Source: a virus. Taken from it: a stretch of DNA of 64,000 bases. The notes beneath the pieces were generated by a model, which did not search any database, had not been told where the DNA came from, and saw nothing but the letters and a program-made list of their open reading frames with translations. Where the stretch lies: the IMG/VR virus record IMGVR_UViG_3300012954_000007. One strand, given 5' to 3'. The stretch's first letter is position 1. Each line of letters begins with the position of its first letter. Positions 1-64,000 of the stretch are shown piece by piece. The translations under genes and the position numbers were made by a program.

Positions 1-237
1 TTAGCTAAATCACTACAACAAAAAGAAATGGGATTAGCTACTATAGCAATTACAAAATCAAGGGTAGGACAAGACGGTATAGTGTTTGAAAATTGTAAAT
101 TTGATAACGCTACTTTAGAAATCGACACAGAACAATCCCAAACCCTTTTAGGATTAGAACAAGAAAGAGAAAGAAGAACTGCTGATAGGGTTAGAGCAGC
201 TTTAGATAGAAGAAATCAACAAATAAACCAACAATAA
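1..237 (+). CDS. C-terminal fragment of a DnaB/gp41-like replicative helicase (starts before the window)
   Basis: Frame is open from base 1 (LAKSLQQKEMGLATIAITKSRVGQDG...). 'IAITKSRxG' resembles DnaB motif H4 (K-x-R-x-G), and the gene sits before the RNR genes. Confidence 0.65.
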   Translation, partial: LAKSLQQKEMGLATIAITKSRVGQDGIVFENCKFDNATLEIDTEQSQTLLGLEQERERRTADRVRAALDRRNQQINQQ

Positions 238-248
238 AAATATATAAA

Positions 249-1259
249 ATGAGTAATAGTAAAAATTTATTTACAGAGAGAGTGGCATACAAACCTTTTG
301 AATATCCAGAATATTATACAGAAGGGTGGTTAAAACAAGCACAGGCATTTTGGTTACATACTGAAATTTCTATGCAGGGAGATGTAAAAGATTGGAAGGA
401 AAATCTTAACGAATCAGAAAAAAACTTAGTGGGTAATATCCTTTTAGGTTTCGCACAAACTGAATGTGCAGTATCAGATTATTGGACCAATATGGTAACT
501 GACTGGTTCCCTAAACATGAGATTAGACAAATGGCGATGATGTTTGGTAGCCAAGAAACAATACATGCAGTCGCATACTCATACTTGAATGAGACTTTAG
601 GTCTTGAAGATTTTGAAGCATTTTTACATGAAGAGGCTACTTCAGAAAAATTTGAATTATTGATGAATACTAAAGCAGATTACATTCACCATGATTTAGA
701 AGATGACCCAGAAGCTAGAAAAGATGTAGCTAGGAGTTTAGCTATATTTAGTGCATTTGCCGAAGGAGTTTCTTTATATTCATCATTCGCTGTACTCTAT
801 AGTTTCCAACTAAGAAACTTACTTAAAGGTATTGGACAACAAATGAAATGGAGTGTGAGAGACGAATCATTACATTCAAGAATGGGATGTAGATTATTTA
901 ATCACATGTGTGAAGAATATCCTGAATTAAGAGAAGAAAGTAAAAAAGACATTTACGATGCAGCTAAACTAATTGTAGAATTAGAAGAGAAATTTATCGA
1001 TAAAATGTTTGAAATGGGAGATTTAGAAAATTTAAAGTCTAGTGACTTAAAAGAGTTCATCAAACAAAGAACAAATGACAAATTAAAAGAGTTGGGTTAC
1101 GAAGAAATATTTGTCGTTAATCAAGAAAAATCCAGTAAATTAGACTGGTTCTATCACCTTACAGGTGGAGTAACCCATACTGACTTTTTTGCAATCAGAC
1201 CTACTGATTACAGTAAAGCTGGTGAGGATGATGATTGGGACGAAGATTCCCTTTTTTAA
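249..1259 (+). CDS. nrdB: Ribonucleotide reductase class I beta subunit
   Basis: Ferritin-like metal ligands E72, E103xxH106, AEG and DESLH; radical Tyr110; KPFEYP N-terminus; C-terminal HTDFFAIRPTDYSK. Confidence 0.97.
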   Translation: MSNSKNLFTERVAYKPFEYPEYYTEGWLKQAQAFWLHTEISMQGDVKDWKENLNESEKNLVGNILLGFAQTECAVSDYWTNMVTDWFPKHEIRQMAMMFGSQETIHAVAYSYLNETLGLEDFEAFLHEEATSEKFELLMNTKADYIHHDLEDDPEARKDVARSLAIFSAFAEGVSLYSSFAVLYSFQLRNLLKGIGQQMKWSVRDESLHSRMGCRLFNHMCEEYPELREESKKDIYDAAKLIVELEEKFIDKMFEMGDLENLKSSDLKEFIKQRTNDKLKELGYEEIFVVNQEKSSKLDWFYHLTGGVTHTDFFAIRPTDYSKAGEDDDWDEDSLF

Positions 1260-1281
1260 ATAATAAAATTTAATAGGAAAT

Positions 1282-3054
1282 ATGAAAAATTACGCAGAAC
1301 ATTTGGGCTGGGAGGTAGACGTGGACTTCCCAAGTTGGGCAAACACACACGTTTATATACAAACAATTTCTAATGGTTATTTACTACCAGGAGAGAAACC
1401 AAAAGATGCTTATTGGAGGGTATGTACTACAGTGGCAAAAAGATTAGGCAAACCACAACTGGCTACTAAATTCTTTGATTACATTTGGAAAGGTTGGCTT
1501 TGTTTAGCAAGTCCAGTATTAAGTAATACTGGAACCGAAAGAGGTTTACCTATTAGTTGCTTTGGTATCGATGTCGCAGATTCAATTCAAGATATTGGTC
1601 AAAAGAATTTAGAAATGATGTTACTCGCTAAACATGGTGGTGGAGTAGGTATAGGTATAAATCAGATTAGACCAGCAGGAGCTTCTATTACGGATAATGG
1701 AACTTCCGACGGGGTTGTACCATTTTGTAAAATATACGATTCAACAATACTAGCTACTAATCAAGGAGCTGTTAGAAGAGGAGCTGCCTCAGTTAATCTT
1801 AACATAGAACATAAAGATTTTATGGATTGGCTTGAAATAAGAGAACCTAAAGGAGACGTTAATAGACAATCACTTAATTTACATCAATGTGCTGTAGTTG
1901 GAGATAAATTCATGAGAAAATTAGAAGCTGGTGATAAAGAGTCACGTCAGAAATGGGCTTCATTAATTAAAAAACGTAGACAAACAGGAGAACCTTATAT
2001 AATGTATCGGGGTAATGTAAATAAACAAAATCCAGAATCTTATAAGAAGAATGGTTTAAAAGTTTATATGACTAATATATGTTCAGAAATTGTTTTACAT
2101 ACAGATGAAAATCATTCATTCGTTTGTTGTTTAAGTTCACTTAATCTCGCAAGATATGATGAGTGGAAAGACACGGATTTAATATATACAGCGACTTGGT
2201 TTTTGGATGGTGTCCTTGAAGAATTTATTCAAAAAGCAAAGTATAGAAAAGGATTTGAAAACGCTGTCAGAAGTGCAGAAAAAGGTAGAGCTTTAGGTTT
2301 GGGAGTTTTAGGATGGCACACATTTTTACAACAAAGAGGAATACCATTTGAAGGTCTTCCAGCACAATTTGAAACACGTAGAATTTTTGGTCAAATTAAA
2401 ACAGAATCAGAACAAGCTTCTAGAGATTTAGCTACAGAATACGGTGAACCACTATGGTGTGTGGGTAGTGGATTTAGAAATACTCACTTAAGAGCTGTCG
2501 CACCAACCGTATCAAACTCTAAATTAGCTGGTGGTGTATCCAGTGGAATTGAACCATTACCAGCAAACGTATATACTGACCAGAGTGCAAAAGGAACATT
2601 TATTAGAAAAAATAAAGAGTTAGAAAAAGTATTTAGAAAAATAGGTATAAATAACAAAGACACTTGGGATAAGATTCTTGCGGATGGAGGTAGTGTACAA
2701 GACATTAAAGAATTAGATAGTTGGGGTTATATGAACGGAAAAATAACTAATCTAGAAGAAAAAGAAAATACACATACAGACTTTATACCAGTTAAAGAAG
2801 TTTTCAAAACATTTAAAGAAGTAAATCAATTAGAATTGGTTAGACAAGCTGGTGTAAGACAACAATTTGTTGACCAAGCTGTATCTTTAAATTTAGCTTT
2901 CCCTAAAGAAGCAACACCAAAATGGATAAACCAAGTTCACCTTGAAGCGTGGAGACAAGGTGTGAAGACTCTTTATTATGTTAGAACAGAAAGTGTTTTG
3001 AGAGGAGATATTGCTGCAAAAGCAATGGAAGAGTGTGTTAGTTGTGAAGGTTAG
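1282..3054 (+). CDS. nrdA: Ribonucleotide reductase class I alpha subunit (no evident ATP cone)
   Basis: ASPVLSN, ISCF, GGGVG, TNICSEI (NxCxE), APTVSNS, SSGIEP, KTLYY and C-terminal CVSC. Confidence 0.97.
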   Translation: MKNYAEHLGWEVDVDFPSWANTHVYIQTISNGYLLPGEKPKDAYWRVCTTVAKRLGKPQLATKFFDYIWKGWLCLASPVLSNTGTERGLPISCFGIDVADSIQDIGQKNLEMMLLAKHGGGVGIGINQIRPAGASITDNGTSDGVVPFCKIYDSTILATNQGAVRRGAASVNLNIEHKDFMDWLEIREPKGDVNRQSLNLHQCAVVGDKFMRKLEAGDKESRQKWASLIKKRRQTGEPYIMYRGNVNKQNPESYKKNGLKVYMTNICSEIVLHTDENHSFVCCLSSLNLARYDEWKDTDLIYTATWFLDGVLEEFIQKAKYRKGFENAVRSAEKGRALGLGVLGWHTFLQQRGIPFEGLPAQFETRRIFGQIKTESEQASRDLATEYGEPLWCVGSGFRNTHLRAVAPTVSNSKLAGGVSSGIEPLPANVYTDQSAKGTFIRKNKELEKVFRKIGINNKDTWDKILADGGSVQDIKELDSWGYMNGKITNLEEKENTHTDFIPVKEVFKTFKEVNQLELVRQAGVRQQFVDQAVSLNLAFPKEATPKWINQVHLEAWRQGVKTLYYVRTESVLRGDIAAKAMEECVSCEG

Positions 3055-3065
3055 TATTTATTATT

Positions 3066-3257
3066 ATGTGTTTAAAATTTGAAAAAGAAGATTTTTATTT
3101 AGACGATAATAATAAAATGGTATTAACAGAAAAGTACCATATAAAAAAAGGTTCTTGTTGTGGTGGCAAATGTAAGCATTGTCCTTATTGGCCACCATAT
3201 CAAAAATCTAATAAAGAATTAAGGGAAGATGTACACACTGGACCTACACGGTTATAA
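3066..3257 (+). CDS. Small Cys-rich protein, DUF5522-like
   Basis: DFY..(K)MVLTEKYHIKKGSCCGGKCKHCPY pattern. Confidence 0.75.
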   Translation: MCLKFEKEDFYLDDNNKMVLTEKYHIKKGSCCGGKCKHCPYWPPYQKSNKELREDVHTGPTRL

Positions 3258-3447
3258 AATTAATGAAACTTACGATGTTGTAGATAGTTTTTTATTTGAC
3301 CACAAATTATACGATACTAAAAAAATAGAAATAATAACTGGAGACAGTAAAGTTATTAAATCGGTAGTTAGTGAAGTTGCAGAAAATTACGGATTTTCAT
3401 GTAAACCTCACATATATAATAAAGAAGTTCTAACACTATCAGTTTAG
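3229..3447 (+). CDS. Stand-alone Smr domain protein
   Basis: TLDLHG and IEIITG motifs of the Smr/MutS2 C-terminal domain. Confidence 0.8.
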   Translation: MYTLDLHGYKINETYDVVDSFLFDHKLYDTKKIEIITGDSKVIKSVVSEVAENYGFSCKPHIYNKEVLTLSV

Positions 3448-3462
3448 AATTATAAAACTGAA

Positions 3463-3474
3463 TATTTATAAATA
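3463..3474 (+). promoter_or_regulatory. Putative late promoter TATTTATA (palindromic TATTTATAAATA) upstream of the baseplate operon
   Basis: The motif ends 10 nt before the ATG at 3481, and the same 8-mer precedes many other genes in the window. Confidence 0.55.
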
Positions 3475-3480
3475 AAACTC

Positions 3481-3939
3481 ATGGCAGAAAGACAAACGTT
3501 TGGTATTGATTTTCCCTTTCAAGATAGTGTATATGGTGACTATTTAAAAATGACGGAAACCCCTGAAGATGAAATCAAAGCTAATCTTATACATTTGTTA
3601 TTAACCAGAAAAGGTAGTAGATATTTTTTACCCGATTTTGGAACCTCTCTTTATGAGTATATTTTTGAACCCTTAGATTCTCCTACTTTTGCATCCATAG
3701 AAGCAGAAATTAGGGAACAAGTAATTAAATACATACCTAACCTTAAGATTACCAATATAGAAGTAACACCCGCTTTAGAAGCTGAAGAACTTCCAGGAAC
3801 TGTGGTAGCAGATAATGACCCTAGAGTTTATAGGGTAGCAGGTCAAGGAACTAAAGAACATACAGCTAAAGTAAGAATTGACTTTACAATAACAAGTGAT
3901 GCTTTTGAAACCCGAGACTTCGTACTAATTAATATTTAA
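3481..3939 (+). CDS. Baseplate wedge protein, T4 gp25-like
   Basis: IKANLIHLLLTRKGSRYFLPDFGTSLYEYIFEP is the GPW/gp25 signature. Confidence 0.92.
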   Translation: MAERQTFGIDFPFQDSVYGDYLKMTETPEDEIKANLIHLLLTRKGSRYFLPDFGTSLYEYIFEPLDSPTFASIEAEIREQVIKYIPNLKITNIEVTPALEAEELPGTVVADNDPRVYRVAGQGTKEHTAKVRIDFTITSDAFETRDFVLINI

Positions 3940-3941
3940 TA

Positions 3942-5795
3942 ATGGCAAACAATAAAATATCATATTCGGAAAGAGACTTTGTTGGTTTAAGGGGTGAACT
4001 TTTAAACTATGTTAATGACCAGTATCCAGATTTAATACAAAACGCTAATGACGCTTCTCTATTTTCTGTTTTTTTAGATTTAAACGCAGCGATAGGAGAT
4101 AATTTACATTACCATATAGATAGAAGTTTACAAGAAACTGTTTTACAATACGCTAACCAGAGGTCTTCACTTTATAATATTGCTAGAACTTATGGTTTAA
4201 AAATACCAGGTACTAGACCTTCAGTTTCAGTTTGTGATTTTAGTATTACCGTACCAGTATTACAAACTTCGGGAGGGGGTGACAAAGAAGATTTTAGATA
4301 TTTAGGAACTTTAAGAAGAGGTTCACAAGTGAAAGGTGCTGGGCAAGTATTTGAAAATATTCATGACATAGATTTTTCAGTACCATTCGACTCAACAGGA
4401 TTCCCAAATAGAACTAAGACACCTAATTTTAATAATAACGGTACTATTGTAAGTTACACTATAACTAAAAGAGAAGTTGTTATAAATGGAATCACTAAAG
4501 TATTTAAAAGAGTTATTAATAGTACAGACATTTTACCTTTTTTAAAAGTTTATTTACCCGAAAAAAATGTATTAGGTGTTACAGGAGTAATTCAAAAAGA
4601 CGGTACTAACATTCAAGCTGTACCTAAAGCTACTGAGTTTTTAACTTCACAAAATAAATGGTATGAAGTAGACGCGTTAGCTCAAGACAAAGTTTTTATA
4701 GTTGATAGTAGTAAACCATCAGATTTACCTGGTGTTAAAGTGGGTAAATGGCAAAATGTAAACCAAAGGTTTATTACAGAGTATACCCCTGAAGGTTTTT
4801 TCTATTTAACTTTGGGTGGGGGAACCAGTAGTGCACAAGACAGTTTAGATGATTTTACTAGTCAAGAATTTACTATGGATTTGAGTAAATATATGAATAA
4901 TTTATCTCTAGGTTCATCACCTAAAGCAAATACAACTTTATTCATACAATATAGAGTGGGTGGGGGACAATCTACAAATATAGGACCTAATACTTTAAAT
5001 AGTTTTGGAACAATTGATTTTGTATTGAATGGACCTAACATTAATCTTAATAGGTCAGTTAATGAGTCTTTAACAGTTAACAATGTGACAGCCGCTATAG
5101 GTGGGTCAAATCAACCCACAGTAGAAGAAATTAGAAATTACATAGGATTTAATTTTTCATCACAAAAAAGAGCGGTTACTTTATCAGACTATAAAGTATT
5201 AATAGAAACAATGCCTTCGGTATTTGGTGCACCAGCTAAATGTGGTTTAATGGAAGTAGAAAATAAAGTAATGATTAAATTACTTTCATATAACACTGAT
5301 GGTTCTTTAACCTCTAATGTTAGTACTACTTTAATGAATAACATTAGTGAATATCTATCCGATTACAGAATGTTAAATGATTACATTAGTATAGAACCCG
5401 CAGAAGTTATAGACCTATCTTTAGAAATCGACCTACTAATAGACCCTTCTTTTAATAGTGGAGTAATAATAACCAACGTTATTAATACAACAAATGACTT
5501 TTTCGCACCTAAAAATAGAGAAATGGGTACTGATATTTTTGTTGGTGAACTAATCAAAAATCTAGCGTCTCAAGACGGTGTTAAAAATTTAATAGATTTA
5601 AGAATATATAACAAAGTAGGGGGTGAGTACTCCAGTAACGAAGTTTCCCAAAGATACCTAGACGACGCTACAAAACAAATAGAATTAATTGACGGAGTTA
5701 TTTTTTCACAACCTACACAATCATTTCAAGTCAAATACCCAACCAAAGACGTTATAGTTAGAGTTAAGTCTACAAATCAAACAACAGTATCTTAA
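3942..5795 (+). CDS. Baseplate wedge subunit, T4 gp6/baseplate-J-like
   Basis: RDF..LRGEL N-terminus, SLYNIARTYG, YRVGGG, AAIGG and QKRAVTLSDY; follows gp25. Confidence 0.88.
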   Translation: MANNKISYSERDFVGLRGELLNYVNDQYPDLIQNANDASLFSVFLDLNAAIGDNLHYHIDRSLQETVLQYANQRSSLYNIARTYGLKIPGTRPSVSVCDFSITVPVLQTSGGGDKEDFRYLGTLRRGSQVKGAGQVFENIHDIDFSVPFDSTGFPNRTKTPNFNNNGTIVSYTITKREVVINGITKVFKRVINSTDILPFLKVYLPEKNVLGVTGVIQKDGTNIQAVPKATEFLTSQNKWYEVDALAQDKVFIVDSSKPSDLPGVKVGKWQNVNQRFITEYTPEGFFYLTLGGGTSSAQDSLDDFTSQEFTMDLSKYMNNLSLGSSPKANTTLFIQYRVGGGQSTNIGPNTLNSFGTIDFVLNGPNINLNRSVNESLTVNNVTAAIGGSNQPTVEEIRNYIGFNFSSQKRAVTLSDYKVLIETMPSVFGAPAKCGLMEVENKVMIKLLSYNTDGSLTSNVSTTLMNNISEYLSDYRMLNDYISIEPAEVIDLSLEIDLLIDPSFNSGVIITNVINTTNDFFAPKNREMGTDIFVGELIKNLASQDGVKNLIDLRIYNKVGGEYSSNEVSQRYLDDATKQIELIDGVIFSQPTQSFQVKYPTKDVIVRVKSTNQTTVS

Positions 5796-5869
5796 TTAGT
5801 TTACATATTTCAGTCTACCATTAAATTTGATTTTGAGTAAATAACTATTTATTTTATAAAGAATCAAGT

Positions 5870-8800
5870 ATGCCTAAATCATATAGGATTAAAGCCCAAC
5901 CTAACGAAGACAAAAATATTTTTGTTAACTTAGAACAAGACTTTGACCAACTAGAAATATTAAGTTTAAAGATAGTCAAGTCAGATGTCTATTCTAGAAC
6001 CTGTGCTGATTACGGGGTTGTAGTTGGTCGTGCACAAGCAAATGGGGGTTTTGGGATACCTAACGCTAAAGTATCTATTTTTATACCTATAACAGAAGAA
6101 GATGAAGAGGACGAAGTTATATCTCAATTATACCCTTTTAAAAAAGTAACTGACAAAAATGAAGAAGGTTATAGGTATAATTTATTACCTAAAGAATCAG
6201 AAAGTTGTAATCATGTAGCCACTGGTAATTTTTTTACTCCTGAAGAAGTAATTAATAATCCAGTAATCTTAGAAGTTTTTGAAAAATATTATAAATTTAC
6301 CACTAAAACTAATGAAAGTGGTGATTATATGTTGTGGGGTGTACCGTTAGGTAATCAAACTATTCACACTAGTATTGATGTTAGTGATATTGGATGTTAT
6401 TCTATGAGACCCTACCAGTTTATTCGACAAGGTGAAAGTGAATCTAAATTTGAAAGTTCCTTAGAGTTTAAAACTTCTGAAAACTTAGACACACTACCCC
6501 AAATAGTTATACAAAATAAAGCGATTCAAGTAGTTCCATTTTGGGGTGATGAAAGTTTATGTGGTGTTGGGATAAGTAGGGTAGATTTTGACCTTAGAGA
6601 TTCTGGTGTTGAAATAGAACCGAGTGCTACATTTATGGGTTCTATTATTACAGATGATGATAATAATTATGTTTCTATAGAAGGAATGCCTGCTAAAGAA
6701 CAAGGACAGTTATGTAATTTAACTACTGGTACTGGAACTATAGAAGCTATTAGACATACAATTTTAAAAGAAGAAGATGGATGTACACCCAAACTAGAAA
6801 AATTCAATTTAGATAATGGTGGTAAAGTAATTGATGGAAATGGAGCATGGGTAACACAATTACCCATGAACTTAGATTTTGTAGTTACTAACGAGTATGG
6901 TCAACAAGTAGTTTCTGATGACCCTAAGGTAGGTATTGCTACTAAAGCAAAATATAGATTTAGAGTTTCTTTTGATGGTGCAGGAGGTGAGGTAAGAAGT
7001 GGTAGGTACTTAGTACCAAACATTAGAGAATATGACGGAACTACCAATAAAGATAAATCCTATTCTTTTTCAGACAAATTAGAAGACTATCCAGAAGTAA
7101 CCCTACCAGAAGATATATACGGTTCTCCGGCAAATCAATGTACAGATTATTTTTATGAATTTCTGCCAAACCGAGTATATAGTGTCGCTAATTTTATAGA
7201 CAATTATAGACAAAATGTTAATTCTGGGGGGAATAGAAGAGGTAATAGTAGATGGAGATTTTTGGGTATTAAATCTATAAATCCTCCAGCAGAAAGTAGA
7301 TGTACCGATATAACTAAAGAATTTCCAGTTAACGATGCGTTTAGAGGTGGTAGTACTAGATTTTCTACAGCACAAATAACTAGACTTTTACAAGTCATAA
7401 CATTAACAATCGCAGCATCCCTTATAAGTTACCAATTAGTAGCATTATTAGTTCAATTTGGACAACTGTGTTTAAAATCTGCTGGTACAGCTTCATTAGT
7501 TACAGTAGGTACTGTAGCTTCAGCTTCTGTAATAGATTTACCTGTAGGAGCTGCTTTATTAACTAATTTTTTAGGTGATATGATTGCTGGATTTATAGCA
7601 ATACCTATTTTAGGTATAGTTTTCTTTGTACCCATAGCTTGGGGACTAGTAAAAAACTTTTTTGTAGTTAGAAAGTTATACAATTATCCCAACTGTGAAC
7701 CCTGTTTTTGTGGGTCAACATTTAGTTTTAATGTGTACGTACTTATAAGTTTATTTATTAATGAAGAAGATAAAGTATTACAGGAAACCATAGCGGATGA
7801 CCCAGACAGTATAAACGATTGTAACCAAGAGAGGTATATGTTAGGATTTGCTGGTGACAATGCGTTTTATTGGAGGGGAAAACAAGACACTTATCCTAAA
7901 GGTTGTTATGTTTTACAATTTAGAGATTCTGTTTTTATTACATTTACAAGTTCTATAGTAGCTTTATCGATACTTTTATATATACCCGTAGCAGGTACTA
8001 TTGGTATATATATCGCGTTAGGTGCAACATTAATTACATTACTGGTTTTTTGTTTAGAAAGTGTATATAAAATGTATAGAAGTCTTAATCAGTGGAGAGT
8101 GTTAGCAAACATATATACAGCATTATGTGAAGGAGTATTTAATATGAAATTTAGTAATAATTGGGTTAATGGTACATTATATTTTCCTAAGTTTTTAACT
8201 AAAAAATTAAAAATAAATCAAACAACTGGTGAATCTATACCAGAAAGTTCACAAGTTACCGAATACACAACCAGATTAGTAAGGGAAATTAATGAAGAAG
8301 ATAACACCTATTTTTATTATAGGAGTTGTCCTTACGCACCAGGACTAGGATTCAAAGACCAAAATTTTCCAGAAGACCAATCTATCGGTCAAATAGCTGC
8401 TCATCACGGAATTAATTACCCTACAACTATTGTGGATTTAGGACCATTAGACCCATGTATTAATGATTTATGTCGTGACGAAAAAACAGAAGATAGTTGT
8501 TTATTTGTTGATAAATTAAAACCTAGTAGTTTTCAACCAACGACAGAGTTATTAGGGATGTTGATAGAAAGAAAAATTACTACTATAAGTTTAAATGGTA
8601 ATGGTTATAATTCATTTGTATGGTCTGGTGTAAATAAATGGTTTGGGGCAGACGCTAAACCAGGAGCTTCTTACGATAGAAACGTTGGTAATAGAAGATT
8701 TGGTAGTGATGGTACTGCAGCTAATCCAGGACCTTATCGTAATAGACCTATAGATGGTGACATAGCACAACTACTAGCGACTAATAACCAACTAGGAGTC

Positions 8801-9337
8801 TCCGTTTTTAGTACAGATTCTAGTGACCCATATTATGGTAGTGGGACCCCCTGGTTTAATCAAAACGGTGGGCCAATTCCGTATAATTCAGAACCTGTAA
8901 TTGGGCCAACCAATACCCCATTTGGATTAGTTCCTCGTAGTGTGGACTTAATAAATTGCATTCAAGGAGGAAGTTTTGGGATACCACAAACACAAGTTGT
9001 TCCTTATTATGATTGGGCGTCAAGTGGGTTTGGTAACTTTGATAATGATTATGATTGGAGTGGTATAGCGATAAAAGGATACCAACAAGGACTTTCATAT
9101 ACACTTCCTGGTTCAAATCAAATAAATTGGGTTACCCCACCTTATTACGATGGTAGTCCACAACCACCATTAGGGTTTTTTAATACAATACCTAGTAACA
9201 ATATAAGTTCACCTACAGGAAGTTTCCGTTTAGGGACAGGAATGTTTTTTTATTTTGGACTTCGTCAAGGAGCTTCCGCTTATGAAAGATTCATAAACGA
9301 ATATTTACCACCTAAAGATGATGCAGGAGAACTATAA
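5870..9337 (+). CDS. Large tail/baseplate-cluster protein with internal hydrophobic (membrane-like) segments
   Basis: N-terminal prealbumin-like beta sandwich (VVGR..GIPNAKVSIF; TNESGDYMLWGVPLG); long hydrophobic stretches at about aa 505-600 and 690-735. Confidence 0.7.
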   Translation: MPKSYRIKAQPNEDKNIFVNLEQDFDQLEILSLKIVKSDVYSRTCADYGVVVGRAQANGGFGIPNAKVSIFIPITEEDEEDEVISQLYPFKKVTDKNEEGYRYNLLPKESESCNHVATGNFFTPEEVINNPVILEVFEKYYKFTTKTNESGDYMLWGVPLGNQTIHTSIDVSDIGCYSMRPYQFIRQGESESKFESSLEFKTSENLDTLPQIVIQNKAIQVVPFWGDESLCGVGISRVDFDLRDSGVEIEPSATFMGSIITDDDNNYVSIEGMPAKEQGQLCNLTTGTGTIEAIRHTILKEEDGCTPKLEKFNLDNGGKVIDGNGAWVTQLPMNLDFVVTNEYGQQVVSDDPKVGIATKAKYRFRVSFDGAGGEVRSGRYLVPNIREYDGTTNKDKSYSFSDKLEDYPEVTLPEDIYGSPANQCTDYFYEFLPNRVYSVANFIDNYRQNVNSGGNRRGNSRWRFLGIKSINPPAESRCTDITKEFPVNDAFRGGSTRFSTAQITRLLQVITLTIAASLISYQLVALLVQFGQLCLKSAGTASLVTVGTVASASVIDLPVGAALLTNFLGDMIAGFIAIPILGIVFFVPIAWGLVKNFFVVRKLYNYPNCEPCFCGSTFSFNVYVLISLFINEEDKVLQETIADDPDSINDCNQERYMLGFAGDNAFYWRGKQDTYPKGCYVLQFRDSVFITFTSSIVALSILLYIPVAGTIGIYIALGATLITLLVFCLESVYKMYRSLNQWRVLANIYTALCEGVFNMKFSNNWVNGTLYFPKFLTKKLKINQTTGESIPESSQVTEYTTRLVREINEEDNTYFYYRSCPYAPGLGFKDQNFPEDQSIGQIAAHHGINYPTTIVDLGPLDPCINDLCRDEKTEDSCLFVDKLKPSSFQPTTELLGMLIERKITTISLNGNGYNSFVWSGVNKWFGADAKPGASYDRNVGNRRFGSDGTAANPGPYRNRPIDGDIAQLLATNNQLGVSVFSTDSSDPYYGSGTPWFNQNGGPIPYNSEPVIGPTNTPFGLVPRSVDLINCIQGGSFGIPQTQVVPYYDWASSGFGNFDNDYDWSGIAIKGYQQGLSYTLPGSNQINWVTPPYYDGSPQPPLGFFNTIPSNNISSPTGSFRLGTGMFFYFGLRQGASAYERFINEYLPPKDDAGEL

Positions 9338-11039
9338 ACTAATTCCACCCAATAAACAATATAAAGGAGCTCCCTTAGTTGACACCATTTTAAATGTAAA
9401 TTTAGAAGACACTAGTAAACATTTAATTGAAGGTGACATTACGGTACCGTTAAATTTGGCTGAAAGATTCAACGATGAAAGACAAAATTTTTCACTATAT
9501 AGAATTTATGGCAAACTCCAACCCTATATTGAAAATGCGTACTCAGGTAGAGCCGACCAAACAGTATCAAATTTAATTTATAATATGTATTTAACCACTA
9601 ATTATTTTAGTGCTAATACTACAACTAATAGTGTTAATTTTATAGGTTATCCTGACTTTTCAGAATTTGATTTTGTTAGAGATGATGTGGATGAGTCGGT
9701 TAATGATGAGACTAATTGGAATTTATATGTAACAATACCAACAACCTGTAATGAGTTACAGGAGATGACATATACAGCAGTAGAAGGAGGTAATAGTATG
9801 AGTTTTACTGCTTTTGAAGGTATTCCGTACTACATAACAAATAAAAAAGTGGGTGGAAAGAATCTCTTAGAGTTTACATGTCCAGTACCTCACGGGTTAA
9901 AAAAAGGTAATTATGTCAGATTAGACATTAAAGTGCCAAATTATACTTTTGCAAATGGAGTTAATACCTATCCTGTATTTAGTTTAGGTAATGGTAAAAG
10001 AAAATCAGACAAGTTTGTTTTTAACTTATATATACCCCAAGTAGACATAGGACCCAACCCAATAAATGACGGAACCCTAGGAGTTTTTAGAAGACAACTA
10101 ATTAAAAATGATATTAGTAGTTTATCTAATTATTACGTTTTAGTACATGAAATAGTTACTAATGTAGAAGATTATCAAATCACTAAATGTGCTTTTGCTG
10201 AAGGAGTTTTTAAAAAAGTAGAAAAATTTCAAAGTAAAGAAGAGTCTCCGAACGCGGAGGATAAAATAGTTACAAAACAAGCTTATCCTACTTACGTATA
10301 TACATTCACAAAAGATATAAATGTTAAAAAATATTTAGACAATTTAAAAAGACCAATAACAACTTTGTATGTTACTGCTTTACTTAGAAACAATTTAGGT
10401 TATTTCGATTATCCACCACAATATGGGTGGGGGTGGAACTTCCCATATTCATTTAATGATGGTAATATTGGTACACAAATAGTCAAAGGAAACCCTAATG
10501 ACCCACAACCCGTAACAGGAATAATATATACCTACCCAGGAGGTTCACCAGGACCACTTAAATCTGGTTTACCTTTAGTTCCTGGTGATAAACTTAGAGG
10601 TGCGTTTACCGAGTATAATATGCATGAACTTAAAGAACGTACCATTTCAGATATTAAACATAATTTTAATTTTAACCCACAAGTCTTTAATGGAGCTGAA
10701 GGTTATACCTATAAGCCCCACTACCCAGTTAAAATTAAAGTGTATTCCGATTACATTGAATCAGGAGACCCCAATAAAATAGCAAACGTGCCAAGTTACT
10801 CTACTTATTTTGAAACAGAAAAAACTTGGAAATGGAGAGATATTTATGAGATTGGTTTTGTGGAAGGTACTAATGGTGTAGATTATCCTTTTCTAAATGC
10901 TGCTCACTATCCCAAAACAGATATTAATTTTTTTACTTCTCGTACTGTTAGAAGTAGTGCATTTAATGAAAATGCTTCTATAACTTTAAGTGGGGCTAAT
11001 AATACAATAGAAAACTTTACTGTAGATGGCTGTGAATAA
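9318..11039 (+). CDS. Putative virion structural protein
   Basis: Long ORF translationally coupled within the tail cluster. Confidence 0.7.
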   Translation: MMQENYKLIPPNKQYKGAPLVDTILNVNLEDTSKHLIEGDITVPLNLAERFNDERQNFSLYRIYGKLQPYIENAYSGRADQTVSNLIYNMYLTTNYFSANTTTNSVNFIGYPDFSEFDFVRDDVDESVNDETNWNLYVTIPTTCNELQEMTYTAVEGGNSMSFTAFEGIPYYITNKKVGGKNLLEFTCPVPHGLKKGNYVRLDIKVPNYTFANGVNTYPVFSLGNGKRKSDKFVFNLYIPQVDIGPNPINDGTLGVFRRQLIKNDISSLSNYYVLVHEIVTNVEDYQITKCAFAEGVFKKVEKFQSKEESPNAEDKIVTKQAYPTYVYTFTKDINVKKYLDNLKRPITTLYVTALLRNNLGYFDYPPQYGWGWNFPYSFNDGNIGTQIVKGNPNDPQPVTGIIYTYPGGSPGPLKSGLPLVPGDKLRGAFTEYNMHELKERTISDIKHNFNFNPQVFNGAEGYTYKPHYPVKIKVYSDYIESGDPNKIANVPSYSTYFETEKTWKWRDIYEIGFVEGTNGVDYPFLNAAHYPKTDINFFTSRTVRSSAFNENASITLSGANNTIENFTVDGCE

Positions 11040-12060
11040 ATTAAAAATAAGAGCAAATCAAATAAAAGATGGTGTTTATGACCGTCAAATGGTTTTTCCT
11101 ATGGGTCAAACTTTTGATGAGGTCGGTAGAGAAGATTTAATTCAAACCTACGAAGATGAAACCATAGATAAATTAATTGGGATTAAAAAAGATTACGAAG
11201 TAGTCAGATATACACAATCCCCACAAGAAAACGGTGACCCTAGTCCTAATTTATTTTATAATTTTAATTTAGGTGCCATGATAGATTCTAATCTTAGTAC
11301 TTTTACAACATTATTTCCATCAGAACCTAATTTATCACTTTCACCAGGTCCCCCTTTTGGGTGGGATACTAATAACGACCCTTGTCCAGATAAGTTACCT
11401 AATTATTATCCAGATAATTCCACCAATACCATTTATTTACCCTATGACCCAAATTTCGTTGGTACCTGGTATGGGTATGATTTTCAAAACTTTACACCAG
11501 AAGAAACTTACAAAAATAATAAATCTTTTACGAAAAGTTTTTTTAAATTAGATTTATATAATAGTAGAGATAGAAAACAACAAAAACTTTTTATTAGTAT
11601 AATTATTAATCCTATAAACGGTAAAAAAATACTAAGACCAACCCTGAGTGTACAGTGTCCTAGTGAAACTTTAGATGGGAGATGGAATTGTAGACCAGAA
11701 GGAGAACAATTTTGTCCTACACCTAGTTTTGAGTTAGACCCAGTAAATAATAATGAGGGGTACTATATTTACTGGTTAAAAGAAAAAACATTTTTAGATT
11801 TAGATGTTTTTTATATGAGTTGTAAATTTTACAATGCAAAAACAGGTGAAGTAACACAATTAATTAACACCCCACAGTCTGATATAAATTTACAAACTAA
11901 CCAACCATTTAGTATATCTAAAGAAGATTATTATTATTATAGGGTAGTATTAAATCAAGATAGATTTAATTATACTATTTATAAAACTAGTGATGGAACT
12001 CGTGTAGGTGACGAAGAAAACAATCCTATAAACTTTTACCAGTATTTTAACGCACCATAA
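11026..12060 (+). CDS. Putative virion structural protein
   Basis: Coupled ORF in the tail cluster. Confidence 0.7.
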   Translation: MAVNKLKIRANQIKDGVYDRQMVFPMGQTFDEVGREDLIQTYEDETIDKLIGIKKDYEVVRYTQSPQENGDPSPNLFYNFNLGAMIDSNLSTFTTLFPSEPNLSLSPGPPFGWDTNNDPCPDKLPNYYPDNSTNTIYLPYDPNFVGTWYGYDFQNFTPEETYKNNKSFTKSFFKLDLYNSRDRKQQKLFISIIINPINGKKILRPTLSVQCPSETLDGRWNCRPEGEQFCPTPSFELDPVNNNEGYYIYWLKEKTFLDLDVFYMSCKFYNAKTGEVTQLINTPQSDINLQTNQPFSISKEDYYYYRVVLNQDRFNYTIYKTSDGTRVGDEENNPINFYQYFNAP

Positions 12061-13664
12061 TGGAGGAATATAAATTCACAATAAAAAGAAGATTTTATCC
12101 TGGTGGTGAAGAAGTAATGCCACCTAGTTTACCTAAAGGTTACGTACATCAAACCTCACCTACTGTCCCACAAGGTCAAAATTGTTTGAATTGTTATTTT
12201 TATAATAATAATTTATGTGATTATTGGAATGCTGAGGTAAAAAATGATTATTGGTGTAAAAAGTGGTCAGACCCACAAAGTTTAATACAAGATTTACCTG
12301 AACCCGCTCCATGTATAACAGGTTTTACTGTCCCTATTACTATAGTAGAAGATTTTAATGATATTGGTGTTTATACACCATGGGACGGTCTTGTATTACA
12401 GAGAGATGTTATCAATAATTTTTTATATACGGGTACTGGATTGTCAGTTACGGTAACTAACACTTCTGATGTTGATTTTAAAAGATTTTTAACTTTTGCT
12501 AATTATACTATTGAATGGGGAGACGGTAACCAAAGTTTTCTAACACTAGACCAACCTTCTAGTACACACGCTTATTCTTCTGCGGGGGAATATAAATTAA
12601 CTTTAAAACAAATTAATCCTTGGGGTACCACTCGAATTAATAAAATTATACAATTACCATACGATAGTAATGTAAATATAGTTAATCCGTATGGTACCGT
12701 AGAAATACAACCCCCTAATTTCGGTGACCCTATAGGGTGTGATGTTGTTTTACAAGATTATATTTTTAGTGGGGATAGTAATCCGGATGTTTATGATTTT
12801 TTTACCTTTAATTATATAGATGTTCCATTTGAAGTAACTGGGTACACCACAACTAGTAACCTAAATTTATTTTTAGAGTATGGGTCAAACGGATTACCTT
12901 CTACAGGTACTAGTATAAATTTAACATCTGACTTAACTGGTGAAATACTTGAGGTTACTCCAGATTACACAGCTTACACTATAAATGATATAGTATATAC
13001 TGATTTTAGTGGGGGTACTACGTTATTTAATGCTTTAAGTACTGGAATAAATCCTGATAATGTTGAATGGGAATGTTGTGATGAAACATTAAGTGACCCT
13101 TGTCCCTGTAAAGAAAAAGGTAATACCATACCTAAAGGGGATTATGACCCGAATATAGTTTACATGCAAGGAGCTACTGTTTCATATGATGAATGTTGTT
13201 GGTACTGTAATCCCGAATCATCAGGTGTCTATGAATGTGATGCACCACCCACTTATGGAGATAAAATATGGGAACCATGTTTACCTTGTTCAGAAAAACA
13301 ATCTGTACCAAAATCTACAAATAAGGTATTGGAGATAGATGAATATAACCCTTCTTTTACATATAAGATGGGTCAACAAGTTTCATTTTACGGTGAAATT
13401 TATTCTTTTGAAGGTACAAGAATAATAAATGATAGTGGGACTACTGAAGATGTACAAGGGACATCAGGGTGGATTGAGTTAACTTATAACACCACTTATA
13501 TAAATGAAGATAACATATCAATAACAGAGACAGTACCATATCAAGATTTAAAAGAAAGATTATGGATTGGTGGTTATACCACAAACCCTGAATTTGATAT
13601 TTTAGATTGGGAAGGAAAATCAAAACAACAATTAATTAAATCTACAATTTGGAACAAGTTATGA
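12060..13664 (+). CDS. Tail-cluster protein with N-terminal HiPIP-like Cys motif, PKD domain and CBM5/12-like repeats
   Basis: QNCLNCYFY...C..W...V...YWCKKW; PKD signature IEWGDG..STHAYSSAGEYKLTL; YDPNIVYMQGATVSY and YNPSFTYKMGQQVSFYGEIY. Confidence 0.75.
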   Translation: MEEYKFTIKRRFYPGGEEVMPPSLPKGYVHQTSPTVPQGQNCLNCYFYNNNLCDYWNAEVKNDYWCKKWSDPQSLIQDLPEPAPCITGFTVPITIVEDFNDIGVYTPWDGLVLQRDVINNFLYTGTGLSVTVTNTSDVDFKRFLTFANYTIEWGDGNQSFLTLDQPSSTHAYSSAGEYKLTLKQINPWGTTRINKIIQLPYDSNVNIVNPYGTVEIQPPNFGDPIGCDVVLQDYIFSGDSNPDVYDFFTFNYIDVPFEVTGYTTTSNLNLFLEYGSNGLPSTGTSINLTSDLTGEILEVTPDYTAYTINDIVYTDFSGGTTLFNALSTGINPDNVEWECCDETLSDPCPCKEKGNTIPKGDYDPNIVYMQGATVSYDECCWYCNPESSGVYECDAPPTYGDKIWEPCLPCSEKQSVPKSTNKVLEIDEYNPSFTYKMGQQVSFYGEIYSFEGTRIINDSGTTEDVQGTSGWIELTYNTTYINEDNISITETVPYQDLKERLWIGGYTTNPEFDILDWEGKSKQQLIKSTIWNKL

Positions 13665-13700
13665 TATATTATAATAAATTAATTCACAAAATAAGTATAA

Positions 13701-16415
13701 ATGGCTAGATATGAAGATTTTGGTGGAGGGGGTAATAATCCCTGTGGAGCATACTACCCTAGAAGTGGTCCTTTAAATATGGCTTCTGAAAGTGCTTGTG
13801 TACCTCAAAATTATGGGTCTCAACCAGCTGATGGGGCTAATTTTAATTTTTGGGGACCAGAAGCGGGAACTACAAGAGGAAAAGGGTTGTGTTGTGATGT
13901 ATTTAAAAGAATAGGTCCACAATCTTACGTTTGGGAACCAACTACATATTACCCTATTTTTAGTACAGTTGCGGGTACTGGTGAAGAATGTCCAGGATGT
14001 TTCTACCACGCAAGACGGAACCATACTTCAAGTAACGATAGTAGTGGGGTCGCGTGGAGTGATGACAAACCTTGTGAACATAAATTGGCATGGTTTGTGA
14101 ATTCTGTTAATGATTATGTTGAAAAATGGTCAGGTTGTAAAGCATTAATAGATGAAGGAATGCCTGGTAACTGTACAATGCACCATTCTTTTGGTTTAAT
14201 CATGGATACAACAACAAACATATCACATATGGGGTCACCTAACGGGTCATGTCAAAGTAACTGTATGCAATTGAATATTAATTACTTTGAACAATATGTC
14301 GCGGGTCAATATTTAACTTACGCTCAATACCCACCTAATAATTTTGATGATAAAACAGCTTATGATTGTGAAACTAAAAAAACAGACTTTCAAGGAAATA
14401 ATGGTCCCACAGGTTCGAAACTTATTTGGGCGGGATTTGCACCAAATCAATGGAACCCAAGTAATTCATCACCTAATAACTCTCCAGGGTTAGGTAACCA
14501 GTCTAAAAACTTTGGGCCCACAAACCCAGTCCCTGGTTATACAACAGCTACTGTTATAAACTGGGACCCAACACTAGGAAACTCACCTTCAAATCAAACT
14601 TATGCTGTAAGACAAAATTTGAATGGTGTAATGTATCAGGGGTACTTACCTGAAAATTCAAATGAAAATAACGCGTGGGGATTACTCTCTCCTTCGTTAG
14701 GTGGAACCCCATCACAAGAAGACTCCCATCTTTGGGCTCGTAAAAGTGTATGGAGGGTAAGTGATGCGGGAGAGGACGCTTACCCAACATCTATAGATGA
14801 TGCATTTGCATGTTGTACTTATGTAAGTTTTGGTTGTACAGACCCGTCTTTTGGAAATTATGACCCTAACGCTTTTTTAGATTGCGATGGTATACCTAAA
14901 ACAAATAGGGAATTAGTCACCGTAGACGACAATGGCGTTGAAACAATCACTTGTGATGATATAAATGGAAATCCTGGTGTGTGTTGGGATAGTAATGGAT
15001 TACAATGTTCAGAATGTATAGATAATACGGGAAGTCCTAACGCGGCACTTAACGGGTTACCTAACCCTAATTATAATCCTAATTACGGTGAATACTTTAA
15101 TGCCCCAAATGGTAACTGTACACAACAGATTTTAGATTCTTGTGGTTCAGGTGGGCAGTTAAGTGTCAACGCTTGGACAGATATGTTTAACATGAGACCT
15201 ACATCTTCACTATATGGTGGAGGAGCAACATATTTAGGGAATCCAAATAAAGGTGACGGTAGAGCAAAATTTTGGGATAAAGATGGGGTAGATGTGACTA
15301 ACCCTAATGTAAGACCTAGATGTCAGTGTAATAATTCTGGATGTTTACTTCCAGGTGCGGACACTTATTCCTCACTTAACACAACAGATTGTTCTAATCA
15401 ACCAGCTTCAGTTAGTTTTCTGGGTATGTTAGTGGGTGATGTAACTTGTTGTAGTTACACTAAATACGGTTGTACTGATGAAACTAAAATTACTCCACCA
15501 CTAAATAATTATTTTTGTTCTATAGATATTAATGGGGATGGTACACCAGATAACCAGATGTTTTGTATGGACCCTACTACAGGAATACCTTGTAATATGG
15601 GACCTTGTCCCGCGAATGGTGGGGTACCTTTAGGTCCAGGAAGTGGTACTCCAGGGTTCAATAATCCTACAGTTAATCTTATAGATGATGGAAGTTGTGA
15701 TTTAATTTTAATACCTGGTTGTAAAGACGACGGTGGAAATTTAGCGGGTGGTAGTTGGCCTAGTCCAGTCTATCCTGGATACGCAGCAATGAATTATGAT
15801 GCATCCGCTACAGTTCATATACAAAATTTATGTGAGTATGTATTTGGATGTCCCGACCCACTAGCAGATAATGCCTTAACACCAGTATGTCCTTCCTCTA
15901 CTTTAACTGGTAGTATATCTAATTGTGCTACTGTTTACGGAGTAACCAATCAATTTGTAGAAGACAACCTTATTCCAAACATAGAATGTTGTGATTATAA
16001 TATACCTGGAACAGGACCTGGATGTACAGACCCTAACGCATTAAACTTTAATCCATTAGCGGACACAGATGACGGAAGTTGTATTTACAACATTGAAGGA
16101 TGTACAGACCCTAACGCGTTAAATTTTAACCCTGCAGCTACTTTAGATGACTCCTCTTGTTTGTACCCAGGTGACTATCCGATAGAGGGAGATAACTTCT
16201 TAGACGGTAGTCCAATAGAAATATGTAGAGAACCTTTAACAAAAGAAGAGGTATTAATGAATGTTTGTCAACCAACAGAAATACAATCAGAAGTATTTAT
16301 TGAAAGAGGAAAACAATCTGTGTTTGAACCTAACCAAAGATTAGATGAGGTAAGAACAATAGGAGGTTTAAAAATATACGGTTACGGGTTTTATAACATA
16401 AAAGAACAAATATAA
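13701..16415 (+). CDS. Cys-rich tail-cluster protein with GCTDP..A.N(Y/F)..A..DDGSC repeats
   Basis: Multiple GCxDP units, a DINGDG Ca-binding-type loop and a Cys/Gly/Asn/Pro-rich composition. Confidence 0.75.
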   Translation: MARYEDFGGGGNNPCGAYYPRSGPLNMASESACVPQNYGSQPADGANFNFWGPEAGTTRGKGLCCDVFKRIGPQSYVWEPTTYYPIFSTVAGTGEECPGCFYHARRNHTSSNDSSGVAWSDDKPCEHKLAWFVNSVNDYVEKWSGCKALIDEGMPGNCTMHHSFGLIMDTTTNISHMGSPNGSCQSNCMQLNINYFEQYVAGQYLTYAQYPPNNFDDKTAYDCETKKTDFQGNNGPTGSKLIWAGFAPNQWNPSNSSPNNSPGLGNQSKNFGPTNPVPGYTTATVINWDPTLGNSPSNQTYAVRQNLNGVMYQGYLPENSNENNAWGLLSPSLGGTPSQEDSHLWARKSVWRVSDAGEDAYPTSIDDAFACCTYVSFGCTDPSFGNYDPNAFLDCDGIPKTNRELVTVDDNGVETITCDDINGNPGVCWDSNGLQCSECIDNTGSPNAALNGLPNPNYNPNYGEYFNAPNGNCTQQILDSCGSGGQLSVNAWTDMFNMRPTSSLYGGGATYLGNPNKGDGRAKFWDKDGVDVTNPNVRPRCQCNNSGCLLPGADTYSSLNTTDCSNQPASVSFLGMLVGDVTCCSYTKYGCTDETKITPPLNNYFCSIDINGDGTPDNQMFCMDPTTGIPCNMGPCPANGGVPLGPGSGTPGFNNPTVNLIDDGSCDLILIPGCKDDGGNLAGGSWPSPVYPGYAAMNYDASATVHIQNLCEYVFGCPDPLADNALTPVCPSSTLTGSISNCATVYGVTNQFVEDNLIPNIECCDYNIPGTGPGCTDPNALNFNPLADTDDGSCIYNIEGCTDPNALNFNPAATLDDSSCLYPGDYPIEGDNFLDGSPIEICREPLTKEEVLMNVCQPTEIQSEVFIERGKQSVFEPNQRLDEVRTIGGLKIYGYGFYNIKEQI
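16020..16165 (+). repeat. Tandem 78-nt coding repeat (GCTDPNALNFNP.A..DD.SC.Y x2)
   Basis: ggatgtacagaccctaacgc occurs at 16020 and 16098. Confidence 0.9.
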
Positions 16416-16421
16416 TATAAG

Positions 16422-17333
16422 ATGGCATTAGGAACATACGGAATAAAAAGATTATCAGACGTTTCTCCAGAAAATGTGGAGATAATTTCTTTATATACAC
16501 CTAGTAGGGAATCGACAGCTGATACTATCATTACAAAATTAAATACAAAAAGTATTTTAACCCCTTATTATCATAATACAGAAACTGGGGGTACTCCTGA
16601 CGTGGAATTACTAGGTGGTGTATATAATTTAAAATTACCTTATAATGATTTTAAAGATAAAGGTATATATAATTTAATTATAAGACCATTAGAAATTAGG
16701 ACATCTATTACTGATTGTGGTGTTTTGTCCTCTTTACCTACTGTAAAAGGATTAGTATTTGATTTAAATAATGTCCCTACGGAGTCTAGAAATAAATTTG
16801 TAAATAATGGTTTAGTAGGATATAGAGTAGAATATTTAAATAGTGATGGTACTAAAATTCCTAATTTTTATAGAATTGTAACATCATCTTTTTTCTGTGA
16901 ACCAGTAACTCAAAACTTAACAAATAGTAATCAAAAAGCTATTAGATATAGGTACATTAATGGCGGTAGTAATTTATTATTTTGTACTTTAACTCCTACT
17001 TCAGCACCTTCTAATAAACCTACAGCTTTACCTTACATTGGCCAACCAGCACAAAATGTTATTATAACTAACACACATTTTAATCCAATACACATTGAAA
17101 TTGAAATGGTAGATTATGATGTGGATAGTTTAGGTATAGCACTTTACGGTAACCAAACCAAATCTCTTAGTGATGGAATTTATACCATTTATGACACTAG
17201 TGATAACATTTACAAACAATATAATTTATACGAAACTAGAGACCAATTTGGAGAACCACTATACGAGGTTAGACAAGATAGAGGTAATAACATAGACTTT
17301 ACAAAAGCATTTAATAATATTGCACAACAGTAA
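16422..17333 (+). CDS. Putative virion structural protein
   Basis: Full-length ORF coupled to the following giant gene (TAATG overlap). Confidence 0.7.
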   Translation: MALGTYGIKRLSDVSPENVEIISLYTPSRESTADTIITKLNTKSILTPYYHNTETGGTPDVELLGGVYNLKLPYNDFKDKGIYNLIIRPLEIRTSITDCGVLSSLPTVKGLVFDLNNVPTESRNKFVNNGLVGYRVEYLNSDGTKIPNFYRIVTSSFFCEPVTQNLTNSNQKAIRYRYINGGSNLLFCTLTPTSAPSNKPTALPYIGQPAQNVIITNTHFNPIHIEIEMVDYDVDSLGIALYGNQTKSLSDGIYTIYDTSDNIYKQYNLYETRDQFGEPLYEVRQDRGNNIDFTKAFNNIAQQ

Positions 17334-20300
17334 TGGCTGGAATTTATAATAATAGTAATAGTCCTATACCAGGTAATGGAGCTGACTTTTTTGGTGACAA
17401 ATTAGTGGGAAATCAATTTGTTGATGGAGTCTCTCAGTTTACTCTAGGTAATTTTGAAATAAAAAGTAATATATCACAAAAAGACTCTAGGGATTTTAGT
17501 CTAGGTAATTTTTCTGAACCTATATCTTTAGAGACTCTTAATATTAAAACTTCGGAAGAAGCTAAAATACTAGCATCAAATAGATTAGAGGTTTTTATAA
17601 ACTACAATAGAAATAAAATTACTAATTTTACTCTTTATGGTTCCTTAAGGGAAAGGTTGAGAGTGGCTGTTACGAATATTATAAAAACTTTCCCAGCGGC
17701 AGTAGTATTTAAAGAAATACGAACTTGGTTAGATTATTTAAGTGGTGAAACAGCCACAAACATTATCTATGACCCGAATCTAGATACAACAAAATTAAAT
17801 CTAAACGTACCCAACGCGTATAACCCATTTAATATAGAATATAGTACAAATGGAAATACCTATACTGACCCCAATGTTTCACCTTTAAGAAATTTAACTT
17901 TAGAGTTTAAAAAATATTCTTTATATTATAAAAATATAGAATACCCAATTACGTTTTTAAAACCTACAACTGGTACAACTAATACTGGAATTATTAATTT
18001 AGTTGTTAAAGGAAATCCTTTTAGTGGTTTAACTAACACTAGTGAAACTTTTTATCTTAAACCAAATACTCTCACAACAGAAGAAGTATTTGATAAGATG
18101 GAAGATGTTGAAAAATTCTTAGTAGAAAGAAAAAGTAAACCTCTATATACCGCTACTTTTGACCAACCAAAAGAAACTAGTACTGGTAAAATTATGAAGT
18201 CAAGTGTGTCAGTTACTTGGCCCGCATCAGATAATTGGAATTTAATTATAAAAGGTAGTACGTTCCTAAGTTATTTAGACCAACTGTATGATATTGCTGA
18301 TACTTACGATTCGTATAAAACAAATTTAATTTCTAGATTTTTAACAACCGCTGCTTTAAAAGAATTTGACACTTACGATGAAAAAGTAGATAAGATACTA
18401 AAAATTTATGGTAGAAGTTTTGACCAGATTAAAAAATATATCGATGGTCTCGCTTATATGGCAAATGTAACCTATGACGGATTAGATAATATCCCAAATG
18501 AGTTACTTAAAAATTTCGCAACCACTTTGGGTTGGAGAACCCCTTCCGCTATTAAAAATGAAGGATTTTTAGATACCATATTTAAAAGAAATACAACTGT
18601 TGAGTATGAAGGTTTAGACCAAAACCCAACACCAGCTGAACTTGACCATGAATTGTATAGAAGACTTTTAGCTAACACAGCTTATCTATTTAAATCTAAA
18701 GGAACTAGAAGAGGTATTGAATTTATGTTAAGATTTGTGGGTGCACCAGAAGCTTTAATAGAATTTAATGAACATGTTTATGTTGCAGGACAACCCCTCA
18801 ACATGAGAGAGTTTAAAGACTATGAACTAAAAATTTCTGGAGGAACTTACACTGAAGAAGTACCAGTAATGGATTCTTATTTTTCCGCTGCTACTAATAC
18901 ATTCCCACCTATAGTTATTACAGGTTATACATTCGGTTATGAAACTGTAACTAAAACTACAAATATAATACCAGAAGTTTTACCTGTAGATAAAGATGGG
19001 TATCCTACTATACCTAGGTATGGTGCTGACTCATATTATCAGTCAGGAGCAGGATGGTTTGAAGAAACCACAGAACACCAAGGGAAAAAAGTTATAGATT
19101 ATGAAACCTCAGTTTTTACTGGTAATACCCCTTTTGTACGTACGAAATTAAATCAATTTTCTTATGGAGAACCTTATTTAGAATTGTACAGAAAATTCCC
19201 AGATTCAAAATTAGGGTTTCCGATAGTCAGAACAGTTGATAATAAAAAATCATGGATAAAGAAAGACTCTTACCAACAAAGATATCTAAACCTACCAGAT
19301 AGAGGTACAAATTACCAAACAGAAAATGATAAATTAGTTATTAATGTTAAAAACGTTGATATATTCCTTAATATTGGACAAGGATTAGAATGGGATGTTT
19401 GGAATTTTTCTAAAAAATATAGTTGTCCTTTTGGTCCTAATGCTTTAGGTTCACCTTATCCTGGGGTAGGTGGTCCTGACTGGACAGAAATTGTAGCAGA
19501 TGCATCTAAGTTGTCATTTTTTGAATTTGCTCAAAAATTCTGGACTGTTTTAATTAATGTTAAAAATAGACAAACTATAGATGATGGACACGGTGGTGGG
19601 TATCCAACATTATTGAGTATATATTTAGACTACCTTAAGAGTGACCAAACTTGTGGTATACCTAGTAACAAGTATACATATGAAAAAATGATTGCCTATG
19701 TAGAAAACATGGGAGATTATTGGGTAAGATTATTAGAACAATTAGTTCCTTCTACCACAATTTGGCAGGGAGGTATTAAATATGAAAACTCCATATTCCA
19801 TCGATACAAATACGCTTATAAACACGAACCTCTTTGTGATGATTTAGAGTGTTTTGGGTCTTTTGTACATTGTTGTTATCCCATAACTCATGATATTCTA
19901 GTGGACGCTACTTTAGAATGTGGTGGATTGGCCTTTTCAGGTGCTACTTGGCAAAATAAAATTACTTTAGGTGGAACTGTATACACAGGTAACACATATT
20001 ATAGTAGTACTACAATTACTGACATTCCGAGTACCGACATTTGGTTAGATGATATGGTTAATATTCTTAGTGGTATTACAGCTGACGTTAGTGACCCTAA
20101 TAGTGTATTAAACTATTATTTAATAAACGATAATAATACACCTACAGGAATTAGTATAGAACAACCTAATTGTATTGTAATACAAGGACCTTGTAGTGGT
20201 GGTACAGACGCTTGGAATTTTAATAGTGGTTCAGACCCCCATTGTTTTAAATCGGAAATTTGCCTCACTATGGAAACCAATCAAATAAATCCAGGAGTAG

Positions 20301-23300
20301 CTAGTGATACGGATGTATGGGCATTTTATGACACCACATCAATGGGTACTGCAGCAGCAAACGCAGCAAAAGTTTCTTTAAACAATTGGGTTAGTAGTTT
20401 AGGTCCTTCTTTTGCGGGTAATGTTTATCACACAGCAGTAGGTGGTGAAAGATGGTTAGATTGGGCATCCATACCTATAAGTGGTGGAAGTCCCTCATCT
20501 GGAAGTATAACAAATGGTGGAAATTGGGCCGGATTCAATGTTCTCCCCCCAAACATGATTAATGCTAATACATTCCCGTCAGGAATTAGTCCAAATGCTT
20601 TAGTTATAAATTTTATTGATGAAAGTTCTTCAGTATACTACACACCGGTTAACACCTATACTTGTACCTTAAATAATGGTAATACTAATTATCACGCTCC
20701 CGCAGGACAAGCTAGTGACTGGAACAATCAACCCACAGGTTCATATACCACTGACTTTAATCAGTTTATGTCAGCATTTAATGCTTACGACAACTTTCAA
20801 TCATTTATATACCCTATCGTTAAGACCGCAAGCAGCGTTGTATTGCAATTTCCATTACATGTTTACGGAGCATTAGAAACCTCCACTGTCTCACCTAGTG
20901 ATTTAGAGGTGAATCCTTCTATTTTAGTTGCTGGTGGTTCATTATCCGCAATTACAATAACTAACCCATATACTGGTTTAACAGGGACTAATAATGCTAC
21001 TGCTTATACGGGACCAGGATTGGAAAATTTCGGTTTTGGAGCTAATTATACTTTAGGTACTGACTGTAATGGTCTAGTTTGTGGGGACCCAGGATTAACA
21101 AATCTTAATTGTTTAAATATTAATGGTGAAGCATACAACCAATTTTTTAGAACAAGATTTCCACAAGACTTGTTCCAGTTCTTACAAGGGACGACTGCAA
21201 CCACATCTTTAAAAACTTGTGAAATATGTATACCAATATGTTATAATGATTCACAAGGAGACCTTTCCTCACCATATGATTCATCTTTATCTTACAATTA
21301 TGGAGATATAGTTTTATGGGCTGGAAATATATATGTTTGGTTAGGTGTTAATAATAGTTATACTGATATTCCAGACGTAGACGCTAATTGGTCTTTATTG
21401 GGTACCGCAGATTGTATACCTTTCTTAGGAGGTAATAATTTTAGACCACATGATGATTGTGATGATTTTACTGTAATACCTGAAAATCCAGAAGTTACTG
21501 GTACCACAATTACAACAAATCCAGAAATATTTAAAGACGCTATATTCAATGTGGGAGGACAAGACTGTTTCGACTCAACATATAATCCTTGTGAAGAATT
21601 AACTGACCCTTGTGGTTGTATAGCAACTTTTGGAGAATTTAACGTAGGTACTACACTTTTCAATGAGGGTGACGTGGTTTGTTGTCCTGAACTAGGTACA
21701 AAATGGATTGCTAGTCCATTAACAAACAACGGAATGGCATATAACCCTAATTGTTTCCCTGGTTTATTTCAAGGTGATTTATGTACGACCTTACCATCCG
21801 CTTCAAAATGTTGGGTTGAATGTAATTCTGAAAACGCAGGTATTGGAGCAACAAGTGGTGGAATAAAAGGTGAAAGTAAAGAAATGGTAAGAAGAAAAAC
21901 ACCTTCTATCATATCCAACTCACCTATAGACCCATGTGACCCAACTTATGAAAGTCCTAGTGACCCTTGTGCGTGTGAAGGAATAGGATTTAGAAATGTG
22001 GATTTAGATTTTTATTTATTAAGTGACTTAACTGAGGTACCAATTCCAATATTTCAATTTTATATGGATGAGGATGCAATCGACCCAGGTAATTGGACGA
22101 CACCGATATCTAATATTACAAAAAATCCACAAGTTTATAAAGCTAAAATAAATGCGTGTTGTCTAGGGGATAAGTTTACCCATTATTTTAGAGTATACCA
22201 TAGAACTGGTAATATACCTTTTGACCCTTCACAGATAAGTTATGGTACATATGAAATTGATTTAGATGTAAATCAAAATTGTAATATAGAATTTTATCAT
22301 GTCACTGCTGGTGACACTGTAAAAGTTTTCATGCATGTACCACAAGATACTATTACTAATAATGCCACTATTAATATAATTGATAATCCACTATTAGGGG
22401 TTCCCTTCCTAACTCAAAATCTGGGAGCTAGTAGCTACTTCAATAATACTAATGGTGATGGATTAGAAAGTTTAACTTTTCAAATAGGAAAAATAGACAC
22501 AACTTCAAATATCCATCAATTTTTCAAAGTAGATGATAGTAACTATTTAACAGATAATGGTACAAACTCAACTAATGAAGAAACTAATGATATTTTTGAT
22601 AGATATTGGGCTTTAGACCCATTTATAGGTGAACAACCATTATACGGTGCTTTAAGAAATATAGAATTACTAAATGTAACAGGAAATCAAGGTGCAAGTA
22701 TATCTTTCCTTGGTATACGTGATTACAGATTCAACTGGGAAATGGAGTTATCTTGTCAAGGACAACAAACTTTAGAACTTTCATTTACTCTTAATAATTT
22801 TAGTTCTTTACCTGGTAGTGGTAAAAATCCTGGTTCTGGAGGCGTATCAGAAGATAAAAAACCAGGAACAATTATAGGTACCCCACTTCAACCAGGTGTT
22901 GGGGGCAGTTCAAAATATGAAACAAGACGGAATGTGGGTAATCTAAGAGATGAATCACTTTTAGAAGAAGCCGCTCAAATTAATCGTATACCTGGTCCAT
23001 CTAAATTACCAGAACCTCCCCCAAAACCTACTATAGATGTACCTTTCACTGAAGTATGTGGAACCAATATGTCTTCACCTATAATTAATCAAAATGAAAG
23101 TGCATCAGGTAAAGTATCGTCAATTTCTAATATTCAAAATAGTGGTAACTTAACGGACGTTGCTGTTAGAAAAGCTATTTTAGATGTTAATGACGATATA
23201 GATATTAGAAACTACAAAGTAGTTAAGAGTGAAATGTTTATAGTAAGCAATACCAATCCACTTCAAAGTAGTAGAGTGGTAGAGTACAATTTACCTAAAC

Positions 23301-25783
23301 TTGCAAGAAACTTAAATGATGGTTTAACTTATGAAACATTTACAGATAATAATAGAAAACTTGCAAAATTACAATGGTTAGACAATTTAACTAAAGGAGG
23401 AAACACAAAAATAAATATAGAATTTGTAAGTGATGAAAATAAAAAGAGATTTGAACAAGATTTAAAATTAAAAAATGTAGGCCAAGGTGTGGAATACCTA
23501 CCTGGTTACGGTGAATCTAATACAGAATATTCTTCTACTGTTGGGAAAACTACTTTTATAGATTTAAGAGATTGGGCTTCTAGAAGTTTGGGTAACGTTA
23601 AAGACTTTTCTAATTCAAGAATAACATTTGGGAAAGATAACTTAGTAAAAGGATTTGAAATAGGTCCTACCTATACCACAGAAATAGCTAATTCACAATA
23701 TAAAATAGGGATTACACCTATTGGAGACCCATCCACCGAATTTATAATTTCTACTATGGGACCTTTAGATGAATTTTTAAATTATCAAACAGGAACTACG
23801 AGTAGTGCAATTACTCTAACCTTAAGTGGGTTGAGTAGTTTATATTCAGGATACACTAATTTAAGTGGTTATACAGATAATGAAGGATTAAATTTAAGTC
23901 CAGATTTTGTGTTTGATATATGTTTACTAGACGATAAAATGTCTTTGGAAAGTGGTATCGCTTTTTCCGACCCTACTTTTTCAGAAAAAAAGAAAGTGTC
24001 TAATATAATAACACAAGACTTTAAATTAATAGGTGATGAGAGAAGACTCAGACCAGTAATACCGCCTAAAACATTAAGTGAAGATAATAAATTATTTTTT
24101 ATACCTAGAGAAGAAGTTTCCACTACAGGTGATTATTTTTATTATAAAGTACCTAAAACCCAAAACTATAGACTACAATATAAAAGTTGTGTTTATTTTG
24201 AGTATTTTGATGAAGGGTGGTGCACATATTTGGACACTTATCGTACACAAAGTAATAATTTATTCCCAGTTAATGATTATGATTTTAAACAATTAATTAA
24301 TTCTAGTATTATATACGCTGGAGGTGACATAACTGCGGACCCTATCTACAATGAAGGTAATGTGGTGAATGACCGTTATGCGGAACTAGGGGTAACTAAT
24401 AATATAGCACCAGTATTCGGTTATAATTCAGGTAATGGGATACAAGACTTCAGTGTAAACGTATATATAGAAAGACAACTATCTGGAACTACCGCTACTA
24501 CAATTATAGGCAATTATAAAATAGCTAATAACCCAACCCAACACCCTGACGCTAATGAACACTTATTCTTACCTCTCAATGGTTCAGATAAATACACTAA
24601 TCTATATGAGTGTTCTGGATTAACAGCAACTACTAAAATTTTCGAGAAAAAGTTTACACCATATATTGATACTGGTTGTATAACTTTAAATAAGGATGAT
24701 GAAATTAGATTAAGAATAAAAATAGATTGGGAAAATACCACAAAAAACAATAGTACTTCTTTAGGTACTAGTGGTCTAACTGCATCTACAATATCTTTAA
24801 AAGTAGGAAGTGATTACAAATCTGAAGTACAAGAAAGACCTTGGTTTAGAGTAATAAATAAAGAATGTAATGTTCCTAACACAACAACTTATTTATATTG
24901 GCAAGCTAATGAAATAGGACCAGTAGGTACTAACCTATATTCTAAAGGTAAGTCAGTACAAGCCACACAAGGTAGTGAAATAGGTAAATTAATATTTACA
25001 GAAACTAAAGATAATTTAGACTATTCTCTACCAAATATTAGAGTTAATAATTTACAGAATTTAACTTACCTAGATACTCCAGATGTTAAAGACTATGTGG
25101 GGGACCTTAAATTAATTCCTACAAATAAAAAAACCAATAGATGGGTAGAAAGATTAGAAAGTAATAAAATAGAAGATTTTAAAATAACAGCTCCTAAAGT
25201 TATTGAAATAGGAAAAGACGTGGATGTTAAGTGGAATGTACCTGTTTCAGTAAAGGACAATATAGAAAGTATTAGTCTAGATGACCCTAAATATACATTT
25301 ATGGTAGAATCTACAGTTCAAGTTAAAGGAACTTTAAATACATTTACAATACTTAATACTTATAAACCAGATTTTAAATCTGATACTGTAAAAGACATCA
25401 AAGTGGATGTTGAAAGTCTAATCACACCGAGTAATATTACCTACACATCTTCTAGACCTTTAGAAGAAAGAACTATAGGCTTTGATGACAATAGAACTAT
25501 AATTAGAGATAAGATAGTAGCGGTAGAAAGTGCGATATATGATAAAAATACACCTACAGCTGATAAAGGAAGGACACAATACTGTAAGTGTGGTCAATCA
25601 TCTTATGTCTCAGTTCCAACTGATAGTACTATAGGGTGTGACCAGTGGTGTTGTACTAATAGTTATAATGACTCTACATACTATCCATGTAGAGAAAAAA
25701 CAATAAAAGAATGGTCAGAAGGACTTAACCTAAGTAGGGCAGTTTATTCTAAACCTACAAACGGAATAATAAGAGGATTATAA
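17333..25783 (+). CDS. Giant (2816 aa) modular baseplate/tail protein
   Basis: YLFKSKGTRRGIEFMLRFVG resembles the baseplate wedge/tail protein I (P2 gpI, T4 gp7-like) motif; internal vWA-like and CBM5/12-like modules. Confidence 0.8.
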   Translation: MAGIYNNSNSPIPGNGADFFGDKLVGNQFVDGVSQFTLGNFEIKSNISQKDSRDFSLGNFSEPISLETLNIKTSEEAKILASNRLEVFINYNRNKITNFTLYGSLRERLRVAVTNIIKTFPAAVVFKEIRTWLDYLSGETATNIIYDPNLDTTKLNLNVPNAYNPFNIEYSTNGNTYTDPNVSPLRNLTLEFKKYSLYYKNIEYPITFLKPTTGTTNTGIINLVVKGNPFSGLTNTSETFYLKPNTLTTEEVFDKMEDVEKFLVERKSKPLYTATFDQPKETSTGKIMKSSVSVTWPASDNWNLIIKGSTFLSYLDQLYDIADTYDSYKTNLISRFLTTAALKEFDTYDEKVDKILKIYGRSFDQIKKYIDGLAYMANVTYDGLDNIPNELLKNFATTLGWRTPSAIKNEGFLDTIFKRNTTVEYEGLDQNPTPAELDHELYRRLLANTAYLFKSKGTRRGIEFMLRFVGAPEALIEFNEHVYVAGQPLNMREFKDYELKISGGTYTEEVPVMDSYFSAATNTFPPIVITGYTFGYETVTKTTNIIPEVLPVDKDGYPTIPRYGADSYYQSGAGWFEETTEHQGKKVIDYETSVFTGNTPFVRTKLNQFSYGEPYLELYRKFPDSKLGFPIVRTVDNKKSWIKKDSYQQRYLNLPDRGTNYQTENDKLVINVKNVDIFLNIGQGLEWDVWNFSKKYSCPFGPNALGSPYPGVGGPDWTEIVADASKLSFFEFAQKFWTVLINVKNRQTIDDGHGGGYPTLLSIYLDYLKSDQTCGIPSNKYTYEKMIAYVENMGDYWVRLLEQLVPSTTIWQGGIKYENSIFHRYKYAYKHEPLCDDLECFGSFVHCCYPITHDILVDATLECGGLAFSGATWQNKITLGGTVYTGNTYYSSTTITDIPSTDIWLDDMVNILSGITADVSDPNSVLNYYLINDNNTPTGISIEQPNCIVIQGPCSGGTDAWNFNSGSDPHCFKSEICLTMETNQINPGVASDTDVWAFYDTTSMGTAAANAAKVSLNNWVSSLGPSFAGNVYHTAVGGERWLDWASIPISGGSPSSGSITNGGNWAGFNVLPPNMINANTFPSGISPNALVINFIDESSSVYYTPVNTYTCTLNNGNTNYHAPAGQASDWNNQPTGSYTTDFNQFMSAFNAYDNFQSFIYPIVKTASSVVLQFPLHVYGALETSTVSPSDLEVNPSILVAGGSLSAITITNPYTGLTGTNNATAYTGPGLENFGFGANYTLGTDCNGLVCGDPGLTNLNCLNINGEAYNQFFRTRFPQDLFQFLQGTTATTSLKTCEICIPICYNDSQGDLSSPYDSSLSYNYGDIVLWAGNIYVWLGVNNSYTDIPDVDANWSLLGTADCIPFLGGNNFRPHDDCDDFTVIPENPEVTGTTITTNPEIFKDAIFNVGGQDCFDSTYNPCEELTDPCGCIATFGEFNVGTTLFNEGDVVCCPELGTKWIASPLTNNGMAYNPNCFPGLFQGDLCTTLPSASKCWVECNSENAGIGATSGGIKGESKEMVRRKTPSIISNSPIDPCDPTYESPSDPCACEGIGFRNVDLDFYLLSDLTEVPIPIFQFYMDEDAIDPGNWTTPISNITKNPQVYKAKINACCLGDKFTHYFRVYHRTGNIPFDPSQISYGTYEIDLDVNQNCNIEFYHVTAGDTVKVFMHVPQDTITNNATINIIDNPLLGVPFLTQNLGASSYFNNTNGDGLESLTFQIGKIDTTSNIHQFFKVDDSNYLTDNGTNSTNEETNDIFDRYWALDPFIGEQPLYGALRNIELLNVTGNQGASISFLGIRDYRFNWEMELSCQGQQTLELSFTLNNFSSLPGSGKNPGSGGVSEDKKPGTIIGTPLQPGVGGSSKYETRRNVGNLRDESLLEEAAQINRIPGPSKLPEPPPKPTIDVPFTEVCGTNMSSPIINQNESASGKVSSISNIQNSGNLTDVAVRKAILDVNDDIDIRNYKVVKSEMFIVSNTNPLQSSRVVEYNLPKLARNLNDGLTYETFTDNNRKLAKLQWLDNLTKGGNTKINIEFVSDENKKRFEQDLKLKNVGQGVEYLPGYGESNTEYSSTVGKTTFIDLRDWASRSLGNVKDFSNSRITFGKDNLVKGFEIGPTYTTEIANSQYKIGITPIGDPSTEFIISTMGPLDEFLNYQTGTTSSAITLTLSGLSSLYSGYTNLSGYTDNEGLNLSPDFVFDICLLDDKMSLESGIAFSDPTFSEKKKVSNIITQDFKLIGDERRLRPVIPPKTLSEDNKLFFIPREEVSTTGDYFYYKVPKTQNYRLQYKSCVYFEYFDEGWCTYLDTYRTQSNNLFPVNDYDFKQLINSSIIYAGGDITADPIYNEGNVVNDRYAELGVTNNIAPVFGYNSGNGIQDFSVNVYIERQLSGTTATTIIGNYKIANNPTQHPDANEHLFLPLNGSDKYTNLYECSGLTATTKIFEKKFTPYIDTGCITLNKDDEIRLRIKIDWENTTKNNSTSLGTSGLTASTISLKVGSDYKSEVQERPWFRVINKECNVPNTTTYLYWQANEIGPVGTNLYSKGKSVQATQGSEIGKLIFTETKDNLDYSLPNIRVNNLQNLTYLDTPDVKDYVGDLKLIPTNKKTNRWVERLESNKIEDFKITAPKVIEIGKDVDVKWNVPVSVKDNIESISLDDPKYTFMVESTVQVKGTLNTFTILNTYKPDFKSDTVKDIKVDVESLITPSNITYTSSRPLEERTIGFDDNRTIIRDKIVAVESAIYDKNTPTADKGRTQYCKCGQSSYVSVPTDSTIGCDQWCCTNSYNDSTYYPCREKTIKEWSEGLNLSRAVYSKPTNGIIRGL

Positions 25784-25784
25784 A

Positions 25785-28700
25785 ATGAGTACTTATTTTA
25801 CTGATAATTTTGAATTAAATAAATGTGGTAGTTCCGCAAACCCTTTTTTGGTTAGTTGGGACCAAAGTAATTCAGTTGAAAATGCTGTTTCCACTTGTAG
25901 TGGTTCTATAACTAACTTGACTTTTTCTGGTGGAACACCACCATACAATTTTTCATTGACATATCCAGATGGTAGTGTTACCGCGAGTACTACTAACTTT
26001 ACAAATTTGTGTCCGGGACAATATACGGCTGTAACTAGTGACTCCCTATTTTCTTCAACTACAAGTTTTATAACTATTTTACCTTTAACTGCAGGTACAC
26101 TAACCGCAGGTATAGTAGAAAACGGGTGTGTAACCAATATTAATGAATTTTGTTCTTTGGAAGTAAGTGGATTTAGTCACTCTTCCAGTAATTTTACTTA
26201 CCTATTGTATAAAGACAATAATCTTCACGATGTGTACCAGGGAGTTACAGGTGAAGAAAATCATACATTTGGAGGACTAGAACATGGTAATTACACTTTA
26301 AGTGCTTATGATGGTAGTAGTGCACTTTATAAAAGTCAAAAAACAGAATTATGTAATTGTTTAGATGGATACACCCTAGACTCCTCCCAAGTTTTTGGAA
26401 ACGTGGGAATTACTTTTACAGGATTATCAGCAAACAATATAGTCCAAGATTGGAGAAGGTATAATTTATTCAATAGGTATTTTATTGTTTTTGCTGCTAC
26501 AGGTTCTTGGGGACCACATGGTTTTCCGCCATTTACCGCGAACCCAAACAATATAGTATTCGATACGGGTCTACAACCAGACGGTTCAGTAAAGGTGGAT
26601 GACCCATATGTTTGGCTTTACACGGGAGAAACATCTACTAGAAAAACTGAAAATACATTTGATTGGTATCTGGGTACCTATAATTTAGATATGGTAGACG
26701 GTGATAATGTGGGACCTGCGGGATACGCAACCGCAGGAGAGATAGGAGTTTTTTATTATAATACTGTGATAAATAAATTTGTAGTTAGATGGAGAGTTAC
26801 TGGAACAAATGTTTGGCTCACTATAAACCCGACAGTCAATCGAGGACAAAATGTGTACCCCATTTCTACTGTAGGTCAAGGACCATTGATAACTGGTTCA
26901 TCAGTATATAGAACCTTAACTGTGCCTAATAGTAATGTAGGTTATACTGTAACTGGAACAACAAATGATGTAGTACAATGGAATAATATTGCTACAGGAA
27001 CTGATGCTGTTGTTTTAGACTCAAATAGTGGCGTACCAATTTTATTAGCGAGTACTTGTAAATATCTAAACTACGTTCACCAGTTAAGTTTAGGTTCTAC
27101 AGATAGTGATGACGATACTATTGGAATAATATTAGCTACTTTTATAGATAAAGACGGTTTATATGGACCTAAAGGGAACCCCCAACAACTAACATTACAT
27201 TTTAATAACGCTAGTTTATTTGGTGATAATGTTACTGTTAATTATAATTCACAAGGTAATTCAGCTTATGCGTTTTCCGTAGATAATAGACAAACTGTAA
27301 ATTGTGGATATGAAACAATTAGTGGTTGTAGTTCACTAAATGGTCTTACTCCTATAACAGGAATTAGTACCACCGTTATTAGTAATAATATTGATAAATC
27401 TCCATTTAATTTAGGTGATTATAACAATTCAGGAACTACATTTGTAAGAATAGAACGTTCTGGAAATTTGGGTGAAAAATTTAATATAAAAATGACTGAT
27501 TTAATGGTAGCTGGAGATGTGGGCACACAAAAACCATTTAACAGCGATTATGAAATTAATTTTAATTTATTAGATAAAAACACTTGGGTAGGTAACAATA
27601 GAGCTGCTGAGTATTATGCGAAACAACAAGACCTTTATAAATTTTTAGGTTCACAAAGTATAGGGTATCACCAAACTTCACAAGAAGTAAGTTACTTTTA
27701 CAATATTGGGTTTACTGGTACACAAAGTAATTATTTATTCTCAACTTTAGAGTATGGTGGTAGTCAAACCTTACAATTTGAGTTAGGTAATCCCGCTTTT
27801 CAAGGAGTCCAAACTTCAACTAATAAGATAATTAATTATTATAATTCTTTAGGAAGTGGAGGACAAATAGGTAACCCTACAATACCAAGGGTAAGGCCTA
27901 GACCTAGTGTTAGTATGCAAACTACACAAATACCTATAATGGAAACTACTGGAGGTACTAAAATTAGTGCTTCTACTGAAAGTTATGTACTATATAAACC
28001 ATTAGATATTGAACCAGATGTTGAAGAACCTTGTGTTGAGTTTAATTTTACTTGGACTAAAAACACAACGGACCTTCTTAATGGAAATATGGTACCATAT
28101 TACTCTTTACACCCTTACATTCCCCAGGAAAGAGCATTTTCAAAATCACCATCATTAACAAGATTATTTGATAACCCACAAGGACGAACTTTAATACAAA
28201 CCCCTAATAATCAAGTAATAGGGGAAGGTTTAGAAGCTAGTGATTGTATAAAACTTAGTCAAATAGGTGCCGGTTCAGAATTTTTAATAAAACCAAATTA
28301 TGTATTTAAAGACAAATTAAAAAATTTAAAATCTACACCTTGTTATTGTGATGGTGAATCTTTAACAGGAACTACAACAGGTATTACAAAAACAGAAAAA
28401 TGGTATGATACCTTCGACCCAAACCCAGATTTAAAGATTGTGGGTAATAATGATTCTACTGGAATATTTAGTTGGGATAGTGACGGTCAAATAAATACTA
28501 GAGAATATGGTTTGTATGATAGTACAACAGATTTTTATTTTTTACGTACTCCAGAAATCGTACCACCTAATTTAGAAACTAATGATATATTATATGGTAT
28601 AACAGAAACCTGTGGAAAATTAGCCACTCAACAAGTAGAAGTCTCACCGATTTCTGGAACGACTGGAACCACTTCAGTACCATTTGTTGTATCTGGTACA

Positions 28701-29600
28701 CCATTTACAATCACCTTAGATTTTCCAGCTTCGGGACCACTACAAGTTACTTTAAATGGTTTAACTTTATTTGCTTCACAAGAATCTGATTTATCTGATG
28801 GGGGAGATTACTATTTTGACGGTACTTCACAGATAAAATTTAGAGTTGACATAATACAACCGTATGATTTAATAAACATTATATATGTTCCAGGAACTTT
28901 TGCGAGGTCATATTATTATGATAATTATGTTGTTCCTGCTACGATACCTAACACTAGTGGAGGAACAAGTGTTACAGGTAATACCTTATATACTAATGGA
29001 TTTTATTATTATTTTAAAACTACACACACCCCTATAGGAGCTGTGGGAATAACTTTAAATGGTACAGTTTTATCACCAGATAGTGACTATACATTAACTC
29101 AAAATAATATAATACAATTTACGGGGATACAATATCCTGATGGTTTAACTGAAAATGATGTTATTGGACAATTTTATTTCACTAAATTTAATTTGTTAGG
29201 TGCTGCAGGAGTTAAAAACCCACAAATAAATGTTATAGTGCCAATATCACAATATTACACAAATGAATTAATGTTAGTAGTTAGAGATAATAGTGGAACT
29301 ATAGTTTATACAGAAACTCAAATATGTGAACCAAACAGTGCTCCAACAATATTTGACACAATCAATCCAGACGTGGGAGATAGGCAGACAGGTGTGGAAA
29401 AAACCTTTACAGTAGAAGTACCAACCCCTGGTGAATTTAGTTATAATATATTTACAACTAGTATTTATACCTTAATTAATGGAGATACCATTAGTGATAC
29501 AATTACTTCAGAAACATATAATTTTTCTATTAGTGCAGCTATATTTTATGATGAAAGTAACGATACAACAATAAACACAACAACAAGTAGTGGATATTAA
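25785..29600 (+). CDS. Tail-cluster protein with SprB-like repeat and C-terminal duplicated 'V.LNG..L...DY...I.F' modules
   Basis: GSITNLTFSGGTPPYNFS...NLCPGQYTAVTSD; two LNGxxL..DY units near the C-terminus. Confidence 0.72.
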   Translation: MSTYFTDNFELNKCGSSANPFLVSWDQSNSVENAVSTCSGSITNLTFSGGTPPYNFSLTYPDGSVTASTTNFTNLCPGQYTAVTSDSLFSSTTSFITILPLTAGTLTAGIVENGCVTNINEFCSLEVSGFSHSSSNFTYLLYKDNNLHDVYQGVTGEENHTFGGLEHGNYTLSAYDGSSALYKSQKTELCNCLDGYTLDSSQVFGNVGITFTGLSANNIVQDWRRYNLFNRYFIVFAATGSWGPHGFPPFTANPNNIVFDTGLQPDGSVKVDDPYVWLYTGETSTRKTENTFDWYLGTYNLDMVDGDNVGPAGYATAGEIGVFYYNTVINKFVVRWRVTGTNVWLTINPTVNRGQNVYPISTVGQGPLITGSSVYRTLTVPNSNVGYTVTGTTNDVVQWNNIATGTDAVVLDSNSGVPILLASTCKYLNYVHQLSLGSTDSDDDTIGIILATFIDKDGLYGPKGNPQQLTLHFNNASLFGDNVTVNYNSQGNSAYAFSVDNRQTVNCGYETISGCSSLNGLTPITGISTTVISNNIDKSPFNLGDYNNSGTTFVRIERSGNLGEKFNIKMTDLMVAGDVGTQKPFNSDYEINFNLLDKNTWVGNNRAAEYYAKQQDLYKFLGSQSIGYHQTSQEVSYFYNIGFTGTQSNYLFSTLEYGGSQTLQFELGNPAFQGVQTSTNKIINYYNSLGSGGQIGNPTIPRVRPRPSVSMQTTQIPIMETTGGTKISASTESYVLYKPLDIEPDVEEPCVEFNFTWTKNTTDLLNGNMVPYYSLHPYIPQERAFSKSPSLTRLFDNPQGRTLIQTPNNQVIGEGLEASDCIKLSQIGAGSEFLIKPNYVFKDKLKNLKSTPCYCDGESLTGTTTGITKTEKWYDTFDPNPDLKIVGNNDSTGIFSWDSDGQINTREYGLYDSTTDFYFLRTPEIVPPNLETNDILYGITETCGKLATQQVEVSPISGTTGTTSVPFVVSGTPFTITLDFPASGPLQVTLNGLTLFASQESDLSDGGDYYFDGTSQIKFRVDIIQPYDLINIIYVPGTFARSYYYDNYVVPATIPNTSGGTSVTGNTLYTNGFYYYFKTTHTPIGAVGITLNGTVLSPDSDYTLTQNNIIQFTGIQYPDGLTENDVIGQFYFTKFNLLGAAGVKNPQINVIVPISQYYTNELMLVVRDNSGTIVYTETQICEPNSAPTIFDTINPDVGDRQTGVEKTFTVEVPTPGEFSYNIFTTSIYTLINGDTISDTITSETYNFSISAAIFYDESNDTTINTTTSSGY

Positions 29601-29621
29601 CATTAAAACCACTAACATTAA

Positions 29622-29633
29622 TATTTATAAATA
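29622..29633 (+). promoter_or_regulatory. Putative late promoter TATTTATA(AATA)
   Basis: Same 12-mer as at 3463, just upstream of the ATG at 29643. Confidence 0.55.
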
Positions 29634-29642
29634 AAAAAAACA

Positions 29643-32108
29643 ATGGGAACAGGATACATATCAAAAACAGGGAGTAGTGGTCTAATATCGGTAAGACTAA
29701 CTGACGCTGGAAGAAAAAAATTATCACAAGGTCAACTATCATTGACCAAATTCCAATTAGGGGATAGTGAATTTTGTTATAATTGTTATACACAAGTACT
29801 AACACAATCTAACGGAATTTTTATTATAGAACCTAAATGGAATTCACAAAACATTTCTAATATATCATATGAATTAAATAAAATGAATGTTAAATATCCG
29901 ATTCCTTTATCGGATGTTAGTTCAGCACAAACTTATGGTGTTCTACAACCACAACCAACCGAAAATCCTGTTTTTAATACTGCTAGACCTAGAGGTTTTT
30001 TCTCAGGTGATACTAGTACATCCTACTCAGCTATAACCACATCTGACTATATTTATGGTTCTAACTGGTGTATACCATTTAGTGGATTGACAGGAGGTAG
30101 TCAAATGTTATTAGTGAGTGGTGCGTGTAACTCTATTAGTTATACACCCACTGTTGGTGATTTAGTTATGGTACAATATTTTGGTCCTTACCAAGACACA
30201 GTAGCAGATTGTAATAGTGAATTTTTAAACATACCACAAAATAACCCAGTACCTTATCTCTTTTATAATGTTGTTTCCGCTACTACCGATAGTGGGGGTA
30301 TTCCTGTAATTACTAGTGCTAATACTGGTACTACCGTGTTTGTCAGTGTAGATAGAGATATTCCTGATTTTACAATGTATAGTGACACTGGATTATGTGC
30401 TAAAATAATAATTTATCCTAAGGGTAATATGTTGAATTTTTATGGAGCTGATACACCAATTCCTTATTGGTCACCAGGTTCATTATCTTTTGATAATAAT
30501 TGTGATGTTTCTGTAAAAGATGTGAATGTTTGGAATATGAACATTAACTGGACTCAGTATTACGATAATACATTAAACTGGGCAACTGTAGCAGGAACTA
30601 ATAATACCGTGTATGAAGATGTGAACGAATATGGTTCTAGTGGTTATTGTGGAACTAAAGAGTACTTAGGTTATAACAACTTCGAAGGTCAATTTGATAG
30701 TACTAATATGCCAGACTACTACGGTTCCATTCCCGCTTTAGGTTATACTCCTCAGTTTTCTGGAACTTATGTGAGAGATTCTTTTGGTAATATACGTAGT
30801 ATTGTACCAGAAGACCAAAGGTGTATAGCAGTTTTACATTACACTAATGAAACTATTTCTAATTTTTATGGAGAAAAATTTGCTTTAATGAAAACTGGAG
30901 AAGGGGGAGCTAATGGTGTTGGAGAAATGCAAAACTTTAAAATTCATATGCCTACTTTAATGTGGCATAAGAAAAAAGGAGGAAATAGTGGTTCTGGTAT
31001 CGGTACTGGAATGGGAGACGAATGTACTATAGGTCAAACATTCTATGTTCAACCTCCAGGTTATGCTGATGTTGCACAAGTACAATACATCGCTTCTACT
31101 GTCAATCCTGATATGAATGAACCAGGAATTAGATATTATCATTTATGGGATGATAACTTAGCTGCCACATCAGGGACAACAGCGGTACCTAATAGAGTGG
31201 GTAAAGTTTTCCCAGATTTACAAATGATAACTATTGATGACCAAGAATTGGTAGCTTCCATGAGTTACAAATCTAATAGGAATTGGACACTCCCTATGCC
31301 TAAATTAGAATTGGTAGCAGAAAATACTAATATATGTGCTACACCACCATCTTGTAGTGGTGGATTCTTTAGTAGTGGAGGTGGAGTCTCCTTACCTAAC
31401 AGTGAACAAGTGTGGGTAAGTTATCTATTAGAAAGTACTTCTGGTTATACTACAGGATTACATTGTAATTATTATCCATACATTATTGGAGATACCACAA
31501 CAGGAGCTAAAGACGTGTCTATACAATTTGGAAGTGAGTTCCCATTCTTAAGAGAATACGATAATGAGTTATGTGTTCCTTTCTCAGGTTCAGGTGTTCA
31601 AGCAGATAAATTTCACGTACTCTACCAAAAAACAGCTTTAGGTGTTCCACCAGACCCTGCTTTTTGGTCTAAAATTGATATGACTTCAGAAATTGTTGGC
31701 CACAGTGTTGGAAATCCTATCCAAGCTACAGGACTAACATCCTCTATTTTCTATTTAACTTGTGATACTTTACTAAGTGCAACCACATATAATGTTCATG
31801 ATTATATTAACATACCACTTAATAATGGACAAGAACCAAATAGCTTACAGTTTGGGGATGAGTATTTCTTTTATGGAAATTTAGAAAGTGATATCATGGC
31901 AACTATTTACGAGATGAGATATGGAATTACATTGGCTCCTGGTCAATTTAGTACTTCGTTAAACCCAAGTTGGGACGTTAATAATTTAGTAAGGATAACA
32001 GAAATTGGTCTATATGACAATACCAGTGATTTAATGGCAATCGCAAAACTTAAAAATCCAACTTTAAGAACAGGTGCTCAAACATTCCAGATAAAAATAG
32101 ATTTTTAA
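29643..32108 (+). CDS. Tail fibre-attachment-type protein (P2 gpH/DUF3751-like termini with a large insert)
   Basis: N-terminal VRLTDAGRKKL..FQLGD and C-terminal RITEIGLYD...LMAIAKLKNP. Confidence 0.7.
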   Translation: MGTGYISKTGSSGLISVRLTDAGRKKLSQGQLSLTKFQLGDSEFCYNCYTQVLTQSNGIFIIEPKWNSQNISNISYELNKMNVKYPIPLSDVSSAQTYGVLQPQPTENPVFNTARPRGFFSGDTSTSYSAITTSDYIYGSNWCIPFSGLTGGSQMLLVSGACNSISYTPTVGDLVMVQYFGPYQDTVADCNSEFLNIPQNNPVPYLFYNVVSATTDSGGIPVITSANTGTTVFVSVDRDIPDFTMYSDTGLCAKIIIYPKGNMLNFYGADTPIPYWSPGSLSFDNNCDVSVKDVNVWNMNINWTQYYDNTLNWATVAGTNNTVYEDVNEYGSSGYCGTKEYLGYNNFEGQFDSTNMPDYYGSIPALGYTPQFSGTYVRDSFGNIRSIVPEDQRCIAVLHYTNETISNFYGEKFALMKTGEGGANGVGEMQNFKIHMPTLMWHKKKGGNSGSGIGTGMGDECTIGQTFYVQPPGYADVAQVQYIASTVNPDMNEPGIRYYHLWDDNLAATSGTTAVPNRVGKVFPDLQMITIDDQELVASMSYKSNRNWTLPMPKLELVAENTNICATPPSCSGGFFSSGGGVSLPNSEQVWVSYLLESTSGYTTGLHCNYYPYIIGDTTTGAKDVSIQFGSEFPFLREYDNELCVPFSGSGVQADKFHVLYQKTALGVPPDPAFWSKIDMTSEIVGHSVGNPIQATGLTSSIFYLTCDTLLSATTYNVHDYINIPLNNGQEPNSLQFGDEYFFYGNLESDIMATIYEMRYGITLAPGQFSTSLNPSWDVNNLVRITEIGLYDNTSDLMAIAKLKNPTLRTGAQTFQIKIDF

Positions 32109-32120
32109 AAAATATAATTG

Positions 32121-35100
32121 ATGGGGTTTTTAGGAAATCTAGATAAAATAAATACTCTTGAAATGTTCCTTACTGATAAGGGTAAGGAACTCATGCTAAA
32201 AGAAAATGGTTTAGGTCTTTTTGACTTAATAACTAGATTTAGTTTAGATGATGAGGATTACGACTATAGGAGAACCAGTGAGGTATGGGTAGATGGGATA
32301 TCTCCTGTCCCAGATGGTAGTTTACTTCCTTTTGGTACAACACAAGGACTCACTAATAATACTGGTGGACCAGTTTGGTTTGATAATTTAAGTGTTAATA
32401 ACCCTTGTAGGTCTTGTGATGGAACCGATTGTGCTCCCCTTTCGGGAGACTGTTGGTATGATATGCCAGATGTAAGAGGTGATAGGGGTACTAAAATAAT
32501 TAGTTGTTTTTCAGAGACTGGTCAAACACAAGGAGTTAAAGCGTGTACTAATATATATGCATTTTATGATGTTACTTCAGTATCTAGAACTGATGCGGAT
32601 GCGGCCAAAATAGGTTTAGAAAGTTGGTTTAGTACAGTAACGGCGACCACCTCTAATTACACAGGTAAACTATTTCATATTGCTGTTTTTGGTGAAAGAT
32701 GGATAAATACAAGTTGGTATCCATGGAATGGAAAATTAGATACTTGGGAATGGACACCATGTGGTAATGGTTATGCGGGGTCAAGTTTAGGTTATTCTTG
32801 TGGTAGCAATAGTTCTACATTTTTAGGCCCAGTCACTGGACCGACAAACCCGGCTGGGTCACCCTACTATCGAAACCCCACAACTGGTTTATATTTACAA
32901 GCAGATAATGGTACTGTTTCTGGTGTTGGTACTGGAAATTGGACAGGGTTTAATGAATTACCTCCTAATGCTAGTGTTAGTAATTACGGTAATGGTACTG
33001 GTGGTATAGCTGAATTCTGGACTACTGGATGTACTCTAGTAAGTGCAAAAAATAAGTCCGCGTATGATTATAATCCTACATTTTCTGGTACTATACTAGG
33101 TATACCTGTTACCGCATACAGTAGTACTAATATCGTTTTTGCTACTACAGCTTTTACTGGGACTATATTTAGTGGATACACACCAAATGATTTTACAATC
33201 AGTACAACTTCTGGAATACCCGCTGCTGGGACTAGTTTAAATCTTTTTGGTACTTTACCGATAAATTTATGTGAGGATAATTGTTGTCCTGATAGAGATT
33301 ATAACGGACCTGGACTTTTTGGATGTCAAGAATGTAACCCTTTTGACAATAGAATCACTAGTGGAAAAATCTATAAATATGAAAATAAAGGAACCCAGTG
33401 GACAAGTATAGTTACGGGTTCCACACCTTATACTGCAGGTACAATGGATTTTAATTTAATACAAAGTGTAGCTGACTGTGTAAAATATAGGGGGATGGAC
33501 CGTAATGTACTAGTTGTTGATATTTTTGACGAAACTCAAGGTGGAGAAGACCAAGATAATTCTAGTGCAAGAGCGGGTGGTATTTTACCTTTAGGAATTA
33601 AATCCTACTATAATGGTGATTCCGGAAACCCAGCATCTTTAAATACGACAATCTTAGGAGACTCAGGTGGTGAACTAGACCCCAACTGGGGTGTAAATGA
33701 CAATACTGGATATCACGGAAAATTAGTGGTTGGGGGTGTACAACAACCACCAGATTTAACTAACAACTGGGGAATTTATACTCCAGGTAATCAAATCCAA
33801 GCTAGACAACAACAACCTACAGAAGATTACAGGTACTCACAAGACCTTTTCTTAAAGACTCATGGGTTATATGAAAATTTCCAAGGATTCATATATCCAG
33901 TAGTTCCTTTAGATAGTGGTGTTTCTGGTAACGCTACTAGTGCTAAAATGGTTTTTCCTCTTCACTTATATGGTGCTTTATATGGAGACATTGTACCCGT
34001 ATCAGAATTTCAAGACAACCCTACTGTTGTTGCTGTTGGAGGGACATTATCCGCATGTACAATTACAAATGATTATGATGTATTAATACCAGTCACATAC
34101 GACCCTAGTGGTGTGGTAGTAAGTTCACCTACTTTATACAATACAAATCCATTAAATCTACATAATTGGGAACCTTTTGATTCTTCACAATTTACATCTG
34201 CTAATGCGATAACACCTCTATTCCCTTACACTAAAGGAATGAAAAACTTCGGGTGGGACTTTAACCCAACAGTAGGTTGTACAGGATTCCCTTGTAATGT
34301 AGGTAATATATTTAGTGGGGGAACTTTTGAAAATGACCTCAATGGTTTCATTACAGGTTCAAGTTTCTTTATTACAACTACTTTAACAGCTTGTACCGAA
34401 TGTCAATGTTTACCCGCTGTTTTCATTAATAAAAAAGGACCTATAGAAGTAATTGATGATGGTTGTCCTTGTCCAGACGGTACAATTAGTCAAGAATGTT
34501 GTGAAGGAGACCCAGACCCAGACCCAGATAATCCCATAACACAAGGTATATGTGGGCCCTTACCTGCTTCTCCTACAAATGGAGGTGGAAATTCTCAGAT
34601 AATAGGACAATCGGGTGTAAGTACAAATCCACCTGAAGAACCAACGAATGATTTATACCTTCCTAAATCATATACTAATTTTAGAAGTGGTATAAATGAT
34701 AAAGATACAGGGATAGGAGCTGATTTACCTCCTTTAAAAACAACTTCTAATTTCCATAACTATAGTTCTTTCTATACGGTAGATTTTGATATTAATTTAC
34801 AACAGTATTATGAAAATAATAGTTTAAAATGGGATGTAGAATTTGTAAGTACATCTAGATATGGTGAACATATAATACAAGAAGGTGACGGTTCTACTTT
34901 TTACTGGTTAATAAGTTCTGGATATAAAAGTTCTAAACTAAATCCGAAAGAAACAAAAGCTTGTGTAAGTCCTACTATAGACACCATTAATTTAAATAAA
35001 AGAAATTCTAAAGGTATAAACATAGCTTACTTAAAAGGTTACTGGAATGAAAGTGAAACTGAAAAATTTAGTAGTATTGATAACAAATATTCATATACAA

Positions 35101-35402
35101 TTAAAAAAGAATCTAGTGGTGGAGAAATAAAATCAGATTTATTTACAAACGGTGGTGAATATTTATTAAATGGTCAAAATTATGTTGGTTCATATCATGT
35201 TCACCCAGATAAGGGACCGATGGTAGGTGCTTTTCATGTTTCACAACCACATGAATATTTAACACCAGTTAGTGACCCTATAGTAAAATATGAATTTTGT
35301 GTTACTATGGTTTACACATATAAAAGTAAATTATTGAAAAAAACAAAACGTTTTAGTGTAATAGGAAATAGCTACGGTTATAAATTAAATGTCAAGTCAT
35401 AA
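32121..35402 (+). CDS. Tail-cluster protein with LTDKG N-terminus and vWA-like module
   Basis: ATG at 32121 preferred over TTG at 32118; FLTDKGKEL...RFSLDDEDYDY; contains a module paralogous to one in 17333..25783. Confidence 0.75.
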   Translation: MGFLGNLDKINTLEMFLTDKGKELMLKENGLGLFDLITRFSLDDEDYDYRRTSEVWVDGISPVPDGSLLPFGTTQGLTNNTGGPVWFDNLSVNNPCRSCDGTDCAPLSGDCWYDMPDVRGDRGTKIISCFSETGQTQGVKACTNIYAFYDVTSVSRTDADAAKIGLESWFSTVTATTSNYTGKLFHIAVFGERWINTSWYPWNGKLDTWEWTPCGNGYAGSSLGYSCGSNSSTFLGPVTGPTNPAGSPYYRNPTTGLYLQADNGTVSGVGTGNWTGFNELPPNASVSNYGNGTGGIAEFWTTGCTLVSAKNKSAYDYNPTFSGTILGIPVTAYSSTNIVFATTAFTGTIFSGYTPNDFTISTTSGIPAAGTSLNLFGTLPINLCEDNCCPDRDYNGPGLFGCQECNPFDNRITSGKIYKYENKGTQWTSIVTGSTPYTAGTMDFNLIQSVADCVKYRGMDRNVLVVDIFDETQGGEDQDNSSARAGGILPLGIKSYYNGDSGNPASLNTTILGDSGGELDPNWGVNDNTGYHGKLVVGGVQQPPDLTNNWGIYTPGNQIQARQQQPTEDYRYSQDLFLKTHGLYENFQGFIYPVVPLDSGVSGNATSAKMVFPLHLYGALYGDIVPVSEFQDNPTVVAVGGTLSACTITNDYDVLIPVTYDPSGVVVSSPTLYNTNPLNLHNWEPFDSSQFTSANAITPLFPYTKGMKNFGWDFNPTVGCTGFPCNVGNIFSGGTFENDLNGFITGSSFFITTTLTACTECQCLPAVFINKKGPIEVIDDGCPCPDGTISQECCEGDPDPDPDNPITQGICGPLPASPTNGGGNSQIIGQSGVSTNPPEEPTNDLYLPKSYTNFRSGINDKDTGIGADLPPLKTTSNFHNYSSFYTVDFDINLQQYYENNSLKWDVEFVSTSRYGEHIIQEGDGSTFYWLISSGYKSSKLNPKETKACVSPTIDTINLNKRNSKGINIAYLKGYWNESETEKFSSIDNKYSYTIKKESSGGEIKSDLFTNGGEYLLNGQNYVGSYHVHPDKGPMVGAFHVSQPHEYLTPVSDPIVKYEFCVTMVYTYKSKLLKKTKRFSVIGNSYGYKLNVKS

Positions 35403-35457
35403 TGGTTTACATTCAGGAAATAAAAATTAAGATAATTATATAATAAGAAACAATAAA

Positions 35458-37131
35458 ATGGGATATATAACAAGTGCAACTACACAATATTTAGACCTTC
35501 ACATGACGGAGAGAGGTAGGAAATTTCTATTACAAGGAAGTTTAGCGGACCAGATAGTTAAATTTGCGTTAGGTGATACAGATAAAGATTATCGTAATAG
35601 TCTAAATCTAGATTCTGGATTTGTTCCAGATGTAACAGGTAACCATAATAATTGTATTTTTGGTGTTAATGATGGTTATGATATAAGGGACAAAATCACA
35701 TACGTTGAGGGTGGTACATCCTTAAGTAACCAACAACTAATGTCTAAAATGATGGTTGGGTATACAGACCCTACGACTAACACACCAGTATGGGGTAGTA
35801 GAGTAACTACTAACTTATATATCCATGATTGGTTTACAGCACTAAGAGTAGCTGCTTTTTCTGAAATAGGAAACCATTCTTGGGCAAATCTGACACAAAC
35901 TGATTTCACAGGATATTTCAATACCATATTTCAACCGTCAGGTAAAGCATGGTCTTTAAATATAGGTGGTCTTTTTGACGCGATGGAAGATAAAGGAAGA
36001 GGTGTAGGTTTATCTATAGCTAAGAAATTCTTCACACAAGAAAAAAATTCTTATGTTCCATCAAATAATCAAATTAAATTGGTTGGAGAAACAGCTTCAC
36101 TATTTCCTATATTTTTTGGTGGAGCTTATGTTACCTCTCAAAATCAAGAAGTAACTTTAAAAGGCCCACAAAGAGGACTTAGAAGAAAAGCTACAACAAT
36201 TTCTTCACCATTTGCTCTTACTAACAATACCTTTAAAAATATAAAAAACCAAGCTTTTGTAGGTGCTGGTGACATGAGTTTAAGTTTAGGGTCCTACTTA
36301 GATTATGGTTATATGTTTGGTCAATTAGTAGAAAACATAACCTACTATCCATCTTATGGGTTTTATAACGAAATAGGTGGTATGTACAGTATTTTTGATG
36401 TACAAAACCCTAGTTTCAATAGCAGATTTACTCAAGGAAAAGGTAAAGATTTAAATACATTAGTACCGATGGGTAGAGCGATATTACCATTTAACCCTAC
36501 TAGTAACGCATATTTCCCATTACAAACAAATCAAATTAATAGTAATAATACTACTAATTTTAAATCGGAGTCTGGTACTGCTGTAGGAATGAATTTAGCA
36601 GATAGTACAGCTCCTCTAAATACTCTAAGTAAATTTTTATCAGGAACCGCTTTATACACTATAAATAATGAAGTAAGAGGTTATGATAATGTATTTACAC
36701 CTAGTAAACCTTCTGGAGAATTACGTGAACCTAGGACTGGATTAGAACTATTAATAGAACACACCATAGATTTCTTTGATGCGTTAACTGTTGATTCTAA
36801 AACTACTAATTTTATAACTACTACAGGAGAAGGTTTAGAAAAAGAATACAACATTCCTTTCACTTTTGAGATATGTAATAGTGAAAATTCAGCAGTGTCG
36901 GCAGCAGTATTAACCGTAAATATAAACTTTAGTTTAAAAGCTTTATTTGAAAACTTTACCTATTTAGACCCTACACCTACTAGTCCTAGAAGAATTTTAG
37001 TTTGGGATAATAGTAAAAAAGAAAATAGATTTTATGGAGCAGGTGCAGCAGCAGGAGATTATACCATAAACCCATTAGCTTCTACCACCACAGGTGGATA
37101 CGCTATATTTAATAGTAGCTCAATAACTTAA
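35458..37131 (+). CDS. Tail-cluster protein, paralogous N-terminus (MTERGRKFL...KFALGDTDKDY)
   Basis: N-terminus shared with the 29643 and 32121 genes. Confidence 0.72.
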   Translation: MGYITSATTQYLDLHMTERGRKFLLQGSLADQIVKFALGDTDKDYRNSLNLDSGFVPDVTGNHNNCIFGVNDGYDIRDKITYVEGGTSLSNQQLMSKMMVGYTDPTTNTPVWGSRVTTNLYIHDWFTALRVAAFSEIGNHSWANLTQTDFTGYFNTIFQPSGKAWSLNIGGLFDAMEDKGRGVGLSIAKKFFTQEKNSYVPSNNQIKLVGETASLFPIFFGGAYVTSQNQEVTLKGPQRGLRRKATTISSPFALTNNTFKNIKNQAFVGAGDMSLSLGSYLDYGYMFGQLVENITYYPSYGFYNEIGGMYSIFDVQNPSFNSRFTQGKGKDLNTLVPMGRAILPFNPTSNAYFPLQTNQINSNNTTNFKSESGTAVGMNLADSTAPLNTLSKFLSGTALYTINNEVRGYDNVFTPSKPSGELREPRTGLELLIEHTIDFFDALTVDSKTTNFITTTGEGLEKEYNIPFTFEICNSENSAVSAAVLTVNINFSLKALFENFTYLDPTPTSPRRILVWDNSKKENRFYGAGAAAGDYTINPLASTTTGGYAIFNSSSIT

Positions 37132-37134
37132 GAT

Positions 37135-37620
37135 ATGTCAAACAAAACTAAAACAGTAATAGATACTTTTATAAGTCAATTTGGAAACACCCCTAATGGT
37201 GTTACACCAGTAAAATACGGTGCGGGAACTAGTTATACCGATGCATCGGCAAGTCAAACTGGTCAAGTACCAAGTAATAACTTACATACAACAGGAGAAT
37301 TAGAAGGTTCTAATTATGTAAGAACTCTATTTATTTCTGTAGAAAATGAAATTGGTGATGAAGAAAAGGACGGAGTTAATTTACTAACATACACTCCGGC
37401 GGTAACTTATCAGAGTAATGTTAACGGAATTACTGACCCTAGATTAGTCCACAAATTACATTTCCAAGGGGCACAGTTTTTAACTTTATCGTCCGACGGA
37501 AAAAGTTTAACACCCTTAAGAAATCGAAATGTGACCACTATGGGTATAACACCAAGGTCTACAAACAGTGGTGGAATGACAGGTGGTGGTTCTACAAGCT
37601 CTGGAGGTGGAGGATATTAA
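37135..37620 (+). CDS. Hypothetical protein (tail cluster)
   Basis: ORF in the operon; Gly/Ser tail ending SSGGGGY. Confidence 0.65.
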   Translation: MSNKTKTVIDTFISQFGNTPNGVTPVKYGAGTSYTDASASQTGQVPSNNLHTTGELEGSNYVRTLFISVENEIGDEEKDGVNLLTYTPAVTYQSNVNGITDPRLVHKLHFQGAQFLTLSSDGKSLTPLRNRNVTTMGITPRSTNSGGMTGGGSTSSGGGGY

Positions 37621-37649
37621 TATAAAAATTAAAAAATAAATAAATAAAA

Positions 37650-38744
37650 ATGGATTTTAAACCCGTATCAAGTAAAACAGTAGAAAGTGAAATAGTACCA
37701 TTTGGTACCTTAAACCCAGCTTTTAATGGATATAATGAAGTGCTTGGAAATAGTCTAAAAATGACAGTAGCACAAAGAGACCCTAACAATGGGAGACCGT
37801 TTTCTAATTTGTACTCCTCATTCAATCTACCAGCAGCTAATTTTGTAGTTAACTCTTGGGATATTGAGTGGAGTTCTAACGCTTTACAACAAATTGAAAA
37901 TGATGATAATGTTGTAGTAATAGAAATACCTAAAAATAGTTATGGTGAATTAATAGATGGTAGAACAATAAAACTAACTTTACCTTACATTACTGGTGGT
38001 ACTTTTGATTGTTATAGTTCTTATTATTTAGCTTATAACGCCTCTAGTGACCCTAGTCAAGAAGCTGAATATTTTGGACATACTTCAGCTTTAAATTTAG
38101 GGTATAGTAATCCAGATGTGGAAACACCTAGTACAAATGTGGCTTTTTTATTTTCTGATAAATTTCGTGAACCAGCTGGTGGAGGAAGTTGGTCAGATGG
38201 TTATACCACATCTTCACCTCCTGCAGGTTATCCTGACGCTACCACGTTTTTTAGTTTTAGTCAGGATAAAAAAGTGGCTCTTAGTTCATCTGGAGCAACA
38301 ACAGGTCTAGACGAACCGATAGGTATATGTTATTTAGACAAAGGATTTATCGTTATAACTGATTCTGGGGTTACTCAAAGTATTAACTGGTCAGCTTCAA
38401 CTATGGGTACTGGATATACATACAGTGCGTTAACCCAAGTTAGTTTCGCTTCTGACGCCTCTCTTACTTTCTATAGTTTTGAAAAACAATGGGTTTTAAA
38501 TGTATTATGTGAAGCAAATCCACAAGAGTTTGGAGTTACAAAAAATCCTACTGCAGCAGATTTAAATCCTACCGTTAATGCAAATGGTGAATACGAGTTA
38601 TTTTCTGTTAACAAACCTGTTTACATTAGTGAAGTTGGGTTGTATGATACTGATGGGAATATGTTAGCAATAGCTAAACCCGATAAACCAGTAGAAAAGT
38701 ATTATAACAATCCATCCTACTTTAATTTGAAATTTAGATTTTAA
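37650..38744 (+). CDS. Tail-cluster protein with C-terminal ISEVGLYD...LAIAKP motif
   Basis: C-terminus paralogous to that of 29643..32108. Confidence 0.72.
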   Translation: MDFKPVSSKTVESEIVPFGTLNPAFNGYNEVLGNSLKMTVAQRDPNNGRPFSNLYSSFNLPAANFVVNSWDIEWSSNALQQIENDDNVVVIEIPKNSYGELIDGRTIKLTLPYITGGTFDCYSSYYLAYNASSDPSQEAEYFGHTSALNLGYSNPDVETPSTNVAFLFSDKFREPAGGGSWSDGYTTSSPPAGYPDATTFFSFSQDKKVALSSSGATTGLDEPIGICYLDKGFIVITDSGVTQSINWSASTMGTGYTYSALTQVSFASDASLTFYSFEKQWVLNVLCEANPQEFGVTKNPTAADLNPTVNANGEYELFSVNKPVYISEVGLYDTDGNMLAIAKPDKPVEKYYNNPSYFNLKFRF

Positions 38745-39338
38745 ATGGCATTAAAAAAAGAACCTAAAATTTTAGGATTAGATGTCTCAACTAAAACAAT
38801 TGGTTGGGCATTATTTGGTATTAATTCACAAAATTTACTTGAATTAACACATTTTTCTCCCAGAGTAAGTCCTAGACCTGAAGATAAAATAGAAGAGTTA
38901 CTCAAAAAATCTGTTGCTTTTGAAGAAAAATTAAAAGAAGTAAAAGATTATAATATTATTAAAGTTGTAATAGAAGAACCATTATTAACATCAAATAATA
39001 TTTACACTGTTAGTTCTTTATTGAGGTATAATTCTATGATAGTTAAAACAGTTTATGATGTTTTAGGTATTGTACCTAACTTTATATCTACCTATAATTC
39101 TAGAAAATTTGCACATCCTTCCCTTTACAGTTACAATGATAAAGGTAAGAAAGTTTTATTTGGAGGTTTTCCTAAAGGGTGTGATAAAAAACATTTGGTG
39201 TGGGAGTTAGTTAAAAATGATGAACCACAGATAGTTTGGCCATATGCGAGAACAGGTAATCTTAAGAAAGAGTGTTACGATATGTCAGACGCTTATACTT
39301 GTGTTAAAGGTTACATGACTCAAAACGAAATCTGGTAA
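38745..39338 (+). CDS. RuvC-like Holliday junction resolvase
   Basis: RNase H-fold acidic motifs ILGLDVSTKTIGWA, VVIEEP and DMSDAY. Confidence 0.85.
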   Translation: MALKKEPKILGLDVSTKTIGWALFGINSQNLLELTHFSPRVSPRPEDKIEELLKKSVAFEEKLKEVKDYNIIKVVIEEPLLTSNNIYTVSSLLRYNSMIVKTVYDVLGIVPNFISTYNSRKFAHPSLYSYNDKGKKVLFGGFPKGCDKKHLVWELVKNDEPQIVWPYARTGNLKKECYDMSDAYTCVKGYMTQNEIW

Positions 39339-39367
39339 TTGACATTTCATTTGTAAATGTTATATTT
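39339..39367 (+). promoter_or_regulatory. Putative promoter (TTGACA ... TATATTT) upstream of primase
   Basis: TTGACA at 39339, then TATATT at 39361 (16-nt spacer), in the short intergenic gap. Confidence 0.4.
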
Positions 39368-39372
39368 AACAG

Positions 39373-40296
39373 ATGGAAGACTACAATCTCATAATTGAAA
39401 TATTAGAAGACATTTTAGGTGATTCACAAAGACATCACCCAGGAAAAGGACAAATTGCTTTTGATTGTCCCGTATGTTCGTATGATATAAAAGGACTAGA
39501 TTGTGGAGACGGCAAATCTAACCTAGAAGTGAACTATCACATGGGGGTATATAAATGTTGGTCCTGTGCTGAAACCCACTACACCAAGGGTAGATTAGGT
39601 AAGTTAATTAAAAAATGGGGTACCCCCACACACCTAAGAGATTTTGAATTATTAAGTCCAGAAGATTTCCATTATAAAAACACCAAATACAATAGTAAAT
39701 TAAAATTACCTATAGGTTACTCACCACTTACTGATGTTTCACCACACGATTTAAATGCTAAACAAGTTTGGAACTATCTTAGAAAAAGAAATATTAGTAA
39801 ACAAATTGTAGAAAAATATAAGATTGGATTTACTACAGAAGGTGAGTATAAATTTAGAGTAATCGTCCCTTCTTATAATATTAAAGACGAACTACAATTT
39901 TTTATAGCTAGAAGTTATGTTAATAGTAAATTAAAATATAAAAATCCTGAACAAGAAAAAAGTAACTTAATATTTAATGAAGGACATATTGATTGGTGTA
40001 AAGACATTTATTTAGTTGAAGGTGTATTTGATATGTTTTTTGTTGAAAATAGTATACCATTATTAGGTAAAGTGGTTTCCGACAATCTATGGCAAAGATT
40101 ATATGAAGAGTCTAAAGCAAATATTATAATTTGTTTGGATGGTGACGCTTGGGATGATGCGGTAAAACTTTACGAAAAAATAAACGGAGGAAAACTCAGA
40201 GGTAGAATAAAAATAGTTAAACTACCAGATAATAGGGATATAGCCGATTTAAAAGGGGAAATAAATCCTGATAATATATTAGAATTACATAAATAA
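39373..40296 (+). CDS. DNA primase (zinc-binding domain + TOPRIM)
   Basis: CPVC...CWSC zinc finger, YLRKRNI, KYKNP, LVEGVFD and CLDGDA. Confidence 0.9.
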   Translation: MEDYNLIIEILEDILGDSQRHHPGKGQIAFDCPVCSYDIKGLDCGDGKSNLEVNYHMGVYKCWSCAETHYTKGRLGKLIKKWGTPTHLRDFELLSPEDFHYKNTKYNSKLKLPIGYSPLTDVSPHDLNAKQVWNYLRKRNISKQIVEKYKIGFTTEGEYKFRVIVPSYNIKDELQFFIARSYVNSKLKYKNPEQEKSNLIFNEGHIDWCKDIYLVEGVFDMFFVENSIPLLGKVVSDNLWQRLYEESKANIIICLDGDAWDDAVKLYEKINGGKLRGRIKIVKLPDNRDIADLKGEINPDNILELHK

Positions 40297-40297
40297 T

Positions 40298-41074
40298 ATG
40301 GATATAAGTGTAGAATTAAGTGTGTTTAATAACATAAAATATTTTGACGAACCACACAAATATTATATAGATGGGGAGGAAATGAATTCTGTGACAAGAG
40401 TCATAGGAATGTTTAAACAAAAATTTGACAGTGACTATTGGTCAGAAAAAAAAGCAAAAGAAAGAGGTATAGCTAAAGATGAAATCTTAGCTGAATGGAA
40501 ATATAAGGCAGATTATTCCTGTGAAAAAGGTACTTTATTTCACGAATATGCAGAAAATTATTTAAACAATAAAGTATTCCCATACGATAACACACGTATT
40601 AAAAAATTATTAGGGGAAGGAGAAACAGACGTTAAAAAAGATTTTGATAAAATCAAAGACATGTTCCATAAGTTTTATGAAGACTGTTATGGGAAACTCA
40701 TACCGATTAAATCAGAAGTTATTGTTGGAGACGAAGGATTTAAAATATGTGGGATGGTCGACCAGTTATTCTGGAATAATAAAGCTGACGAATTACAAAT
40801 TTGGGATTGGAAAACTAATAAAGAGATTAAGAGGAATAATAGATGGCAACAATTTAAAGAACCAATATCACATTTAGATGTCTGTGAATTTAACACTTAT
40901 TCACTACAATTATCCTTATACAAATATTTGATAGAAAAAAATACTAATCTAAAACTAGGGGATTCCTATATAGTATGGTTTAATGAAAAAAATGAAACAT
41001 ACGAACCGATAAAGTGTAGAGATTATAGAGAAGAAGTTGTATCATTAATAGAAGAATTTAACAAAACATTATGA
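40298..41074 (+). CDS. PD-(D/E)XK family exonuclease
   Basis: SVTRVI, GTLFHEYAE, SE, GMVD, IWDWKT and YSLQLSLY. Confidence 0.88.
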   Translation: MDISVELSVFNNIKYFDEPHKYYIDGEEMNSVTRVIGMFKQKFDSDYWSEKKAKERGIAKDEILAEWKYKADYSCEKGTLFHEYAENYLNNKVFPYDNTRIKKLLGEGETDVKKDFDKIKDMFHKFYEDCYGKLIPIKSEVIVGDEGFKICGMVDQLFWNNKADELQIWDWKTNKEIKRNNRWQQFKEPISHLDVCEFNTYSLQLSLYKYLIEKNTNLKLGDSYIVWFNEKNETYEPIKCRDYREEVVSLIEEFNKTL

Positions 41075-41853
41075 TTGAAAAAATAATACATTTTTCTGAC
41101 TTACACATAAAGTTATATAAAGACCACCAACAGTATCAAGAGATACTATCTCACTGCTTTAAAGAGTGGGCAGATTTAAAACCTGACCGTATAGTTTTTA
41201 CAGGAGATTTAGTACACTCTAAAAATCAAATGACCCCAGAGTTAATTAATATGGTTACCTGGGTTCTTTCTCAATGTAGTGTCATTTGCCCCACGATAAT
41301 ATTGATAGGAAATCACGATTTTCTTGAAAATAATTTAGATAGGGTAGACGCTATTTCACCTATTATTAACACTATGGATAATCCAGATATTATGTATTTT
41401 AAGTCACCAGGGGTAGAAGAAGATGAGAATATAAATTGGATTGTATACTCCCTTATGGACCACAACAAAAGACCTGATTTTAATCCAGACCCAGATAAAG
41501 TAAATATAGGTTTATTTCATGGACCTATACAAGGATTAGTCACTGATATGGGATTTGCTTTTGATGATGGCTATAACACTAACGAATTTAGAGGTTGTGA
41601 CCTAGTACTAGCGGGTGATATACACAAACACCAAGTGTTGGATATCCCCAACGGTAAAAAAGCATATATGGTTGGGTCCTTAATCCAACAAAATTTCGGA
41701 GAAAACGTACGCAAACACGGATATGGAATTTATGACGTTAAAGAAGATGAATATAAATTCATTGAAGTAAGTAACTCCTCACCCTATTTAAATTTTAAAA
41801 TAAAAGATATAACTGACATTGAGAATGGAAAAGAAAAACTCACCAACTTCTAA
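41071..41853 (+). CDS. Mre11/SbcD/gp47-like metallophosphoesterase nuclease
   Basis: SDLH, TGDLVH, GNHD, FHG and AGDIHKHQ. Confidence 0.9.
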   Translation: MIEKIIHFSDLHIKLYKDHQQYQEILSHCFKEWADLKPDRIVFTGDLVHSKNQMTPELINMVTWVLSQCSVICPTIILIGNHDFLENNLDRVDAISPIINTMDNPDIMYFKSPGVEEDENINWIVYSLMDHNKRPDFNPDPDKVNIGLFHGPIQGLVTDMGFAFDDGYNTNEFRGCDLVLAGDIHKHQVLDIPNGKKAYMVGSLIQQNFGENVRKHGYGIYDVKEDEYKFIEVSNSSPYLNFKIKDITDIENGKEKLTNF

Positions 41854-42379
41854 TATCCCTAAAGACTTATTAAAAGAAATAGAAATGTTTTGTGTTCTAA
41901 ACAAAATAAATAACCCTAATGAATTTTTACTTGGGTGTTTAAAAGGGGGTTTCGCGATTGAAAAATTTGGGAGGACACCTATAAAAGCAGGTAAAGAAAT
42001 TGTAGAAAAAAAAGTGGAAAAAGAAGTGATTAAAGAGGTCGAAAAAATAATAGAGGTAGAAAAAGAAGTAATTAAGGAAGTACCAGTAGAAGTGGAAAAA
42101 ATAGTAACTAAAACTGAGTATATTACTGATGACACTGAAATTAAGAATCTTCTTAGTAAGATAAGAAAATTAGAAGAGGAGTTAAAAATAAAACCTAAAG
42201 AGGTTACAATAAAAGTAGAAGACAAAACTCAAATAAACACTTTACAAAAAGAAATAAAAACCTTAAAAGATAAGGTAGAAGAATACGAGGATGTGTTAAA
42301 TCATTTTAGACGATTTAGTGGTAGTAAAGCCACTCATCTTAAATCTTCTAGATTAGACGATAACTTATATAAAGATTAA
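41825..42379 (+). CDS. Hypothetical protein with EKEVIKEV repeats and coiled coil
   Basis: ATG at 41825; VEKEVIKEVEKIIEVEKEVIKEVPVEVEK low-complexity repeat. Confidence 0.7.
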   Translation: MEKKNSPTSNIPKDLLKEIEMFCVLNKINNPNEFLLGCLKGGFAIEKFGRTPIKAGKEIVEKKVEKEVIKEVEKIIEVEKEVIKEVPVEVEKIVTKTEYITDDTEIKNLLSKIRKLEEELKIKPKEVTIKVEDKTQINTLQKEIKTLKDKVEEYEDVLNHFRRFSGSKATHLKSSRLDDNLYKD

Positions 42380-42383
42380 AAAA

Positions 42384-42701
42384 ATGGAATTATTAATTTG
42401 GCTATTAGCAGCGTACGGAATGTCTCAGATATTAGTATATGGGAGTATTTTTGACACACCAAGAGATTGGATAACAAAAAAATCTAAATTTTTTGGAGAC
42501 TTACTAGGATGTATGATGTGTACATCTACTTGGGTAGGGTTCTTCTTCTCTTTAGTACTTTGGTCACCAACACTACAGTTTGATTTGTGTTTACCTTATA
42601 CTAACATATTCTTTGATGGGATGTTAGCTAGTGGAGGTGTTTGGGCAATCAACGCTATAGTAGAATGGTTTGAACAAAATCGTCCAGAAAAAGAAGACTA
42701 G
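42384..42701 (+). CDS. Small membrane protein, DUF1360-like
   Basis: Hydrophobic helices; SIFDTPR...LLGCMMCTSTWVG CxxC motif. Confidence 0.65.
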   Translation: MELLIWLLAAYGMSQILVYGSIFDTPRDWITKKSKFFGDLLGCMMCTSTWVGFFFSLVLWSPTLQFDLCLPYTNIFFDGMLASGGVWAINAIVEWFEQNRPEKED

Positions 42702-42705
42702 TATT

Positions 42706-45027
42706 ATGGTAAATAAAAACGAGTTAGTTAATCCTTTTATAAAGGTAATATGGGAGGATACCCCAGAAAATTTTACCCAAGAAAAAATTAAAAGACTCAA
42801 GAGTTACTTTAAGAAAAAGTACAATTCTGAGAGAGTCAATGTTCTAACTAGGGTAACAGGTATAAATGCACCTAATAGTCCCCAGGAAGTCACCGAAAAC
42901 GTCATAGACAAAGAGTACCAAAAGAAATTAGTAAAAGAATTCTTAAAAGAACAAGATGTTACCATTGATTGGGATAAATTTGTTAGACTTGACAATAGAG
43001 TGGAGTCAAATATTCAAGAAGAAGATAATACAGCTAATAAAAAATGGTTTGTAAAATGGATTGAGTTCAGTAATTTTTTATCTTTCGGTGAAGATAATAA
43101 AATAGATTTTACTAAGTATCCTGGTATTACAGCAATTGATTCTAACCCAGCTAATTTTGGTGGTAAAACTACTTTAACCGTTGACCTCCTATTATTTTTA
43201 TTTTTTAATGTTACTACTAAATCTTCAAAAGCTATTGAAGTTTTTAATAGGTTTACTGATAAAAATAGAGTCTTAGTTTGTGGAGAAGTAGAAATTGATG
43301 GTGATAGTTTTATTATAGAGAGAGGAGTAATACGTAGACAAACAAAAAAAGGTGACTGGTCAGTAAGGACAGAATTAAATCTAAGTAAAAGATTAAGTGA
43401 TGGTTCTCTACAAAACCTACAAGGAGAACAAAGAAGAGAAACAGAAGAGTTTTTAAAAAATTCAATAGGTACTATGGACGATTTTCTACTTACTATTTTA
43501 ACTACCGCTAATAATCTTGAAAATTTACTAGAAGCCAAACCAACTCAAAGAGGACAAATACTCACTAGATTTATTGGTTTAGAAAAATTAAAAAAGAAAG
43601 AACAAAACTGTAAAGAAATTTATACTGAATGGAGTAAAAAAATTATTTCCAATCACTATAATATTAATGATTTAACCACAGATATTGAAAATTTAAAAGA
43701 AGAGATTGTAGAGTTAAAAAATAATAATCACACATCAAATAAAGAAATAGAAACTTTAGAAGAAAGAAACAAAGCAGGTATTGAATACAAAGAGAAATTA
43801 ATATCTTCACAACACAACGACATTAACCCTGACCTTGTTAAGGTTAATCCAGAAACCTTAAGAGAAGAAATAGAAAAAGTAATAGAAGAAGGTGATGTAT
43901 TAAAAGACAAATTAAACTTAATTACTTTGGTAAAACCTGAAACACCGTATGAGGAAGAAGAACATAAAACTTTAATTAAAGAAAACAAAACTTTAACTAG
44001 TGATGATTTAGAAATTAAATCAGAAATAAAAAATATAACTAAATTAATTAAGAATTTAGAAGAAGGTGAGACATGTTCTTTATGTAAACAACCTTTAAAG
44101 GATGTTGATAATACCCAAGAAATCAAACATAACCAACAAAAACTTAAAGACTTTAATCAAAAACTAAGTGAACTGACTGAAAAACTAACAGAGAGTGAAA
44201 AGGTTATTGATGAACATGAAAATATTAAAAGTAGTTGGTCCGAGTATGATAAAGAGTCTTTAAAAAAGATAAAAGTAGAATTAGATATTAAAGAGAATAA
44301 CATATCCCAAAAAGAAAAAACAATTCTACTTAAAGAATGGGAAACCAATAAAAATAAATTGGAAGAAAATAGGGAGATAGAAAAGAAGTTAGTTTCAGCA
44401 AGAACTCTAATAGAAACTATAACTGCGGAAAGAGACCAACTTAAAAGCCAAATAACTTCCAACACTTCTACTATTAAACAGAAAGAAGAAGAAATAGTTG
44501 ATAAGACTACTAAGATTACTGAAATTAAAAAAGAAGAAGAAGTAGATAAAATATTTAAATCCTATCTAATAGCTTATGGTAAGAATGGCATATCTAAATT
44601 AATTTTAAAGAATACTATACCATATCTTAACAGTGAGTTAAATAGATTATTATCCGATAGTTGTGAGTTTACATTACAACTTAGAATTAATGATAAAAAT
44701 GAACTAGAGTTTTGGATGGTGGACAATGGAACTGGAGTAGAAAAGTTAATGTCTACAGGGAGTGGATATGAAAAGACTATAGCTTCACTAGCATTACGTG
44801 CTGTATTATCTAAAGTATGTGCGTTACCTAAACCTAATATAGTTTGTTTTGACGAAGCGTTTGGTAAGGTAAGTGACGAGAACTTAGAACTAGTTGGTAG
44901 GTTCTTTACAAAGATTAAAGATTACTTTGAAAGAATATTTGTAATCTCTCATAATCCACTAGTCAAAGAATGGTGTGACCAGACAATTACAGTGAAAAAA
45001 GATAACAATGTTTCCAAGATAACATAA
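42706..45027 (+). CDS. Rad50/SbcC/gp46-like SMC ATPase
   Basis: NFLSFG, NFGGKTT (Walker A), long coiled coils with a CSLC zinc hook, SGYE signature, CFDEAFG (Walker B) and ISH; ATG at 42706 preferred. Confidence 0.92.
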   Translation: MVNKNELVNPFIKVIWEDTPENFTQEKIKRLKSYFKKKYNSERVNVLTRVTGINAPNSPQEVTENVIDKEYQKKLVKEFLKEQDVTIDWDKFVRLDNRVESNIQEEDNTANKKWFVKWIEFSNFLSFGEDNKIDFTKYPGITAIDSNPANFGGKTTLTVDLLLFLFFNVTTKSSKAIEVFNRFTDKNRVLVCGEVEIDGDSFIIERGVIRRQTKKGDWSVRTELNLSKRLSDGSLQNLQGEQRRETEEFLKNSIGTMDDFLLTILTTANNLENLLEAKPTQRGQILTRFIGLEKLKKKEQNCKEIYTEWSKKIISNHYNINDLTTDIENLKEEIVELKNNNHTSNKEIETLEERNKAGIEYKEKLISSQHNDINPDLVKVNPETLREEIEKVIEEGDVLKDKLNLITLVKPETPYEEEEHKTLIKENKTLTSDDLEIKSEIKNITKLIKNLEEGETCSLCKQPLKDVDNTQEIKHNQQKLKDFNQKLSELTEKLTESEKVIDEHENIKSSWSEYDKESLKKIKVELDIKENNISQKEKTILLKEWETNKNKLEENREIEKKLVSARTLIETITAERDQLKSQITSNTSTIKQKEEEIVDKTTKITEIKKEEEVDKIFKSYLIAYGKNGISKLILKNTIPYLNSELNRLLSDSCEFTLQLRINDKNELEFWMVDNGTGVEKLMSTGSGYEKTIASLALRAVLSKVCALPKPNIVCFDEAFGKVSDENLELVGRFFTKIKDYFERIFVISHNPLVKEWCDQTITVKKDNNVSKIT

Positions 45028-45034
45028 AATTAAT

Positions 45035-45065
45035 TTTGTAGTTTCAATAATATTCCTTATATTTG
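45035..45065 (+). promoter_or_regulatory. Bacteroidota-type housekeeping promoter TTTG-N19-TATATTTG
   Basis: TTTG at 45035-38 and TATATTTG at 45058-65 match the -33/-7 consensus. Confidence 0.7.
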
Positions 45066-45085
45066 TAGTATACAAAAAGAGAAAT

Positions 45086-45625
45086 ATGAACATCATCGAA
45101 ACTACAACACAAAAAGATTATTACGGAAACGACATCACTAAAAAGAAAATCAAAGATGGTTTCTTTAAAGACTCATATGTCATTTCAACATCACAAAGTG
45201 AGTTAGCAAAATCAGAAAAAAATGATTGTGTGGTAAGAGCATTCATGATGGCTTTAGATTTACCATACGACAAAGCACATAAGTTTGTTGAAACTAAACT
45301 TAAACGTCAACCACGTAAAGGAACTTACACTCGTAGTTACATTAAAAACATTTTGGGTAGACAAAAGAATGGTTACAAAATGAGACTGATGGGTTTCCAC
45401 CCTAAGTACCAACGAATGGGTGAGAAAAAATTAGTTAATCCTAAGTATAAGAAAGAGACTGGTTATACTGTAAAGTCATTTATGGAACAACACCCTACAG
45501 GTCGTTACTTTATGATTGTCAGAGGACATGCAGTAGCTTTGGTAGACGGAGTTCTTTATGGAAATTCTTGTGAACAATATGACGGATTTCGTCGACCAGT
45601 AAGATATGTTATTGAGTGTAAATAA
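45086..45625 (+). CDS. Hypothetical protein with NDCVVRA...GHAVA..DG (Cys/His, possible papain-like fold)
   Basis: Conserved-looking Cys and His motifs; the gene has its own promoter. Confidence 0.65.
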   Translation: MNIIETTTQKDYYGNDITKKKIKDGFFKDSYVISTSQSELAKSEKNDCVVRAFMMALDLPYDKAHKFVETKLKRQPRKGTYTRSYIKNILGRQKNGYKMRLMGFHPKYQRMGEKKLVNPKYKKETGYTVKSFMEQHPTGRYFMIVRGHAVALVDGVLYGNSCEQYDGFRRPVRYVIECK

Positions 45626-45982
45626 TTAGAAGTCCATATTATCGAATGGTTCCATAAGATTACCACGATTCTTAAATCCTACACCACCCACATAAGTTTC
45701 CATGTTGTTCATTTTTCTTCTTTCGTAGTCTAGAACTGCTAAAGCTAACTTCCTATCATATTCCTTATCATCTGTTTCAGGGACTACACCATCATAATAG
45801 ATGGAACCTCTAAAACTTCTTCCAGGACCACGAAAATCCATTACCTCATCATAATCAGAATCAGACAATTCAAATTCAACATCATCTACAGGAAGTCTGT
45901 TATCCATTTCTTCCTCTTGTTCGTTAATTACTTTGTTTAACGCTTTCTTAATATCTCTTTCTGTAATTCTAATTTTACTCAT
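45626..45982 (-). CDS. Hypothetical acidic protein, possible internal head protein
   Basis: Start reassigned to ATG 45982 (MSKIRITERDIKKALNKVINE) with TATTTATA just upstream. The TTG start at 46039 lies inside a terminator. Confidence 0.7.
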   Translation of the reverse strand: MSKIRITERDIKKALNKVINEQEEEMDNRLPVDDVEFELSDSDYDEVMDFRGPGRSFRGSIYYDGVVPETDDKEYDRKLALAVLDYERRKMNNMETYVGGVGFKNRGNLMEPFDNMDF

Positions 45983-46016
45983 GGTATTCTTTTTAATATA
46001 AATATAAACAAGGTTA

Positions 46017-46048
46017 AATAAAAAAAGGGAATCTTTCAATCCCCTTTT
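46017..46048 (-). terminator. Rho-independent terminator
   Basis: Minus strand reads AAAAGGGGAT-TGAAAG-ATTCCCTTTT-TT-TATTT, just after the Cys-rich mini-ORF. Confidence 0.75.
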
Positions 46049-46065
46049 AATTAATTATTTAGTTT

Positions 46066-46128
46066 TTAACAATTGCAACAAGTACATTCACATTTGGTAG
46101 TACAGTTACATTTTTCACAATCACACAT
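46066..46128 (-). CDS. Metallothionein-like 20-aa peptide MCDCEKCNCTTKCECTCCNC (not in ORF track)
   Basis: Translated by hand: 9 of 20 residues are Cys in CxC/CC clusters. The ATG is 15 nt after the stop of the upstream gene, behind an A-rich leader, and a terminator follows. Confidence 0.75.
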   Translation of the reverse strand: MCDCEKCNCTTKCECTCCNC

Positions 46129-46143
46129 AATATTATTTTTTTT

Positions 46144-48012
46144 TTATTTACCTTTACAACCGAAGTTATTAGCGAAATTTGCCATTTTAACTACGGAAGC
46201 TGAGTATTTAGTTTTATTTTCTACTACTTCTTCAGCCGCTTTACAAACAGACTTACCTTTCATGTTTTTTTTTACCCACTTCGTAAATTTATCTTTGTTT
46301 TTAGGGTCAATCTCTATATCAGAATTTTTTTTTTCGTTAAGAACTCTGTCCACTATTTTGTAAAGGTCACCCTCACTAAGTTTGATTACGTTTTTATTAG
46401 ATTTTCTTCTAGGGTTTCTAGATTCAGCTAATTCTTCTCTATCATCTTTTTCTAAATTTCCTATTAGTTTAAGTAGTTCTGCTTTACTCATATCTTTTAC
46501 ATCACCTCTAAATCCTCTAGAAAGGTCTTTTGAACTGGAAGCATATTTTCCAGTATCTGAACCTCCGAAAGGATTGTAAGCTTTTGTAGATGTACCAAAT
46601 TTTAATCCACCTTTACTAAAACCTCTTCTCCCAAAAGAAGGTGCTTCATAAGAACCTCTTTTAGTTGAGGATTTTCTACTTTGTACTGATTTTGTTGATG
46701 GAGAACTCTTGGGAGCACTTGCACCAAATCCTGTAGGTAATTCACCACCGTAGTTAAATAATACATATGTGCCCTCAACTCCAGAAGCTTCTAGTGCTTC
46801 GAATTTATATGTTGAAATTTCTGGTTTAGGGTCTGTAAATGAATCCTTTAAAGATTTTTCAAATGCTTTAGCTTCCTTTACTCCTTTAAGTAAAGCTAAT
46901 TCATATTTTCCAGACTTTACTATTTGGTATTGGATTGATTTACCATCTATGTCAGCTTCTTTAATACTTGAAGGTTTTAAGTTGTAGTTAGTTTTACCTA
47001 TTGTAATATTTAAATCTGTACTAAAACCAGTTTCTGAGTCAAATGAATGAGGACCTAGTTCAGGAGAGTCAGATAAAGTTGTTTCTGCAGTAAATTGTCC
47101 TTTTTCTGGTGGGGTTTCTTTTCCACCTTTTTCTTTTTCACCTTTTTCTTTTTCACCGCCTTTTTCTTCTGATGGGTCTCCTTCTCCGCCTTTTTCTTTT
47201 TCTCCGCCTTTTTCTTTTTCACCGCCTTTTTCTTCACCTCCGCCTTTTTCTTCACCACCGGATTCTTCACCACCGGATTCTTCACCTCCGCCTTCTTTTC
47301 CGCCTCCTTCTTTTCCGCCGCCTTCGCCGCCTCCTTCACCACCTTCTCCTTTTTCTTGTTCGGTGAGTAGTTTAACGTCGTTGTAAGACATTCCTTCTTC
47401 AAACAGAATCATCTGTTTGATTCGGTCTATTTGTTCTTGAATAGTAGATTCCATAGTATTTTCATTTTCTTTATAAATATGTTTATATTCTTCTTTTACA
47501 GTATAAATATCATTATTACTTGCAGTAGGTGCGGTATAGGTATTTAACTTAGGCCGTTCCTTACCTTTACCGACTAAATGACCTGAGTCATGTTTGTCGA
47601 TATCCACATCACCAAATACATCATAATTATCACTATCGGTATTATTATTTTTAGTATGAGGTACCTTATCTTCAGGATGTGTTACCCCATGAATTTCAAC
47701 ATGGTCATCACCTTTATGTTCATCATCAGGATTTAAATAGTCTGGTTCTGGGTGTAAAGGTCGTTTATTAGTTTCACTATCATTAAAATTATTACTATCA
47801 AACCAAGCAGAACCTTCAAATGAAGGATTATCATTTTTTAATCTTGACGGTCCTTTATCTATTCCTTCTTCTGGCCATCCAGAGGAAGGGTCCATTTCAG
47901 GGGTATTTACAGGATGAATTCTATGTTTTGTAAAATCATTTTTTTTCACACCTTTTTTAATGGTCTTTTTAGAATCATCTAAAGCTTCGTTAAATCTATA
48001 CGTAATTTTCAT
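46144..48012 (-). CDS. Low-complexity multi-segment protein, possible internal head protein (probable second in-frame start at 47454)
   Basis: Asp/His/Pro-rich N-terminal part; GGEKEK repeats; IQEQIDRIKQM and IKLSEGDLYKIVDRVLNE motifs. Confidence 0.75.
   Translation of the reverse strand: MKITYRFNEALDDSKKTIKKGVKKNDFTKHRIHPVNTPEMDPSSGWPEEGIDKGPSRLKNDNPSFEGSAWFDSNNFNDSETNKRPLHPEPDYLNPDDEHKGDDHVEIHGVTHPEDKVPHTKNNNTDSDNYDVFGDVDIDKHDSGHLVGKGKERPKLNTYTAPTASNNDIYTVKEEYKHIYKENENTMESTIQEQIDRIKQMILFEEGMSYNDVKLLTEQEKGEGGEGGGEGGGKEGGGKEGGGEESGGEESGGEEKGGGEEKGGEKEKGGEKEKGGEGDPSEEKGGEKEKGEKEKGGKETPPEKGQFTAETTLSDSPELGPHSFDSETGFSTDLNITIGKTNYNLKPSSIKEADIDGKSIQYQIVKSGKYELALLKGVKEAKAFEKSLKDSFTDPKPEISTYKFEALEASGVEGTYVLFNYGGELPTGFGASAPKSSPSTKSVQSRKSSTKRGSYEAPSFGRRGFSKGGLKFGTSTKAYNPFGGSDTGKYASSSKDLSRGFRGDVKDMSKAELLKLIGNLEKDDREELAESRNPRRKSNKNVIKLSEGDLYKIVDRVLNEKKNSDIEIDPKNKDKFTKWVKKNMKGKSVCKAAEEVVENKTKYSASVVKMANFANNFGCKGK
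47110..47352 (-). repeat. Degenerate Gly/Glu/Lys coding microrepeat (GGEES, GGKEG, GGEKEK)
   Basis: Repeated ccgcctttttct(ttt)tc and caccaccggattctt units on the plus strand. Confidence 0.85.
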
Positions 48013-48019
48013 CGATTAT

Positions 48020-48050
48020 TTTGTTTATTAAATAAATATTACTATATTTG
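48020..48050 (+). promoter_or_regulatory. Bacteroidota-type promoter TTTG-N19-TATATTTG
   Basis: TTTG at 48020-23 and TATATTTG at 48043-50, in a divergent intergenic region. Confidence 0.6.
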
Positions 48051-48071
48051 TTAAATAAAATATTTATAGTT

Positions 48072-48626
48072 ATGAAGAGAAAGAAAAATTATTTTTTGTT
48101 TATTGTGGGTAACTTTAGTAACCCTTCTACCGTAAATAGTAATGTTACAGACATTATACACACTTTAACAATGTTACTAAATGAAAGTACTTTGAGATAT
48201 ATTCACCATGATAATTTAATGGTTTGTCATTTCCAGAGTTATGAAACCTTGGAAGAAATAGACTGGATGCTTACTAATACTTTTAATGAAGAGGTTATAT
48301 CTTACTTTTTATTACCTAAACCAAGACAAATGGGGGTAAGATTAGATAAAGACTTGGAAAAACATTTAACTGACTTGAAATCAAAACCCAACTTAGACAA
48401 ACCCGTTATAGATGAAAATGTAGGGGAAGGATTTAAACATATAGGTGAAATATTTGCTTCAATGAAAGAAGATATGGAAATTATTTTTAAATTACCTGAT
48501 AATAAATCAGAAATACCTTTAGTTACATATACTGTAGATAATATTTTAGACAAAATAAGTGAAACAGGAATAGACTCCTTAACTTTAGAAGAAAAAAACT
48601 TTTTAGACCAAGAAAGTAAAAGATGA
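48072..48626 (+). CDS. Hypothetical protein (C-terminal 'VDNILDKISETGIDSLT..EK.FL', DUF6576-like)
   Basis: ATG at 48072 preferred over TTG at 48048. Confidence 0.7.
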   Translation: MKRKKNYFLFIVGNFSNPSTVNSNVTDIIHTLTMLLNESTLRYIHHDNLMVCHFQSYETLEEIDWMLTNTFNEEVISYFLLPKPRQMGVRLDKDLEKHLTDLKSKPNLDKPVIDENVGEGFKHIGEIFASMKEDMEIIFKLPDNKSEIPLVTYTVDNILDKISETGIDSLTLEEKNFLDQESKR

Positions 48627-48675
48627 CAGGTTATCTGACAAAATGTCAGTAAAAATATCGTGGTACACAAATTGA
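48624..48675 (+). promoter_or_regulatory. Palindromic site CTGACA-AAA-TGTCAG plus a sigma54-like -24/-12 element (TGGTAC-N5-TTGA)
   Basis: Perfect inverted repeat at 48635-48649, an extra TGACA at 48624, and GG-N10-GA spacing at 48662-48675. Confidence 0.5.
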
Positions 48676-48700
48676 TTATTAATTTTATTAAAACATACAA

Positions 48701-49495
48701 ATGAAAAAAACAGGACCTTTTATAAACCAGGACGAAATTTCACATTACTTAAAAGATGTGAGAAAAATAGACGTACTTACAGTTAACAGAGAAAAAATGT
48801 TAGCAAAAATTATGTTAAATGAGCCGACACCAGAACAAAAAGAACAAATCGAAAAAGAATTGATGTTGGGTAATCTAAGATTTGTTATTAGTGTCGCAAG
48901 AGACTATCAAAATCAAGGAGTAGATTTACCAGATTTAATCGCTGAAGGTAATCATGGTCTTTTAAAAGCAATTAGAAATTTTGATTGGAGTAAAGGTAAT
49001 AGATTTATTTCGTATGCTGTATGGTGGGTTAGACAATCTATATTTCAGTGTCTTAATGAACACGCAAGAACTATACGTCTACCAGCTAATGTTGTACAAG
49101 AAGTTCAGAAAGCTAAAAAAATGGTTGAAAAAGAAAATTACGTTATGGACAGTAAGTTACAAAATTTACCCTACACAACTAATTTAGACAGACCTATAAA
49201 TGAAGAAGGGGATACTTTGGTGACTGTAATTGAAAATGAAAACGCTGAAAACCCAGAAGATATTTTTGATACCGACGAACAGTTAAAAATAGAATTAAGA
49301 AAAATAATGACTGTATTAGATGATAGAGAAATGGTTATAATTGGTGATTATTTTGGATTAACGGGTACACCTCGTACACTATCAGACATAGGAAACGATT
49401 TTAATCTAACAAAGGAAAGGGTAAGACAAATAAAAGAGAAAGCATTACGTAAATTACGAAACGAAAGTAGAGAACTTTTAGATTACATACTCTAA
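48701..49495 (+). CDS. RNA polymerase sigma factor, sigma70 (RpoD/RpoS-like) family
   Basis: NLRFVISVA, DLIAEGNHGLLKA, RFISYAVWWVRQ, RTIRLP and TL..IG..FNLTKERVRQIKEKALRKLR. Confidence 0.95.
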   Translation: MKKTGPFINQDEISHYLKDVRKIDVLTVNREKMLAKIMLNEPTPEQKEQIEKELMLGNLRFVISVARDYQNQGVDLPDLIAEGNHGLLKAIRNFDWSKGNRFISYAVWWVRQSIFQCLNEHARTIRLPANVVQEVQKAKKMVEKENYVMDSKLQNLPYTTNLDRPINEEGDTLVTVIENENAENPEDIFDTDEQLKIELRKIMTVLDDREMVIIGDYFGLTGTPRTLSDIGNDFNLTKERVRQIKEKALRKLRNESRELLDYIL

Positions 49496-49524
49496 TTAAT
49501 ATTTATATTGTATAATATAAAATT

Positions 49525-50619
49525 ATGAAAAAGAGACTATTTCCTATATTAATTGCTTTATCAGCTCTAAGTGTTTCAGTTTCTGCTGCATTTTATTCAG
49601 TTTTTGGCCTAAGTAAATTATTTGCTGGTGCCAGTTACCAGGTAATGGTTATGGCGGGGTCTTTGGAATTCGCTAAATTAGTAGTGGCCTCTTTATTGTA
49701 CCAATACTGGGGCACTATAAATAAATTTTTAAGATTTTATCTTTCTTTAGCTGTATTCGTGTTAATATTAATAACAAGTGGTGGTATATATGGATTCTTA
49801 TCTGGAGCATATCAAGAAACTGCAACTAAATCAGAATTATTAGATAAGGGATTAAAAGTAGTGGAAATAAAACAAACTAGGTTTGAAGAACAAAAAACGG
49901 ATTTAACTATAGAAAAATCCCAATTAAATCAAACTATCACAGATTTGAGAACCTCATTATCTAACCCAGCACAAGTACAGTATGTGGATAGACAATCAGG
50001 ACAATTAATTACCACAACATCTAGTTCAGCTAGAAGGGCATTGGAGAGTGAACTAAAAAATACCATAGGTGAACGTGACACCATAAATGTTAGATTAGAA
50101 GCCGTACAAGATTCATTACTTAAATTAGATAGAGAAATACTTAATTTGGAAATATCAAATGAAGACCAGAGAGAACTAGGCCCCCTTAAATACTTAGCTG
50201 AAGTAACAGGACACCCAATGAATAAAGTGGTAAACTGGTTTCTTTTACTTATTATATTTGTTTTTGACCCTCTTGCTATAGCAATGGTAATAGCAGCAAA
50301 CTTTGCTTTTTCTAGGTTAAAAAAAGAAGAATCGGGACCATTACCACACCACCCACCCCAACCAATCATTCCTAGAAAAGTTATAATGGAAGAATTAGAT
50401 AGTAAAAAAGTTATGGGGGAAGAAGAAATAAATAAATTAAGTACATTAGTAGGTAAAGAAGAAAAAAAATTACAACCCGTAAAACCTTCTGAAGAAGACT
50501 TGAAAAAATTAGAACAAGTGTTAGGTTTAGATAAAAATAAATACTCAGTGGAAGATAAGGAAACTGATAAAAAAATATTAACTTACCGAAAAAGGGGTGG
50601 AGACGATACTAAAAAATAA
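49525..50619 (+). CDS. Multi-pass membrane protein with a central coiled coil
   Basis: Three N-terminal TM helices, a coiled coil, then GPLKYLA and a TM segment (FVFDPLAI). Confidence 0.75.
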   Translation: MKKRLFPILIALSALSVSVSAAFYSVFGLSKLFAGASYQVMVMAGSLEFAKLVVASLLYQYWGTINKFLRFYLSLAVFVLILITSGGIYGFLSGAYQETATKSELLDKGLKVVEIKQTRFEEQKTDLTIEKSQLNQTITDLRTSLSNPAQVQYVDRQSGQLITTTSSSARRALESELKNTIGERDTINVRLEAVQDSLLKLDREILNLEISNEDQRELGPLKYLAEVTGHPMNKVVNWFLLLIIFVFDPLAIAMVIAANFAFSRLKKEESGPLPHHPPQPIIPRKVIMEELDSKKVMGEEEINKLSTLVGKEEKKLQPVKPSEEDLKKLEQVLGLDKNKYSVEDKETDKKILTYRKRGGDDTKK

Positions 50620-51199
50620 AGCTAAATTATTCTCGTATAATAAAAAACACAATAAAACTCAAATTTTATTATGTCATACCTCACGCCCCCTTACCTATTT
50701 CAATAACAGTCTTAAATATAGGTTAGATGGGGAATATACCCGTATACCTACTTATACAATTTCTAAAACGGGTAAAGTAATTCAAAATTTTGACTCTAAT
50801 TATTACTCAGATTTTTTTGGTGTGGATAAAATAGATAAAAACACAATTGTTATATCATTAGAAAATCTAGGGTGGTTAAAATATAATACTTTAAATAATA
50901 AGTACGTCAACTGGATTGGTGATATTTATAAAGGAGAGGTGTATCAAAAAAGATGGAGAGATAAAACATTTTGGTCTAACTATCCTGATAAACAATTAAG
51001 AGCATGTGCACATTTAATAAATCAATTATGTTCTGAACATAATATACCTCTTGAAATGATTGGTCATAATGTCAAGGTCGATGGAGTTATAAGTTTTTCT
51101 GGCATAACAGCAAGAAGTAACTATAGTGAGTATTGGACAGACCTAAGTCCCTCATTTGATTTTAAAAAATTAAAAACATATATAGATGAAAAAAATTAA
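50597..51199 (+). CDS. N-acetylmuramoyl-L-alanine amidase (Amidase_2)-like protein
   Basis: ILLCHT, YTISKTGKVIQ, IVISLEN, QLRACAHLI..L and D.SPSFDF pattern; some Zn ligands look atypical. Confidence 0.7.
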   Translation: METILKNKAKLFSYNKKHNKTQILLCHTSRPLTYFNNSLKYRLDGEYTRIPTYTISKTGKVIQNFDSNYYSDFFGVDKIDKNTIVISLENLGWLKYNTLNNKYVNWIGDIYKGEVYQKRWRDKTFWSNYPDKQLRACAHLINQLCSEHNIPLEMIGHNVKVDGVISFSGITARSNYSEYWTDLSPSFDFKKLKTYIDEKN

Positions 51200-51812
51200 T
51201 TACAATAAGAAAACAGTCAACGGAAGTTTTGTAGACCACAGATACGATGACATGAAAACTATGTTAGATAGAGTACGTCTTATAAATGAACAAGCTGAGG
51301 GTGAAGTAGAAACAGAAACTCAGGACGAAGATGAACCAAGAGAAAGACCTACAGTCGAAGAAGAACTTACTAAAGAATATACTGTAAGTGGAGGTAAGAT
51401 TATAGTACACGGTGCTTCAGAAAAAGACCTAGTTTTAACTGATGAAGAACAATCTTCTTTTCAGGAAACTATGGAACAATTTGCGGAAGAAGTGTCTGAT
51501 ATGGCACAATTTCACCCATTAAACATTTATAAAAACAATGTAGAGTGGTCTGGTGACCTATTAAGGTTCGATGTAAGATTTTACTACTCTATTGCTGAAG
51601 TAGAAGGAACTTACATTGGAAATGCAAGTATGATTAAGGTGGATAATAAATTTATGGAAGTATTGGGTAAGATTAAAAGTTTTTACAATACTTTCGAATC
51701 TAAATGGGCTAAAGTTTTAGCGGACCGAAGAACTACAGAAGTAGAAAAAGAAGAAGGTCTAGGTGATGATGAACTTTCAGTCGATGTAGAAATGGATAGT
51801 GGAATAGAATAA
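51186..51812 (+). CDS. Hypothetical acidic protein
   Basis: ORF containing a DMKTMLDRVRLINEQ motif. Confidence 0.7.
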   Translation: MKKINYNKKTVNGSFVDHRYDDMKTMLDRVRLINEQAEGEVETETQDEDEPRERPTVEEELTKEYTVSGGKIIVHGASEKDLVLTDEEQSSFQETMEQFAEEVSDMAQFHPLNIYKNNVEWSGDLLRFDVRFYYSIAEVEGTYIGNASMIKVDNKFMEVLGKIKSFYNTFESKWAKVLADRRTTEVEKEEGLGDDELSVDVEMDSGIE

Positions 51813-51814
51813 TT

Positions 51815-52126
51815 ATGAAAGAATTTTTTAAAAAAACTTGGAAGTATATTTTAGGATTTGTCGGGTTCTTTGTTGGACTTGTATGGTTTTTAAATTCTAA
51901 CTCTAATCGTAAAGTTAGAAAAATTAAAGACCAAATCAAAGATAATGAAGGAGACACTAAAGTAATTAAAAAAGAAATTGAACACACAGTTAAGACTAAA
52001 GAACAGATAAAGAAAAATATTAAGTCTACTGATAAAAAATTAAAAGAGGTTAATAGTAAAAAACCTAAAGTTAAACGTAAAACTGGTAAACAAGCTGCCG
52101 AAGACCTTAAAAAAAGATTAAAGTAA
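51815..52126 (+). CDS. N-terminal TM plus basic coiled-coil protein (i-spanin-like topology)
   Basis: WKYILGFVGFFVGLVWFL followed by Lys-rich heptads. Confidence 0.65.
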   Translation: MKEFFKKTWKYILGFVGFFVGLVWFLNSNSNRKVRKIKDQIKDNEGDTKVIKKEIEHTVKTKEQIKKNIKSTDKKLKEVNSKKPKVKRKTGKQAAEDLKKRLK

Positions 52127-52552
52127 ATGAAGTTACACTCCAGAACATGTGTTAAGTTACTGATAAGTTATCTTATAATATTAATTTTATTAATCCTATC
52201 AGGAGGAGATGCAAAAGCACAAACATCAGACAGTTCATTTACCTTTACCGAATCCGAAGTCTTAAAATTGGATTCCCTAGTTCAAACACAAGAACAAACA
52301 ATTAAAATACAAAATGAAAAAATTCTAATATTAGAATCACAATTATATAACTATAAATTATTACATAGACAGGACAGTCTTCACATAAGTCTATTAAATC
52401 AAAATGTTAGTTTATTAGACGATAGAATCAATCTTTATATAGATTTAAATAAAGAACTAACACCCAAATGGTATAATAAACCTATCGTACATTTTTTCCT
52501 TGGTGCTGCCACTATAACTACTAGTGCTATAGTTCTTAATTTAATTAAGTAA
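52127..52552 (+). CDS. Signal-peptide-bearing coiled-coil protein with C-terminal TM
   Basis: Hydrophobic N-terminus with an AKA|Q cleavage site; PKWYNKP followed by a hydrophobic tail. Confidence 0.68.
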   Translation: MKLHSRTCVKLLISYLIILILLILSGGDAKAQTSDSSFTFTESEVLKLDSLVQTQEQTIKIQNEKILILESQLYNYKLLHRQDSLHISLLNQNVSLLDDRINLYIDLNKELTPKWYNKPIVHFFLGAATITTSAIVLNLIK

Positions 52553-52595
52553 GAATCCTTATTTACATAGTATTTATATAATATACTATATATGA

Positions 52596-52853
52596 ATGGC
52601 ACTAACAAACACAGATAAAAAAGAAGTAGAAAGGATAACACGTAAAGAAATCAAAGATTTCCTTAAAACCGCGTCGTTCGAAAAAGATGTTATAGACGTG
52701 GTAGATTCCCAACTTAAAAGAAAGAATACTAAACTTTCAAAAACTCATCGTGCTGAAGTGGTAGATGTGAGTACTAAAGTATTAATAGAATTATATAAAA
52801 CTTTTTGGTTAAGAAGAAATTTCTGGGATAGTCAAATTAAAAACGTTAAGTAA
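52596..52853 (+). CDS. Hypothetical protein
   Basis: ORF with TATTTATA at 52571-78 upstream. Confidence 0.7.
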   Translation: MALTNTDKKEVERITRKEIKDFLKTASFEKDVIDVVDSQLKRKNTKLSKTHRAEVVDVSTKVLIELYKTFWLRRNFWDSQIKNVK

Positions 52854-52855
52854 AT

Positions 52856-53617
52856 ATGGAACCATTACAAAAATACAAAAATGATGTACGTTCAATGGTT
52901 AAAAACGCTCATCAAAACTACGGTGTTAAGGTTAGTCAGGGAGGACTGGAATCCATGAAAGCTGGAAAAGAAATGATGAAATCAGCAGAGTTTAACGAAG
53001 AAGAAATAGATGAGATGACTGGTGCTGGTTCTGCAGGAGCATTTGTAGCACCTATGGGTTGGAATAATGATACTGGTATGAGTAAACCCAAAAACGAAGA
53101 AGAACTAGACGAAATGACTGGAAGTGCTTCAGCGGGTGCTTATTCACAACCGGCCATATGGGCAAAAAATAAAAAGAATTGGAGAGCTGTTAGTGACCCT
53201 AATTTTCCTAGATATGGAGGACCAGGTGCTAAGTATGTTAGAGTAAAAGAAAAGTGTAGAAAGTTCCCGTACTGTAATCAAGGAGATATTAACGCTTTAG
53301 AATTCTACGAAGATAAAAAACTACAAGAGACAATTAAAAAAGTTGCTAAAAAAACTAACAAGTCAGAAAAGTATTTAAAAAATATTATCTTACAAGAAAT
53401 GCAAAGCATTTTTCAAAAAGACATGAAAAAATACCAGAGAGAGAAAATGAAACTGGAAAAACAAAAGAAGAAAAAATACACAAAAAAAGAAATTGATGAA
53501 ATGATTAGGAGAGGATTCTACCACTCACCAATAACATCTTTAGTTGGAAATGTTAAAATGGATAAACCTATAGGACAAATTTATTCAATGAAAGGTAATA
53601 AACCTAAGTACGAATAA
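52856..53617 (+). CDS. Hypothetical protein with duplicated EEE(I/L)DEMTG...AGA(F/Y)..P motif
   Basis: Two copies of the motif, plus CRKFPYCNQG. Confidence 0.72.
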   Translation: MEPLQKYKNDVRSMVKNAHQNYGVKVSQGGLESMKAGKEMMKSAEFNEEEIDEMTGAGSAGAFVAPMGWNNDTGMSKPKNEEELDEMTGSASAGAYSQPAIWAKNKKNWRAVSDPNFPRYGGPGAKYVRVKEKCRKFPYCNQGDINALEFYEDKKLQETIKKVAKKTNKSEKYLKNIILQEMQSIFQKDMKKYQREKMKLEKQKKKKYTKKEIDEMIRRGFYHSPITSLVGNVKMDKPIGQIYSMKGNKPKYE

Positions 53618-53656
53618 GACCTACGTTATATTTATATACTATAAAAGAAAAGAATT

Positions 53657-54358
53657 ATGTCTAAAATTAAATTAAATAAAAAAGTAAAAACTACGATTCA
53701 AGATATATTTGAAAGTGAGTTAAAACCTATCGTTCAAAAAGAGATGTTAAAAAAGAAGATTAAAAAACAACTTAAAGAAGCAAAGGACACATATAATTTT
53801 CCTGGTTATGTTGTGACTAATCAGGCATTGAAAGATTCTGCTAAACAGAATACTGCTGCTATGGACGCGGTTTCAGATAAAATCAAAAAATATTTAGACT
53901 TTAAAAATAATTCTAATCCAGAATTTCCTCATCAAAATAATTCTAAAACTGATTATCAATCACCAATGTATAGAAATAGTACAGAAGAAGAAGAATTTAT
54001 TGAAGACTGGAGAGGTATGGGGTTAAACAATTTACAATATCAAAACAAACCCAATAAACAATTTGAGGACCAAGTAAATGACTATATTGATGGTTCTATT
54101 AGAACAGGTAACAATACAGGTAAAGATAGTAGTGGTCAACAAGTGGGTAATGTAGTACCTTCTAACCTAGGTAAAAACATTAAAAAACAAACTCAAAGAA
54201 AATATAAAAAACTCCAAAGTGATGAATGGGCTGAAGCTATACCAAATAGATACGGTAAGAGAAAAGCAAACGCAAATTATATGGTAGCTGAAGCACTTAA
54301 AGAACTTAAACAAAATGTGTTAAAGGAAAACATTAAGAGAAAAAGAAGAAACTCATAA
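53657..54358 (+). CDS. Hypothetical protein
   Basis: ORF with TATTTATA at 53629-36 upstream. Confidence 0.7.
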   Translation: MSKIKLNKKVKTTIQDIFESELKPIVQKEMLKKKIKKQLKEAKDTYNFPGYVVTNQALKDSAKQNTAAMDAVSDKIKKYLDFKNNSNPEFPHQNNSKTDYQSPMYRNSTEEEEFIEDWRGMGLNNLQYQNKPNKQFEDQVNDYIDGSIRTGNNTGKDSSGQQVGNVVPSNLGKNIKKQTQRKYKKLQSDEWAEAIPNRYGKRKANANYMVAEALKELKQNVLKENIKRKRRNS

Positions 54359-54395
54359 TCTTTATTAACTCTAAAACTTCCATATATTTATTATT

Positions 54396-54863
54396 ATGGA
54401 AGATAAAAGAAGATTTTCACCTATAGAATTTTATAGATACGTTAGTGAACCTGTGTCTCAGAAAGACCTGGATATTTGGTTTAAAGCTAATAACATAGTG
54501 CAGGAAAAATCAGAGTTATTTTTTTATTTTATAAAATCTTTATACCTTTTAGTAGATAAAACTTATTTAGGTTCTGATGTAATAAAAGACGAAGAAAGTA
54601 AAAACCATTTTAACTGGTGTTGGACAAAAGTAATAAATAATCTGGAGAAAGAAGGAATCAAATTTAATATCCAGGGTGAACACTTAGATTACTTTTGGAA
54701 TTTCTTCTTAGAATCATTTTATAATAATGATAACACCTTAGTTATAGATAAAGTAGATAAGTTTTTTTCTACCTTATTTGTTATAAATGACCCTAAAACA
54801 AAGTCTGAATTAGACATCTATACCGAACTTTACAAAACTTTAGATAATAATCTTATCAAATAA
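54396..54863 (+). CDS. Hypothetical protein
   Basis: Full-length ORF with typical codon usage. Confidence 0.7.
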   Translation: MEDKRRFSPIEFYRYVSEPVSQKDLDIWFKANNIVQEKSELFFYFIKSLYLLVDKTYLGSDVIKDEESKNHFNWCWTKVINNLEKEGIKFNIQGEHLDYFWNFFLESFYNNDNTLVIDKVDKFFSTLFVINDPKTKSELDIYTELYKTLDNNLIK

Positions 54864-54948
54864 AGTTGACTTCTACCTCTCTTATAGTTAATTTTTTCAC
54901 ATACGTTCATAACGTACGCAATAATAAATTTTAAATTAATACAAAAAA

Positions 54949-55125
54949 ATGGAAACATTAACGCAACTTAAAGAACTAGTAGAAAGTCTATCGGTAGACT
55001 CTAGTAAATTTTTTGAAAACAGTAACAAGAGTGCTGGAATTAGAGCAAGAAAAACTGCACAACAAATTAAAAATCTGTGTCAAGATTTAAGAAAAGAAAT
55101 TTTAGAAGCTAATAAATCTCAGTAA
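54949..55125 (+). CDS. Histone H1-like (Hc1 family) small protein, 58 aa (not in ORF track)
   Basis: Hand translation METLTQLKELVESLSVDSSKFFENSNKSAGIRARKTAQQIKNLCQDLRKEILEANKSQ; the KF...NK.AG.RARK motif is typical of Hc1-like proteins. Confidence 0.85.
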   Translation: METLTQLKELVESLSVDSSKFFENSNKSAGIRARKTAQQIKNLCQDLRKEILEANKSQ

Positions 55126-55127
55126 TT

Positions 55128-55322
55128 ATGGTTATGATAAAAGGTTTTATATTTATAATTTCTATTTTATTGGTAGTGAAATATGTAAGCACTTTTATTA
55201 TTAATCTATTGAGTAATCCACCTAAAAAAATGAAAATGAGATACTACAAAAGTATTGCTGTGGATGAGATAATGATTTATTTTGCAGTGTCTTATTTTTT
55301 AACATACATAATTTTTAAATGA
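55128..55322 (+). CDS. Small two-TM membrane protein
   Basis: Two hydrophobic helices; coupled to its neighbours. Confidence 0.6.
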   Translation: MVMIKGFIFIISILLVVKYVSTFIINLLSNPPKKMKMRYYKSIAVDEIMIYFAVSYFLTYIIFK

Positions 55323-55822
55323 GTTTATTTAACAGTATACAAAGATTGGGTAAAACTTTTTACAGTATAAGGAAACATGAAAATTACTTTATTCTAGATT
55401 TAATGTTTCCAGTCAATTGGACCTATGAAGGTTTATATAATAAAGAAAAGATAGCTGTAAAAGTTAATAAGAATAGTAATGGAACTTTTGTAATATCTTT
55501 CTATTGTATAGATAACCAAGATGAGGTTAGTTTTTTGGAAACTGAGGTTTTAAGAATCATTAAAGTTAATAAAGACGAAGAAGAAAAACAAATGTTGTTA
55601 ATTCAGAAAAAAGAAGAACTTGAAAGATTATTCCTGTCTAAAAATTTAGAAGAATTAAAAACTATAAGCTTTAACCATAAAAAAGAAATCAGTTTACCTA
55701 ATATACCTTTAACAACAAATAATGGGAAAAATAACACAGAACTTGGAGTGGTTGCAGAAACAGATAAAAAAGGACAACAAACAAATCCTAAACCACAAGA
55801 ACCAAATAATACAGACAATTAA
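55319..55822 (+). CDS. Hypothetical protein
   Basis: ATGA overlap with the upstream gene. Confidence 0.7.
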   Translation: MSLFNSIQRLGKTFYSIRKHENYFILDLMFPVNWTYEGLYNKEKIAVKVNKNSNGTFVISFYCIDNQDEVSFLETEVLRIIKVNKDEEEKQMLLIQKKEELERLFLSKNLEELKTISFNHKKEISLPNIPLTTNNGKNNTELGVVAETDKKGQQTNPKPQEPNNTDN

Positions 55823-56150
55823 AAAAAAATTACCTGTATTAGAAAAAAACGAATTAAATATGCCACAATTTAGTGAAAAATATTTAAGAGAAAAAGAAGA
55901 AGATAATAAACCTAAAATTATGGAGGGATATTTAGCGTCCCTCCTTAATCTTTCTGATAACCTACCTTTCACTACTCTTAAAGCCGAAATGAATTTTACA
56001 GTTGATTCCAACACATACGTAAAAATATTAAAAGAAGTTGAGAAAATTAAATTAGGTGAGGAAGTAGAACCAGAACTATTAAACATAGAACCAACCTTCG
56101 ATGTTCAAATAGGGGAAATATTAGTTACTTTTAATATGAAATTAGATTAA
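55722..56150 (+). CDS. Hypothetical protein (overlaps the upstream gene by 101 nt)
   Basis: Plausible protein composition. Confidence 0.6.
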   Translation: MGKITQNLEWLQKQIKKDNKQILNHKNQIIQTIKKKLPVLEKNELNMPQFSEKYLREKEEDNKPKIMEGYLASLLNLSDNLPFTTLKAEMNFTVDSNTYVKILKEVEKIKLGEEVEPELLNIEPTFDVQIGEILVTFNMKLD

Positions 56151-56779
56151 TAGGTGTAATGTTTATATAATAGTTTTCTACAAAATCCCTTACTCTCTAG
56201 TAAATTATAAAGTTCTTTTCTTTGGACGGTAGATAAATCTCGACTTATTAAAAAATTAAATTTACCGTTATCGGTAAAATATTTTTTTATACAAGATAAA
56301 AATCTTGAAGCCTCACTTACATTTTTTAAACTAAATAAATTAAACAAATCGTTATTTTGTACTACTACTTTATTATTTAGTGAATATATTTGTATAATGT
56401 TTTTAGTATTTAAATATCTATCGTATAATTCTTTAAAATCTATCCTCCTACCTAACTGATGGTCGTAAACTTTTTCCTCTATAAGAAAAGGTTTAATTTT
56501 AATAATTTGATATTTTTTATTTTTCATAGTAACCTCAGTTAATCTTCCTAGTTCATCCCTACGATGTATAGGGGTCTTCCTACATTTACCAATACAAACT
56601 AAAGCCAACTCAAATTCACATTCTATTTTTTTATTGTACTTTACAGGGAATATAACATTTGATTTTTTATGTATTTCTTTGTATTTTTTATTAATGTTAG
56701 TAAAAATACGAGAACTAGCAACAATTCTTTTTTTAGATTTGTTGTTAAATAAAACAATTTGATAACTAGTGATATCCAT
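56147..56779 (-). CDS. Hypothetical basic protein, antisense to its neighbours
   Basis: 210-aa ORF filling the gap exactly, with no competing plus-strand ORF. Confidence 0.75.
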
Positions 56780-57733
56780 ATGAAAAATTATTATGAAATT
56801 TTAGGTGTAAGTAAAGAGGCAACTGCGGAAGAAATAAAAAAAAGTTATCGTAAACTTTCTTTAAAATATCATCCAGATAAAAATCCTGATGGTGAAGATA
56901 AATTTAAAGAAATATCTGAAGCTTATAGTATTTTAAGTGATAATGAAAAAAGAAATAAATATGATAATGGTGGGATGAACTTTGAGGACCTTTTTAGTGG
57001 TAATGCGGGTAACCCATTTGATATGTTTAATGACTTATTTGGTAACCAAGGTTTTAATCAACAACCTAGAACTAGAAGAGGTAGAGATTTAAATGTGAAT
57101 TTAAATATATCACTAGAAGATTCATATTTCGGTAAAGAAAAGACTTTAAATTTTAATAGAGTGACTACTAATAACAAAATGTGTGGGACATGTAAGGGAC
57201 AAGGAATAGTCCATCAAACAGTTCAACAAGGACCCTTTAGGCAAGTACTCCGCACCACGTGCCCAAGTTGTAATGGTAATGGTTTTGAAGGGGGAGGATT
57301 CTACAAAAAAGAAGAAGTTAAATTTAATATTCCTAAAGGTATTGATGATGGTTTACTGATGAAGTTAAGAGGTAAAGGTAATGCTGTTTGGGGTGGAATT
57401 GATGGAGACTTATTAATAAAAATTCGTATACTACCACACACTACTTTTAAAAGAGCTGCTGAACAATTACATTATAATGAGGATATTAATTTTGTTGATA
57501 TTTGTTTAGGTAAAGAAATATTAATAAAACATTTTGATGGTGAAATTAAAGTAGTAGTACCACCTAATTCAGACTTTAAAAAACCTCTTCGTGTAAAAGA
57601 AAAAGGATTTTATGACCCATCTGGTTTTAAAGGAGATTTATATGTATTTTTAAATCCAGTAAACCCTATTAGTATCACAGAAAATGAAAAAAAATTACTA
57701 GAAAAATTAAAAGAAGAAGAAAACTTTAAATAA
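56780..57733 (+). CDS. dnaJ: DnaJ/Hsp40 co-chaperone
   Basis: [10 protein letters not shown]...YHPDKN J domain, G/F region, two CxxCxGxG motifs and C-terminal domain; ATG at 56780. Confidence 0.93.
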
Positions 57734-57921
57734 TGGAAAAAGAAAAAAAATGTAAGGGTTGTAAAAAGAAACCTTTAACCGATTTAAATGAACAAAAAAT
57801 TAAAGACGAACAGTTTTCACCCCTTGTCAAAGTCTTAATTTCTTTGTATACTGTATTAGCAATATATGGTTCTATCCGTTTATTTATGGATTTAAATAAC
57901 CTATTTAAAAATATATTTTAA
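57733..57921 (+). CDS. Small protein with CxxC and a TM helix
   Basis: KCKGCKK followed by a hydrophobic helix; coupled by TAATG at both ends. Confidence 0.65.
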   Translation: MEKEKKCKGCKKKPLTDLNEQKIKDEQFSPLVKVLISLYTVLAIYGSIRLFMDLNNLFKNIF

Positions 57922-59090
57922 TGAAAGAACAACTAGATTTATTTCAAACTGAAGAAGAAACTTTTGATTTTGAGTCGATGAAACAAGACTTAATAGACAA
58001 TTTGGATATGTTAAAAGAAATGACAGTTCAAGAACAGACCTTATATAAAAAATGGCAAGAAATGAATAAGGGTGGTAAGATGTCTAAAATTAAAAAGAAA
58101 CTTTTAGGTTATAAAAACAATCTATGGACACCTACAGATATTACAAATGTTGATTTAACCATAAAAGAAATATTAGAAATTGAACCTTACGTTGTTATGG
58201 CAGAAAGTGGTAAAGGTGTCACAGAATGGGTTAACTATAGAAAACTTATTCACACTATGGAATGGGTAGCTAATCCAGGGAGAAATATGAAATTTTGGGT
58301 TAGAGATAGAAAAACAGATAAAGTGTTAGGTCAAATATGTTTAGGGTCAGATGTAACAAGTATTAAAGTTAGGGACGCTTATATTGGTTGGGACAAAACT
58401 AATAAATTTGAACAAGGTAAATTAAATTGTACCGCAATAGCCACCACCATATGTAGCACTCAACCTGGTGGATTTAATATGTTAATGGGTAAATTAGTAG
58501 CTTCATTAACTACATGTAAGACGATTAGAGACGCGTGGGAGAATAAATACGGTAATAAGTTAATTGCTGTAGGGACTACCTCTTTATATGGTATACACTC
58601 AATGTATAACGGTATACCACATTTTAAAACGATGGGAGAGACAACAGGACAAGTTAGACTTAAACCAGATGATAGTGTGTATTTACCCTGGAACAAATGG
58701 TTAAAAGATAACCACCCCGAAGAACATAAAAAAGCAATTAGTGCTACAGGACCCAAACAGAATATTATAAATAAAGTATTCAAACACTGTGGGATTAAAC
58801 CATCCACATATGACCATGGATTTAAAAGAGGTGTCTATTTAGCAATGATGTATGAAAATGGATGTGAGTTTCTACGTGGTGAAATAAATGAGGATAAACT
58901 TAAATTAAAAACAAAGTTTGAAGAAGACATTCCATATACAGATAAGTGGTGGAAGAAAAAAGCGGTTAAAAGGTACCAAACTTTACATAAAAATAATAAA
59001 GTAAAACCTGAAACATTATTCTATTGGGACGCGATAGATATATCTTGGGAAGAGATGAAAGAAAAATATTTAAAAGAAGTTGGACGTTAA
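57921..59090 (+). CDS. DUF4338 / Druantia DruA-like protein
   Basis: NPGRNMKFWVRD...LG.ICLGSD....VRDAYIGW, GKLVA and TTSLYG..S.YNG pattern. Confidence 0.7.
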   Translation: MKEQLDLFQTEEETFDFESMKQDLIDNLDMLKEMTVQEQTLYKKWQEMNKGGKMSKIKKKLLGYKNNLWTPTDITNVDLTIKEILEIEPYVVMAESGKGVTEWVNYRKLIHTMEWVANPGRNMKFWVRDRKTDKVLGQICLGSDVTSIKVRDAYIGWDKTNKFEQGKLNCTAIATTICSTQPGGFNMLMGKLVASLTTCKTIRDAWENKYGNKLIAVGTTSLYGIHSMYNGIPHFKTMGETTGQVRLKPDDSVYLPWNKWLKDNHPEEHKKAISATGPKQNIINKVFKHCGIKPSTYDHGFKRGVYLAMMYENGCEFLRGEINEDKLKLKTKFEEDIPYTDKWWKKKAVKRYQTLHKNNKVKPETLFYWDAIDISWEEMKEKYLKEVGR

Positions 59091-59100
59091 AAACAAATAA

Positions 59101-59313
59101 ATGACAAAAAAAACAAGAACATTAAACGAATTGAGACAAGTAAAAGACAGTGTTTATAAAACACCAAAAGTAAAAGGGGTAGAAAACTATTATACCACCC
59201 ACCAAGATTTTAACCAACAATACATTGTGGATTTAATACAAAAGTATCCTAATGATAGAGATTTAGGTGCTAAGATTAGAGAATATTATCTTCACTTAAT
59301 TAAAAAAATGTAA
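59101..59313 (+). CDS. Hypothetical protein (YPND..LG.KIR motif)
   Basis: Small ORF in the operon. Confidence 0.7.
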   Translation: MTKKTRTLNELRQVKDSVYKTPKVKGVENYYTTHQDFNQQYIVDLIQKYPNDRDLGAKIREYYLHLIKKM

Positions 59314-59317
59314 ATAA

Positions 59318-59349
59318 TTTGTTTTATAGAAATAAATTACTTAGATTTG
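59318..59349 (+). promoter_or_regulatory. Bacteroidota-type promoter TTTG-N20-TAGATTTG
   Basis: TTTG at 59318-21 and TAGATTTG at 59342-49. Confidence 0.7.
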
Positions 59350-59386
59350 TTATATAAATTATTAACCATTAAAAATAAAAAATCCG

Positions 59387-59674
59387 ATGAGGGCAACTAA
59401 AAAAGAAAAATTAGGAAACTATATTTGTAAAGTAGGTAAGTATGATATCAGACAAATTATTAAATCTGGAGGCATCACTAAAAGTTTTGGAAAAGCAACC
59501 CAAAGTAAAGGTAGTTGTGAGGGTAGAATTTACTTGGGTAAAAAACTGATTGAAGGTAACCTAAAAAGTTCTAGTGAGGCAGTTCAAAAAGCATTTGATT
59601 TGACTTGCAAAGAAGGTGACCAACAGTACGTAGATAAACGACTAGTTAAAAAACATAATTTAATCTGTGGGTAA
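59387..59674 (+). CDS. Hypothetical basic protein (monocistronic: own promoter and terminator)
   Basis: Flanked by the promoter and the terminator listed here. Confidence 0.72.
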   Translation: MRATKKEKLGNYICKVGKYDIRQIIKSGGITKSFGKATQSKGSCEGRIYLGKKLIEGNLKSSSEAVQKAFDLTCKEGDQQYVDKRLVKKHNLICG

Positions 59675-59696
59675 TTTTAACTACAGAGTAAAATTT

Positions 59697-59730
59697 AGGG
59701 GGGTAAATAAATTTACTCTCCTTTTTTTTT
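59697..59730 (+). terminator. Rho-independent terminator
   Basis: AGGGGGGTAAAT-AA-ATTTACTCTCCT followed by a T run. Confidence 0.8.
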
Positions 59731-59792
59731 AAATTAAGGTGGTGTATTTATTCTATAGAAGTGATATTTATAATTAAACAAGAAATCTAAAA

Positions 59793-61136
59793 ATGAGTTT
59801 TACAAGTTTATTAAATGAGGTTAGAGAGATATTAGAACAAGAGTTGTCACGTTTGGAAGTGATGATGGATAGATATGCAAAACCTAAGAAGAAGGCTAAT
59901 GGAAAAGTAGTTCCAGCAAAAATACCAGAAGACATATTAATAAAATTAATTGTTGCAGACCCTACTACTCGGTCAGAAGGGGAGGGAGAAGGTATACTAA
60001 TCAAAAAAGTAGGTAAGTACGTTCAATGGATAATTAAACAGTGGTTAGGGTTACAACAAAAAGCTCAAGATGAATATCCTTACGACCCAAAACCTAACTC
60101 ACCCTTCCAAGGTAAAGTTAATCAATTACAAGACCTATTTTTAGAAGACCTTTACAAAACAACTGAAGATTTAATTAAGTTTGATAGATTTAAGTCACAA
60201 GTAGACGCTAGTAAAAGAGATATTAATAAAATTACTTCTCCTGATGAACTATATGATTTAACCAAAGATTTTTCATTAGAAAAGGCTACAACCAGTAAAG
60301 CAGAACAAAAAGCTCAAAGAAAACGTGAAGAAGTTGATTACGTTTACGACGGTGACAGATGGGAAGTAGTCGTTCCAAAAACTAAAGCAGTTAGTTGTGA
60401 TATGGCAGGTGCACCTTTAACTAGATGGTGTACAGCTTCAGACAATTGGAATTACTATGAAAGATATTCAGGACAAGGTCCTTTATACATGATTAGAGAT
60501 AAGAATGACATTGTAACTAGTGGAGGTAAAGGTGAAGGTGAACCAAGACCTAAATACCAATTCCACTTCCCATCAAATCAATACATGGACCAAGATGATA
60601 GAAGTGTTAACTTAGAACAAATGTTACAAGATGGTGGGGAACTTAGTGAGTTAAAACAATTCTTTAAACACGAATTTGCAAAAGCACTTAACAAAGACTT
60701 TGGTGACCAGGTACAAATAAACTACCCTAACGACCAAGTATCTAGATTCATAGGTCTATATGGTTTTGATGAATTTTTCGATAAACTTCCACAATCATTA
60801 AAAAGATTTGATTTTGAGAAGGGAAGTAGAGGGTACAATAGAGGAAACGAAGAAGAGTTACCAGCTACTCCGTTACACCCTAAAATTTTAAATTTCCCTA
60901 ACTTAGAGGTGTTACACATTGAAGGTTTACTTAGTGAGTTACCAGAAGATATTAATAGACTACAAAATCTAATGTTTATTTCTATACCTAACAATCCCCA
61001 GTTAGAAACACTACCAGAATCTTTAGCAGACTTACCAGGTTTACAAGTTTTAAACATTAGAAACAACCCTAAATTAAAAATAGGACCTAGAGTTCAGGCT
61101 CTGATAGATAGTGGTGAGGTTACTGTAGTACAGTAA
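59793..61136 (+). CDS. Protein with 'TRWCTA...GPLY...KYQFHF' domain and C-terminal leucine-rich repeats
   Basis: LRR units LEVLHIEG.LSELPEDINRLQNL and NNPQLETLPESLADLPGLQVLNIRNNPKL. Confidence 0.8.
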   Translation: MSFTSLLNEVREILEQELSRLEVMMDRYAKPKKKANGKVVPAKIPEDILIKLIVADPTTRSEGEGEGILIKKVGKYVQWIIKQWLGLQQKAQDEYPYDPKPNSPFQGKVNQLQDLFLEDLYKTTEDLIKFDRFKSQVDASKRDINKITSPDELYDLTKDFSLEKATTSKAEQKAQRKREEVDYVYDGDRWEVVVPKTKAVSCDMAGAPLTRWCTASDNWNYYERYSGQGPLYMIRDKNDIVTSGGKGEGEPRPKYQFHFPSNQYMDQDDRSVNLEQMLQDGGELSELKQFFKHEFAKALNKDFGDQVQINYPNDQVSRFIGLYGFDEFFDKLPQSLKRFDFEKGSRGYNRGNEEELPATPLHPKILNFPNLEVLHIEGLLSELPEDINRLQNLMFISIPNNPQLETLPESLADLPGLQVLNIRNNPKLKIGPRVQALIDSGEVTVVQ

Positions 61137-61535
61137 TTAAGAAAGTTTATCCCAACTACCGTTATTAAGTAATTTAAAAGTACCTATGTATTTTTTATCC
61201 CATTGATTTGGGTTAATTAAACTCAGAAATAAATTCTTATTATCTCTTTCATATAAAAAATATTCTTCCCCCAGTAAAGGTTGGAAGTTATATTCGGATT
61301 CGTAGACTAGTTTAGTCCAGTTATATTCCTCAACCAATTCTTGATATTCTTTTTTTAATTCTTTTAATCTAGAATCAAAATAATTGTCTGCTTTATAACT
61401 GTCACTTTTATCTACCTTAATTGGTTCGAATTTTTGTGAACCCACCGTGGTAGGATAAGATTTTATATTAGCGTCAAATTTTTCACTATCTTCATTATAT
61501 ACTATATTGTCTGGGTATTTCTTTTTCATAAACAA
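61137..61535 (-). CDS. DUF2452-like protein
   Basis: YNFQPLLGEEYFLY....LFLSLINPNQW pattern; the true start may be the second Met (61529). Confidence 0.7.
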   Translation of the reverse strand: MFMKKKYPDNIVYNEDSEKFDANIKSYPTTVGSQKFEPIKVDKSDSYKADNYFDSRLKELKKEYQELVEEYNWTKLVYESEYNFQPLLGEEYFLYERDNKNLFLSLINPNQWDKKYIGTFKLLNNGSWDKLS

Positions 61536-62410
61536 CTAAAATATCTTTCACCTCTATCACAGAGTATTGTTAAACCGTTATTACTATCGTTATCCCTCAA
61601 CCACTCAAAACACACTTTAACATTAGCTGCTGCACTAACACCTACAAATAAACCAAACTCAGAAGCTAATTTTTTAGCAAATAATTTAGCACATTCAGTT
61701 TTAATTGTTCTAACCTCATCTACTAACTCTAGGTCAACTAAAAATTTACTACCATCTCCTATTCCTTGTATACCGTGAAGTCCTGGTTCACCCCCTGACA
61801 TGACGGGACTTTCCGCTGGTTCCACAGCGACTACTTTTATATTGGGCCATTTTTCTTTTAGATATTTTGCAGTACCCATTAAACTCCCACCAGTACCTGT
61901 CCCCAAAACGATTACATCTGGTTTACTAGTATATAAAGGATATGTTGAGTAAAATTCAGGTCCCGTAGTTTCGTAATGAGCTTTTATATTTAAAGGGTTG
62001 TGGAATTGATTACAATTAAACCACCCTTCTTCTTTACACATTTTATCTCTTAATGCTATTGCCCCATCAAAATCACCTTCAGCTACTTCTATTAATTTTG
62101 CTCCATATATTTTGAACATATTTTTTCTTTCTTCGGACATATTAGAAGGCATAATAATAACCATTCTGTAACCTCTTTCCGCAGCTAACATAGCAAATGC
62201 AATTCCACTATTACCTGATGTGGCTTCACACAAAGTACTTCCCTTTTTTATTAAATTTCTTTTTTCTGCATCATTTAAAATGTAAGTAGCCATACGGTCC
62301 TTTACGGAACCAGATGGATTCATAAATTCCGCTTTTCCCCACACCGTAAATTCACCAATCTGTATTGGTATTAAGGGGGTTTGGCCTACGTAGTCTGATA
62401 ATTTTTTCAT
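61526..62410 (-). CDS. cysK: Cysteine synthase (O-acetylserine sulfhydrylase, CysK/CysM family)
   Basis: VGQTPL, KAEFMNPSGSVKDR (PLP Lys), EATSGNSGI, GTGTGGS, HGIQGIG and DRGERY. Confidence 0.93.
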   Translation of the reverse strand: MKKLSDYVGQTPLIPIQIGEFTVWGKAEFMNPSGSVKDRMATYILNDAEKRNLIKKGSTLCEATSGNSGIAFAMLAAERGYRMVIIMPSNMSEERKNMFKIYGAKLIEVAEGDFDGAIALRDKMCKEEGWFNCNQFHNPLNIKAHYETTGPEFYSTYPLYTSKPDVIVLGTGTGGSLMGTAKYLKEKWPNIKVVAVEPAESPVMSGGEPGLHGIQGIGDGSKFLVDLELVDEVRTIKTECAKLFAKKLASEFGLFVGVSAAANVKVCFEWLRDNDSNNGLTILCDRGERYFSCL

Positions 62411-62507
62411 ATCATAAGTTTAATATTTTAGGTGATAAAGTCCACATCATCTTGATAAGTATTTTACTTTAGTGTATTATTATTTAACTAATCTCAAATA
62501 TTTATAA

Positions 62508-62846
62508 ATGATGAATGTAGATGTGGAAATATATTGTAGAAACTTTAAGAGTTTTTTTCTTAATAACCCTACCAGTAAAGACGAATTATTGTCGACAGTA
62601 CCTGGGGTTAGTTTTGAAAATTTTATGATAGAAGTTACTAAAATAGCTGAAGATAATTTTGAAAAAGGTGGTGACCCCGCAGTAACTAGAAAACAAATTT
62701 TAGATATACTAAATGATTTGTATGTGGAACATGTTAAGGAACATTACAGAGAATTTGGTGAAGAAGTAGGATTAATCACAAAACCTACGATAGACGAATC
62801 TAAAGTTTTTCAAAATCTAAAAGGATTTAACATAGGTTTAAATTAA
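62508..62846 (+). CDS. Hypothetical protein
   Basis: ORF divergent from cysK. Confidence 0.68.
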   Translation: MMNVDVEIYCRNFKSFFLNNPTSKDELLSTVPGVSFENFMIEVTKIAEDNFEKGGDPAVTRKQILDILNDLYVEHVKEHYREFGEEVGLITKPTIDESKVFQNLKGFNIGLN

Positions 62847-63700
62847 GCTATATTTTCTATAGTTGCTTTATAACTAGATTTAATTATATTGGCTCCCGAC
62901 TCTTCCTGTATTAAAGTGTAAGAAATCAGCAAATGGGTTGTACACTCAGTTATTTTGTCTTCCCCATTACTGACATTCATACTCCAACACTTGGTAACTC
63001 CCGTCGCTTCTCCTTCTGGTTGTAGGAGCTCTAATATCAGTGTAAATAACAGAGTTAAAGCTGGGGTACTACTACCTTCCACACATTCAAACTTATAAAT
63101 TTTTATATGTACATTGATTGTTTCTCTATGTCCCCCAACGTATAAATTACCACATACATTTAAAGCATTAGTTACAGAACCATCTATAGTATGTGGAAAG
63201 GGTACCCCGCAATTTAAATTTGCATAAGTAAAACTAGTTTTAACTAAATCCCAAGCTCCATTACCTGAACCTGAATTAAATCCACTATTTTTATTCCCTA
63301 TATATTCAAATCCACCTTTTGGTTTTTCTACATGCATAGAATTAGAAATAATTAATATGGGGGTAATTGAACTATCAGGAACGTCTATTTTTATTAAATT
63401 ATTGGAAGGGTTACTTAAAGTAACATTACTACCTCCACTTAAAATTAATACTTGTTGAGAATCATTTCTGGTGGTGTAAGATTTATTACCAGATAATGTA
63501 GTACCAGTTACAAAAGTATCGGTACCACTACTACCACTTACACAATGTTTTATTAAATCACAATCAAATGGTGTGGGTGTAGGAAGGCAATCAATAAATT
63601 CTTGTGTTGTCGCTGAATAAGGATTAGTAGTATTTATAATTCTATTAGCTTCTACACAAGGTCCATCACAACCGTAATATTGGTCAAACCAGTCAGACAT
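62843..63700 (-). CDS. Hypothetical Cys/Ser/Thr-rich protein, composition like the tail-cluster proteins
   Basis: YSATT, DTFVTGTT and LSGGS motifs; many Cys. Confidence 0.7.
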   Translation of the reverse strand: MSDWFDQYYGCDGPCVEANRIINTTNPYSATTQEFIDCLPTPTPFDCDLIKHCVSGSSGTDTFVTGTTLSGNKSYTTRNDSQQVLILSGGSNVTLSNPSNNLIKIDVPDSSITPILIISNSMHVEKPKGGFEYIGNKNSGFNSGSGNGAWDLVKTSFTYANLNCGVPFPHTIDGSVTNALNVCGNLYVGGHRETINVHIKIYKFECVEGSSTPALTLLFTLILELLQPEGEATGVTKCWSMNVSNGEDKITECTTHLLISYTLIQEESGANIIKSSYKATIENIA

Positions 63701-63702
63701 AG

Positions 63703-63987
63703 TTATTGAATTTTTATTCTAGCTAATTCACCTCTAGTCCAAGGTTCATAATTAGGACCTAAGGTATAAACAAACTGTCTACCTTTTCTATCCATTTTTA
63801 CTATGCCAGAGTCGTTTATAACTGCAAAGAATTCAGAGTTGTGACCTGGAGTATAAGTCCTACCGATAGAATCGTAAAATTCTTTTCTGGTCTTCCCAGG
63901 GTTGTTCTTAACAAAGTCTATAAATAATTGAGTTAATGAACCTTCTTTAGGTGGATATCTAAAAGTTAAAGGAGTCCTAGTCCTCAT
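63703..63987 (-). CDS. Hypothetical protein, possible winged-helix DNA-binding protein
   Basis: FVKNNPGKTRKEF...GIVKMDRKGRQFVYTLG resembles a wHTH. Confidence 0.6.
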   Translation of the reverse strand: MRTRTPLTFRYPPKEGSLTQLFIDFVKNNPGKTRKEFYDSIGRTYTPGHNSEFFAVINDSGIVKMDRKGRQFVYTLGPNYEPWTRGELARIKIQ

Positions 63988-64000
63988 AGGTTCCCAAACA

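Follow-up and report, generated by a model that had tools for sequence, protein, structure and literature searches.

A predicted nine-cysteine peptide of 20-23 residues, metallothionein-like in composition, in uncultured marine phages and a few marine Bacteroidota

The beta-type domain of vertebrate and crustacean metallothioneins binds a M(II)3Cys9 or about a Cu(I)6Cys9 cluster, and the shortest classical metallothionein is the copper metallothionein of Neurospora crassa and Agaricus, which has about 25 amino acids and seven Cys and forms a Cu(I) cluster. The prokaryotic SmtA/BmtA (PF02069) and MymT proteins are cytosolic, Cys-rich metal buffers of 50-60 aa with a zinc-finger-like fold, His ligands and aromatic residues, and they are usually encoded beside a metal-sensing repressor. 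Metallothionein-like peptides as such are known; what appears to be new in the locus described here is a free-standing metallothionein-like peptide of only 20 residues in phages and Bacteroidota. When the literature was searched, no paper was found using the phrase phage, viral or virus-encoded metallothionein, and the words cysteine and metallothionein are absent from the global smORF catalogue paper.

The peptide is encoded in a 64,000-nt stretch of virus DNA (IMG/VR record IMGVR_UViG_3300012954_000007), the whole of which was analyzed and is called the window in this study.

The micro-gene and the phage that carries it

The original prediction described a minus-strand ORF of 20 aa with nine Cys, located 15 nt past a 622-aa gene behind an A-rich leader and followed by a terminator. 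All of these features were confirmed. The ORF (46066-46128, minus strand; 20 codons plus TAA), supported by the sequence, the ORF list, a shuffle control and family membership, runs from the ATG at 46128-46126 through 19 further codons to the TAA at 46068-46066. Its product is MCDCEKCNCTTKCECTCCNC, in which nine of the 20 residues are Cys (eight TGT codons and one TGC) arranged in the family pattern CxCxxCxCxxxCxCxCCxC-stop. Among the 39 long ORFs of the window, Cys accounts for 1.57 % of the codons, 97 % of them TGT. When 100 dinucleotide-preserving shuffles of the window were searched with two mismatches allowed, none contained the nine-Cys pattern, so its presence here is not a product of chance.

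The 622-aa gene on the 5' side (48012 to 46144, minus strand) belongs to no Pfam, PHROG or NCBIfam family. The 15-nt leader between its stop codon and the ATG of the micro-gene (46143 to 46129, minus strand) is 73 % A over positions -15 to -1 and has no Shine-Dalgarno (SD) box. This represents the normal start context rather than a missing signal, because SD-less, A-rich leaders are found throughout the phage: none of the 39 long ORFs of the window has an SD-like box, and their leaders are 50-60 % A, A/T-rich and G-poor. Neither a terminator nor a promoter-like box was found between the 622-aa gene and the micro-gene, which suggests that the two are probably co-transcribed.

An intrinsic-terminator-like hairpin with a T run (46013-46048, minus strand; stem-loop 46048-46023 with 11 pairs and a GAAA loop) begins 17 nt 3' of the micro-gene stop. 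RNA folding recovered the same hairpin, which is identical in the relative L001 (see below), and no Rfam family was above threshold over either the micro-gene ORF or the terminator. In this phage, the micro-gene would probably be expressed as the last cistron of the 622-aa gene transcript, ending at this terminator. The next gene (118 aa; 45626-45982, minus strand) has no family match in Pfam, PHROG or NCBIfam. A TATTTATA box (45997-46004, minus strand) is located 15 nt 5' of its ATG, and further copies at 3463, 29622, 49500, 52571, 53629 and 59765 (+) stand 10-28 nt before ORF starts. The total number of such boxes in the window is only slightly higher than in shuffled sequence (25 vs. a shuffle mean of 17.5). 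Because of its repeated placement just 5' of several gene starts, TATTTATA is likely a phage promoter element that would open a new unit past the terminator.

The window has a G+C content of about 32 % and encodes a 2816-aa ORF, an SbcC-like protein, a sigma-70-type factor, DnaJ and a primase-like protein. The DnaJ-type co-chaperone (56759-57733, plus strand) is full, with a J domain, a CxxCxGxG element and a C-terminal domain, and a 389-aa protein (57921-59090, plus strand) matches the Druantia DruA family (Pfam PF14236, 4.1e-25). No DNA or protein relative of the window was found among cultured phages, and the phage groups carrying the micro-gene have no close cultured relative either. The sole close relative of the window is L001, a 194-kb IMG/VR contig with a CheckV completeness of 61 %. 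Judging from the length of this incomplete contig, the virus of the window is a jumbo-size phage. Matches to Bacteroidota genomes and the SD-less leaders, the sole grounds for a host assignment, point to Bacteroidota.

When the window was compared with L001, which carries MCDCKECNCTTKCECTCCNC at the equivalent place, neighbouring blocks were 10-25 % divergent. The stretch from 46144 to 45545, comprising the stop codon of the 622-aa gene, the micro-gene, the terminator and the 118-aa gene, contains 1-5 mismatches per 100 nt, and beyond this block the mismatches amount to 5-28 per 100 nt. The 3' part of the 622-aa gene is unrelated to its counterpart in L001 and similarity restarts at the stop codon, which places the micro-gene at the margin of a block that was shared recently. 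The two micro-gene ORFs differ at two positions, both non-synonymous (EK to KE). Since the whole block is equally conserved, this pair alone holds no evidence of selection on the ORF. The upstream gene itself is a mosaic, with 622 aa in the window and 769 aa in L001 (4001-6310), where repeats rich in Gly and Glu have expanded and the C-terminus, which contains Cys, is unrelated. No family was found for either version.

Family members and evidence for a coding gene

IMG/VR was first scanned with a DNA pattern of nine TGY codons at the set spacing, with no stop codon required. Poly-Cys repeat noise aside, 16 small ORFs were obtained, and in all 16 the stop directly follows the ninth Cys and an ATG stands 0-2 codons before the first one. 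For the second scan, the stop was added to the pattern and Cys was barred at three spacer positions. At least 120 IMG/VR contigs match this pattern. It also occurs in 38 species genomes, which with few exceptions belong to marine Bacteroidota (marine Flavobacteriaceae, Cryomorphaceae (MED-G11), Cytophagales (Marinoscillum) or unclassified marine Bacteroidota). The host genomes that carry the micro-gene are 1.2-1.7 Mb in size and have a single copy each, and only one of 401 genomes sampled evenly from the same order had the gene.

At least 129 distinct family peptides of 20-23 aa were recovered, and their consensus is M-x-C-N-C-K-x-C-N-C-G-x-S-C-x-C-x-C-C-x-C. A typical phage form is MKCNCKVCNCGTSCDCTCCNC. 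Among the matches listed, phage versions mostly begin with MK-. Of 98 phage peptides, 78 have Gly at core position 9 and 82 have Ser at core position 11, with N/D fairly conserved at positions 2 and 18. Host versions mostly begin with MD- and never have Gly at core position 9. The window peptide has M alone before the first Cys, Thr at position 9 and Lys at position 11, and is thus an atypical phage form; by nucleotide identity, the nearest relatives of its gene among the matches listed are other phage copies. Taken together, these sequences describe a large family that is common to uncultured marine phages and a few small-genome marine Bacteroidota and has been unannotated so far.

A sister subfamily with a two-residue central spacer (19-20 aa, nine Cys; e.g. 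MCECKQCECESCNCSCCEC) was found in 19 contigs (loci L344-L363, e.g. L349 1895-1951 and L346 1590-1646). In 17 of the 19 contigs, GGAG is located 6-7 nt 5' of the ATG, as in a canonical ribosome-binding site, and this spacing suggests that the subfamily resides in phages of SD-using hosts. Its neighbours have no PHROG or cultured-phage match. No variant with a four-residue central spacer was found in IMG/VR. Longer variants were also observed, including one of 36 aa with 13 Cys and an extra N-terminal CxCxxCxCxxxCxC block (L125 798-905, minus strand), one of 30 aa with an 11-residue N-terminal extension (L206 1054-1143, minus strand), and one of 33 aa in an "archaeon" MAG with AGGAGG 5' of the ORF (L243 3133-3231, minus strand).

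Pfam and NCBIfam contain no family for the peptide at E<=10, and PHROGs contain no match to the micro-gene family. A family profile gave 0 matches when compared with 1.84 billion representative proteins, and none of ten members (including the 30-36-aa variants) was present by exact look-up in a collection of 15 billion proteins. A family of well over a hundred members is therefore wholly missing from protein databases. It is because gene callers drop ORFs of less than about 30 codons. A tblastn search of the peptide against cultured phages also gave no match, for which the low-complexity filter is possibly responsible.

The variation among members has the form expected of coding sequence. In 141 distinct 60-nt cores (among the matches listed), the entropy of the non-Cys codons was 1.13, 0.98 and 1.40 bits at positions 1, 2 and 3, respectively, TGT and TGC alternate at every Cys codon (943:326), and the flanks of the cores are far more variable (1.58-1.74 bits). 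As the pattern scan itself forces the Cys, a neighbour-anchored test was also performed, in which 80 loci were picked solely by a 436-aa neighbour (71-100 % identical; see below) and searched with a nucleotide profile of the family. Twenty-three micro-gene copies were found, 21 as complete ORFs and two cut by the locus end. All 23 have each visible Cys conserved, a stop, no indels and the same strand as the neighbour. The 80 loci contained no decayed copy, and 57 of them had no trace of the micro-gene within the fetched stretch, some of these stretches being short of upstream sequence. Copies that are either intact or absent match the expectation for an accessory gene under selection. On this evidence, the micro-gene is a real gene under purifying selection as coding sequence, and it is presumably translated in the phage of the window.

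Genomic neighbourhoods

The genes around the micro-gene vary from one phage group to another. In the largest phage group (37 loci), it lies about 185 nt 5' of the 436-aa FAD/NAD(P)-binding Pyr_redox_2 protein, which is followed by thymidylate kinase. About 20 other phage loci have it between family-less proteins, near a glycosyltransferase and a clamp loader, and further phage loci have it near a primase. The window and L001 share a context of their own that is distinct from those of the other phage groups. In some family members, the terminator is missing, or the start of the next gene lies 1 nt past the stop. The 436-aa Pyr_redox_2 protein was considered as a dedicated disulfide reductase partner of the peptide and rejected, as its Rossmann fold is of a generic FAD/NAD type and it bears no signature of a disulfide reductase; the idea is also undercut by the absence of a peptide copy from the fetched stretch of most loci that have this neighbour. 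In L267 and L268, a different ORF of 28 aa with six Cys and hydrophobic residues (MKEKICIAICKITFNKVCLGWCDTKCCK and a variant) is located about 115-125 nt 5' of the 436-aa gene, in the slot that the nine-Cys gene occupies in related phages.

On host chromosomes, 14-22 genomes have the micro-gene at one conserved place, in the order PurM, GlnA-like, Na/Ca-exchanger-family, tRNA-Arg(ACG), sometimes a 119-aa ORF, the micro-gene, an ORF-free unit and a Pirin gene. In other hosts, its neighbour is a glyoxalase-family gene, an FMN reductase or a PhoD-like phosphatase. The conserved ORF-free unit of these marine Flavobacteriales chromosomes (about 200 or 330 nt, directly 3' of the micro-gene; e.g. L241 4690-5075, and also L233, L238, L242, L259, L263, L231, L227, L235, L228, L239, L229, L260 and L252) contains an invariant box AAAGTTATTAACAATTT, a TAnnTTTG-like element and a conserved terminator hairpin (AAAGCCCGATTCATTCGTGAGTCGGGCTTTC). 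The unit had no Rfam match and is possibly an undescribed small RNA. Another RNA-like element was observed in L009, L068 and L097, 20-45 nt past the micro-gene stop, and also in L195. It is a hairpin with the conserved loop ATTCATAGC and compensatory changes in the stem (gtccg/cggac, gactg/cagtc and gctcg/cgagc), followed by a second hairpin and a T run, and it recurs 3' of genes in one phage group.

Inspection of 14 host contexts and of the main phage contexts revealed no gene for metal transport, no metal-sensing regulator and no metal-responsive operator next to the micro-gene, and no peptide maturase or peptide-modifying enzyme was found in the phage or host contexts examined. Neighbours that vary and include no modifying enzyme argue against enzyme-dependent roles.

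The window also encodes a 294-aa CysK/CysM-like PLP enzyme (61526-62410, minus strand; Pfam PALP 4.6e-67, NCBIfam cysKM TIGR01136 1e-85), whose TIGR01136 match of 288 bits is below the curated cut-off of 344 bits. The gene is also present in L001 and L143, two other contigs of about 200 kb with the micro-gene, and the L143 micro-gene copy is among the nearest to that of the window. Twenty other carrier records, three of them 96-97 % complete, have no such gene, and a general link with the cysteine synthase family was dropped, as it would be based on two of 22 records only. The occurrence of a 45 %-Cys peptide and a cysteine synthase in one phage is suggestive and is not a family-wide rule.

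These surveys change the picture given by the original prediction in part. A lone phage gene had been described, and it is instead an accessory gene family of many phages and a few host lineages. The gene is unannotated and its product metallothionein-like in composition, as proposed, and conservation of the Cys pattern in viral metagenomes, suggested as a check, was borne out by the nine-Cys pattern and stop in the IMG/VR contigs. Frameshifts or loss of Cys beside the same flanking gene would have spoken against the proposal, and none was seen in any of the 23 copies. Synteny did not hold across the family: the neighbours differ between phage groups. The last-gene position stands for the phage of the window, with its terminator, but not for the family as a whole, as the micro-gene is elsewhere found before or between other genes.

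A predicted metal-thiolate peptide and its alternatives

In composition, the predicted peptides show the traits by which metallothioneins are operationally recognized. They are of low molecular mass (20 aa in the window, 20-23 aa in at least 129 members) and rich in Cys (nine of 20 residues in the window peptide, 43 % in the family) in an invariant pattern that gives four CxC, one CxxC and one CC motif per peptide. Aromatic residues and His are scarce (each in one of 129 peptides among the matches listed, and in the window peptide neither). Apart from Cys, the family peptides are made up of N, K, D, S, T, G and E, with a median net charge of 0. With Cys at 45 % and nothing but small polar residues to separate them, the 20-mer would be unable to fold alone. 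When the 36-aa variant was modelled metal-free by AlphaFold2 with the family alignment, a pLDDT of 56 and a pTM of 0.23 were obtained, a low-confidence result that was to be anticipated and speaks neither for nor against a metal cluster. The cytoplasm is a reducing environment, and nine Cys, being odd in number, cannot all be paired in disulfides, which excludes a fully disulfide-bonded knot.

There was no significant match to any sequence-defined metallothionein family (Pfam Metallothio_* families, NCBIfam or PDB profiles). The best and only PDB profile match was wheat Ec-1 (2kak) with a non-significant E-value of 8.6, and look-alikes in the ESM Atlas were weak, with Metallothio_5 (score 0.81) as the sole named family among the four shown. 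Because significant metallothionein homology is lacking and the genomic context offers no metal link, metal binding, the choice of metal and a benefit to the phage are points that we infer. The fixed spacing, the CxC, CxxC and CC motifs, the few aromatic and His residues, the odd Cys count and the weak metallothionein look-alikes lead us to favour, with moderate confidence, a reading in which the peptide forms a metal-thiolate cluster and acts as a metallothionein-like metal buffer or donor encoded by an accessory phage gene.

Other explanations were weighed against this reading. The peptide might be a metal-stapled micro-protein that binds one particular protein of the host or the phage, for instance to inhibit it or to act as an adaptor, with the cluster as a scaffold rather than a buffer. 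Phage micro-proteins often act as inhibitors, and the frequent Gly9 and Ser11 of the listed phage peptides, the N/D at positions 2 and 18 and the consistent difference between phage and host forms (MK- with Gly9 vs. MD- without it) would suit such a binder; however, the gene occurs on unrelated phage backbones and on host chromosomes with no constant partner gene, and the small, polar and highly variable non-Cys residues offer little surface for an interface, so that we regard a specific binder as unlikely. A slightly lower probability is given to a thiol-redox or sulfur peptide for which metals would be inessential, i.e. a sacrificial reductant, a scavenger of oxidants or electrophiles, or a peptide that carries or stores cysteine or persulfide sulfur. 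The 45 % Cys content, the CysK/M-like cysteine synthase in the same phage lineage and the position 5' of the Pyr_redox_2 protein in the largest phage group all fit this explanation, but a mere thiol pool has no need for strictly fixed spacing of nine Cys. The 436-aa neighbour has the generic fold mentioned above, 57 of the 80 loci anchored on it were without the peptide in the fetched stretch (some short upstream), and the CysK/M-like gene is confined to two of 22 peptide-carrying viral records.

The remaining three alternatives conflict with the observations. A short peptide rich in Cys, Ser and Thr could be a RiPP precursor with Cys turned into thioethers or heterocycles, and phage-borne RiPP genes have reportedly been described in one study. 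Neither the leader or follower nor the neighbouring maturase of such a precursor was found here: the Cys begin at residue 2-4, the genes beside it in the phage and host contexts examined include no maturase of the radical-SAM, YcaO, LanM or any other type, and the neighbours change from group to group, which makes this explanation very improbable. Still less credit can be given to a cis-acting leader peptide that senses the supply of cysteine or Cys-tRNA and controls terminator read-through. The layout in the window resembles an attenuator, with nine Cys codons among 20, a terminator 17 nt on and then a gene, but folding gave only the terminator and a weak internal hairpin, with no competing hairpin and no complement in the ORF to the GGGGAUU arm. 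The next gene has its own promoter-like box, other members have no terminator or have the next gene 1 nt past the stop, and the downstream genes differ between members and are unrelated to cysteine metabolism; conserved non-Cys residues and a stop exactly after the ninth Cys would also be unexpected. Finally, the ORF is very short and absent from protein databases, as might be the case for an ORF that arose by chance or for a DNA or RNA element rich in TGT. We find this the least credible explanation of all, in view of the coding signature: the shuffles gave no match, the TGY triplets are all in one frame, the ATG and stop are conserved, third positions vary more than first and second ones, copies are intact or absent, the sister subfamily has GGAG, and no Rfam family reached threshold.

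Under the favoured metal-buffer reading, a jumbo-size phage that infects marine Bacteroidota would carry the ORF as an accessory gene and have it translated. The product, without a hydrophobic core, would most likely become structured only by wrapping its nine invariant Cys thiolates round a small metal cluster, for example one of three Zn/Cd or about six Cu(I) ions for the nine Cys. This stoichiometry is a guess, because nine Cys within 19 residues on one cluster would be denser than any solved metallothionein domain known to us. In the infected cell, the peptide would buffer or donate soft metal ions with high capacity. Its gene may be gained and lost among close phages like a moron or auxiliary gene, within a family that is common to many uncultured marine phages and to a few streamlined marine Flavobacteriales and Cytophagales. 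The rarity in hosts (one of 401 genomes) would be odd for a general metal-homeostasis function.

A broader proposal is put forward tentatively, as one that we think somewhat more apt to fail than to hold. The peptide could be the first virus-encoded and the smallest gene-encoded metallothionein (19-23 residues with nine thiolates), traded between phages and a few streamlined Flavobacteriales, by which phages would take over the Zn, Cu or Cd economy of the infected cell in trace-metal-limited seawater, backed in the jumbo-phage lineage of the window by a phage cysteine synthase as the source of cysteine. If true, the marine phages concerned would include those of both Bacteroidota and SD-using hosts. 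Bacteroidota are major degraders of algal bloom material, and if the peptide does bind metal, trace-metal handling would join the host processes reprogrammed by ocean phages, and the metal quotas of infected Bacteroidota would be partly a viral trait. Metal binding would further bring down the known size limit of gene-encoded metal-thiolate clusters, and provide a minimal model for metallothionein folding and a small metal-binding tag.

Among known systems, SmtA/BmtA and MymT would share with the peptide the trait of a prokaryotic, cytosolic, Cys-rich metal buffer. They differ from it in size and ligands: the peptide has 20 aa, no His, no PF02069 match and no adjoining regulator gene. Wheat Ec-1 has stretches of the form CxCGxxCxCxxCxC that can be aligned to the peptide over its C-terminal two-thirds (the match with an E-value of 8.6 given above), but Ec-1 is an 81-residue multi-domain plant protein that also has His ligands, unlike the phage peptide. 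The Neurospora and Agaricus copper metallothionein is likewise a gene-encoded, single-domain peptide of similar size with CxC motifs and Gly, Ser and Asn in between, whereas it is eukaryotic, has seven Cys without a CC pair, and does not align significantly with the phage peptide. The closest resemblance in Cys count is to the beta domain, which also has nine Cys mainly in CxC and CxxC motifs, lacks aromatic residues and His, is otherwise built of Lys, Asn, Asp, Ser, Thr and Gly, and is too small to fold metal-free. The animal domain spreads its nine Cys over about 30 residues and forms half of a two-domain protein, whereas those of the present predicted peptide, with no detectable sequence relation to the animal domain, fall within 19 residues of a free-standing 20-mer from phages and Bacteroidota.
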